Assembly (NCBI RefSeq): GCF_001194135.2
Contig: NC_068981.1
Coordinates: 4,823,417-4,887,416 of the forward strand
From: Octopus bimaculoides
Lineage: Eukaryota
DNA: 64,000 nt
Direction of reading: 5' to 3'
In this document: positions 1 through 64,000 of the stretch, piece by piece
Layout of the letters: every line of letters begins with the position of its first letter
How positions within the stretch are numbered: the first letter of the stretch is position 1
Notes under the pieces: model-generated
Database searches by the model: none
Told to the model about the DNA's origin: nothing
What the model saw: only the letters and a program-made list of their open reading frames with translations
Translations under genes and position numbers: made by a program

Positions 1-53
<53 letters not shown>

Positions 54-76
54 CATACATACATACATATATATAC
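1..76. repeat. (AT)n followed by (ATAC)n microsatellite
   Basis: Directly visible. Many further (AT)n, (AC)n and (AG)n tracts occur across the window, often next to N gaps. Confidence 0.95.
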
Positions 77-174
77 ATACACGTAAACATCGAACAATGA
101 GAACGAATGCTCAACACCGCATTAGTGGACAAAGATTCTTTATTTGTATATTAAGGCTACCATTGGTTTTATAC

Positions 175-281
175 TTAAGAATACCTCAACAATTATCAAG
201 TCTGTCACATGGAAACATCGGTAGAGACTAAAACCGATGTTTTCATGTGATAGGCTGGATAATTGTTGAGGTATTCCTTAA
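175..281. mobile_element. 107-bp TTAA-bounded hairpin, MITE-like
   Basis: Arms 175-221 and 234-281 are reverse complements (TTAAG(G)AATACCTCAACAATTATC...TCACATGRAAACATCGG) around a 12-nt loop, with TTAA at both ends. Confidence 0.6.
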
Positions 282-479
282 CATGAAACTAATGATAGCC
301 TTAATACACAAATATATATATATATATGTGTGTGTGTCTGTATACACGCACATACACACAGACATAAAAGTCCCTCGCTGCCACCACCGAAGGGTCGTCG
401 ATATTACAGCGGACCTCATAGATGTTTCGGTCGTTTAAGTATTCAACATCCTCGACTCGACCTATTCAGCAGCTCTTAA

Positions 480-646
480 AGTGTTGCTTACCAACTACAG
501 TAGTTCTTGAGGTTTGTTCAACATGAACCAACTTCGACCACTTTTTACGTCTAACCTCATTCGAGTTCGAATTTATCCTCAAGCAACAAGCCCCACAAAG
601 CCTCTACATCCGACCGCCATAGTCCACAGTTCCTTCACATTTTCTC
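480..646 (-). mobile_element. Decayed C-terminus of an RLE-type (HERO-like) non-LTR element
   Basis: Minus strand reads GENVKELWTMAVGCRGFVG, resembling the EVGCRGF motif at the end of HERO-like ORFs. In-frame stops follow. Confidence 0.4.
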
Positions 647-925
647 CAACCACATGGTTCTGGATTCAGTCCCACAACATGACACCTTGGGAAAGTGTCT
701 TCTACTATAGCCCCGGGTCAACTAAAGCCTTGTGAGTAGATTTGATAGGTGGAAACAGCCCGTCGTGTATACATATATGTGTATGGCTTTGAGTGTGTGT
801 TTGTCACCACCGCTTGACGACCGGCGTTAGTTTGTTTGCGTTCTCATAACATAACGGTTCGGTAGAAGTGGCCGATACAATAGGTACCAGGTGTAAAAAA
901 ATATAAGTCCTGGGGGTGATTCTTT
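647..925 (+). mobile_element. tRNA-derived SINE, family A (5'-truncated)
   Basis: CAACCACATGGTTCTGGATTCAGTCCCAC...CACCTTGGGAAAGTGTCTTCTACTATAGCC...AAAGCCTTGTGAG matches the copies at 43150-43545 and 59113-59521. Confidence 0.8.
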
Positions 926-1018
926 CTTGCTGCATTCTGATCGCAGGCACGTAGTGTCGGAGCTGTGATCTCTCAACGCAGAAGAAGTAGCGACTCGAAT
1001 TGAAGTGACTCTCTGCCT

Positions 1019-1943
1019 TCTGAGGTACCCATCCTATGGAATAACGTTACTCCGCATGTCATTGATACGATACAATAATGGGGAAATATCTATATCTAAC
1101 ATTCTCGGTGATTCCGAGGCGAGTTATCTCGCCTGACCTGTGACATTCAAATGTTCTTTAACACACGGCGTCGAGTAGGGAGCTTTCCTGGATGCTTTCC
1201 CGCAGCAAATTTGGCGTATAAGCAAAACAAATACACTGGGAAACACAATTTTCGTTGAGTTACATCTGACACTTATTTTTGACCTCTGAATCTAAAATGG
1301 CCCCAGTTTTCTGTATCACCTCAACTTTTTGAAATACAAGCTTTGTCCTAAAAACCATAAAAATACCGCACTTAACAAAATTGTGTTTATTTATAGAATG
1401 CTTTAAAAATTTACATACAATGGAAAATAATAAAACATTGTTTGATTGTAATGTTTATGCAAATTTATTTTGTTCATACAAAGGATGTTGTTACTGTGAG
1501 TCAAATTGTGTTCAAGCAGTTAAGATTTAAAAAATGTGCGCTTATAGCTTTTTCTGGAGTGTTCAGTTTGTGGACAATTTCATTTTATGCTCCAGTAGTA
1601 GTCAAACGTCAAATAAACATCCTATCTACCCTGACACCGTTCTTCGATGGCCTTCATGTACAGAGATGGAAATATAATTTGCTTTATGTCAACAAGTGGC
1701 TCACGGAGAATGTTGGGATCACTAAATTTGAGATGAGATCTTGGAGGCCAATTCCGCTTCACCCAATCCCCTTCTCGAGCTTTGTTGTCCTACTTGCACA
1801 GAAAGCAAGGATACTTGGTGTATCTGCGTTTTTGACCCAGAAGGAAGTGTACCATTTTAATGTTAGATATAGATATTTCGCTATTATTGTGTCTTATCAA
1901 TAACATGCGGAGTAACGTTATTCCATAGGATGGGTACCTCAGA
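1019..1943. repeat. 85-bp inverted duplication (1019-1103 vs 1859-1943)
   Basis: TCTGAGGTACCCATCCTATGGAATAACG...TATCTAACATT is present in both orientations with 5 mismatches in 85 nt. The second copy interrupts a transposase frame. Confidence 0.9.
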
Positions 1944-2520
1944 CGATCAAATTGTGCTTGTGATATTGCAACAACTCAATGACTCTTTTTATGCCACCAA
2001 ATGCTTCACGAAGACAAACTGCATGTCCAATTGGGACTGCACCATATAAATTGCGATTGAGGAGGAGGACACGCTTTAAGCTCCATTTTGAGCTATCAAG
2101 AAACAGTCGCCATCCAGTTGAGTTGTAGATCGAAATTCCCAATTCTTCCAGTAAACCCTGCATGCTATGGCAATACACAAACCTACTGTCACTTCGTAAG
2201 TACTGGAGAAGTGCACTTTCTCCTTTTTCTAGCAAGTTTTTCTCATTCAATCTTGGTGTTAAGAATTCTGAAGCCTTTGTTTTTTTACTGTCTCGAATCT
2301 CATACCAAATCATTCAAATCATACTAATCGATTCTCTTACAAGGAGAGTCAATTTTCATTTCCAAAATCTGCATCGTTGCTGTCACTGGGTCGGAGCCAT
2401 TTACAAAAGGCTTCAATTGTCATTTTCACAATTGTGGATTTGGTTTTAAAATGTGGCCACCACAGAGAAAATATCTCCACAATTCAGAATTACCGTGACA
2501 GACTTTATCTTTACAATGAT
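1234..2520 (-). mobile_element. Decayed DNA transposon, CMC/Chapaev3-like transposase remnant
   Basis: Minus-strand frames give RLNEKNLLEKG...WRLFLDSSKWSLKRVLLLNRNLYGAVPIGHAVCLRE...LLQYHKHN, then LKMVHFLLGQKRRYTKYPCFLC...NWPPRS...EPLVD...ERCQGR*...DYYWSIK. A terminus CACTGGG lies at 1234. Stops, frameshifts and an internal deletion are present. The superfamily name comes from recalled motifs. Confidence 0.75.
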
Positions 2521-2554
2521 CTACTGCCTATTACGCTACAATTAGACAATTAGG

Positions 2555-2700
2555 GAGCCTCTACCTAGTCATTATACCTGTTAGAAATAGCAGCGAAACT
2601 TCCTTCAAGTACCAGATAGAGAGACACGTTGATTAACGTGGCCCAGAATTCACTGTGGATCGGAATAAAACGGAATGGTCACGGCTGTAATGTCTTTAAT
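2555..2700 (+). mobile_element. SINE-like repeat, family D
   Basis: TAGAAATAGCAGC...GGAATGGTCACGGCTG core shared with 5260-5425 (+), 8670-8723 (-), 9230-9395 (-) and 57880-58015 (-). Confidence 0.5.
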
Positions 2701-3136
2701 TATATTTCTGCTCGGTAAGGGTTAACTCTAGCTGTAACAACATCAAAATCCGACCATTGTAAATCTTTGATCATATTTGATCAATAAAAAGTCTTCTCTA
2801 GCTTTAGTCATTAATATTATTTCCTAACAGTCGAGTTAATTGCTGCTTTCTGGCTGGTAATGGACCTTAATTTATGCTCTGTGGCTTGAGGGAGTAGTTT
2901 GTTTCTGCGTATAAAGCTTGTCGTTATAGCAACAGTGTAGATGTAAACCTATGAGACAGGTGCCATATTTTCAAGGACGGCTAAAGCTGCCGTCGAAGTA
3001 GTCGCCCCCTAGTGTTCCTTACTAGAGGGCGCCACGTTATGTGTTTGAGATGTTCGAAATATAACGAAGGGAATGTGAAAAAAATAAAGAAAACAAAATA
3101 CAAACAAAATATGAAAATTCCTTAATATTCATTATA

Positions 3137-3264
3137 CAGGGTGTCCACAAAGTCTGGGTACATGGAGATTAACACATACTTTAAGAAATTATTATTTCTT
3201 ATATTTAATTGTTTTATGTTATGATTTTATTTACTCCATGTACCCAAACCTTGCGGACACCCTG
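3137..3264. mobile_element. Tc1/mariner-type MITE, 128 bp
   Basis: TIRs CAGGGTGTCCACAAAGTCTGGGTACATGGAG / CTCCATGTACCCAAACCTTGCGGACACCCTG, with TA on both sides (3135-36, 3265-66). Confidence 0.9.
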
Positions 3265-3283
3265 TATATCTCACAAACGATCA

Positions 3284-3415
3284 ACAGCGTGGCCGTGGTA
3301 AAAAGATTGCTTCGAAACCACATGGTTCCGGGTTTAGTTCCACTGTATGGCACCTTGGGCAAGCGTCTTTTATTCTTGCCTTGTGAGTGGGAACAGAAAC
3401 TGAAAACTATGTCGT
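3284..3415 (+). mobile_element. SINE family A, 5' part
   Basis: tRNA-like head ...AACCACATGGTTCCGGGTTTAGTTCCACTGTATGGCACCTTGGGCAAG followed by (TG)n. Confidence 0.7.
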
Positions 3416-3417
3416 GT

Positions 3418-3453
<36 letters not shown>

Positions 3454-3584
3454 GTCAATTGGTGTTGNNNNNNNNNNTTTCGCTTCACCCATTTACACCC
3501 ACCCTTAATGTTCACACCCACCCTTAATGTTCTGTTCGGAACTAAAATGCTTGAAATCATTGTAAATAATGTATATTGTCTCTA

Positions 3585-3745
3585 TTAGCACGCCGGAGAA
3601 AATGCTTAGCGGTATTTCGTCCGTTTTCACGTTCTGTGTTCTAATTCCGCTGTGGTCGATTTTGGTTTCCATTCTTTTGGCATCGACAAAATAAATACCA
3701 GCTGAACAATGGGGTTCGATGTAATCGACTTAACCCCTACCCCAT
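3585..3745 (+). mobile_element. tRNA-derived SINE, family B
   Basis: TTAGCACGCCGG...ATGCTTAGCGGTATTTCGTC...AATTCCGC...GGTCGA core, as in the copies at 31168, 33868 and 34570. Confidence 0.75.
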
Positions 3746-3784
3746 AATTGCTGGCCTTGTACCAAAATTTGAAACCAACAATGT

Positions 3785-3787
<3 letters not shown>

Positions 3788-3829
<42 letters not shown>

Positions 3830-3846
3830 CTCTCTTCCTTTCACTC

Positions 3847-3877
<31 letters not shown>

Positions 3878-3885
3878 CTCTCCCT

Positions 3886-3972
<87 letters not shown>

Positions 3973-3985
3973 TCTCTCTCACTCT
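3788..3985. repeat. (CT)n microsatellite, ~200 bp
   Basis: Directly visible polypyrimidine dinucleotide tract. Confidence 0.95.
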
Positions 3986-4160
3986 CCGTTCCTTTATTAT
4001 TTATTGTATGAGAGTCGGCTTATTTTTCGAGAAATCCTTCCTATTAAGATTGTTTACAACATAATCAGTTTATGACACGTTCATAGAAGCGTGTCAGTAT
4101 CTTTATTATTTCATGTGTAAGCTTTTTGCGGTTACTTTATCGACTTCGTCATTAAAGTTC

Positions 4161-4378
4161 TGTAGCAGTGATTCGATACCAAACCGCTTGGTAACCGGTG
4201 ATACATCACGATCAAACCACAGTACTTTCACGTGACCGGGTCACTAAGTAACCAATCAGTATGAAGTTATCGCGTGATTCAATCTTCTAGAATTTTCATG
4301 TGCCCTATAAAAAAAACCGCTTTTGACAGTAATTGTAGTATGTTGAGGCAGCGGCGCATTGTCTCCACACTCGTCACA
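4161..4378 (+). mobile_element. Internally deleted solo-LTR-like repeat (same family as 41206-41851)
   Basis: Starts TGTAGCAGTGATTCGATACC and ends ACACTCGTCACA. It shares CAAACCACAGTA...TCTTCTAGAA...CCCTATA with the 41.2-kb copy and carries CCAAT (4252) and TATAAA (4306). No TSD is retained. Confidence 0.55.
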
Positions 4379-5654
4379 GCCAGGTGATTAAGAGAGATGG
4401 TAGGAATCTCCGTCACCTGGAATGTTGCACACTTGCTCCCAGTTATGATAGAGAAGGAGGCGTTGGGAAGAAGGCAGTGGATTGGGGGACGCTATGAATT
4501 TATTATAATATTATTATAGTATTGTATACAAATTATATAATATTATATTAAATATCAAATGATTCGTAGTATATATAAATTAGTAAAATATAAAATATTT
4601 ATTTCTATATAGAAATAGGGATGGGGCGCTGAGGGTATTATGTGGCCATGAGGGGGCAGTGGTCCAAAAAGTTTAAGTACCTCTGATCTAGATCATGTTG
4701 TCCAGATTATACGATTCTAGAAATACCAAGGGTTGGCCAAGTGCTGGATCTCTCCTGGCCTAAGGCAGAACAACAACAACAAGCAAACACCAACAACAAT
4801 ACCAAGGGTAACACAGCAAATTGAATCCTAAATATGGTCCCACGATGAGTGGAGTTCTCTTGGCACCATACCATAAGGGTAAACCATCAGCTAGCAGACT
4901 TCCAAATCCAGATTGTATGAAAACGTTTCACTTGAATTGCAATGTTAATACCTTTTGGAAAAGCATGAACCACACAGCATCATATATATCTTTTCATGCA
5001 CACACCTTAAAGTAGACCTCTGAAATCACATTTACTGCAGTTTATAATATTTGTTTGGGAAAGACATGAACCCACAGCCTCCATTTCTGATTCTTGAATT
5101 TCTTCAAACTGTGCAAGAAAGCTAAGTTTTCGGAGTGTCAACTTCTCGGATCTGAGATCAATCCCTGGTTGGAGCTATTTCCTTTTCACTAAGATCACCA
5201 AAACTGTAGTGAACAGTATGAATGTCACAACTACCCATTTCTCCTGAGGAATTAGTCACAACGTGACTGCTAGAAATAGCAGTCAAATCTCCCTCTGACA
5301 ATACATTAACGTCATCTTAAAAGACACATTGAATGCTCTTGTTTGAGGACACGCTATTCCAGAAGAAAAATCCGGTTTGGTTATGATTAGAATGGTCTCT
5401 GATGAGGACTGGCCTAGGGCTAAAATGCTCATTTCTCTTCTGCAAGCTTTATGTGTCTAGACGAAAAAAAATGAAAGAGGTTATTAGGGTACCCGTGAAC
5501 TTTGAGTTAATACAGCCTTCAGTACAGGACATCTTGTGATTTGGAGATGGGAACATCATTGTTCTGAGTTCAAATTCCTTCAATGCCGTCTTTTTTCCTT
5601 TTTCCTTTCTTTTTATTCTGGAGATGACCTTGTGGCTGGTCCAAAAATAGCTAT

Positions 5655-5669
5655 TAACTACTACTGCTG

Positions 5670-5711
<42 letters not shown>

Positions 5712-5975
5712 TTCCTGCTGTTGGTGTTCTCGCTACCGCAACTACAACGGCGGGGTTTTTTGCTGCTATGACAACAACTACTACTATTACTACTACTACT
5801 ACTACTGATGATGATGATGATGATGATGTAGCTGCTGCTGCTCTTGCGGCTGCCGGTGTTATTGCTTCTGTTACTGTTGCTGCAACAACGCCTCCGCCTC
5901 TCTCTTTTTTTTTTTTTCCTTCTCCTCCCACCATTACTACCACCATCACCACCACTACTATCACTACTACCACCA
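5655..5975. repeat. Compound trinucleotide microsatellite (CTA)n/(GAT)n/(CTG)n/(CAC)n
   Basis: Directly visible. It explains the overlapping low-complexity ORFs here. Confidence 0.9.
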
Positions 5976-6589
5976 TTAGCTCCCCCCCCCTTTTCAATGC
6001 CATTCACAAACACGACGAATGGTTCATAACCACTGAGTTAATCTGTTCTTGTTCATATGTAAAGAAGTTTGATTAGGGATGTCATCGTTTTTAACCTCTC
6101 ATTGGAATTTTGATGTAATGGCNNNNNNNNNNNNNNNNNNNNNNNNNNNNNNNNNNNNNNNNNNNNNNNNNNNNNNNNNNNNNNNNNNNNNNNNNNNNNN
6201 NNNNNNNNNNNNNNNNNNNNNNNNNNNNNNNNNNNNNNNNNNNNNNNNNNNNNNNNNNNNNNNNNNNNNNNNNNNNNNNNNNNNNNNNNNNNNNNNNNNN
6301 NNNNNNNNNNNNNNNNNNNNNNNNNNNNNNNNNNNNNNNNNNNNNNNNNNNNNNNNNNNNNNNNNNNNNNNNNNNNNNNNNNNNNNNNNNNNNNNNNNNN
6401 NNNNNNNNNNNNNNNNNNNNNNNNNNNNNNNNNNNNNNNNNNNNNNNNNNNNNNNNNNNNNNNNNNNNNNNNNNNNNNNNNNNNNNNNNNNNNNNNNNNN
6501 NNNNNNNNNNNNNNNNNNNNNNNNNNNNNNNNNNNNNNNNNNNNNNNNNNNNNNNNNNNNNNNNNNNNNNNNNNNNNNNNNNNNNNNNN

Positions 6590-6675
<86 letters not shown>

Positions 6676-6964
6676 TTAGTATATTGTTCCGTGATGGTAA
6701 AACACACGCATATGTGTGTGTGTGTGTGTACGTACACACATATACACAGACAAAATATGTTGAACCATATCTCTTAAAACAAGGGGAAAGCACACGACCA
6801 TATTATATATGTATAAGCTGGTAGAGCGCTATATCGTTTAATACACGAACAGACGTTGGATAAAGTCTCGAAGATCAGATCAACTTAAGGTGATGGCTAT
6901 ATTTTTGAAGCCATCTTACAAACAAAGCTGTTATTTCATTGTTTGGCGAAAGGAATATTTTATC

Positions 6965-7272
6965 ATTATCATTACTACTACTATCATTATTATTATTAGT
7001 AGTAGTAGTAGTTGTAGTAGTAGTAGTAGTAGTAGTAGCAGCAGCAGTAGCAGTTATAGTGGTAGTAGTAGCAGCAGCAACGCCGCAGAGATGGTGGTGC
7101 TTATAGCATGATGGCGACGTTATTAATATAAAGTGGTAGTAGTAGTTGTTGTTGTAGAGTGTGGGTGGTGGTGGTGGTGGCAACGGGGATTGTTCAGCGG
7201 TGACGCGGGTGATGTAGTGTAGTAGCAGTAGCAGCAGCAGCGACGGTGACGTGGGTGGCAATGGTAGTGGCG

Positions 7273-7314
<42 letters not shown>

Positions 7315-7400
7315 ACGAGACGGATGTGCTTATAATAGAAGTGATGTTACCACCGTTCAATATAAGATGATTGTTATTATTAATAGTGATAATAATAATA
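6965..7400. repeat. Compound trinucleotide microsatellite (AGT)n/(AGC)n/(GGT)n
   Basis: Directly visible. Confidence 0.9.
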
Positions 7401-9229
7401 GCATTGCTAGCTTGTGCAAGCAATGATTGCTTTACAACTGTTGCTGTTGCAATGATTGTTGTTTTAATTCCGTACCAGTGTCGTAATATCTATGACAAAG
7501 CTAAATAATTTCGGCCAAGTTATCGTTCTTGGTTTGTTATTTGTCCGAGCAAGACGTACCGTGTGTGTAGCCATTGCAATCTCTTTCAGATTGTGATACG
7601 AGTTTATTTCATTGATGTTCACTTGAAACTTTTTATAAATTGTTTGGTTGGAAGACGGTTGCAGTTTTGGGAAATCTCTATGTCGAAGGAGTTTTTAGTG
7701 AAAAACTTAAGGGTTGGGTAACTGTACAAAAGAAGAGAGACGGGTGTGTTAGAAAAACTGGGATGGACGTTGGTATGCAGCTTGTTCGGGGAAGAAGCCA
7801 TTGAAATAAGAGTAGAAAAATAGGCAGTATTCAGTATGGCGACAAGATTTTAAAACCAGTCAGATGACCTGTGTTTTCGTGGTTATTTTGAATGTTGAAG
7901 GTCCACTCTTAAGGTGTATGCTTGTGCTTTGTGCCAGATCAGCAACGGTTTGAAGAGAAAGCCTTGCTCTTGAAGGAATTATAATAGTGCCAATCAGATA
8001 GGTTAACCAAATGATAATGGAAACGACGGTGCAATTATCGAATTAGAAAATACAAATTTAACACCATTTACTTATTCTTGGTGCATTTCAGACGCATTGC
8101 TAAAAATCCTCTCAAAAGTCAAACTCGAAATAAAATTATTTTTTCTCTTTTGACTAAACGTAAAAAGATGATTCCTCTCAGTTGCGTAATGTGGGTTTCG
8201 GCTGCCGTGTGCAATGGCCAAACTGGTCGCCTTTTTTCCTCAAACCTAACATACCTTCGACTACAGCAAACCCTCGTGTGTATAGTAGCTACTCCACTCT
8301 ACGCCAATCCTTCCTCTCCAGACAGCTAAAACACTGCGCCATTAAAGTCTATTAGTCCAAACTCATCACCACTATTACAGACGTTAAATTCTCCTTTTGT
8401 CTAATCTACAGAGGAAACCATCGAGTATTCCTTTCAAGAATTTCCTTTCTCTAGACACAGACGACATCTTATGCGCTAACTTCGTTCAAATATATTTGAC
8501 ACTGAATTAAAATGGTCGAATGTAATGTAACCAGTGAAGCTGTCATAAGAACACAAGTCATATGCTGATGCTGTTGTTGTTGTTGTTGTGGTGGTGGTGG
8601 TGGTGGTGGTGGTAGTAGCTGTTGTTGTGATAATGGTGGTGGTGGTGGTGGTGGTGGTGGTGGTGATGGAGATATCTTATCCCCCAGGTCAACTTTGTTC
8701 AAGCAGACATGATCAAAGGCATTNNNNNNNNNNNNNNNNNNNNNNNNNNNNNNNNNNNNNNNNNNNNNNNNNNNNNNNNNNNNNNNNNNNNNNNNNNNNN
8801 NNNNNNNNNNNNNNNNNNNNNNNNNNNNNNNNNNNNNNNNNNNNNNNNNNNNNNNNNNNNNNNGAGAGAGAGAGAGAGAGTGAATGTGTGTGTGTGTGTG
8901 TATGTGTGTATGTATGTATGTGTGTGAGTGCATATGCGTGTGTGTATGTATATTCTAAACACACGTGTGCATGTATATATATATATATATCCGTGTGTAT
9001 GTTTATAGGCTGCATTGTGTAACATTGTGCTCTACCATTAAGGCAGTAGAGTCCATAGGTGCTATATAACGGGTTGAGCGACCACGTTTTCTCGTGTGTT
9101 ACCTGTAAGTGAAAATATCTATGGTCAAGACGGTAAGGTGCTGAATAACTAACCATTGGGCCATTGGATCAATATTGTCACTAGCGCCGTGTCTGTGGCA
9201 GAGACTGGATTCATTTAGCTGTTTGTCGT

Positions 9230-9395
9230 AATAGTTTAGCCCTGAGTCAGTCCTGACAGAGCACACCAATAATCAAAACTATTTCAGCCTTGATCAGTCT
9301 GTCCCTCTCTCCAACATTATCCAATATCTTACTTCCTTTTTGAGGAAGATTTAGCTGTCGTTTCTAGCAGTTTGAGTGACCCTATAGTGCCTCCA
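9230..9395 (-). mobile_element. SINE-like repeat, family D
   Basis: GTTTAGCCCTGAGTCAGTCCTGA...GATTTAGCTGTCGTTTCTAGCAG is the reverse of the family D core and tail. Confidence 0.5.
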
Positions 9396-9686
9396 TCAGT
9401 TTATTCCGTGAGTGGTATGAATACCTTTTGTAGGTGACCAATACGTTGTGGAACAAACATTTGATTCGTTGGCTTACTGTTATTTTGTCCCATTGGGAAA
9501 GTATATCAGCGAAACACTATAGTCCTTTCCAGGGGATGGTTCATCTCTCATCCTCTTAACGCTAAGGAAATGGAAGTAACCATCAGTTTTAACTTTTCTT
9601 AAGCAGTGTCTATTCTGTTGCAAGCATAAAGCACTACAAAAACGGGAAAGAAGAGGCCTATAAACTCAATAGGTGTTGATTGACAG

Positions 9687-9844
9687 CATGGGCGGTCTGA
9701 GAATATTAAGGACCCTCGGGCATAACTGTTTACCGGGCCCCTTTGAATGTGTGTTTTAGTAGAGTTAACATGTAGAGTGCGGGTCCCACAGAGCTCCGGG
9801 CCCTCGGGCAGTGGCCGATTGACCAACGGCTCAGTCCGCCCCTG
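9687..9844. mobile_element. hAT-type MITE, 158 bp
   Basis: TIRs CATGGGCGGTCTGAG / CTCAGTCCGCCCCTG with a perfect 8-bp TSD ATTGACAG (9679-86, 9845-52). Confidence 0.92.
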
Positions 9845-10717
9845 ATTGACAGAAAGCTTAAAGAACTGGATATCACAAACCAGAGCAAAACAAAAGGATT
9901 ATAATGAGTTCTAGAAAGTAACAGTTCGAGGAAAGAAGCTATTAGAATAAAAGGATTTATGACTAACAGGAAGCTTAGAGAAACGCTGCGCCTGGAAAGA
10001 GAAGAGGTCGACATGCTTAAAAGTCTTGAGAGAGGGCACCAAACCAGAAAGTTCATCAGAGCAATAACCATGGAAATGCCTGCAGAAAAGACACAATGAA
10101 AATTTGAGGTTTGAAGACGTATTCTTTTCTCCCTTCTATAAGTTTTTGGAGGTCCTGTAGAGAGTCATGAGTATCTGATTAAAAGATGAAATAAAAGTCA
10201 ATAGTTCTTGAGTTCAAGCATCAATCTCGCCAATCTTGAACGGCCTGAGAAGGCTATGGGCTCAGCTCCTTCTTCGAGGTCCATCAAGTAAAAGGGAAAA
10301 AAAGACAAGCCCAACCAATTTTAATATTTCCCCACTTCATTGTTGTTGAGTCCATCAAAGAAAAAAACTGCAGCCGGTCATTGCATTTTATTTAACTTAC
10401 GTCCTAAATACGTTGCTTTGATTCAATACTTTTGATTGGTTCAGCATTTTTTTTTCATCTTATACTATGATTGTCTCACACTTTTTAACATCATAAGAAA
10501 ATAGAGAAAGAAATCATGGTTTTTAGATTAATTTTCTCTGTATTTCTGACGAGGGATTGCTATTTATACTTTGATATATTCAAATTAGTGTCTTCATCTT
10601 GGTTGTTAAAATCACATCATTTCCCCGTCCTTCTTCAGTTTTCTGCTGTACTTAGTAATGTGCTCAGAACTTGGAACCAAAGTCTTTATTGGTTTCAAAT
10701 TTTGGCACAATAACAGC

Positions 10718-10890
10718 AATTTCAGGGGTGCGTGGTAAATTGATTACATTGACCCCAATGATCAACTGGTACTTATTTTATCAACTCGGAAAAGATGAAA
10801 GACAAAGTAGACTTCGGTGCAATTTGAACGCAGAATGCAAAGACTAACGAAACGCCGCTGAGCATTTTGCCCAGCGTGCTTGCCGCCTTA
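10718..10890 (-). mobile_element. SINE family B
   Basis: ACTGGTACTTATTTTATC...GATGAAAGACAAAGTAGAC...AATTTGAAC...AGCATTTTGCCCAGCGTGC is the reverse of the family B consensus. CpGs are retained. Confidence 0.8.
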
Positions 10891-11449
10891 ACCAAAGCCT
10901 TTACTAAGTCCCTATTGGAGGCTTTTATCCCCAACAGGAACATTCTCCTAACTAGTTATCCCCTACTTACAACGTCTCTAGTTTGCTACTATCCAACCAA
11001 CGTTGGATAGAATGCCCCTTGGAATTCGTCGCAACGCTACGTTTTGAGTTCAAATCACGTTGAGGTCATCTTTGCTTTCCATCGTTTCAGGGTCGATAAA
11101 AACAGTATCAATCCAAGATGGTGGATTAGCGGAACTGTTTGAAGATTGGACAAGATGTCTTATGGTGTTTGTTCCAGCCCTTTGTGTTCTGACAGCAACA
11201 CCTGCTACGACACTTGGCATGGTTTAACTCTTGAATGAACGTAGGTGGCGAAGAGGGGAGAAGATTTTCATGCATGGCCGGCCAACTGCCAGTCTTCCTG
11301 AAAAATCTTGCACTAGCATAAGTATATCTGTGGATATACGATTATCGACAAAAGCCCTACCACACATACACACGCACACACAAATATGCGCGCGTGTGTG
11401 CACGCATATTCGACTCTCTATATCTCTCCATTCGATTATCCGTGCGTGA

Positions 11450-11662
11450 GAGAGTTAGGTTTCTGTAAGAAATAAGTTGCATGGGGCCAAATCAAACTGT
11501 TTTTAAGAACACTTACAAAAACCAGCATTGCTTGGAACTAAAAGAATTCTTCGCAGGGTTCTTGAAGCATGACCAGTAAAACAAGTGTCACCTTAGTCTG
11601 CTGGCTGTGGACAGCCGATGCTTTCCATCATATCCAGCAAAATAAGCTGAGAGTTTTTGTCA

Positions 11663-11695
<33 letters not shown>
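11450..11695 (+). mobile_element. 3' end of an R4/Dong-like non-LTR element with (TAA)n tail
   Basis: Frame reads LQKPALLGTKRILRRVLEA*, the typical LQKxALLGTxRILRxVL end of R4-clade ORFs. A short 3' UTR and (AAT)11 follow. Confidence 0.6.
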
Positions 11696-12207
11696 TATTA
11701 TTATTATTATTATTATGAAGACCCCTACGCATGCAAGACTCCAGGAGCTCCAATAAAACCTGTGATAAAGAGAAAATGATAAGACTTACTGATTCCTTTC
11801 TTTTTAACGACGGAAAGCTGTGATCTGAGGGAGATTTGGTTGCTATTTGTAATAGGTCGAACNNNNNNNNNNNNNNNNNNNNNNNNNNNNNNNNNNNNNN
11901 NNNNNNNNNNNNNNNNNNNNNNNNNNNNNNNNNNNNNNNNNNNNNNNNNNNNNNNNNNNNNNNNNNNNNNNNNNNNNNNNNNNNNNNNNNNNNNNNNNNN
12001 NNNNGTATCCCTCCATCCTTCCCTCTCTTTCCCTTCTCCCCCTCTCTTTCTCTCTCTCTCCAGTTGTTACATTCTTGATATTCCACTAAGTCATGGGTGG
12101 GAGAGTCAAGAAAACGTCCATGCTTGCTTGCGACTATATTGGGGCCTAAAACGATTAAAAAATGCGTGGCACAAGCTCCCGAGTCACACTCAGCGAGCGA
12201 CCAAGTT

Positions 12208-12244
<37 letters not shown>

Positions 12245-25847: not shown

Positions 25848-25950
25848 TGAGGAAAGTGTACTTGCTGCCAGCTTGCTGCCATTATTTTCTTGGATTGTCT
25901 TGTGAACCATGTTAATTTGCCACAACTTTCTTCTTCTATATTGATTTGGG
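25848..25950 (+). other. 5'-UTR part of the coding exon
   Basis: Strong acceptor: 20-nt polypyrimidine tract TTTTTTTTTCTCTTTTTTTGTTCCAG|TGAGG (AG at 25846-47). An in-frame TGA at 25942-44 shows that no coding sequence lies upstream. Confidence 0.75.
25909..25944 (+). other. 11-codon upstream ORF (MLICHNFLLLY*), in frame with the main CDS
   Basis: ACCATG context; the TGA ends 6 nt before the main ATG at 25951. Confidence 0.6.
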
Positions 25951-28900
25951 ATGGAAAGTTGCAACACTAGCCTGGATGTTGGAGAAATGAAAAATAATTG
26001 CAGCCAAGAAAGTGCCGACAGCATATCTGACCTAGAAACTTCTGTGAAGAACGGCGTTGGAAAGAATTTAGTTCCTGGGGAAAAATCTGATTTCTTGAGA
26101 AATAAGTCTAAGGGAGAACAACAGCAGAATGTCTCTTTAAACGAAGATAAAATTGATAACGAAGAAAGCAAAGAAAATCAGCTTAGTAAAATCAAAAGTC
26201 CAGTAGATAAGATTACTGTAGAAGACGAATCTGACGTAATAATTACTTCTAGTGAGAAGTTGGAGAAAGCAGAAAAGAAATCTGATAGTCCTTCTAAAGG
26301 GGAAACTGACCCTCTAAAAGTTGTCATTAAATTAACTGACAGTAACAAGAAGAACACCAACAACGACGACGACGACGACGAAGTGGAAGTTTTAAATACT
26401 GCAGCGAAGATCAACTCGGCAAACAACGGCCTTGAATCGGTTGCAAAAGAGAATCAAAGAAAAGTTAATGATCTAAATCCTTGTGAAAGATCTCGTCTTC
26501 ATTTGCAGTCTTCAAATTGTCAATCAAATTCTCTTCTCACTTCAAACAGCAATAACCAGCTGCGATCTGGGCCTTTCAGTGCTAACAACAATCATAATAA
26601 GGTTCAGCAGCCACCTGAGCTGCCGTCTTTCAACCTGGCTAACCAACAGAACAATTATGCTCCGCTATCTGGAGCTAAAATTCCCAAACCTCATATACCT
26701 TCGATGTCTCCACTAAACAGTTCTCAATCCAGTATGAATTCTTCAAAAGGAGGTACGTCTCCTTTCTGCTCGTCACCTAATTTTTCTAATTTCAACATCA
26801 ACGATAACGATGATTCTAAAGATACTTTGCCAAATTCCAGTGTTGAACAGATTGAGGCTATCAAGAGAGAAACGCTTCTACATTCTATGTCAACCAAGGC
26901 TCAACGCATCTTGAAAGCAAAAGCCAAGGCAGAGCTATTGATGAAAGCTGATGAAAAACTAGGTCCGCTAGCCAACTTCCTGAACAACTTGGGGCTTGAC
27001 ATTGTTAAACAATCTGTTTATCAAGAAGCCATCCATATTCAGTCTCGGAAGCAGCAGTCTGGCAAACTAACAGATGTTGAGTGTTCTCAACTGGACAAGA
27101 TGCGGACATCCTGCAGGGAGCTTGCTGAAAAACTGAAACATCTTAAGCTCAGCTACAGGAAGTGCAAATTATGCAATTTTGTTAGTGAGTCGGTCAATGT
27201 CCATTTTTGGCATCGTGAACATCCACATGTTAACAAACGAGAAGACTTTTGTTGTTCCTATTGTGATTTCCTGACCAGAAACAACCTGGCTTTCAACTTT
27301 CATATGGAGGCTGAGCACAACATCAAAGGACGAAGTATGGAAAAGCCAGCGTTTTGGCAATGTAGTCTCTGCCCATTTGAACACAACTCTAAGAGTAAAC
27401 TAACGCAGCACAGGTGGAAGTGTGAAAAGAACTTTGAAATGAAAACTCACTTGTCGCCGTCCCCTGAAACTGATATCAATTATAGCTTGTACGGGGTATT
27501 CTACCTCTCCGAGAAAGAAGAGGCCCTGAAGGCTATTGCTTTGCATAAAGCTAAACAAAATCAGATCAAAGCGCAGCAGGCTCAGTTTAAGTTGCAACAG
27601 CAACAAGCAGCTGCGAATCGAGCAAGCTACTTCAATGCTAATAAAATTTCTCCTATTCAGTCGAAACCAATGAATCAAGGAAATATGAATGTAAACCAAA
27701 GAATTCCTGTTTTAGTGCATCCCAAAATAGGTCAACCGCAAGTGCCAGGGAACCAGATGAGAAATTTCAATGCAAGAGGGAACATGCAACCGAATCGATT
27801 CCAGCAACAGTCTCCAATTCGGCCCCTGGTTAACCATCTTGGAATGAAACACTTCTCTCCTGGCATGCCCCAAAATAATATCCGTGGAACATCTTTACTC
27901 AACCCAAACAAGGGACATCAGAACCTAAGCCTGATGCGGACACAACTTCCTGTGAAAGATTTACTCAACATGCATCAACAGGTCAAAGGCCATAATGTAG
28001 TTACTGCCAAGTCTTTAGCCAACCAGAAATTAATACCTTCCAACAATCAGCCCATTAATGATGTTAGTGAGTTTGAAATCTGTGAGCTGTGTGGCGGCTA
28101 TGTTAAAGATCGGGAAGCTCTGCGTATTCACTTCTTCTACGCTCATAGAGTTGAGATGCCTGCACTTATGTTCGAGAAACCATGCCCTCCTCTTTTCTGT
28201 GATGTTTGTGAAAAGAAATTCTGGACTAGCCAAGGCCTCCAGAAACACAGGGTTTCCTTGAAACATTATGCCAAGGGTTCTCTCTCTCAAGTATGCATCC
28301 TTTGTGGTTGTCTTGTTTCTCATCTGCTTAATCATATGACTGACACCCATCAGCTCAACTTACAGGACTTCCTGAACCAAAAGCGATGCATTGTTTGTGG
28401 GAAGGTGTGCCAGAGCCGATCTGAAACCGAGATCCACATGGCTGCCAGTCACGGTATTTTAGTGAAGCGTAGTAACTCGAATTCAATGGATGCCAAGGTG
28501 AAACTTGACGAGAAAGGAGGTGGTAATTCCATGGCTATGGCAACCAAAACCGGAACTGCCACCCCTGGCTCGTCGGCCTCTCAGTTGGTAAAAGGCAACT
28601 ACTGTGTGTTTTGCAAGGTACCGTTTGCGAGCAATGCTGAATTGACACAACATTGTCTACTCGTACATAAGGCTTGCAAAAAATGCGGCATGGTTTTGCC
28701 AGCAGAGGGTTCTCTTGGTAACCACAGATGTCAGATAAGCATTCCAACGGTGAAAGCTTGCAGTGTGTGTAAGAAGCAGATACTCATTCAAGAGTTTATA
28801 AAGCACGTTGAAGAGAGGCATTTGAAAAAATGTTCTATCAAACTCAAGCGGCTCAACTCAGAAGAGATCAACGCAGAAATGAAAGAGAAAAAATTACACC

Positions 28901-29502
28901 TGGATATATCTGGTGGTGCTTCTCCTTGTTCAATATCTGGCAACATTGATTCCGGGCAAAACAGCGTTTCTGGGGATGTAGGTAGCAATAGTTCAGCTCG
29001 ATCACATAAACGAAAACCAGAAGAATCCGATAGAGCAGCGAAACGCAGTAAAATTTCTCTAGATAATGATAGTAATTTTGAGGCTAAATCCGAATCTATA
29101 TCTATAAGTGATAGTGATGATGATGTGGAAGTTATTAATGCTGGCAGTAGCTCTGCTGATAAGACTAAATTAGATTACCCCAAAAATGGTTCTGTTGATA
29201 AAAAGAAAGAAAGTAGTAAGACTGGCAGTGTTTCCGAATCTGCAGCACCTGAGAAGATGGATGTCGATGCGTCTCAAGAAAGTGAAGAGGAGAGCGACTG
29301 GAGTCAGAAAGGAACAGCTGCTGACAAGGACAAACAGGATGAGCAGGAAAACGCAACCGCTAATAATAATAATAACAATAACAATAATGGTTCTACTTCT
29401 GCAAAACTGGAGTCTTCCAAAGAATCTGATGAAAGCTATGATAGTAAGAAAAGTCCTGTGAAATCAGGGAGTGACAAAAACATTACAGACAGCACCGAAT
29501 GA
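25951..29502 (+). CDS. MEP-1: MEP-1-like (MOG-interacting and ectopic P-granules protein 1) C2H2 zinc-finger protein, 1183 aa, single coding exon
   Basis: 3552-bp uninterrupted ORF with GGGATGG start. It has three fingers at aa 405-491, a Q/N/P-rich linker and seven fingers at aa 711-957. Motifs FLNNLGLDIV, FHMEAEHNIKG...QCSLCPFE..SKSKL..H..KC and ICELCGGYVKDREALRIH match my recollection of Drosophila MEP-1. A bipartite NLS lies at aa 1020-1034. The CDS is near certain; the orthology call (~0.75) needs BLAST. Confidence 0.92.
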   Translation: MESCNTSLDVGEMKNNCSQESADSISDLETSVKNGVGKNLVPGEKSDFLRNKSKGEQQQNVSLNEDKIDNEESKENQLSKIKSPVDKITVEDESDVIITSSEKLEKAEKKSDSPSKGETDPLKVVIKLTDSNKKNTNNDDDDDEVEVLNTAAKINSANNGLESVAKENQRKVNDLNPCERSRLHLQSSNCQSNSLLTSNSNNQLRSGPFSANNNHNKVQQPPELPSFNLANQQNNYAPLSGAKIPKPHIPSMSPLNSSQSSMNSSKGGTSPFCSSPNFSNFNINDNDDSKDTLPNSSVEQIEAIKRETLLHSMSTKAQRILKAKAKAELLMKADEKLGPLANFLNNLGLDIVKQSVYQEAIHIQSRKQQSGKLTDVECSQLDKMRTSCRELAEKLKHLKLSYRKCKLCNFVSESVNVHFWHREHPHVNKREDFCCSYCDFLTRNNLAFNFHMEAEHNIKGRSMEKPAFWQCSLCPFEHNSKSKLTQHRWKCEKNFEMKTHLSPSPETDINYSLYGVFYLSEKEEALKAIALHKAKQNQIKAQQAQFKLQQQQAAANRASYFNANKISPIQSKPMNQGNMNVNQRIPVLVHPKIGQPQVPGNQMRNFNARGNMQPNRFQQQSPIRPLVNHLGMKHFSPGMPQNNIRGTSLLNPNKGHQNLSLMRTQLPVKDLLNMHQQVKGHNVVTAKSLANQKLIPSNNQPINDVSEFEICELCGGYVKDREALRIHFFYAHRVEMPALMFEKPCPPLFCDVCEKKFWTSQGLQKHRVSLKHYAKGSLSQVCILCGCLVSHLLNHMTDTHQLNLQDFLNQKRCIVCGKVCQSRSETEIHMAASHGILVKRSNSNSMDAKVKLDEKGGGNSMAMATKTGTATPGSSASQLVKGNYCVFCKVPFASNAELTQHCLLVHKACKKCGMVLPAEGSLGNHRCQISIPTVKACSVCKKQILIQEFIKHVEERHLKKCSIKLKRLNSEEINAEMKEKKLHLDISGGASPCSISGNIDSGQNSVSGDVGSNSSARSHKRKPEESDRAAKRSKISLDNDSNFEAKSESISISDSDDDVEVINAGSSSADKTKLDYPKNGSVDKKKESSKTGSVSESAAPEKMDVDASQESEEESDWSQKGTAADKDKQDEQENATANNNNNNNNNGSTSAKLESSKESDESYDSKKSPVKSGSDKNITDSTE

Positions 29503-30818
29503 ATGGAGTGATTTGGTAAAAATGACTTAAACATATATAATATATATAAACAGCCTGAACATTATTCAGAAATATTACCTCTACTCCTGGAGTCTTCATG
29601 TCTGTTGAGAATAATCTCTATTGCCTTGAAACTATGCTATATCTTAGGAACCAAAATAGCAGTCATCGGCAAGGGAATTGTCACTCATGCTGTGTATGTA
29701 ATGAAACTGTTAACACTGACCTGTTGCCCAGTCTGGAGTTAAACTCTTCCCCCAAAGATGTGGGCTTAGGGTCTCTGTTTTATGTAGAACTAAAAACTAC
29801 TCAAATGGCTTTTGACTTTAATTTTTTTTTTTTTTTCCTTCCCTTCTCCCCAAATCTATGAATGCCATTGAAATATGTATGTATTAGAATCTTTGGCTGT
29901 TATCAAATTAATTAATCACTTGTATTAATAATGATTAATTTTTTTGTCCATAATTGCTCTTGGAAAAATTGAAAATTTCTATTAACTTTCTTATTGAAAA
30001 AAACCCCCCCAAANNNNNNNNNNNNNNNNNNNNNNNNNNNNNNNNNNNNNNNNNNNNNNNNNNNNNNNNNNNNNNNNNNNNNNNNNNNNNNNNNNNNNNN
30101 NNNNNNNNNNNNNNNNNNNNNNNNNNNNNNNNNNNNNNNNNNNNNNNNNNNNNNNNNNNNNNNNNNNNNNNNNNNNNNNNNNNNNNNNNNNNNNNNNNNN
30201 NNNNNNNNNNNNNNNNNNNNNNNNNNNNNNNNNNNNNNNNNNNNNNNNNNNNNNNNNNNNNNNNNNNNNNNNNNNNNNNNNNNNNNNNNNNNNNNNNNNN
30301 NNNNNNNNNNNNNNNNNNNNNNNNNNNNNNNNNNNNNNNNNNNNNNNNNNNNNNNNNNNNNNNNNNNNNNNNNNNNNNNNNNNNNNNNNNNNNNNNNNNN
30401 NNNNNNNNNNNNNNNNNNNNNNNNNNNNNNNNNNNNNNNNNNNNNNNNNNNNNNNNNNNNNNNNNNNNNNNNNNNNNNNNNNNNNNNNNNNNNNNNNNNN
30501 NNNNNNNNNNNNNNNNNNNNNNNNNNNNNNNNNNNNNNNNNNNNNNNNNNNNNNNNNNNNNNNNNNNNNNNNNNNNNNNNNNNNNNNNNNNNNNNNNNNN
30601 NNNNNNNNNNNNNNNNNNNNNNNNNNNNNNNNNNNNNNNNNNNNNNNNNNNNNNNNNNNNNNNNNNNNNNNNNNNNNNNNNNNNNNNNNNNNNNNNNNNN
30701 NNNNNNNNNNNNNNNNNNNAAAGAAAAAATACAATTAAAAATTATTATTTTTTTTTTTAATATTAATATTTAGATAAAATATCACAACTGGTTTGTTTGA
30801 CATCCGAGGCTCTCTTGA

Positions 30819-30881
30819 AATAAATTTGTGATTTTAAACATTTAGATTAATTACATAGCTCTCTCTCTCTTCTGAAATAAA
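30819..30881 (+). terminator. Possible polyadenylation signals of the MEP-1-like gene
   Basis: AATAAA at 30819 and 30876 are the first seen after the stop codon, but a 706-nt gap (30014-30719) hides part of the 3' UTR. Confidence 0.25.
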
Positions 30882-31167
30882 GTTAATCAACCACTTGAAA
30901 TTCTTGGAATTTAATGGACTTAATTCTCTGTCCACACACACACACACACACACACCTGTAAACACCTTTTTAACTTAGTTTGTTTAATTATTATTATTAT
31001 TATTATATAAGCAACCACAGACAGCATTTAGATGCTGGCTTGCCTCTGGATCTTAGACTTTCTTAAAGAATTAGTCATTACTCCATCTGAAAAGAACTTC
31101 AACTGCTTTTTATTTACCCATAATTTTTTTATGTTGTCCTCTTCCTGAAAATTCCATTATTATTATT

Positions 31168-31395
31168 CAAGGCGGTGAGCTGGCAGAATCATTAGCACAC
31201 TGGGCAAAAATACTGGCATTTCACCCATTTTTTAATGTTCGGGTTCACATGCTGCCATGGTTGACTTTTGCCTTTCGTCCTTTCAGGGGTGAAAATAAGT
31301 ACTGATCGAGCTCTGGGGGCGATGTACTTGACTATTCCCCTCCCTGATAATTTCAGGCTTTGTGCCTGTGGCAGAAAGGATTATTATTATTATTA
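31168..31395 (+). mobile_element. SINE family B, full length
   Basis: Head AAGGCGGTGAGCTGGCAGAATCATTAGC, core TTGACTTTTGCCTTTCGTCCTTTCAGGGG, tail GGCTTTGTGCCT...GAAAGGA(TTA)n. Confidence 0.8.
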
Positions 31396-31979
31396 TGATC
31401 GAAGATGTAGGAAGAATTTTGACTGTTTTTAGTTCTCAGTGTCCATCCACAAACGCTGTTAAACCATTAATTTTATTTGCTTCATGTAAGGGAGATAATC
31501 TAATAGTAATTATATTGCTTTTGCTAGGGTCTCACCAATTATCTCGTCTAGTTCATCTTCTCGTCATTCCCCACCTCCTCTCTTATTCTTGGTCAGGGTG
31601 GTGTTGAGTAGTTGAGGCTGGACTTTATTATTTATAGATAAGTCGTTCTTTTGTCTGTGTTTTTGCTTCTAAAACTCATTGCACATTACCATCCTGTTAA
31701 TATTCATTTGCATGTTTGTCACCAATGAAGTGATGGCAAAGTCCTCGTTGTGGTTTTTGTCTTGGGCCCCCCCCATAAATAAATGTAACAGCACTTTATT
31801 CAGTATATAAATGAAAGCCATTTCTTTGCCATCTCTGATACATTCACAAGAAATCAGTCCACCACTGTGTTTGCTGAGGTATCGACGTGCTATTTCCTCT
31901 GACAATCCACTGCATATTAACAATTGAGATGTGTGGTGACCAATTACAGTTTGGTGTTACATTGTAATTATTTCTTTTA

Positions 31980-32170
31980 TCATCGTCATTTAATGTCCGT
32001 TTTCCATGCTGGCATGGGTTGGACAGTTTGACAAACTGGCAAGCGAGAGAGCTGCATCAGGTTCCAATTGTCTGTTTTGGTATGGTTTCTACAGCTGGAT
32101 GCCATTCTTAATGCCAACCTCTTCACGGAGTGTACTGGGTGCTTTTTACGTGTTGCTGGCATGCACCCCG
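31980..32170 (-). mobile_element. RTE-LINE 3' tail fragment (family C)
   Basis: CATTTAATGTCCGTTTTCCATGCTGGCATGGGTTGGAC...CTACAGCTGGATGCC is the reverse of the RTE end at 45400-45600. Similar pieces lie near 25310, 33250, 34380, 37320, 37880 and 38480. Confidence 0.75.
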
Positions 32171-33867
32171 TGAGCTTGCAAAATACTAACCTCTCAGCTG
32201 AGAGAGGGAGTGAAACCAAGAGATTTCTCTTTAAACAATTTTTTAAATCTTATTTATCATCTCGTCAAATTTCTGTTTAACATTAGACTGTTTCATTGCT
32301 ATTGCATAACCTGGACAATTAGGATTTGATCCTTTTCACACCAGCTCATCTCATTTTGCCTTTCATTCTACAATACAATTTTCCTGTTTTAAAGTAGTCC
32401 AAATTAACCCTTCCATCAAAATTTCATGTTAATTTTTGTTCCAAGCACCAGCTGAATAACAAGTTATTTTAGTGAATTCTTTATTTTCAAAATTTCTTGC
32501 AACAACGCTGTAATATTTCAACAGAACTGTGGTATCTTCAATGCCATGTCTCCTACTGTCCTAACCACGGTAATGGGTGGTCTTTTATAGAATTCTGGAT
32601 GCTTACAAGACATATCAATAACATAGTAGTATCATCTCTTATTACTACAGTCCATGGCTTTATTCTCTTGGCCTAATTTTGTTGCCAAAATTCTTTATTT
32701 TCTGTCTGTGTAGAAGTAAACAGTTGTGTGAACCATTTCTGATATCTATTTGTGTATGTTGTGGAATTGAACATTTATAGACTTTCTTTGTCAGAACCAA
32801 GAACTACCCTCAATGAAATCCTATTGAATGGGGAAACATCTTTTCACCCTCTTCTCACCAAGTTGAAGTTCTTGTATAATAATATTTTAAACCATTTTTT
32901 TTTAAAGATATTTTACTGTTATGATTTAATAAAAACATGCAAACTAGTTTAGTATGGTTTTTCTCTGTTAGAATTTAATTTTTGATTCCTTTTATACCCA
33001 TTGGCTGACACATATTTTAGTGTTTTAGAAGTAAGGGCTAGTCTTAGACATACTTAAGGAGCTGGCTTCACAAAATGGCATGTCCCTTTTCCTGTAATTG
33101 CTGTTTTCATATGAAAATAACACTATGAATGCTATTCAAACCACCATGCCCTAATAATAAATTGGTTTATTTCAGCAAAAGTCTCAGAATGCACTGAATT
33201 AAAATATTATCACTTGTATCCTGGTATCTTGTGCATCTTACCTTCCTTGGTTCATCGTTGTCGTCCGTTTTCCATGCTGGCATGGGTTGGACAGTTTGAC
33301 TGGGGACTGGCGAGCCAGGAGGCTGAACCAGGCTCCAATCTGTTCTACAGCTGGATGCCCTTCCTTTTGCCAACCACTCCAAGAATGTAGTGGGTGCTTT
33401 TTACGTACCATTCGGATCACTGTCAAATGTAAATGCTTTTATTTTCATTGTTTTGAATTGACTAGCTTGGCCAGTTTGAACATAAAGCATGTAGAATATT
33501 TGGGCTTAATTATAGCCTGTTAAATGCTAACGAGTTATTAATGAAATCGTAATCATTGTTTTGACCTCCACTTTTTAATGCTCTCATGGATCAGGCAAAT
33601 TTTTTTACATCCTCTTCCTGTTGCCAACCCTCAACTTTTCCCAAGCAAAGTAACACCCCCCCCCCATGGCCAGACATGTTTTTGCAGAAAATCAGAAATG
33701 AATGACAATGACTCATTTACAACTGTCCTACAATGTCAAGACAATCAAGCACAAACACAACACTCGTAAATATATTTTGCTCCTAACGGTCATTTTAGCT
33801 GCTTATGTATAAACATGCAAGTTTTTCTCCACCTGGATTTTCGTTATTATGCTCTTAATTAAGGTGG

Positions 33868-34080
33868 CAACATGGCAGAATCATTAGCACTAGACGAAAT
33901 GCTTAGCGGTATTTCACCTGTCGCTATGTTCTGAGTTCAAATTCCACCACAGTCAACTTTGCTTTTCATCCTTTCGGGGTCAATGAAATAAGTACCAGTT
34001 ATGCACTGGGGTTGATAAAATCAACTTGCTCCTCCCCCCCAAATTTCAGGCCTTGTGTCTAAAGTAGAAAGGATTATTAT
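33868..34080 (+). mobile_element. SINE family B
   Basis: Head, core CAACTTTGCTTTTCATCCTTTCGGGGTC and tail are all recognisable. Confidence 0.8.
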
Positions 34081-34569
34081 GCTCTTAATTACTGTAGATA
34101 TATATTCTTTCATGTTTTATACGTATCTCTTTATATATTTAGCTGACAGGCTTCTTCCAGTTTTCATCTCCCAAATCCACTCACAGGGCTTACAGTAGAA
34201 GACATTTGTCCAAGGTGCTGCACAGTGGGATTGAACTGGAGACCATGTGGTTCAGAAGCAAACTTCTCAACCATACAGTTATGCCTGTACCTGAGAAACT
34301 GATGGTCGTGGACCTTAATTTTTAATATCATGAGAGTGATTTTGGTAAATTGAAATTGAAAAAAGCCCTTCATATATCATCATCATCAGCAACTTTCTAT
34401 GCTGGCATGGATTGGACAGTTTGACAGGATCCAATTGCCTGTTTTGGCATGGTTTCTGGGTGACCTTCCTAATGCCAACCACATTACAGAGTGTGCTGGG
34501 AGCTTATATATACATGCATGTTACTGTCACCTTGTCTTGTCATTGCATAATAATTGTAAACAAGACGTC

Positions 34570-34785
34570 AAGCCGGCAGAATCGTTAGCACGCCAGGCGA
34601 AATGCTTAGCAGTATTTCGTCTGCTGCTATATAGTTCTGAGTTCAAATTCTGCCGAGGTCGACTTTGCTTTTCATCTTTTCGGGATCAATAAATTAAGTA
34701 CCAGTTACATACTAGGGATCAATCTGATCGACTGGTTTCCCTCCTCCCTCGAAATTTCATGCCTTGTGCTTATAATAGAGGGGTA
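34570..34785 (+). mobile_element. SINE family B (younger copy)
   Basis: GGCAGAATCGTTAGCACGCCAGGCGAAATGCTTAGC...AAATTCTGCCGAGGTCGACTTTGC; most CpGs are intact. Confidence 0.85.
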
Positions 34786-35599
34786 TAGTTGTAAACAAGT
34801 GCACCATGCAAATATGTTTGGAAATATTACTTTTCTTAGAAACCTGTGAGGGTTGGCAACAAGAATAACATCCAACTGTAGAAGTTCTGCCTCTAAGAAT
34901 TGTTTGATCCATGGAAAAGCGAGCATTAAAAATGATATCAAAATCTCTGAAGTTGTTCATGTTTAGTGCAGTGAATTGTTTAATAAGATGGCCTCTATTG
35001 CACGAACTTATTCTGCGCAAGTCCTTCACAAATTACTTTGTCCAGTTGTATGGCTACACTGGTAGAACATCTCTCACCAAATAAACCAAAATGATTTCAA
35101 AGTCTGATGACTAAGGATACATCTTTTTACACAAACTTAAGCAAAGGTCCCACAATGAACTCAGATTTGTGCTACCTGGTGTTGATACTGGAGAAGAATG
35201 CTGATAATCTATGGGTGACAACTACTGCGATTCTGGCAATGAAGAATCTGTTGTTTATTCCTCTGAAATGCCTTCGTCCAAATCAGCAAAGATATCAAGA
35301 GACACTTGACATGATTCTAGCTGCTTTGATTTTTAGTACAGATATTTTGGGGAGCCACTGAGCTGACCAAAGAGAACATTTTTGTCTTCAGTCCCTACAC
35401 AAATCAACTTCCGATGATCTTAGTGTGTTTCCGAGACGACGAGATCATCTCATAAAATATTCTCCTTATTCCAGAATGAGTCCAAAAGCAAATGAGATTG
35501 CTTAGTTTAAACACCAACTTAATAATGTCTGTTCTTTTGCTAATAATTTCTTCCTTATTTTCAAAGTTAATTGAAACAGAACACAGTGTATTTATCTTT

Positions 35600-35950
35600 T
35601 ACCTGTTACTGGTTTCAGTCATTAGACTGCAGCCATGCTGGGGCACCGCCTTGAAGAATTTTAGTTGAATGGATCACTTTTATGCCTGGTACTTATTCTA
35701 TCAGTCTCTTTTGAACTGATAAATTATGGGGATGTAAACATACCAACACCAGTTGTCAAGCAGGGAGGGGGGGGGGCAAAGACATATGTATGCATGACAG
35801 GCTTCTTTCAGTTTCTGTCTACCAAATTTACTCACAAGGCTTTGGTCGGTTCAAGGCTATAAGTTGAAGACGCCCAAAAGTGCCATGCAGTGGGACTGAA
35901 CCCAGAACCATGTGGTTGGAAAGCAAACTTCTTACAACCGGCCATGGCCT
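35600..35950 (-). mobile_element. SINE family A
   Basis: GTTTCAGTCATTAGACTGCAGCCATGCTGG...GACAGGCTTCTTTCAGTTTC...GTGGGACTGAACCCAGAACCATGTGG. Confidence 0.8.
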
Positions 35951-36209
35951 GCACCTAGAGAAATATAGTAACAAAAGTTACTGTTAATTGTGTTCCGGAT
36001 TTGGATGTACATCTTGAGAAACGGTCATTAGGAATTACTGCGATAATTGGTTTAGCTTCAGAATTCCATGGATTGATGTAAGAATGACTTTGACAAATCA
36101 ACAAAACTAAAGTGGAAACTGGAATCCATATTTGATCCACAAAGGGTTGTGGCTGAGAAGTAAATTTCTGAACTACCTCATTCACCTGCACCTATTGCAC
36201 ACACATATA

Positions 36210-36750
36210 CGAGGGTGAGTCAAAAAGTAATGCCATCTTGTTTATAATTACCAACACAGGAACATGTATCATACATTAAAATGAAGCTGGTCCTCTGTGG
36301 ATCACATCCCTACTTCTCAATAGAGTCACCGTTTCTCTCAATAGCAATGTTCCACCTTCCAATGAGAGCATGTATCCCTGCCCCGTAAAATTCTGTTGAC
36401 TGTTCTTTGAGCCACTTCTTCACTAGTTTTCACTTCCTCATCACTGGAATAATGTTTGCCTCTCAAACCCTCTTTCATGGGGCCGAAGAGATGATAGTCC
36501 ACTGACAAGGAAGTGAAAACTGTAGTGAAGAAGTGGCTCAAAGAACAGTCAACAGAATTTTACGGGGCAGAGATACATGCTCTCATTCAAAGGTGGAACA
36601 TTGCTACTGAGAGAAACGGTGACTATGTTGAGAAGTAGGGATGTGATCCACAGAGGACCAGCTTCATTTTAATGTATGATACATGTTCCTCTGTTGGTAA
36701 TTATAAACAAAGTCCTAAACAAAATGGCATTACTTTTTGACTCACCCTCG
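36210..36750. mobile_element. Mariner-derived fold-back element made of two right ends (541 bp)
   Basis: Ends TA|CGAGGGTGAGTCAAAAAGTAATGCCAT and ATGGCATTACTTTTTGACTCACCCTCG|TA. Both ~240-bp arms carry the transposase 3' end: DYHLFGPMKEGLRGKHYSSDEEVKT on the minus strand and KKWLKEQSTEFY...RWNIA..RNGDYVEK* on the plus strand. Confidence 0.92.
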
Positions 36751-37434
36751 TATATATATATATATATATGTGTATATGTATTCATCATCATTTAACATCC
36801 ATTTTTCCTTGCAGTTCACTAAGGTCGATTTTCTGCGGCTGTATGCTCTTTCAGTCATCAACCCTCACCTGTTACAAATTAAGGTAACATTTTTTTTAGT
36901 CCTTGAAATCTACACAACACACACCAACCAAGCACATGTATGGCATTAGCATCATCCTCATCGTCGTGGCATCTGCTATTTCCATGCTTGCTCATGCTGG
37001 AGCAATTCCTGTCATCCCACCCTCACCTCTTTCCAACTAAGAGGTTGAATAATCCCCTAGGTCTACCAAACAGCCACAACAGCTGGGGCATGGTTATACA
37101 ATGGTCCAGAAGTAAGGGGCAGCAGCTGGATGAGCCCTTTGCGTACAAAGATAACACCTCAAGACACCCAGATGTTCTTAGAGACCCTAATGAACAACTG
37201 TTGTTTACAGTCAATGAACACCCGTAAGGATGAAGGGAAATATGAACTCGCAAAGACACATATAAGCATATATTATATTCACACATGCACGTGTGTATGT
37301 GTGTATATTGTCCATTTTTCCATGTTGGCATGGGTTGGACGGTTTGATAGAATCCAATGAGCCCCAGGGCTGCGTCAAACTCCAATGTCAGCTTTGGCTT
37401 GGTTTCTACAGCTAGAAACCATTCCTAGCTTTTT

Positions 37435-37665
37435 TCATATTTATTTCTTTACTGCCAACAGGGGGCTAAACATAGAGGGGACAAACAAAGGGGTTAAGTC
37501 AATTATATCGACCCCAGTGCATAACTGGTACTTAATTTATCGACCCTGAAAAGATGAAAGGCAAAGTCGACCTCGGCAGAATTTGAACTCAGAACATAAA
37601 GACAGACTAAATACCGCTAAGCATTTCGCCCAGTTTGCTAACGTTTCTGCCAGCTCACCGCTTTT
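37435..37665 (-). mobile_element. SINE family B, alternative tail
   Basis: Same head and core as the other B copies, but the tail is TTTGTTTGTCCCCTCTATGTTTAGCCCCC...AAAGAAATA. Confidence 0.8.
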
Positions 37666-39104
37666 TTCATGATATTTGTACAAGTGAGGTCACCAAATAA
37701 CTTACAAGAAAAGAACAAGAAGAAGAAGCTCCTTTAACTAAAATGGGTGAGTATTTGAGTTGGGGTGGAGTGATGGTTCTATGCAAGGTATTGACAGGCT
37801 AAAGTGTGATGGACAAGCCAAAGTGTCTTGTTATAGAAGAGATATAAGGCTGGTGGGAGTAACTGGAAAAACATCATGTAACATCCGTTTCTCATGCTGG
37901 CATGGGTTGGATGCTTTGACAGGATGTAGTGTGTCAGGCTCCAATATCAGCTTTGGCATGGTCTCTACGGCTGAATATTCTTCCTAATTTTACAGAGTGC
38001 TTTCTTTTTTTTTTTTTTTTTTGTGATACTTGCATGAGTGAGGTTTCCAAAGAATTTGTAAGATAGGAAAGAACAAGAAAAGAGGGGGGGGAACCGCCCT
38101 CAATAAAGGTGGGAGAGAGGTGGCTTTATGCTAGGGATGGGCTGAGGTGTATTGCTACAGGGAAGATACATGGCTCTCCTCACATTGTATAAGGGTGGGA
38201 AGAAGATAAAATGGTAGTGATGGGGTGCAAGAGCAAACCCTCAAGGAGCAAAGGATGATGTGACTGGTGGATGAGGAGAAGGGAGACATTTGGAGGGGTG
38301 GGGGTGAAAGTTGATTGGATATTGAGGGAAGAGGTGAATGTAATGAGAGATGAACAAGAATTGAGGTGTGGTTTGATGAGAAATATCAGCATGGGGGGGG
38401 GGGATTCAGAGAGATAGAAGTAGCTCGGGGAATAAGGGATGACGAGTGGGAGGGAGGGAGATGTAAATGTACATAAGGGGTCTGTTTTGGCATGGATGCC
38501 CTCCCTAACACCAACCATTTTACAGAGTGTACAGGGTGCTTTTTACATTGCACCATCATCAGTGCTTTTTATGTGGCACCAGCACTAATAGGGTCACCAA
38601 GTATCATGCCAGACAAAAACCCCTCAACTGGGAGAGGGTGGAACAGTATTGAGTGCATGTGGTTTTGTGCCAGTTGAGAGATTAAAGGTAGAGAGGGGAC
38701 AGATATATATAAGTGTTTTGCTGTAATGCCCACATACTTATATTTGGATTGTGATGTATATTAAAATGCATTCAATAATCTTTTATTTAAACTAAACGAA
38801 ATATTTTCACAAAATAGAATGAAGATCACATCTGGTAACGTCTCCTTCTTCAGTTTCGGCCATACTTTGGAATGGTCAAAATTTTTGCTGTATATTTATA
38901 TTATTATGCCGGTAAAATTCACTCCTGACAACGTTTGTCCTAGCATGGCTTCTTTCTACTGTTTCCAGAAGACCATTATTGACGATACGATGACCGTAGA
39001 TTGATGAAGAGCGGGATGGTATTTGTTTTGAAACTTCCTGAAAAGAAAAGAACGAAAAGGGCTCAAGAAGGATCAGAAATGGAGGGTTCACAAGAAGATT
39101 AATA

Positions 39105-39535
39105 ATAATAATAATAATAATCCTTTCTACTATAGGCACAAGGCCTGAGATTTGAGGGGAGGGGGCTAGTTGATTACATTGACCCTCAAGTATTTAACTG
39201 GGACTTATTTTACTGACCCTGAAAGGATGAAAGGTAATGCCGACCCCAGTGGAACTTGAACTCAGAACATAAAGGTGGACAAAATGTTGCTGCCCTTCAC
39301 CACCAGCTTAATAATAGTAATAACAATCCTTTCTACTATAGGCACAAGGCCTGGATTTTGTGGGGAGGGGGACAGCCAATCATATCAACCTCAGGACTCA
39401 GCTGGTATTTATTTTATCGACCCCGAAAGGATGAAAGGCAAAGTCAACCTCGGCGGAATTTGAACTCAGAACATGAAGACTGGATGAAATGCTGCTAAGC
39501 ATTTTGTCGAGTGTGTTAATGATTCTGCCAGGTCA
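39105..39535 (-). mobile_element. Two tandem SINE family B copies
   Basis: (AAT)n-CCTTTCTACTATAGGCACAAGGCCTG...CCCGAAAGGATGAAAGG...TTGAACTCAGAAC occurs twice (39105-39305, 39310-39535). Confidence 0.8.
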
Positions 39536-39539
39536 CTAT

Positions 39540-39880
39540 CATCATCATCATCATCATCACTTAACATCTGTTTTCCATGCTGGCATGGGGTGGATGATTC
39601 AACTGGGGTCTGGGATGCTAGGAGGCTGCACCAGGCTCCAATCTGATCTGGCAGTGCTTCTACAGCTGGATGCCCTTCTTAACGCCAACCATTCCAAGAG
39701 TGTAGTGGGTACTTTTTTACGTGCCACCGGCACAGGGACCAGAGGGGGCTGGCATAGACCACAATCAGATGGTGTTTTTTACGTCCCACCAGCACAGGAG
39801 CTAGTCAAGGCGGGGCTGGCATCGGCCACGTTTGGATGGTGCTTTTTACATGCCACCAACAAAGGGACCACAACTACAAT
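39540..39880 (-). mobile_element. RTE-LINE 3' UTR/tail (family C)
   Basis: (CAT)n tail, family C core and the GTGCCACCGGCAC internal repeats seen in the RTE 3' UTR at 45200-45600. Confidence 0.8.
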
Positions 39881-40353
39881 TTCCATTTGATTTTGATTTT
39901 GATGTACTTGACTCAATAGGTCTCCTCAAGCATGGCATGTCACCCTATGATCCAAGGTACTTTTGAGTGGGTTGGTTATGCGACACAGGTGTAGGTTACA
40001 GCTGTGAACTCACTTTATTTGCTGGTTCTTCTTAGTCACAGCATATCTCCAGATGCCTTAATAAATAATAATAATAATAATAATGAGTTTATTGTATCCA
40101 GTGCTCAGGTGGTTTACAAGTCATCAAAAAAAGTTAAAAGAGGGGACAGAAAGCAGACATAGGTAAAGAAAGACATCAACAAAAACTAAAAAGCATACAT
40201 AAAATACACAGAAAAAAATATAGAAATACAGAAAAGTGAATATTAAAAGAGGAGTCTTAAAAGATGGAAGGATGGACAGGCATGGCAGGAGTAATGTTGG
40301 TGAACTTAGGGAAACATGGAATTTTTGACAGATGCAATGTCCGAACAGATTAA

Positions 40354-40571
40354 CCCTTTCGTTAACAAACCCAGCTAAAACCGGCTCTGGCTCTGTAGTA
40401 CATATGTTTTCAAAAGATCTCAATTAAAATCTTCCACCAAACCTTAGTCACAATTTATGTTCCTAACACTAGCTTAATGATAACAAAGTTATTTTACTAA
40501 ATTCTTTGTTATATTTAAAATTAATTGAAAGAAACACAGAGCATCTTAAAATAAATGCAGTAACGAAAGTG
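40354..40571. mobile_element. piggyBac-type MITE, 218 bp
   Basis: TTAA|CCCTTTCGTTA ... GTAACGAAAGTG|TTAA. Related fragments lie near 25500-25590 and 32400-32500. Confidence 0.8.
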
Positions 40572-41084
40572 TTAAGAACTGGTTTGAGTTATTTATTCCA
40601 TGATTTGACAATTCCAAACATGAAAAAAAAAATGTTTCTGAAAGTGATGAGTGCAGCATGGTTTTATTTATATTATTATTATGTCTGCAATTGGAAGAGA
40701 GATTGAAGTGAAACAGGTGGCCAAAGTTGTTGGGAAAATAGTGGATAATCTTACAAGTCAGCTTCAGCATTGATATCCAGAAAAGCAAGACATTTAAAAT
40801 ATGGTAAGTGACTGACAGAGTATATTTGTCTGGTTCCACATCTCAGGACTGTTTCCAATAGACTGATATTCTAAAGAGGAAGATGGAGATGCAAACTGTT
40901 AAGTGTGGATGCACTTAAATAGCTTTATATATATTTAAATAGCTATGTTTAAATGTACTGTATGTGTGTGTGTATATATATATATATATGTATGTATGTA
41001 TATGTATATATGTATGTGTATATATATATGAATGTATATGTATGTATGTGTATATATATATGTATGTGTATATGTATGTAGGTA

Positions 41085-41122
<38 letters not shown>

Positions 41123-41205
41123 CTTGGACTCAAAACTATTAGAAATATCAAGTGAAAGTCAATATATTTGGTGTCTGTTCTGCTGTGGATCAACATGCAT
41201 CAGCT

Positions 41206-41851
41206 TGTAACAGGAATTCGAAACCGGATCCCTGGATATGTGGTCAAATACCACAACCAAACCACAGTAGTTTCACATGATCAGTCTACTAAGCAATCAG
41301 TGTCAAGCCTTCATGTAATTCAGTCTTCTAGAATCTTCTTCTTGTACCCTATATAAAGGTGCCATTTGGCACCTAAACTCTTTACAGAGCACTGAGACCA
41401 GCCAACTCATTTATACATTTCACCTCTTGCCAAGTGGCTGAGTAACACATGCCTCCACTCCAGCCAAGCAGCTCTGACAAATTGCAGAATGTTCAGGTAC
41501 CTGGTAGTTGTGTTTCCATTCTTGCCACAGCCAGACGACCCATGAAGACAGTTAAGATAGATGACAGGAATCTCCATCACCAAGAATATGGCACAATTGT
41601 TTCCAGTTATGTCAAGCGACCCACATGTTGCTTGCCATAAACTCCAATCAGTATGTCTCACCCAGTATGTAATTATTGGTGTTGTTATTTGTAAAAGACC
41701 AACACAGGTTACCTGTGTACAATAATAAAATCTTCTGTTAATTGTTTGCAGATGTTGTCGGTTACTTTCTCATGCAGCCCAAGAAATACATTTTCATTCA
41801 TCAACTTGACCAGTCATCACCACAGACCAGCCAACAAACACACTCGCGACA
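41206..41851 (+). mobile_element. Solo LTR (Ty3/Gypsy-like), 646 bp
   Basis: TG...CA termini (TGTAACAGG ... CTCGCGACA), 4-bp TSD AGCT (41202-05, 41852-55), TATATAAA at 41350 and AATAAA at 41724. Homologous copies lie at 4161-4378 and 56611-57179. Confidence 0.8.
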
Positions 41852-41942
41852 AGCTCTTTATTTCAACTCTATATTTAAAAGATGAGGAATTATGTACATT
41901 ATTTACATTTGATGGATATTTGTCCTCATCTTGTTTGTTGTT

Positions 41943-41988
41943 AACACAACGTTTCGGCTGATATACCCTCCAGCCTTCATCAGGTGTC
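41943..41988 (-). ncRNA. Minimal type I hammerhead ribozyme (intact)
   Basis: Minus strand: GACAC (stem I) - CUGAUGA - extra A - GGCUG/loop GAGGGUAUAU/CAGCC (stem II) - GAAA - palindromic ACGU stem III - GUU cleavage triplet - GUGUU (stem I partner). Predicted cut between 41948 and 41947. Confidence 0.8.
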
Positions 41989-42035
41989 TTGGGGAAATTT
42001 CGAACCTGGGTTCTCATTCCTAAGGTATTTTTCGA

Positions 42036-42079
<44 letters not shown>

Positions 42080-42278
42080 TCACTGCCTGGAATCAAACTT
42101 GGAATCTTGGGGTTAGTAGCCTGCACTCTTAACCACTATGTCATATGCCCGTGGGTTAAGTGTACAGGCTATTAACCCCAAGATTCCGAGTTCAATTCCA
42201 GTCAGTGACCTGAATAATAATAATAATAACATCGAAAAATACCTTAGGAATGAGAACCCAGGTTTGAGATTTCCCCAA

Positions 42279-42321
42279 GACACCTGATGAAGGCTGGAGG
42301 GTATATCAGCCGAAACATGTT
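42279..42321 (+). pseudogene. Disrupted hammerhead copy in the right arm
   Basis: CTGATGA, stem II and GAAAC are intact, but CGTTGTGTT is reduced to CATGTT, so the stem I partner is lost. Confidence 0.7.
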
Positions 42322-43149
42322 AACAACAAACAAGATGAGGACAAATATCTGTCAAATGTAAATAAAGCTGTTTATTTTATAGGAAACAGGATGAAGACAC
42401 TAATCACAAACAGGTGGAGATTACAAATATAGATTTCCTGATTATGGAGAGTGTGTGTTCTGGTCATGTACACTGGATAATTAATAATGGCCAAGAATTT
42501 ATTAGTTTTGAGAAATTATTTATTTTATATTATGATTGCTGAATCAACATCATTAGTTATAGGGATCAATCACTGGTTTATGGTATTTGTGATGGTGAGC
42601 AGCAAGGGAGTGTATGTAGTATGGCACAGAACAAATATATCAAGGGACTTCATTCGTGAATCACTGGTTTTCAATTCTCTTGCTGATTTCGACATACATA
42701 CAAACATATATACACATGTATGTATGTACGTATATATATATATATACATATACACACACATATATGTGTGAGTGTGTGTACATTTTACAGATATAACTTT
42801 TCAAGTATATGGATTGCACAATGATGTTTCAAGCATAGAAATTGGAAAAGAAAAACTTGCAAAAGTTACGGAAAATGGTGCAAACAAATTTGAGGAGGAT
42901 TGGAATGTCCAAATGCCTCCATTTTTNNNNNNNNNNCTCGGAAAAAATTTCAAGAAAATTCAGCAAAAAATATCCATTTTTCAGAAATTTCAGATATGTA
43001 TTCTATCAAGAAGAAAGAAAATCGTGGGGCACCAATCTGAAGATATGCCCTGAAATTATCGTTCGTCTTCACCTGTCTCATTAAACATATAAAGGGGAGG
43101 TAACTTAGTCTAGTTTTGTTGAATGCCGTTTAAATTGTCAGTAAATAAT

Positions 43150-43545
43150 TACTCTTTTACTTGTTTCAGTCATTTGACTGTGGCCATGCTGGGACACCAC
43201 CTTTAGTCGAGTAAATCGACCCCAGGACTTATTCTATCGGTCTCTTTTGCCGAACCACTAGATAAGTTACGGGGACATAAACACACCACCATCGGTTGTC
43301 AAGTGATGTTGGGGGGACAAACAGACACACAAACACACACCACTTAGCTAGTGGTTCGGCAAAAGAGACCGATATATATATATGCGACAGGGCTCTTTCA
43401 GTTTCCGTCTACCAAATCCACTCACATGGTTTTGATCTGTCTGAGGCTATAGTAGAAGACACTTGCCCAAGATGCCACGCAGTGGGAATGAACCCAGAAC
43501 CATGTGGTTGGTAAGCAAGTTACCACACAGCCACTCCTGCGCCTA
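43150..43545 (-). mobile_element. SINE family A, full length, with an internal 33-bp inverted duplication
   Basis: Runs from the tail TACTCTTTTACTTGTTTCAG to the head ...TACCACACAGCCACTCCTGCGCC. 43235-43267 is repeated in inverse orientation at 43342-43374. Confidence 0.88.
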
Positions 43546-43649
43546 TGAAAAGAAAATTATTATATTTGTTTAGGGAGTTTCAGGAAGGTTTAATAATGCG
43601 TGCGTACATACATACATACATACATATATAGGACACTATAATAAAATCT

Positions 43650-44330
43650 GTTGGAAGGGTAACCCCAAGGACAAGGAAATAAGAATCCACAGTATGGTAG
43701 AAGCCATAGCCACTGATAATAAAAAGGAGTAGTGGTGGAATGTTCCAGTGAAGACCTCAATAGAATGTAAGCACAATAGACCTGATATAATGATTTGGGA
43801 TAGAGAAGAGAAACTGTGCACAGTTGTGGAAATTAGCTGCCCAGCAGATATTAACATAAAGCTGAAGGTCAGTGAAAAAGAGAACACCAATGCTGAACTA
43901 TTGATAAATTTGCAGTTAATCTATCCAGATTACAAGTTCAGGTTTATACCTGTAATTATTTGGGCCCTGGGATATGTAACACTACCTAAATACCAATCTT
44001 GAGAAATTAGCCTTCTCAAAACCAGAAGGGAGAAAGCTTATTCGAAGACTACAGATCCAATCCATCACTGGAACTGTAGAAATTTGTCAAACATTCCAGA
44101 AGTTTATCATTTAAATATATATGGACATGTCTAGATATGTAATTATATGTATGAGAATACATACATAATGCAAACCATACAAATCTGCTCATATATATAC
44201 AAACAAAAATACCCTGTTGTTGATGTTGAAATTCCAATGAAGGAGCTTTGGAACTAGGTTAGAAACCAGCTCTTTCTCTATTGGCAAGAAATCTTGAAAT
44301 AAAACTGAACAATGTTCCCTACTCTTCCTG
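43650..44330 (+). mobile_element. 5'-truncated RLE-type non-LTR element (CRE/R4/NeSL group): endonuclease domain and 3' UTR
   Basis: WWNVPVKTSIECKHNRPDIMIWDREEKLCTVVEISCPADINI...FIPVIIWALGYV, then after a frameshift KLIRRLQIQSITGTVEICQTFQKFII*. Confidence 0.85.
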
Positions 44331-44554
44331 CTTCACAACTAGTATTGGTGCGTTTATGTTCCTGTAACTTAGCAGTTCAGCAAAACAGAGGAAATAAATA
44401 AGTACTAGGCTTAAAAATAAACTAAGTCTTGGGAGTCGACTTGTTTGACTAAAACCCTTCAAGGTGGTGCTCCAGCATGGCTACAGTCAAATGACTGAAA
44501 CAAGTAAAAGATAAAAGAATCTATATTTGTCTGAGTGTGCGTGTGTATATACAT

Positions 44555-44585
<31 letters not shown>

Positions 44586-44684
44586 CATATTATATAGATA
44601 TATATATATATATATATATATATANNNNNNNNNNNNNNNNNNNNNNNNNNNNNNNNNNNNNNNNNNNNNNNNNNNNNNNNNNNN

Positions 44685-44715
<31 letters not shown>

Positions 44716-44789
44716 CGAGAGGCTGCATGTTTTTAATTTTGCACATGCACATTGTTTTTGATTTTGTTGACTACACAGTATAGTACAGT

Positions 44790-45600
44790 CAGTTGGGCAC
44801 CGTCTGGTATGGACATGTGGCAAGAATGGATGAGGATAGCTGTGTGAAAAAGTTCCACACCCTAGCGGTTGAGGGAACCTGTGGAAGAAGCAGGTCCAGG
44901 AAGACCTGGGATGAGGTGGTGAAGCATGACCTTTGAACATTAGGTCTCACCAAGGCAATGACTTGTGACCGAGACCTTTGGAAATATGCTGTGCATGAGA
45001 AGACTCGGCAAGCCAAGTGAGATCATAACCCATAGCCTATACCAGGGGTGTAACCAGCCCACTTATGCATACCTTTCTTTCATTGGACACTAAGCTCTGC
45101 TTGTGAAGACCTGTTGAGCCAAGTGAAATTGAAATCGAATCAAATTCGATGACTGGCACCCGTGCCAGTGGAGCGCTAAGAGCACCATCCGACCATGATC
45201 GTTGCAAGAGCTGCTGACTGGCTTCCATGCCAGAAGCACATAAAATGCACCATTCAAGCGTCACCTTACAGGCACTTGTGCCGGTGGCACATGAAAAAAC
45301 ATTCGAGCGAGGTCGTTGCTAATGCCGCCAGACTGGCTCCTGTGCAGGTGGCATGTAAAACACACCATTTGAGCGTGGCCGTTGCCAGTACCGCCTGACT
45401 GGCCCTCATGCTGGTGGCACATAAAAGCACCCACTACACTCTCAGAGTGGTTGGCATTAGGAAGAGCATCCAGCTGTAGAAACTCTGCCAGATCAGATTG
45501 GAGCCTGGTGCAGCCATCTGGTTCGCCAGTCCTCAGTCAAATCATCCAACTCATGCTAGCATGGAAAGCGGACATATGATGATGATGAGGAGGAGGAGGA
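44790..45600 (+). mobile_element. RTE (BovB-like) LINE 3' end
   Basis: WYGHVARMDEDSCVKK...EGTCGRSRSRKTWDEVVKHDL...KTRQAK*, then a repeat-rich 3' UTR and (GAT)n tail. Confidence 0.88.
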
Positions 45601-46509
45601 GGATGATTGGTCAACTCAAGGCTACTGTATAAGACATTTACCCAAAGTACTAGACAGCAGAGGTAAACAACCTGGGACCACATGGAGACCTCATGGTTCC
45701 AAAGGCTAAATTTCTTAACTGTATGGCTATGCCCTGAAAAACAAGGTAACAGCTTATGTACACACAATAACCTTAACTGCAAAATTCCACTGCTAATTCT
45801 GGTCAGGATACACAAAACAACTGAATGCAAATCTCTCTGGTTTGGTTCTTCGACACAATAAGAAAATGTCAGTGACATCCATTCTGTAAAATGGTAAGTC
45901 TATAGAAGTCTGATTGTTCATTGAAGGAATGTCCAGTTCTATGTTCTTCAAATGTTTGGTTTGTAGAACCATAAAATGGAAATCAATAATTTTGTCTCCA
46001 TTTTATTGTGGATTAACATAGATTATCTCTTTTATTAGATCTGTGTGTAATGGGTGAGGGGAGGAGGAGGAGGAGAGAGATTCAGTCAGTCGTAGACGAT
46101 GGGGACGGAAGAAGGAGGAAAGAAAAAAACAACAAGGATGGTAAAGATAAAAGTAAAATGCAATGAAGAAATAAAGAAAAAATAACCAGTTAAAATTATT
46201 TTACGTATAGAGAAATACCAGAAGGTATATGACAGCAGCTTACAACAACAACAACAATAATAACAACAACAACAACAATAATAATAATAATAACAACAAT
46301 AATAATAACAATAATAATAATAATGATTTCATTTATTTGCCACAAGGGCGAAAGTTGAGGGGGACAATACAGAGACAGACATAAAGTGTTGGGGTTTCCA
46401 TATAATAATGAAATGATGAAAAAAAAAAGTATACATGGTATACACTGGAAAAGAGGGGACATATTCATAGCATACAAAGGTTAAAAAAAAGTGGGGGAGG
46501 ATGATAGAG

Positions 46510-46865
46510 ATGTGGCTCTCTTGATATAGGGATGCCTCTAGGGGTAATCGAGGAACCCCACTGTCTGAGATTTCCTTGAAACCCTAGGAGCAAGTGCCCT
46601 CTCCAATTCCTTCTCTCCGACTCACAGGTCTACACTTAGAGAGGTACCATCCACTCTTGCCATTTTCATAACTTTCACTCACCTTTCAGTAAACTCACTT
46701 GAGGACAGCACTTCCCTCTCCACTCTCAATTTCCTTTTCAAGTGAAACTTGAAGAAGTCAATGAGAGCTGTACCAAAGAGGAATGTATCTGTCCCCATGC
46801 CTTTCAGCCTTGTCCACCAAACAACCTCTTTCGAGCCACCAGGCAAGGGAAAACTGCCTTGCCGG
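46510..46865 (-). mobile_element. L1/Tx1-like LINE ORF2 C-terminus
   Basis: With one frameshift: KEVVWWTRLKGMGTDTFLFGTALIDFFKFHLKRKLRVEREVLSSSEFTER*VKVMKMARVDGTSLSVDL*. The clade assignment is from memory. Confidence 0.55.
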
Positions 46866-47199
46866 CCTGATTTCTACAATAGGCACAAGACCTGAAATTT
46901 TGGGGGAGAGGACTAGTTGGTCACAGCAACCAGAATGCTCAACTGGTACTTATTTTATTCTTCTCTACTCTAGGCACAAGGCCTGAAATTTTGGGGGAGG
47001 GGGCCAGTCGATTAGATCGATCCCAGTACACAACTGGCACTTATTTCATTGACTCACAAATGGATGAAACGCAAAGTCAACCCTGGTAGAATTTGAACTC
47101 AGAATGTAAGGATAGACAACAATAATACACACTCAATAATAATAACGACACTAGTAATAAATAACCCTTTCTACTATAGGCACAAGGATTATATAAATA

Positions 47200-48258
47200 T
47201 AGGGCCTCTCACTCAGAGTAAAAGGCAGACTGTATGATGCATGTGTACGAACAGCCATGCTTCATGGCAGTGAAACATGGGCCGTGACTGCTGAAGACAT
47301 GCGTAGGCTCGCAAGGAGTGAAGCCAGTATGCTCCAATGGATGTGTAATGTCAGTGTGCATACTAGACAGAGTGTAAATATCTTGAGAGAAAAGTTGAAC
47401 CTAAGAAGCATCAGTTGTGGTGTGCAAGAGAGACGATTGCGCTGGTATGGTCATGTAGCGAGAATGGATGAGGATAGCTGTGTGAAAAAGTGCCACACCC
47501 TAGCAGTGGAGGGAACCTGTGGAAGAGGTAGGCCCAGAAAGACCTGGGATGAGGTGGTGAGGCAAGACCTTTNNNNNNNNNNNNNNNNNNNNNNNNNNNN
47601 NNNNNNNNNNNNNNNNNNNNNNNNNNNNNNNNNNNNNNNNNNNNNNNNNNNNNNNNNNNNNNNNNNNNNNNNNNNNNNNNNNNNNNNNNNNNNNNNNNNN
47701 NNNNNNNNNNNNNNNNNNNNNNNNNNNNNNNNNNNNNNNNNNNNNNNNNNNNNNNNNNNNNNNGTGTAGCCAGCCCACTTATGCGTACCTTTCCTTCCTT
47801 GGACACTAAACTCCGCTTGCGAAGACCTGTTGAGGCAAGTGATATCGAAATCGAACTAAATTCGACGACTGGCACCCATGCCAACGTCATCTCCTTCATT
47901 GGATACGAAACTCAGCTTGCGAAGACTTGTTGGGGCAAGCAAAATCGTGATGGCACCTGTGCCCAGCGTCGCCTTTCTGGCACTTGTGCCCACAGCATGT
48001 GTAAGGACTTTCGTAAAAAACACCATTTGAGCGTGGCCATTGCCAGTATCGCCTGACTGGCCCTCGTGCTGGTGGCACGTAAAAGCGCCTACTACACTCT
48101 CGGAGTGGTTGGTGTTAGGAAGGGCATCTAGCTGTAGAAACTCTGCCAAATCAGATTGGAGCCTGGTGTAGCCATCGGGTTTCACCAGTCCTCAGTCAAA
48201 TCGTCCAACCCAGGCTAGCATAGAAAGCGGATGTTAAACGATGATGATGATGATGATA
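47200..48258 (+). mobile_element. RTE (BovB-like) LINE 3' portion, spanning a gap
   Basis: GLSLRVKGRLYDACVRTAMLHGSETW...QERRLRWYGHVARM...GRGRPRKTWDEVV; same 3' UTR and (GAT)n tail as 44790-45600. Confidence 0.9.
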
Positions 48259-48389
48259 TATGATGGACTCTCCCATCAAAGCTGATATATGAGCATTCAG
48301 CTTTTGTCAAATGACCTGCATGACAAATGATTTGTTTATTGCGATCAAATGTTCGTGCTGTACATTAATTCACTCTCTCCATCAAATCA

Positions 48390-48550
48390 ACATTACCTGA
48401 ACAGGTGCACAGGTATGCCATGTGTCAGTCAGGTGTCAAAGTGATTGCAGAGCAGCGTGAGATGGAGTGTTTTGCTCAAGAACACAACACACCACCTGGT
48501 CCAGGAATTGAAACCACAATTTTACAATTGTAAGTGCAACACCCTAATCA
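48390..48550 (-). mobile_element. tRNA-derived SINE, family E
   Basis: Reverse reads TAGGGTGTTGCACTTACAATTGTAAAATTGTGGTTTCAATTCC...GTGTTGTGTTCTTGAGCAAAACACT, a B-box head plus conserved core. Confidence 0.55.
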
Positions 48551-50227
48551 GGATAAGTCCCACTGGGTAAGTCTCCTCAACTGTAGCTTCAGGCCAACCA
48601 AAGCCTTGTGAGTGGATTTGGTAGATGGAAACTGAAAGAAGCTCATCATATACCTGTATACATCCCAATTAACTATATTTTGGCAAACTGTTGAACCAAT
48701 GGCAATATGCAGCATGGACATTAGATTATGTTGATAATAATGATGATTAATTTATATCCAGAGGTTGTCTCCCCTGAATTTCTTGACCAGAATTAGTCAA
48801 TCAAGTGATTATTTATTATTCCCCACCTCATTATTGTTGTGATTATAATCAAACTTTCTTGGCTATAATTAATTTCATCTTTAATTTCATTGTTATGTCC
48901 CACTTTCTAATATATCTAACAAATTTAAGGCTAAAACATGCTGAAGATTTCTAAAAAGGATGAAATAGTGCTCTACACGATAACCACTAACTAGAAGTTG
49001 TAAGAACTTCACTCTAAATAATAGTAAAAACAAAAGAATTTGAATGTGTGTGTGTGTGTTCTCTCTATATTGCTTGATTTCAAGTTCAAACTTCCAATTC
49101 CATATTGTGAGGAGATAATTACCTCCCTTTGTAATAACACTCATTCAGAGAGCACTGCGTATGTTTCTTGGCTCCTTCCTTCATCAAGTACGGAGAGGAC
49201 AGACAATGAAACAGCAAGTGATACTTACTTCTTCTGCAATATGTAAGCCCTCCAGCTTACTAAATCTTCTGTCACCTCTGTGGGCTTTAGTGTTATTAAA
49301 TTCATTGCTTGAAAGATGATAGGAATCATAGCTACACACTGAAAGTTTATCCTAGAATGGAATGGAAAAACATTTACTAAAGTCAGTCTGACAAGGGGAA
49401 TAATTCTTTCTTCAACATTATAGAGATTAATAAGGAAACATGGTTACCACATGGCAGGAAACACATCTAGGATTACAGCAATTCATCATCATCGTCATCA
49501 ATATCATCATTGTTTTTACATCCCCTTTTCCATGCTTATATGAGTGAGATGAAATTCGTTGCATTGGATTTTCTACAACCTGATGCCTCTCCTGTCACCA
49601 ATCCTCACAAGTTTTCAAGCAAAATGATATTGCTCCATGGCCAGACATGTTTACATGTGCAGAATGCCTAATTATAAAAATATAAGAGGATTTTTTTTTA
49701 AACATTGAATGGCTATGAGGATCCACCCAAATAATATAGGTGTCAAAAGGATCCATAGCTAAAGAATGGTTGAGAACCACAGTTTTGACAGCCTTGGTTT
49801 GAAACATTATCTTGTGTCTTTTGTTAGACATAGGACTTTCCACTTCCTCTGGTCTTGTGCTTCTCTCCATCATTTTGGTCTGAATTTCTCAAGATCATTT
49901 CATAGTTCCATAAGTAGTTTCTGAAGATCCAATGTGTTGATCCTGAAGTTCATTGATTGTCTGTCGTCCCCAGCACATAACCTGTCTTGTTCCTCATCAA
50001 CTTGATCATGTCAATCGTTTGTCCACAGGTTTTGTAACTTTGAGGTCCCTTACTTGAAAAAGAAGTAAGGGTTAGCAAAGGAACTGCATCTCTCTATAAA
50101 ACAATGCCTCGATATTCATGTAACCCGTACTGGACATGAAAACTTAAACAAAAACTGGTTGTGATGTAAAGGGACTACAAACCTAACTACATCACCCAGT
50201 TTGCCGACCCACTGTAATTCTTGAGTC

Positions 50228-50670
50228 AACTGATGATTAGCGACAGGTTGATCAATTTCCCCTAATGTTGCTAATTAATTACAAGCTGGTATATTACTTT
50301 CTTTCTGTTACAAACGGTTAACTATAGGCCAGTATATTTTCCCTACTGTTACTAGTGGTTAACCACAAGCTGGTAGATTTCCTTTCTGTTACTAACTACT
50401 GGCTGGTATACATTTCCACTGCTGCTAATGGTTAATTACAACCTGGTATGTTTCCCTGCTGTTACTATTGGATAACTACAGGTCAGTATATTCCTTAATG
50501 ACTTACCTAAAGACTGGTATAGTTCTTTCTCTACTGTTGCTAATGGTTAACTGCAGGTTGGTAGATTTCGCTACTGTTGCTAACAGTTATCTACGAGTCA
50601 GCATATTTTACTACCGTTGATAATCGTTAATTACAAGTTAGTATACACCTCACCATAGTTGTTAATTACA
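50228..50670. repeat. Diverged ~40-bp minisatellite, about 12 copies
   Basis: Consensus CTGTTGCTAATGGTTAACTACAGGCTGGTATATTTCCCTA, contiguous with no unique spacers. Confidence 0.85.
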
Positions 50671-50709
50671 TGATGGTATATTAATATTGATATATTAATC
50701 AAAACTGAA

Positions 50710-50930
50710 TAAATTTTAGTGGAAACTCCTAAAGAAGTAGAATTAATTCCTCAACCGCTAATATGGGGACCCACCCAGGGAAAGAGAAAGCAAGGAAGTC
50801 CTGCAATGACAGGCATCGATGTTGTGGAACATGAATCTGTCGCTCTTTCATCAATCGTGAACTTGTAAAGGAAGACAGAGATCAATGAAAACTAATTACC
50901 AATGCAGCCTGATTATCATCAATACGACGA
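50710..50930 (+). mobile_element. RTE-X-like LINE 3' fragment
   Basis: LIWGPTQGKRKQGSPAMTGIDVVE resembles WxPxxGKRKxGRPxxTYID and is related to 14340-14670. Confidence 0.5.
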
Positions 50931-51685
50931 TGAGGAGTGTGTAATCAAAATCGCCGAACAATAGCCTAATGTTTCATAAGCATTTAGTCTCCAGTTCAAG
51001 TTTTCCCACAATTCTAGAGAGATCCAAAGAGAAATCAAACATACGGATTCTCTTTAGACTTAAATAAATACCAGATTTTCAGTCATGCACTTCAAAAATA
51101 TCCGACCACAGGATTAATTCCAACATGTCATATCGCTCTATGTAGGTCACTAACGCTTTTAGGAAAGAACATGACTATCACAAACTCACATTCTTCAAGG
51201 CGACCCCAGCAGGTGTGGTCCCGGGAATTTTTCGAAGGGATGGCACAAGGTCAGAAGGGAATACAATTCCAGAAGAAAAGGGCGTAATGACATTATTTAG
51301 AAGGGCGCACTTCTGTTCTTGGAGGGGAGGGGGCTCCCCCTCTTGGGTCCGACCCTGCCCAGCGGAACTTGAACTCGTAAACCCGAAGGACGAAATGAAG
51401 CATTCAGTCTGCTGTTTTGTCCTAACACAACGTCCTTGTATAAGACATCGATATTGTTTGTTGAACTTATTGACAAGGTTTATAATACAGACAGACAGAC
51501 AACAAACAGAGAGAGAGAGAAAGAGAGAAAAATATTAACAAATATATATATATACATAACAAATAATGTACACAGAAATGTACGTACGTGTGTGTATGTG
51601 TATATATATNNNNNNNNNNNNNNNNNNNNNNNNNNNNNNNNNNNNNNNNNNNNNNNNNNNNNNNNNNNNNNNNNNNNNNNNNNNN

Positions 51686-51746
<61 letters not shown>

Positions 51747-52478
51747 GGCTACATACATACATACATACACACATACATACATGCATGCACACACACACAT
51801 ATACAAAACATACATTCGTGTAGGTAGATGTGCTTCTTTTTCGATATATGATCCACTGACCACACACACACGCGCGCACGCACACACACACACACACACA
51901 CATGTATATGTATATGTAAACAGGAAACTACTGATGCTCACAAAACAATTGATTGTTGTTGGGTGAAAATGAAAAGCCTTGTAAAATCGTTCGAGTGGTT
52001 CGCATCACCGCTGTAACCATTAACAACCATTGACAACCATTGACGGAGAATTACTTACACGAATTACATTAGCGTTGTTATAAAATGTCCTTTGAGGGGG
52101 CAACTTCGCTAAAGGTGGCAAGAAAAAATAGCCGGACAGCTCACACGGTTTCCCTGTCAAGAGAAATTCATCTGTGCTTGTTTTCACAGAAATTGTCTGG
52201 GTCATAGTTCAGATATTTACGTGTCCCGAAGATCCTATGATACTCTTACAACGTACCTGTTGATCGCTGTTATTTCGTCACGTTACGTAGTCTTTAAACT
52301 ATGGATGTACAAAAGCGTAGCTATTAATCTTCAAGCGATATAAGTGATATTTGTTTTTTTTTCATTTTTATTTTCAAAGAAATTTAATAAAATTATTGTT
52401 ATATTTCGGGACGGCCATTGTTTTTTTTGCCCGATATACACACGCACTGTATATTCGTTCTTCACTCGTTTATTACTG

Positions 52479-53562
52479 TTGAAACTCACAACAAACATGA
52501 GAGTGCAGTTAGGTGGTGATGCGCACCTGGAGAACTTCTGCAGGCAATTAATGGATATTGGAAACGGTGTTGTAATTGTTAAGCAGGATGGGAAGATTAG
52601 TTTATCCTTTGGCAATTTGGCGTCAAATATACACGAACTATTAGCGAGAGTTTTCTCCAATCTGAACATACAGTTCAAAGACCATTGTTAGCTGAGAAAA
52701 CGTGCAAATTTGGCGCCAAAAAATGTCGCAGTAGATGGCGTAAAGAATCACCTTCTGGAACAACTGCCTGGTGATCGTCGAACATAGAAGTCAATTGATG
52801 CTGTGCTCCACACCAATGATGCTGTCCATTATCCCGTTGAATTCTTCAAAAGCTTTGCACCTTCAGGTCTACCACCGCATGAATTGCATCTAAAGGTTGG
52901 AGCCCCAGTTATGCTTTTAAGAAACCTCGATCCTCCAAAATTATGCAATGGCACAAGACTTATTATCAAAAAATTGATGCAGATAGTGTTGGAGGCAACA
53001 ATACTGACTGGGAAAGCAAGTGGTGAAGAAGTTTTCCATTCCATAGATTCCTCTGATTCCTTCCGACACACAAATTGATTTCAAAAGGCTACAATTCCCA
53101 CTGAGATTAAGCTTTGCAATGAGCATCAACGAAGCACAGAGTCAGACATTGGAAGTGGTGAGCCTTAATCTTGCAGAACCTGCTTTTTCTCATGGACAGC
53201 TCTATGTCGGAGGCTCTAGAGTTGGAAATCTGGAAAATTTATTCATCTATGACCCAACGGCAAAACCAGAAACATTGTGTATCATGAAGCCTTGCACGAC
53301 TGAAATTTTGGAACAAAGATGCCTCTCCCTCCGAAAACCTCTCTTGTCAGCCCCCGACAATCTTTTTCACCAACCTCCGACAACCCCTCTCGCCAACCCC
53401 CAACAATCTCTCCCTCCTCCAGATGACAGTTTTTTGTACATTTTCATGATGGAAAATATGCCTTTTGTGGCAGTTATAATGAAATTGGTTTCTTATATCA
53501 GAGTAATAAGGTGTTTCAATAGAACATCTTTACCCCTGGGAATTACCGGGTACACCAGCTAT
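52479..53562 (+). mobile_element. Helitron remnant: PIF1-type helicase C-terminus and 3' terminus
   Basis: LKLTTNMRVQ...YPVEF...PSGLPPHELHLKVGAPVMLLRNLDPPKLCNGTRL...FAMSINEAQSQTL...FSHGQLYVGGSRV with stops and frameshifts. A 3' end CCCCTGGGAATTACCGGG...CAGCTA(T) lies near 53560. Confidence 0.9.
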
Positions 53563-53608
<46 letters not shown>

Positions 53609-53889
53609 TTTTAAAAAACAGGAGACAAAAAACAGAAAAAGACAAGAAAAAAACGTGAGGATGTAGCATGTGCAATATGTATACATATACATATGTATAT
53701 ATATATATGTATATATATATATGCACATGCATCTTACTGCCAACATGTACATGTTTACCAGCACAGCAACAACAATACAAGGAAGACAATTACACTACTA
53801 ATATTCATTATATTATTGTGCATATATACATGTGCACGCGCACGTGTGTGTGTTTGTGGGGATGGTGCATAGAGGTGGGGAAGCGATGA

Positions 53890-54400
53890 CATTGAAGAGG
53901 TAAAGAATTATGTCCATTTAGAGCAGACAGTGAATATGCACCAAAGTATGGGTGTTGAAATCTCAAAGAGGATAAGGGTAGGATGGAAGGCATTGAACTC
54001 GATAAAGGATTTACTCCAAACAAAGCTAGACAATGCCATACATGCCAGACTCTTCAAAAACACCATCCTACCTGTGTTCTCATTCACAAGTGAGACGTGG
54101 CCTACTACAAAGAGGATAAAACATTAAATGGTTACACTGTAAAAGGCCATGGAAAGGTCCATGCAAGGAATATCATTAAGAGAACAGATTTGAAATGAGA
54201 TAATTCAAGATTGGAGCAGAGTGAAGGATGTAAATGCAGAATACCAAAAGCCTGAGTTCCACCTGGCCAAATATGTTGTAAGGTTCACAGACAACAGGTG
54301 GACTTGTACAGTTGTTGAGTGATATCTAAAAGATCAGAGAAGGTCACTTGGAAGGCTTCCACAACAATGGCAAAACAAGTTGGTCAAGCAATTTGGGTCA
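53890..54400 (+). mobile_element. Decayed RTE-1-like LINE fragment
   Basis: EEVKNYVHLEQTVNMHQSMGVEISKRIRVGWKALNSIKD...SETW...KAMERSMQGISLREQI...FTDNRWT. Confidence 0.8.
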
Positions 54401-55485
54401 AGATGGAAAAGAATGATGCAATCAAGACAGAATTGGAAGTGCATTGTGACCAGTGGTGTATAACAACATCTGATGGTCTGGTCAATACCGTACTACTGTG
54501 ATATGTGTGTGTGTTTAGAAGTTTAGTAAAAAGTTGCCATACTTTAAGAAGTTAAGAGACTGTGGGCGTGGTGAGGTGAGGTGGTGGAATATGTTGATGA
54601 CTTTTCAAAGAGAATAATTAGTTGACATAAATGAAGTAGATTAATTAATGTTCCATGGTAATTAGCATAGCAGCATTGATAATTTAAACACTCAAACTTT
54701 CCATGACAGAAACTATTTCTTCTCATATTAGTGAATTGAGGAAATAGCTTCACCCATTCCCCAGCTCTCACTCCCCACCCTCGTTCACGCTGGCATCTTC
54801 CCCCACCCACACTCCTGCACCTGCTGTCTCGTCTACTTCTACAGAAGAAAAAAAAGCAAAAAAAAACAAGGGCACTCTCACCTCAAAGACAAACTCAGAA
54901 CAGCGTATTCAGCTTTGCTTCACAAGGATCAGCAAAATTTGTTGGCCATACATGCACATGTACACTACCCCAACCTCTAGCCAGAAACTACTCTCCCTCA
55001 GAGATCCTTTCCACATGCCTGTTCCCTTTGATACCCTGATGAAGAAAGAGGCCATTCAAATGCCCTGCTCCTTGATGTGAAGTCACTTCCCCTTGCTTCC
55101 AGTCCCAAAGTCACCCCTCCTCCCTTGCTTCTGGTCCTGACGTCTCCTTTCACTCAGCCATATCTACCCACCTCATACCTTTGGAGTCCACCCCGACATC
55201 TCATCACCATCAATTTTATCTCCTTCCTAACTCCCCTTGATCACTCGCACCCTCTCTTCCTAAGCCTAATTCATCATGTAGCTCCCTTAAACCAAGAAAC
55301 CTTTCCCACCCTGGTCCCTTCTCTCATACTTTAACCCCTCTGCAATCTTGTATAAAGCCACATCTCTTGAGATTTATAATCTGCATGTAGCATGGCAACC
55401 TGACTAATGGTGGTACCACATGAGAAGCACCCCATGTACCCCATGTAAAATGGTTGATGTTTGGAGGGGAATCCAGCTGGTTCGG

Positions 55486-55830
55486 GGTGAATTCGGTTAC
55501 AACAATTTATCTGTGTGTGGTTGTATGTGTGTGTGTGTCTGTGGTTGTATGTATGTGTATGTGAGTGTGGGAGTGGTTGTATGTATGTGTGTGTATGTAT
55601 CGTTGTACGTGTGTGGGAGTGGTTGTATGTATGTGTGTGTGCGGTTGTGGCTGTGTGTCTGTGGTTGTAGATGAATTGTTGTAGACAAATTCACCAGATA
55701 CCATCATCCAGCCATGTGTGTCCAGAAAATTCACCGTAAAAATGTTTGCCATGAGAAAATTTGCTGAAGAAAAATTTTCTGTGGGAAATTTTGCCATATA
55801 AGAAACTTCACCAGATGACAAATCCTTCAT
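55486..55830. repeat. 26-bp inverted repeats around a GTGGTTGTA/(GT)n array, followed by a ~15-bp AAAATTCACC-type tandem array
   Basis: GGTGAATTCGGTTACAACAATTTATC (55486-55511) vs GATGAATTGTTGTAGACAAATTCACC (55670-55695); about six AAAATT(T/C)NCC units at 55725-55820. Confidence 0.55.
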
Positions 55831-56294
55831 ATGGACAATAATAAAGCTTATTATGTGAGCATTTTTTTTTTAAATAAAAAGAAAAATGATAAAAATATTT
55901 TATAAAAGAATTAAAGAAGCCAAGTCTTTGATCAATGTCAAACATTAAGAAAATGGGATGAGGTCATTTGAAAGACATAAAACTTGCAAGCAATGTTGCA
56001 CAAATAATGCACCTTTTGTTGCAGGTTCTACTGAATGCAACTTTTTCTTTTAAGGCAAAAATGTTTATGGCAAAATTTCCTTTAACCCCCAGCCACGGAG
56101 ACCATGTCAAATCAGACAGTGGAGCAGGGTGCAGTCCTTGAACCCAACAACAGACCCTGTCAAACCGTCCCACCCTTGCCAGCTCGAAATATGGACATTG
56201 GAGGAGGAGGAGGATTTTGATGCTTGCCCTGGGCACAATTTACTCTAGCTACACTCCTGGTTCATATCATAGACTTGGAGCTGTTTCTGATGGG

Positions 56295-56470
56295 CTGGTC
56301 TCAGGTGGTGTTGGCTGATGAATGAAAATATGTTTCTTGGGCTGTGTGAAGAAGTAACTGAATGTCACCCACAAACATTCAACAGAAGATTTTATTGTTG
56401 CACATAAAAAACAAACTGCATTGGTCTTTTACAAAAAGAGAACAGCAATAATTACAGGCTGGGAGAGAAG
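56295..56470 (-). mobile_element. 3' half (R-U5-like) fragment of the solo-LTR family
   Basis: Direct repeat of 56630-56800 (period about 344 bp); its reverse matches 41690-41840. Confidence 0.7.
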
Positions 56471-56610
56471 GAAAAACCATGCTGCATTTGAAGAAATTAC
56501 TTATGAGTCATAGAGTGAATGTTTCATTTTAGGGTTCATTCATTGTTTAACCCTTCTGGGACCATATTTCTACTGAAATACACTGATTTTGTTTCAATTA
56601 GTTTGTTAGG

Positions 56611-57179
56611 GTTACAGTTGTTTTGTTTGCTGGTCTTAGGAGGTGACAACAGGTTGAGTTGATGAATGAAAATTTGTTTCTTGGGCTGTGTGAAGAAGTA
56701 ACTGAACGCCACCCACAAATATTCAACAGAAGATTTTATTGTCACACATAAAAACAAACCGTATTGGCCTTTTTTACAAATGACAACACCAATAATTATT
56801 GACTGAGAGAGAGAGTTTACAGTAAGCTTACTGATACAGCAACAGGCAGTTTGCTTAACATAACTGGAAACAATTGTGCTATATTCATGGTGGTGGTGGT
56901 TCTTGGTTGTCTGGCTGCACCAATTGTCTTAGCCATCTTCCTGTTAAAAACTGGATGCCATCTGGGGAGGCAGGAATGGTGAAACTTAAAGCTCAACATT
57001 CTGGTATTAATTACTGCTAAAAGGGGCCTTTTATAAGGCACAAGAAGATTCTATAAGACTGAATCTTATAATAGCTTGATGCTAATTGGTTAGTGAATTG
57101 AGCAATTATATGAAACCATAGTGGTTTGCTAGAGATGTCTGACTGTATAATCAAGGGATTCATTTTCAAATCCCCACCA
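56611..57179 (-). mobile_element. Solo LTR, same family as 41206-41851
   Basis: Reverse strand is collinear with the 41.2-kb copy: CAAACCAC, CCAAT (57085-89), TATAAAA (57029-35), GCACAATTGTTTCCAGTTATG and AATAAAATCTTCTGTT (56735-40). Confidence 0.75.
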
Positions 57180-57388
57180 TGGGGTTAATGTTATACATGA
57201 CAATATTCTGACCCTTGCTACATGTTAAAAAGTTAGGGGTTTTGTGTCACATGATGCTTAATATTATAAATTCAAATTACAACGAAAGTAAACAAACAAA
57301 CGAGGTTTGCTTTTAGAACCGTTGAGATGTCTTAGAAAGTTAAAGAAGTGATTTTTTAAATTCTCAAACGCAGGATAATGCTAATAAT

Positions 57389-57540
57389 ATTAAGCCTGGG
57401 CATGATAAACTACCCCTATTTTGCAGAAAAAGTGCTGGCAGCCAGCTATGAGACTCGAACCCACACCCCTGTGATTACACATCGCGGTGCTCTGACCTTT
57501 TTCTGCAAAATAGGGGTAGTTTATCCTGTTCAGGTTTAAT
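57389..57540. mobile_element. 44-bp inverted repeats enclosing a tRNA(Thr-TGT)-like fragment
   Basis: Arms 57389-57432 and 57497-57540 match at 40/44 nt. The loop on the minus strand reads GGTCAGAGCACCGCGATGTGTAATCACAGGGGTGTGGGTTCGAGTCTC, with an intact B box. Confidence 0.75.
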
Positions 57541-58209
57541 GGGTTTAAAGACAGATATACTCAGAAAATCCACTCACAAGGCTTTGGTTGGCCCAAGGCT
57601 ATAGAAGACACTTGCCCAAGTTGCTATGCAGTGGGACTGAAACCAAAACCATTTGGCTGGGAAGCTGGCTTCTTACCACACAGCCATGGTTGCACTTAAC
57701 ATTTTCATTCAGGCTTTTGAAAAAAAAGGGCTGATGAAGAATCCCAAACATGGAAAGAAACACGTCTTAGAGAAAATTTTCTACCAATTCTCTGGATTAA
57801 TATTGTTCATGGTTGAATTATTATTGTTGTTGTTGTTGTTGTTAGCTTTGACTGAGTAGACATATGATTAGTCCAGCCACGACCATCCTATCTTATCGTG
57901 TATCTAGCATGACATTATTCAATGTGTGCTTCTCATTTTCTTAAGATGCCGGTGAAGATATGACGGAGATTTGGCTGTCATTTCTAGCAGGTCAATTGAC
58001 TCCATAAAGACTCCCTTACTTGACCAGTCAGACAGTGGCTATTTAGTAGCAGGTTTCTCTTTACTTCCACCACACTCTTACATCTGACCACCACCACCAT
58101 TAACACCACCACCACCACCACCAAGTTCATTTATGGTATTAACACACACACACACACACANNNNNNNNNNTAACACCACCACCACCACCACCAAGTTCAT
58201 TTATGGTAT

Positions 58210-58243
<34 letters not shown>

Positions 58244-58820
58244 CCTAATTTTCTGTTCATTAAAAATTAAAATCTCATAATGACAGTTTCAGCTAATTAT
58301 CACTGCTGTTGAGAATGGTTTTAGCTTAGAATTTATGAATTAATAAGCTATGTCTATTGTATTCTGTCGTGTGTCTACACACACACACACACGCATGCAT
58401 GCAAGCACACATACACACATACACACACATACAGGCAAATGCATACACACACACGCACATGCATCTATGCACACACACACATATATTTATATGTATGCAT
58501 ACATAAATACATATATATTTACGTATATTCCTCGTCATTATTTTAATGTCTGCTTTTCCATTCTTTGTAAAGACTAAACAGAATTCATTGAGAAGGATTT
58601 TCTGCAGTTAGGTGCCCTTCCTGTCACCAACCCTTACATGTTTGCAAATAAGGTAACATTTCCCTCTATGGCCAGACATGCTTTCATGGAAGACTGGAAA
58701 TGAAGGACATCAGTTGCATGATGGTGACACTTGTTTACAGCTGCTACATGATGCCATGGCAAGGAAACAGTAACACACACACACACATGCACACAAAAAT
58801 ATATATGCAAACACATAAAT

Positions 58821-58879
<59 letters not shown>

Positions 58880-59088
58880 CACACACACACACACATGGTT
58901 CAAAATTGTACAAAAAACCCCAAAAAGCAAATGAGAGACAGGTGAGGGAACAACAAACCAGGAGTATTAATTTGACATGCAGGAAAAATGGAAGAAGTGT
59001 TTGATGTTTTGTGTCTATGTTCTTCTACAGAAAAAAAATGAGGAGAAAAAAAATGAAGAGGGAGGGTGTATACACGTGTGTATAGATA

Positions 59089-60713
59089 CAGGGTGCGTAT
59101 GCTATTTGAGAACTCTCTTTACTCTTTTACTTGTTTCAGTCATTTGACTGTGGCCATGCTGGAGCACCACCTTTAGTTGAGCAAATCGACCCCAGGACTT
59201 ATTCTTTGTAAGCCTAGTTCTTATTCTATCGGTCTCTTTTGCCGAACTGCTAAGTGACGGAGACATAAACACACCAGCATCTGTTGTCAAGCAATGCTAG
59301 GGGGACAAACACAGACACACAAACACACACACACATATATATATATATACATATATGTGACAGGCTTCTTTCAGTTTCCGTCTACCAAATCCACTCACAA
59401 GGCTTTGGTTGGCCCAAGGCTATAGTAGAAGACACTTACCCAAGATGTCATGCAGTGGGACTGAACCCAGAACCATGTGGCTGGTAAGCAAGCTAGTTAC
59501 CACACAGCCACTCCTGTGCCTGATAATGTGATATTTTTTAGTTATTATTGTGTTTAAATTAACTTTATGTCATGAACGTTTCAGAAAATAATAACAGCAG
59601 ACACCCAGCTTACTCAATGAATGAAGAGGCATGCAGTAATTTTGGCCTGAAAGACTGAGCACAGCAATTTGGAGATAGGTCAGTTTTTAAAAGTTGCCAG
59701 ATCTTTTGTCTACAAAGTTCACAAGGAATTAGAAGTCTCAAATGGAAAAGTATCACCAGTATTGAAACACAAAAAGCATTCTTAATGTTCCAATACCCTT
59801 AGAACCCCCAAATTCATTTGACAAGTTCAGCAGGTCTTTGATGGAAATCCCAGAAAATCCATGAGGTCAATTGCAAAAGATCTCCATATGTCAGAAAGGA
59901 CAATCAGAAATGTTGTCCATGGAGACATCTGCCATGGGTCTTACGTGGGGAAGAGAGGTCAATTCATGTCAAAAGAAAAAAAGAAAGAAAATAAAGAATT
60001 GTTTGTTGAGATCTAAAAGGCCATTAAACAAAGTTAAAAATGGAGAATGTGACATGATTTGGTTTTTCTCAGATGAGAAAAACTTTGACCAAGACCAGAA
60101 GAAATGACAGATGGTTATGTTCAGGCCCTTCTGAAGTTCCACCTGTCATGCACACAAAATGTCCTGCAACTGTCATGGCTTTTTGAGTTGTCAGTAACGA
60201 AGGGCAGTGTGATGCCTTCTCACTTCTTTCCCCAAGGCCTTAAAGTTAACTCTCCTGGTTACATTGAGGTCCTGGAATCAGCTGTCAAGTGTGCCATCAC
60301 ATGAGGCTCATGCAACCCCAATAAAGGATGGCTAACAGTTTTTATGATCACATAACCCTTAACATTTAGCCTTCAAACTCATCAGATCTCAATCCATTCG
60401 AGCATTAAGTGTGGAGCATTGTTGAGAAAGAGGTCAGTGAACATCGCCATAACACCAACGATTCTTTGAAAGCTGCCATAGTCAAAAGAATGCCCAATAT
60501 GAACCAAGGTCATTTAATTCAGGTAAGACGATGATTCAGATCTCACATAGAAGCAGTTATTGGTGCTGAAGGTTGTTACATTAAATAACATTACAAAGAA
60601 GACAATCTAGTTTATATTTACAATTTTTTCTCATTAATAAAGATTTGCTTTCTGTTATTATATGTATTTTTTTCTAAAAAACAAATTTGTCTTCAAATAC
60701 CTTACACGCCCTG
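59089..60713 (+). mobile_element. Decayed maT/DD37D-like Tc1/mariner element
   Basis: TA|CAGGGTGCGTATGCTATTTGA ... TCAAATACCTTACACGCCCTG|TA. Transposase pieces: NPRKSMRSIAKDLHMSERTIRNVVH, IWFFSDEKNFDQDQK, HFFPQGLKVNS.GYIEVLE, NSSDLNP, EAVIGAEG. Confidence 0.85.
59113..59521 (-). mobile_element. SINE family A, full length, nested in the maT element
   Basis: Tail CTCTTTTACTCTTTTAC through head ...CCACACAGCCACTCCTGTGCC, located directly inside the left TIR. Confidence 0.9.
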
Positions 60714-60715
60714 TA

Positions 60716-60890
60716 CCATGGGCTTCTTTCAGTTTCCATCTTCCAAACCCACTCAACTTTTGGTCAACTTGATACTATAGCAGTAGTATAGGAGAAGACG
60801 CTTGCTCAAGATGTTACAAAGTGGGACTGAACCCCAAACCACATAGTTGGGAGTCAAACTTCTTAACCACACGGCCATGCCAGTAGATAC
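60716..60890 (-). mobile_element. SINE family A, 5' half (apparent host of the maT insertion)
   Basis: GGGCTTCTTTCAGTTTCC...GTGGGACTGAACCCC...CTTAACCACACGGCCATGCC begins right after the TA at 60714-15. Confidence 0.7.
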
Positions 60891-61009
60891 AGGAAGAAAA
60901 CCTTAGGAGAAATGATGAATCCCTGTGGTACACGTTTCCAGAAAGTACAGATGCTCAAAACGTTGGACTATAGATGTTCAAAAAGTCTCTCCACAGTGAA
61001 TTTTTTTTC

Positions 61010-61140
61010 ATCCTGCGCATCACCATGGCGCTACTTCAAGAGTTTTTCAGTGAATGGATTATTTCGAAGGGACTTTGGCCACCAAGATCACCTGATTTAA
61101 CACCACCAGACTTTTTTTTTTTTTTGCTGGGGAGCAAGTA
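61010..61140 (+). mobile_element. Tc1/mariner transposase fragment
   Basis: MALLQEFFSEWIISKGLWPPRSPDLTPPDFF contains the WPxxSPDL catalytic-region motif. Confidence 0.75.
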
Positions 61141-61779
61141 AAGGATCAGTGTAGAAGGATCATGAGAAAACCATTAAATACTTTACTGCAGAGAGACTTT
61201 CTGAATACTCTGTAGTACACAACACTGGCATAGCAACCTGCCAAGTAGTTTGGGAGGTACCATTTGGTGTCCTTTCTAAAAGTGATGTGGTGGCCATATT
61301 TTGTGTGAATCAATGGCAAGGGCACTGAATTAAAAGCTTTGTTGATGGTCCTTAGAAAGGTGTTTGTGATGGGGGTTTTTTGTCTTTGGTTTCAATTGTT
61401 ATTTATAGAAGCCATTTTATGTGATGGTGATGGTGATGGTAATAACACAGCTGCTGCTGCTGTTAATTCTAAAGATAATTAGTAATTTACTTCAATTGAC
61501 AAATAATTCAAATTAATAACAAAACGCAAGTAATTTTATTATGTTTTTTTTCTTTTAACAATTTTTTTAAATTATTATTTTGTTTAATGGAATCTAAATA
61601 TTTGGACTTCGATGATTCTTGTGTTTATAGAACTGCTGTTATCTGATGAGAGTCTGTTACGAATGTCTTGCTCCAGAATATGTCTGATCCAAATACATTA
61701 GAACCAGACACAGAATCACAACATGATTAATAACAACAACAACAACAACAATAATAATAATAATTGCTCCACCTCTAGC

Positions 61780-61958
61780 CCCTGTGCCAGTGGCACATAA
61801 AAAAGCACCCACTACACTCTCAGAGTGGTTGGCATTAGAAAGGGCATCCAGCTGTAGAAACACTGCCAAATCAGATTGGGGCCTGGTGCAGCCTCCTGGC
61901 TTCTCAGACCCCGGTCGAACCGTCCAACCCATGCTAGCATGGAAAACAGATGTTAAAC

Positions 61959-62021
<63 letters not shown>

Positions 62022-62150
62022 GGGCTGTGTGGTGAGAAGGTTGCTTCCCAACCACATGCTTGAGGGTTCTGTCCCACTGAGTGGCACCTTGGGCAAGTGT
62101 CTTCTGCTATAGCTTCAGGCTGACCAAACCCCTGTGAGTGAATTTGGTAC
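61780..62150 (+). mobile_element. RTE 3' tail with long (GAT)n, followed by a SINE family A head
   Basis: GTGGCACATAAAAAAGCACCCACTACAC...GATGTTAAACGATGATGAT, then GGCTGTGTGGTGAGAAG...CACCTTGGGCAAGTG. Confidence 0.8.
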
Positions 62151-62949
62151 AGCTGGATGCCCTTCCTAATGCCAACCACTCCGAGGATGTAGTGGGTGTC
62201 TTTTATGTGCCACCGGCTCTATTAGTATTTATTTTATCGACCCTAAAAGAATAAAAGCCAATGTCAACTTTGGCAGAATTTGAACTCAGAATGTAAAGGA
62301 CAAAATGCTGCTAAGCGTTTTTGCCTGGTATGCTAACGATTCTGCCAGTTGGCTGCCTTAGAGCCAGAAGAAACATGGTGGAGAATTTTGTCTGCTACAG
62401 TAACCATTCTGCCAAACATTCAACCAAATAGTTTAAAATATACAAAAAATTTAACCCATTTATGCTCTGAGATTTCATCTAGACTAACAAATAAAGTAAT
62501 TTACTTAAAATAGCTTCAAATTAAAAATTCTTTTCTTTTTGATTTCACGCAAAATTGAAATTTACTTGGAAAAAGAGAGAAAAAAAAGAAATTGAAAATT
62601 TTTCATATCAAATTTTTTCCTTTCTTATTTTTCAATTATTAATAGTAATTAAAAAATAACGATGTTGTTTACATTCCATTAACACCATCACCTGGTCACT
62701 GGATGTCAAGGAAAGGAATTGTCTCTGGCCAAACAGATAGAAATCCATTGTTGATGGTTCAGCTTGGCATGGGATGAGCTCCACTACAAAGCTGACTTGT
62801 CTGAGATATGAAACCAGGAAATAATTCTTCAGTTTTTCAGTGATGGATTTTGGGATTTTCCCATCAATTTTTCTTTTGAAGAAAGTAAAGGATATTAATT
62901 TCTGGCACAGAGATTGAATGGAAACACTCAGAAGATTCCATTTTCCAAG

Positions 62950-63050
62950 AGATTTAAGAAGAAAATTTCAAAACAAATTCTAGAACTTGAACCCAAGAAA
63001 ACAAACACACTATGTCAAATTCCTCTTCAAATTTATTGACTTCCATCCAA
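62950..63050 (+). mobile_element. Possible old CR1/L2-type LINE fragment
   Basis: Across a frameshift: FQEI*EENFK/KQILELEPKKTNTLCQIPLQI, resembling the pre-RT F.F..V....V...I..L..KK....IP motif. Confidence 0.3.
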
Positions 63051-63609
63051 TGTTGGAACCAGCAAAAAAGGAAAATCACAATGCAGTTAGAATATAAAAG
63101 AACGAATACATTTATGAAGCCAGGTAATAAAAATCTGAACAGTTTTTAAAACTTAATAGAAGCATCTCAGGTGAGGGAATAAGTCATAAGAGTGTGGCAA
63201 AAGTCTTTGACACTCAACACAAAATTCTAATAAAAGGCAGAGCAGCAAATGTTTTGTTTAAGGAAACTGTTGATATTGATTTCAGATGTTGGCACAAGGC
63301 CAGAAATTTCGAGAGATGTGGGCAAGTCTGTGATATCAACCCCAGTACTTGACTGGTACTTATTTAATCAACCGTGGAAAGATGGAAGGCAAAGTCCGTC
63401 TCAGTGGCACTGGAATGTGAAGTCAGAAGAAATGTCTCTCAGTATTTTTCCCATCATGCAAACAATTCTGCCAGTTTTGTCTTCTCAGGAACTGTTAATA
63501 ACGAGTCGTCTCAATTAGGACTAATTGCCTCAATTAGCATTTGGGGGAGGAGTGCTGTGTGGTGTCCTCATCATCATCATCATTGTCGTCGTCTTCAACA
63601 TCATCATCG

Positions 63610-63850
63610 CCATCATCATCGTTTACCATTCACTCGTCCATGCTTGATTGGGTTGGATGGAATTTGTGTAAGATAGATTCTCTCTGGCTAGCTGCCCTTC
63701 CCGTTGCCAAACCTCATTTGTTTTCAAGCAAGGAAATATTTCCCTGTGACCAGACATGTTTTCATGGCAGACTGGAAAAGAAGGGACACTGCTTGCATAT
63801 GACAGTAACACTCATCTGCAACTAACATGTGCAATGTGATGGCAAGGAAA
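63610..63850 (-). mobile_element. RTE-tail variant repeat (family C')
   Basis: CCATGCTTGATTGGGTTGGATGGAATTTG...GCCCTTCCCGTTGCCAAACCTC...CCAGACATGTTTTCA. Related copies lie near 33575, 36780, 49495 and 58545. Confidence 0.65.
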
Positions 63851-64000
63851 CACACACACATGTATATACACATGTACACACACACACATACACACAAACA
63901 TACATATGTGTATATACACACACATGTATACACATACACACATGTATATACACACACACATATATACACACAAATGTACATAATACACACACATGTAAAT

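What the first reader, a model, noticed from the sequence alone, without database searches (positions are those of the whole stretch)
41866..42154. A Pol III SINE that ends in a ribozyme: tRNA head fused to a Penelope-type hammerhead tail
Seen, reading leftwards from 42154: A box TGACATAGTGG, an anticodon-like loop CTACTAA, B box AGTTTGATTCC, (AAT)n, ~55 nt, the hammerhead, then an AT-rich tail. The two arms show complementary CpG decay in the B box (TTTG vs TTCA), which points to an ancestral GAGTTCGATTCC. Established: SINE tails normally come from a partner LINE, while CTGATGA...CCGAAACG ends are typical of Penelope-like pLTRs. Inference: this is a non-autonomous tRNA-promoter element mobilised by a Penelope-like RT, with self-cleavage setting the RNA end. 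I cannot tell whether it is already in Repbase or Dfam.
Basis: partly seen in the sequence, partly recalled or inferred. Interest (0 to 1): 0.9.

Follow-up and report, generated by a model that had tools for sequence, protein, structure and literature searches.

The report
Octopus SINE with Penelope-type hammerhead tail
This is a short mobile element of Octopus bimaculoides with a tRNA-like promoter head and a tail carrying the minimal hammerhead motif typical of Penelope-like retrotransposons; it was inserted as a head-to-head twin in the way those elements insert, so it is a likely example of a SINE copied by a Penelope-like enzyme rather than by a LINE.

Summary
On the minus strand, 41866-42150 is a 285-nt element. 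It has an A box at positions 8-18, an anticodon-like loop at 32-38 and a B box at 52-62, which is exact tRNA numbering. Then come (AAT)13, a 49-nt centre, a minimal type-I hammerhead motif, a 10-bp terminal stem-loop, and no poly(A).

My hammerhead descriptor hits once in the window (null about 0.006 per 64 kb). It also hits the 3' UTR of a real damselfly Penelope-like element with the same build.

Abutting the head is an inverted twin (42151-42364) that lacks the first ~15 and last 33 nt. The pair is flanked by a 15-bp target-site duplication (13/15). An inverted truncated twin and a 30-40-bp extension at one end are published marks of Penelope-like insertion.

Two Octopus bimaculoides proteins carry other copies. 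One joins head, (AAT)n, centre and hammerhead start; the other carries the tail to its end.

The idea that self-cleavage sets the RNA end is not supported: copies run 82 nt past the predicted cleavage site. The partner element, Pol III transcription, cleavage activity and copy number were not tested.

The closest precedent is the schistosome Sm-alpha element. I rate this a new variant of a known kind, of moderate interest.

The parts
41851..41865 (.). Left target-site duplication, AAGCTCTTTATTTCA
   Evidence: It matches 42365-42379 at 13 of 15 positions, exactly at the outer ends of the pair. P is about 0.005 against window-sampled pairs and 0.0008 against shuffles.
41866..42150 (-). Full-length SINE copy, 285 nt
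   Evidence: The 5' end GGG lies 7 nt before the A box, which corresponds to tRNA position 1. The 3' end ...AAATATAGAG is shared with the copy encoded in P0001.
42076..42150 (-). tRNA-like head, 75 nt: A box 42133-42143 (positions 8-18), loop CTACTAA 42113-42119 (32-38), B box 42089-42099 (52-62)
   Evidence: The motif positions equal tRNA numbering. The cloverleaf is not recovered.
42038..42075 (-). Internal (AAT)n microsatellite, about 13 units
   Evidence: The inverted twin has about 5 units and the P0002 copy has 9 (a run of 9 isoleucines).
41989..42037 (-). Central 49-nt segment between the microsatellite and the hammerhead motif
   Evidence: The two arms differ here at only two positions, both in the CpG-bearing GGTTCGAAAT. 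The P0002 copy reads ...GKFRTWVLIPKVFFD across it, the same as the window.
41943..41988 (-). Minimal type-I hammerhead motif: helix I 5' strand 41984-41988; CUGAUGA 41977-41983; unpaired A plus helix II and loop 41956-41976; GAAA 41952-41955; ACGU 41949-41952; predicted cleavage between 41948 and 41947; helix I 3' strand 41943-41947
   Evidence: This is the only descriptor hit in the window. Helices I and II are in the minimum-energy fold of the local RNA. A real Penelope-like element 3' UTR has the same build.
41879..41932 (-). 3'-terminal stem-loop: 10-bp stem AAGAUGAGGA/UCCUCAUCUU with a 34-nt loop, followed by the only T4 run of the sense strand (41877-41880)
   Evidence: The stem is present in both the minimum-energy and centroid folds. 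The 80-nt tail has z = -2.4, and 4 of 200 shuffles fold as well.
41866..41898 (-). 33-nt terminal extension, present on this arm only; it holds the 3' half of the terminal stem
   Evidence: It is absent from the twin but belongs to the family, since P0001 reads ...NVNNVHNSSSLKYR across it.
42151..42364 (+). Inverted twin copy, lacking the first ~15 nt (most of the A box) and the last 33 nt
   Evidence: 200 of 212 aligned bases are identical to the left copy. Ten of the 12 differences are transitions and 8 lie at CpG sites. It abuts the 5' end of the left copy with no spacer.
42284..42316 (+). Hammerhead core of the twin: CUGAUGA to GAAAC is intact, but ACGUUGUGUU has become ACAUGUU, so helix III and helix I are broken
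   Evidence: It fails the descriptor.
42365..42379 (.). Right target-site duplication, AAGCTGTTTATTTTA

Best explanation
What it is. The locus holds one insertion of a tRNA-derived SINE family of Octopus bimaculoides. The roughly 170-nt 3' module of this SINE imitates the 3' UTR of a Penelope-like element (PLE). That module holds a minimal, dimer-type hammerhead motif followed by a long-looped terminal hairpin, and it has no poly(A).

Proposed working (inferred):
- The internal A and B boxes drive Pol III transcription of the roughly 285-nt RNA.
- A PLE reverse transcriptase and GIY-YIG endonuclease recognises the 3' module in trans.
- The endonuclease nicks the target with a 15-bp stagger and copies the RNA by target-primed reverse transcription.
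- Either priming from both nicks or a snap-back of the first cDNA produced two copies: a full-length copy and an inverted copy truncated at both ends. They were joined head to head, with the 33-nt terminal piece kept on one side only.

Role of the hammerhead (inferred). It did not define the 3' end of the copied RNA. More likely it is part of the recognised 3' structure, or a dimer-dependent processing signal inherited from the parent PLE.

Shown: the anatomy, the chance levels, the single-event signature and the existence of other copies. Inferred: Pol III transcription, PLE dependence and any catalysis.
For: Head:
- A box, loop and B box sit at tRNA positions 8-18, 32-38 and 52-62.
- Such box pairs are about 17 times commoner in the window than by chance, and the other four hits are true SINE heads.

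Hammerhead motif:
- It is the single descriptor hit in the window, against a null of 0.005-0.007.
- It has the features listed for PLE minimal hammerheads in PMC4209133: an unpaired nucleotide 5' of stem II, a long helix II, a helix I of 4-5 bp, and a minimal palindromic helix III.
- The same descriptor finds CUGAUGA-U-helix II-GAAACGU-C 57 nt after the stop codon of an ORF with reverse-transcriptase and GIY-YIG similarity in damselfly locus L002. That motif is also followed by a long-looped hairpin.

Insertion signature:
- There is an inverted 5'-truncated copy at the 5' end and a 33-nt extension at one end only. Both are described for PLEs in PMC8557442.
- Pairs of minimal hammerheads 100-700 bp apart on opposite strands are reported in PMC4209133.
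- A 15-bp target-site duplication brackets the whole pair.
- The arms are 94% identical and differ mostly by CpG decay, as expected for twins born together.
- There is no poly(A) and no terminal simple repeat.

Family:
- P0002 carries head, (AAT)9, centre and CUGAUGA, and lies at another locus, because the NUP42 exons are not in the window.
- P0001 carries the tail through the 33-nt extension.

Genome: the window is O. bimaculoides GCA_001194135.2, chromosome CM046601.1. The related O. vulgaris has many unclassified SINE families and recently active Penelope families (PMC13282606).
Against: - No autonomous PLE sharing the tail was found, and none could be fetched. There is no PLE coding remnant in the window.
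- Only three loci are known, two of them only as translated fragments, so copy number and how often head and tail occur together are unknown.
- Neither Rfam nor ARAGORN recognises the head as a tRNA.
- No Rfam hammerhead model scores.
- PLE minimal hammerheads cleave poorly even as dimers in vitro (PMC4209133), so catalysis here is doubtful.
- The target-site duplication has 2 mismatches in 15, more than the arms' non-CpG divergence of about 2% predicts.
- The only T4 run lies 11 nt before the 3' end, so a Pol III transcript that terminated there would not carry the last bases that the copies contain.
- The positive control is a single PLE. Three other PLE loci gave no descriptor hit.
Confidence: 0.6

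Rival explanations
1. It is an ordinary LINE-dependent tRNA SINE. The hammerhead-like string is a chance or functionless motif, and the inverted pair arose from two separate insertions or from a later DNA-level inverted duplication.
For: - No partner was identified.
- A LINE-like coding fragment lies nearby at 47257-47571, recognised only from memory; Pfam does not support it.
- RTE and other LINEs are abundant in octopus genomes (PMC8967140).
- Rfam gives no hammerhead hit.
- The target-site duplication is imperfect.
Against: - The motif's expected chance rate is about 0.006 per 64 kb, and it carries PLE-specific extras that the core search did not require.
- The 3' end has no poly(A) or short tandem repeat.
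- The tail matches nothing else in the window, including the LINE fragment.
- A target-site duplication around the pair as a whole argues for one event.
- Twin priming by L1-type LINEs inverts a segment but does not duplicate the 3' region (established knowledge).
Confidence: 0.17
2. It is not a SINE at all. Both arms are heavily 5'-truncated 3' ends (pLTR fragments) of an autonomous Penelope-like element, and the 'tRNA head' is merely part of that element's 3' region.
For: - PMC4209133 states that most dispersed minimal hammerheads are probably truncated PLEs, and that pairs occur on opposite strands 100-700 bp apart.
- PLE insertions are often 5'-truncated.
- No cloverleaf is detected.
Against: - The A box, loop and B box fall at exact tRNA coordinates, counted from a 5' end that begins GGG.
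- The independent P0002 copy keeps the same head-to-body junction.
- In the damselfly PLE the hammerhead starts only 57 nt after the stop codon. Here about 160 nt of non-coding head and microsatellite precede it, with stop codons in all frames.
- No frame of the element matches any PLE protein.
Confidence: 0.1
3. It is a metazoan non-LTR retrozyme. Tandem transcripts would be cut by the hammerhead, ligated into circular RNA and copied by rolling-circle reverse transcription.
For: - It is a hammerhead-bearing non-coding element of 285 nt, within the 170-400 nt range of retrozymes.
- Retrozymes are proposed to depend on PLEs (PMC7229834; bioRxiv 10.64898/2026.07.22.740005).
- A 15-bp target-site duplication was reported for Nematostella repeats.
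Against: - There is no tandem array in the window.
- The hammerhead is the minimal PLE type, not the canonical type with loop-loop contacts.
- The RNA is not unusually self-paired (z = -0.26).
- Copy ends do not coincide with the cleavage site, as unit-length circle products would suggest.
Confidence: 0.06
4. It is a foldback or MITE-type DNA transposon with terminal inverted repeats of about 215 bp.
For: The arms form an inverted repeat that is 94% complementary and folds at -350 kcal/mol. A true foldback or MITE lies elsewhere in the window, at 36205-36755.
Against: - The arms are unequal: one lacks 15 nt at the inner end and 33 nt at the outer end.
- A 15-bp target-site duplication is long for a cut-and-paste element.
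- The independent copy in P0001 runs through the 3' end into unrelated flank, as a single arm would.
Confidence: 0.03

Closest known systems
Schistosome Sm-alpha / Sj-alpha SINE-like elements (Ferbeyre et al. 1998; Laha et al. 2000; reviewed in PMC6765202, and shown with a tRNA sequence in PMC4918200 fig. 7b)
   Same: Both are short non-coding retroposons that combine a tRNA-related Pol III promoter with a type-I hammerhead motif. Both sit in a genome that also holds hammerhead-bearing Penelope-like elements.
   Different: - Sm-alpha carries a canonical, efficiently cleaving hammerhead with a real helix III and is often tandemly arrayed. The octopus element has the minimal palindromic-helix-III type and is dispersed, with an inverted twin.
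- The phylum differs (Mollusca versus Platyhelminthes).
- Sequence similarity was not tested, because no Sm-alpha sequence was available.
Minimal hammerheads of Penelope-like element pLTRs and 3' UTRs (Cervera & de la Pena 2014, PMC4209133; Lunse et al. 2017)
   Same: - The core is CUGAUGA...GAAA, with an unpaired nucleotide 5' of helix II, a long helix II, a short helix I and helix III reduced to a palindrome (ACGU).
- The motif is placed 80-130 nt before the element's end.
- Paired motifs occur on opposite strands.
- The damselfly PLE in L002 has the same GAAACGU-H build.
   Different: Here no reverse transcriptase/endonuclease ORF precedes the motif. A tRNA-like head and a microsatellite do instead.
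Penelope-like element insertion architecture (Evgen'ev & Arkhipova 2005; Craig et al. 2021, PMC8557442)
   Same: It shows an inverted 5'-truncated copy abutting the 5' end, a 30-40-bp extension at one end only, a target-site duplication of variable length and no poly(A).
   Different: There is no partial tandem (pLTR) in this locus. The unit is 285 nt rather than 3-4 kb.
Metazoan non-LTR retrozymes (PMC7229834; bioRxiv 10.64898/2026.07.22.740005) and short non-autonomous Penelope derivatives (for example in Heliconius, PMC6685494; Chlamys MRC1, PMC8557442)
   Same: All are non-autonomous, hammerhead-bearing or PLE-tailed elements thought to borrow PLE enzymes.
   Different: Those elements have no Pol III/tRNA head. 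Retrozymes are tandem, strongly self-paired and carry canonical hammerheads.
Classical tRNA-derived SINEs of octopus (OK, OR1, OR2 of Ohshima & Okada 1994; the abundant SINE present four times in this window)
   Same: It has a tRNA-type A/B-box head, an internal microsatellite and a short non-coding body.
   Different: nhmmer finds no similarity between its head or tail and the other family in the window. The tail is PLE-like rather than LINE-like.

Membership tests
tRNA-derived SINE (SINE2) | Internal Pol III promoter: A box and B box with 30-60 nt spacing near the 5' end | tested here: met
   TGACATAGTGG has 1 mismatch to TRGCNNAGTGG. AGTTTGATTCC follows 33 nt later with 2 mismatches, one of which (the CpG site) is restored in the other copies. 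There are 5 such pairs in the window against 0.3 expected. Their positions are 8-18 and 52-62.
tRNA-derived SINE (SINE2) | Head recognisably derived from a tRNA (cloverleaf, or a match to a tRNA model) | tested here: inconclusive
   The Rfam tRNA model gives no hit at E<=10 on 86 nt. ARAGORN finds nothing down to a 60% threshold, even on the CpG-restored head, whereas the other SINE's head is called at 70%. However, head length (75 nt) and the positions of A box, loop and B box equal tRNA numbering.
tRNA-derived SINE (SINE2) | Short, non-coding, dispersed copies flanked by target-site duplications | tested here: inconclusive
   The element is 285 nt with stops in all frames. A 15-bp target-site duplication is present. 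Only three loci are known: the window, P0001 and P0002. Genome-wide copy number could not be obtained.
tRNA-derived SINE (SINE2) | 3' region shared with an autonomous partner retroelement of the same genome | not testable with these tools
   No octopus PLE or LINE 3' ends could be fetched. The protein searches returned only non-octopus PLEs. Collection scans found nothing.
tRNA-derived SINE (SINE2) | Transcription by RNA polymerase III | not testable with these tools
   Only promoter motifs and a single T4 run near the 3' end (41877-41880) can be read from the sequence.
Minimal type-I hammerhead of Penelope-like elements | Catalytic core CUGANGA ... GAAA with a U-H cleavage site and helices I and II | tested here: met
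   The motif reads CUGAUGA, 6-bp helix II, GAAA, U-U cleavage site and 5-bp helix I (GACAC/GUGUU). It is the one hit in the window, against a null of 0.005. Both helices are in the local minimum-energy fold.
Minimal type-I hammerhead of Penelope-like elements | PLE-type extras: unpaired nucleotide 5' of stem II, helix III reduced to a short palindrome, short helix I | tested here: met
   There is an unpaired A after CUGAUGA, helix III is ACGU, and helix I is 5 bp. These are as described in PMC4209133 and as seen in damselfly PLE locus L002.
Minimal type-I hammerhead of Penelope-like elements | Location in the pLTR or 3' UTR of an element encoding reverse transcriptase and GIY-YIG endonuclease | tested here: not met
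   No PLE coding similarity exists anywhere in the window. The motif is preceded by a tRNA-like head instead. This is the point of difference, not a failure of the mechanism.
Minimal type-I hammerhead of Penelope-like elements | Self-cleavage, as a dimer | not testable with these tools
   The proposed double-hammerhead pairing is geometrically consistent, with no crossing pairs. Activity needs a bench assay.
Rfam hammerhead families (canonical types I, II, III, HH9, HH10) | Score against the covariance models, which include helix III | tested here: not met
   There is no hammerhead hit at E<=10 on 621 nt or on 76 nt. This is expected for a motif without a hairpin helix III.
Penelope-like-element-mobilised insertion | Inverted 5'-truncated copy adjacent to the 5' end, forming an inverted repeat | tested here: met
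   The twin at 42151-42364 abuts the 5' end at 42150 and lacks about 15 nt of head. The feature is described in PMC8557442.
Penelope-like-element-mobilised insertion | [quoted passage not shown] | tested here: met
   The 33 nt at 41866-41898 are on the left arm only. They belong to the family, as P0001 shows.
Penelope-like-element-mobilised insertion | One target-site duplication bracketing the whole unit | tested here: met
   The 15-bp repeat matches at 13 of 15 positions, with P of 0.0008-0.005. The match is imperfect, so I treat it as probable rather than certain.
Metazoan non-LTR retrozyme | Tandem repeats of 170-400 nt, each with a canonical type-I hammerhead, and a strongly self-paired monomer RNA | tested here: not met
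   There is no tandem copy. The hammerhead is minimal, not canonical. The monomer fold has z = -0.26.

The most novel reading that the evidence does not exclude
This may be the first clear member of a SINE class whose partner is a Penelope-like element rather than a LINE. On this reading, a Pol III-transcribed, tRNA-derived RNA is mobilised in trans because its 3' module copies the PLE 3' UTR: a minimal hammerhead plus a terminal hairpin. That would show three things. PLE enzymes can act on foreign Pol III transcripts. The hammerhead-plus-hairpin module, not cleavage, is what the enzyme recognises. The inverted-twin product is intrinsic to PLE reverse transcription even on a 285-nt template.
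Probability: 0.45. Interest if true: 0.7.

Novelty: new variant of a known kind. Interest (0 to 1): 0.55.

Why it matters
SINEs are classified by the LINE clade that copies them, and no SINE class tied to Penelope-like elements appeared in the papers I could search. Two open questions about these elements are what their hammerheads do and how their odd insertion products arise (inverted twins, one-sided tails).

A 285-nt Pol III-type passenger showing the same products would be a small, tractable template for both questions. It separates 3'-end recognition from coding sequence. It also already shows that the copied RNA ran 82 nt past the predicted cleavage site.

SINEs make up about 12% of an octopus genome, most of them unclassified (PMC13282606), and Penelope families are recently active there, so the partnership could be quantitatively important. 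Each such insertion also creates a roughly 215-bp perfect hairpin if transcribed. That is a ready source of double-stranded RNA in an animal known for heavy A-to-I editing; this last point is inference only.

Tried and rejected
- Rfam at gathering and at E<=10, on the whole window, on 621 nt and on slices of 76-86 nt: no tRNA and no hammerhead.
- ARAGORN on the window, and on the CpG-restored head at thresholds from 100% to 60%: nothing.
- BLAST and nhmmer of head and tail against the window: no third copy and no similarity to the other SINE family or to the LINE fragment.
- Exact-pattern scans: viral contigs with the hammerhead pattern, bacterial/archaeal genomes with the hammerhead pattern, and metagenomes with the hammerhead and centre patterns. 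All gave 0.
- Fishing for copies as spurious ORFs worked only slightly. The sense-frame tail gave P0001. A concatenate of all other open frames gave P0002. A full HMMER search of 1.84 billion representatives gave only P0002 again, plus a weak match at 30% identity (P0123, E = 4e-5) that I did not pursue. Neither P0001 nor P0002 is in the contig index, so their DNA could not be read.
- To reach an octopus PLE, I searched with a PLE reverse-transcriptase consensus written from memory, joined to a LINE-like peptide from the window.
- tblastn of that consensus against the window and L001: no PLE remnant.
- My first, stricter hammerhead descriptor missed all the control PLE loci. Relaxing helix I to 3 bp and requiring a palindromic helix III recovered one of them.
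- Looking for an empty site: the left flank is a repeat with two relatives in the window, but their homology stops 27 nt before the insertion point.
- Full-text search for six sequence strings of the element in papers: none found.
- Pfam on four neighbouring ORFs: nothing.
- Considered and rejected: the GUUGU/ACAAC hairpin as a true helix III (A15.1-U16.1 cannot form), and L1-style twin priming (it does not duplicate the 3' region).
Full report
**What is there**

Reading the minus strand from 42150 down to 41866 gives a 285-nt unit. Its parts, in sense order, are:
- GGGCATA, then the A box TGACATAGTGG at positions 8-18.
- A seven-base loop CTACTAA at positions 32-38.
- The B box AGTTTGATTCC at positions 52-62.
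- (AAT)13 at positions 76-113.
- A 49-nt centre.
- The string GACAC-CUGAUGA-A-GGCUGG-AGGGUAUA-UCAGCC-GAA-ACGU-U|GUGUU at positions 163-208.
- A 10-bp stem AAGAUGAGGA/UCCUCAUCUU closing a 34-nt loop.
- The only T4 run of the strand, then AAATATAGAG.

The one correction is that the element begins at 42150. From 42151 a second copy runs rightwards on the plus strand to 42364.

**Is it more than chance?**

- An A box (at most 1 mismatch) followed 25-50 nt later by a B box (at most 2 mismatches) occurs five times in the window, against 0.3 expected. The other four are heads of a different, abundant tRNA-type SINE.
- In the full-length copy the three head motifs fall at exactly the tRNA positions for A box, anticodon loop and B box.
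- The cloverleaf itself is gone. ARAGORN finds nothing even at a 60% threshold on a CpG-restored head, and the Rfam tRNA model does not score on an 86-nt slice.
- I therefore call the head tRNA-like by promoter motifs, length and register, not by fold.

**The hammerhead motif**

I wrote a descriptor after the minimal type-I motif of Cervera and de la Pena (PMC4209133). It hits once in the window, at this site, with 0.005-0.007 hits expected per 64 kb. Helices I and II are part of the minimum-energy fold of the local RNA.

No Rfam hammerhead model scores. That is expected, because helix III here is only the palindrome ACGU, which can pair only between two molecules.

The extras that paper lists for Penelope-like elements are all present: one unpaired nucleotide 5' of stem II, a long helix II and a helix I of 4-5 bp.

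As a positive control I fetched loci of real Penelope-like elements. In a damselfly locus the same descriptor finds CUGAUGA-U-helix II-GAAACGU-C. It lies 57 nt after the stop codon of an ORF with reverse-transcriptase and GIY-YIG similarity, and it is again followed by a long-looped hairpin. Three other control loci gave no hit, so the control is a single case.

**The insertion itself**

- The two copies lie head to head with no spacer.
- The right copy lacks the first ~15 nt and the last 33 nt of the left one.
- Over 212 aligned bases the arms are 94.3% identical.
- The pair as a whole is bracketed by AAGCTCTTTATTTCA (41851-41865) and AAGCTGTTTATTTTA (42365-42379). This is a 13-of-15 match, with P about 0.005 against window-sampled pairs and 0.0008 against shuffles.

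One target-site duplication around both arms means one integration event. Two features are described as typical of Penelope-like insertions by Craig et al. (PMC8557442): an inverted 5'-truncated copy abutting the 5' end, and a 30-40-bp extension present at one end only. Minimal hammerheads in pairs on opposite strands, 100-700 bp apart, were noted in PMC4209133. There is no poly(A) and no terminal simple repeat.

L1-type twin priming does not fit, because both arms contain the same 3' region.

**Is it a family?**

The window is 100% identical to Octopus bimaculoides GCA_001194135.2, chromosome CM046601.1. It contains no third copy.

Translating the element and searching protein collections gave two O. 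bimaculoides entries.
- P0001 (A0A0L8FV75) reads MRTQVRNFPKTPDDGWRVYQLKSCINNKQDDKYPSNVNNVHNSSSLKYR. This is the tail in the sense frame, running through the 33-nt extension to ...AAATATAGA. The extension therefore belongs to the family, and the 3' end is at about 41866.
- P0002 is a NUP42 gene model (A0A0L8FR24). It ends in ...PSSGVLGKFRTWVLIPKVFFDAIIIIIIIIIQVTAWNRTRNLGVSSLCS. This is an antisense copy with CUGAUGA, the centre, (AAT)9, the B box and the anticodon-like region in the same order.
- The other NUP42 exons are not in the window, so P0002's copy is a separate locus. Its NRTRN confirms the ancestral CCGAGTTCGATTCC.

Head and tail are therefore joined in at least two independent loci. 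This is thin evidence, but it argues against a chance chimera.

**How it most likely works**

The best-supported reading has these steps:
- The unit is a Pol III-type SINE whose 3' module of about 170 nt mimics the 3' UTR of a Penelope-like element.
- That element's reverse transcriptase and endonuclease copied it by target-primed reverse transcription at a 15-bp staggered cut.
- Either priming from both nicks or a snap-back of the first cDNA gave the inverted, doubly truncated twin.

The anatomy, the statistics and the single-event signature are shown. Pol III transcription, dependence on a Penelope-like enzyme and catalysis are inferred.

The predicted cleavage site (sense 203|204, window 41948|41947) lies 82 nt before the 3' end, and both this locus and P0001 keep that stretch. 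The RNAs that were copied had therefore not been cut there.

The motif is more plausibly part of the recognised 3' structure, or a dimer-dependent signal inherited from the parent element. Published minimal hammerheads of this type cleave poorly even as dimers. In the twin the region has already decayed, from ACGUUGUGUU to ACAUGUU.

The monomer RNA is not unusually structured (z = -0.26), unlike retrozyme circles. The terminal hairpin is modestly better than chance (z = -2.4).

**What is known**

- A Pol III/tRNA-related promoter joined to a hammerhead has been known since 1998 in the schistosome Sm-alpha and Sj-alpha elements (PMC6765202; PMC4918200).
- Non-autonomous relatives of Penelope-like elements are known as retrozymes (PMC7229834; a 2026 preprint), as short Penelope derivatives in butterflies and as Chlamys MRC1.
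- In the searchable literature I found no description of a tRNA-headed SINE with a Penelope-type minimal hammerhead tail in cephalopods or elsewhere. Recent octopus repeat papers mention no ribozyme.
- The family may well sit among the roughly 900 unclassified SINE families reported for O. vulgaris. Repbase, Dfam and SINEBase could not be consulted.

**Limits**

- I could not obtain further octopus DNA, so copy number, consensus, the frequency of twins and, above all, a partner element sharing the tail remain untested.
- The attempt to fetch octopus Penelope-like elements used a consensus written from memory and returned only elements of other animals.
- The target-site duplication is imperfect.
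- The positive control is one locus.

**Verdict**

I rate it a new variant of a known kind, with interest 0.55.

Noticed in passing
window 43100-43553, 57290-57706, 59090-59530, 60460-60897 (all minus strand; A boxes at 43533, 57686, 59510, 60877): At least four copies of a different, abundant tRNA-headed SINE (head ...GGAGTGGCTGTGTGGTAA...GGTTCAGTCCC...). At least two of the copies carry an internal TA/TG microsatellite. ARAGORN calls its head tRNA-like at a 70% threshold. All four lie in the same orientation.
   Followed up: partly
window 36205-36755: A foldback or MITE-like element. Its inverted arms total about 228 nt and are 96-98% complementary, around a 97-nt centre. The ends read ACGAGGGTGAGTCAAAAAGTAATGCC and it sits next to a (TA)n tract. 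The ends look mariner-like from memory; this was not tested.
   Followed up: partly
window 57406-57520 (minus strand), inside the SINE copy that starts at 57686: A piece resembling a tRNA 3' half, with the B box GGTTCGAGTCTC, is bracketed by an inverted repeat of about 25 nt (CCCCTATTTTGCAGAAAAAG ... CTTTTTCTGCAAAATAGGGG). It is apparently a nested insertion of yet another small element.
   Followed up: no
window 25951-29502 (+): A 1183-aa single-exon ORF that is an annotated gene in GCA_001194135.2. It is rich in Cys/His pairs that suggest zinc fingers, but no Pfam family passes (the best is 16.9 bits against a cut-off of 27).
   Followed up: partly
P0002 (O. bimaculoides A0A0L8FR24, 'Nucleoporin NUP42'), residues 145-194: The C-terminal 50 residues of this gene model are an antisense copy of the SINE. 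The join lies just before ...PSSG, at a site that reads CCCTCCAG|CC in the window copy and looks like a splice acceptor. This is either real exonisation of the SINE or an annotation artefact.
   Followed up: partly
window 41565-41838, with relatives at 56622-56905 and 56316-56468 (minus strand): The DNA just left of the SINE pair is itself a repeat, 74-78% identical to two other places in the window. Its homology ends 27 nt before the insertion point, so it gives no empty site.
   Followed up: yes
window 41866-42364 as one transcript: If transcribed through, the twin folds into a near-perfect hairpin of about 215 bp (-350 kcal/mol, z = -39). That would be a potential double-stranded RNA substrate, for example for A-to-I editing or small-RNA pathways. 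Whether the locus is transcribed is unknown.
   Followed up: partly
window 47257-47571 (+) and 53119-53604 (+): From memory, these ORF fragments look like the C-terminal part of a LINE reverse transcriptase (...RLRWYGHVARM...) and of a helicase of Helitron type. Pfam found nothing for either. The first is cut by an assembly gap.
   Followed up: partly
L002 7503-7545 (damselfly, GCA_921293095.2 OV121110.1): A Penelope-like element ORF (5995-7446, with reverse-transcriptase and GIY-YIG similarity) is followed 57 nt later by a minimal hammerhead, CUGAUGA-U-...-GAAACGU-C, and then by a 9-bp long-looped hairpin. I used it as a positive control. The other control loci (L003-L007) showed no such motif within 1.1 kb downstream.
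   Followed up: partly
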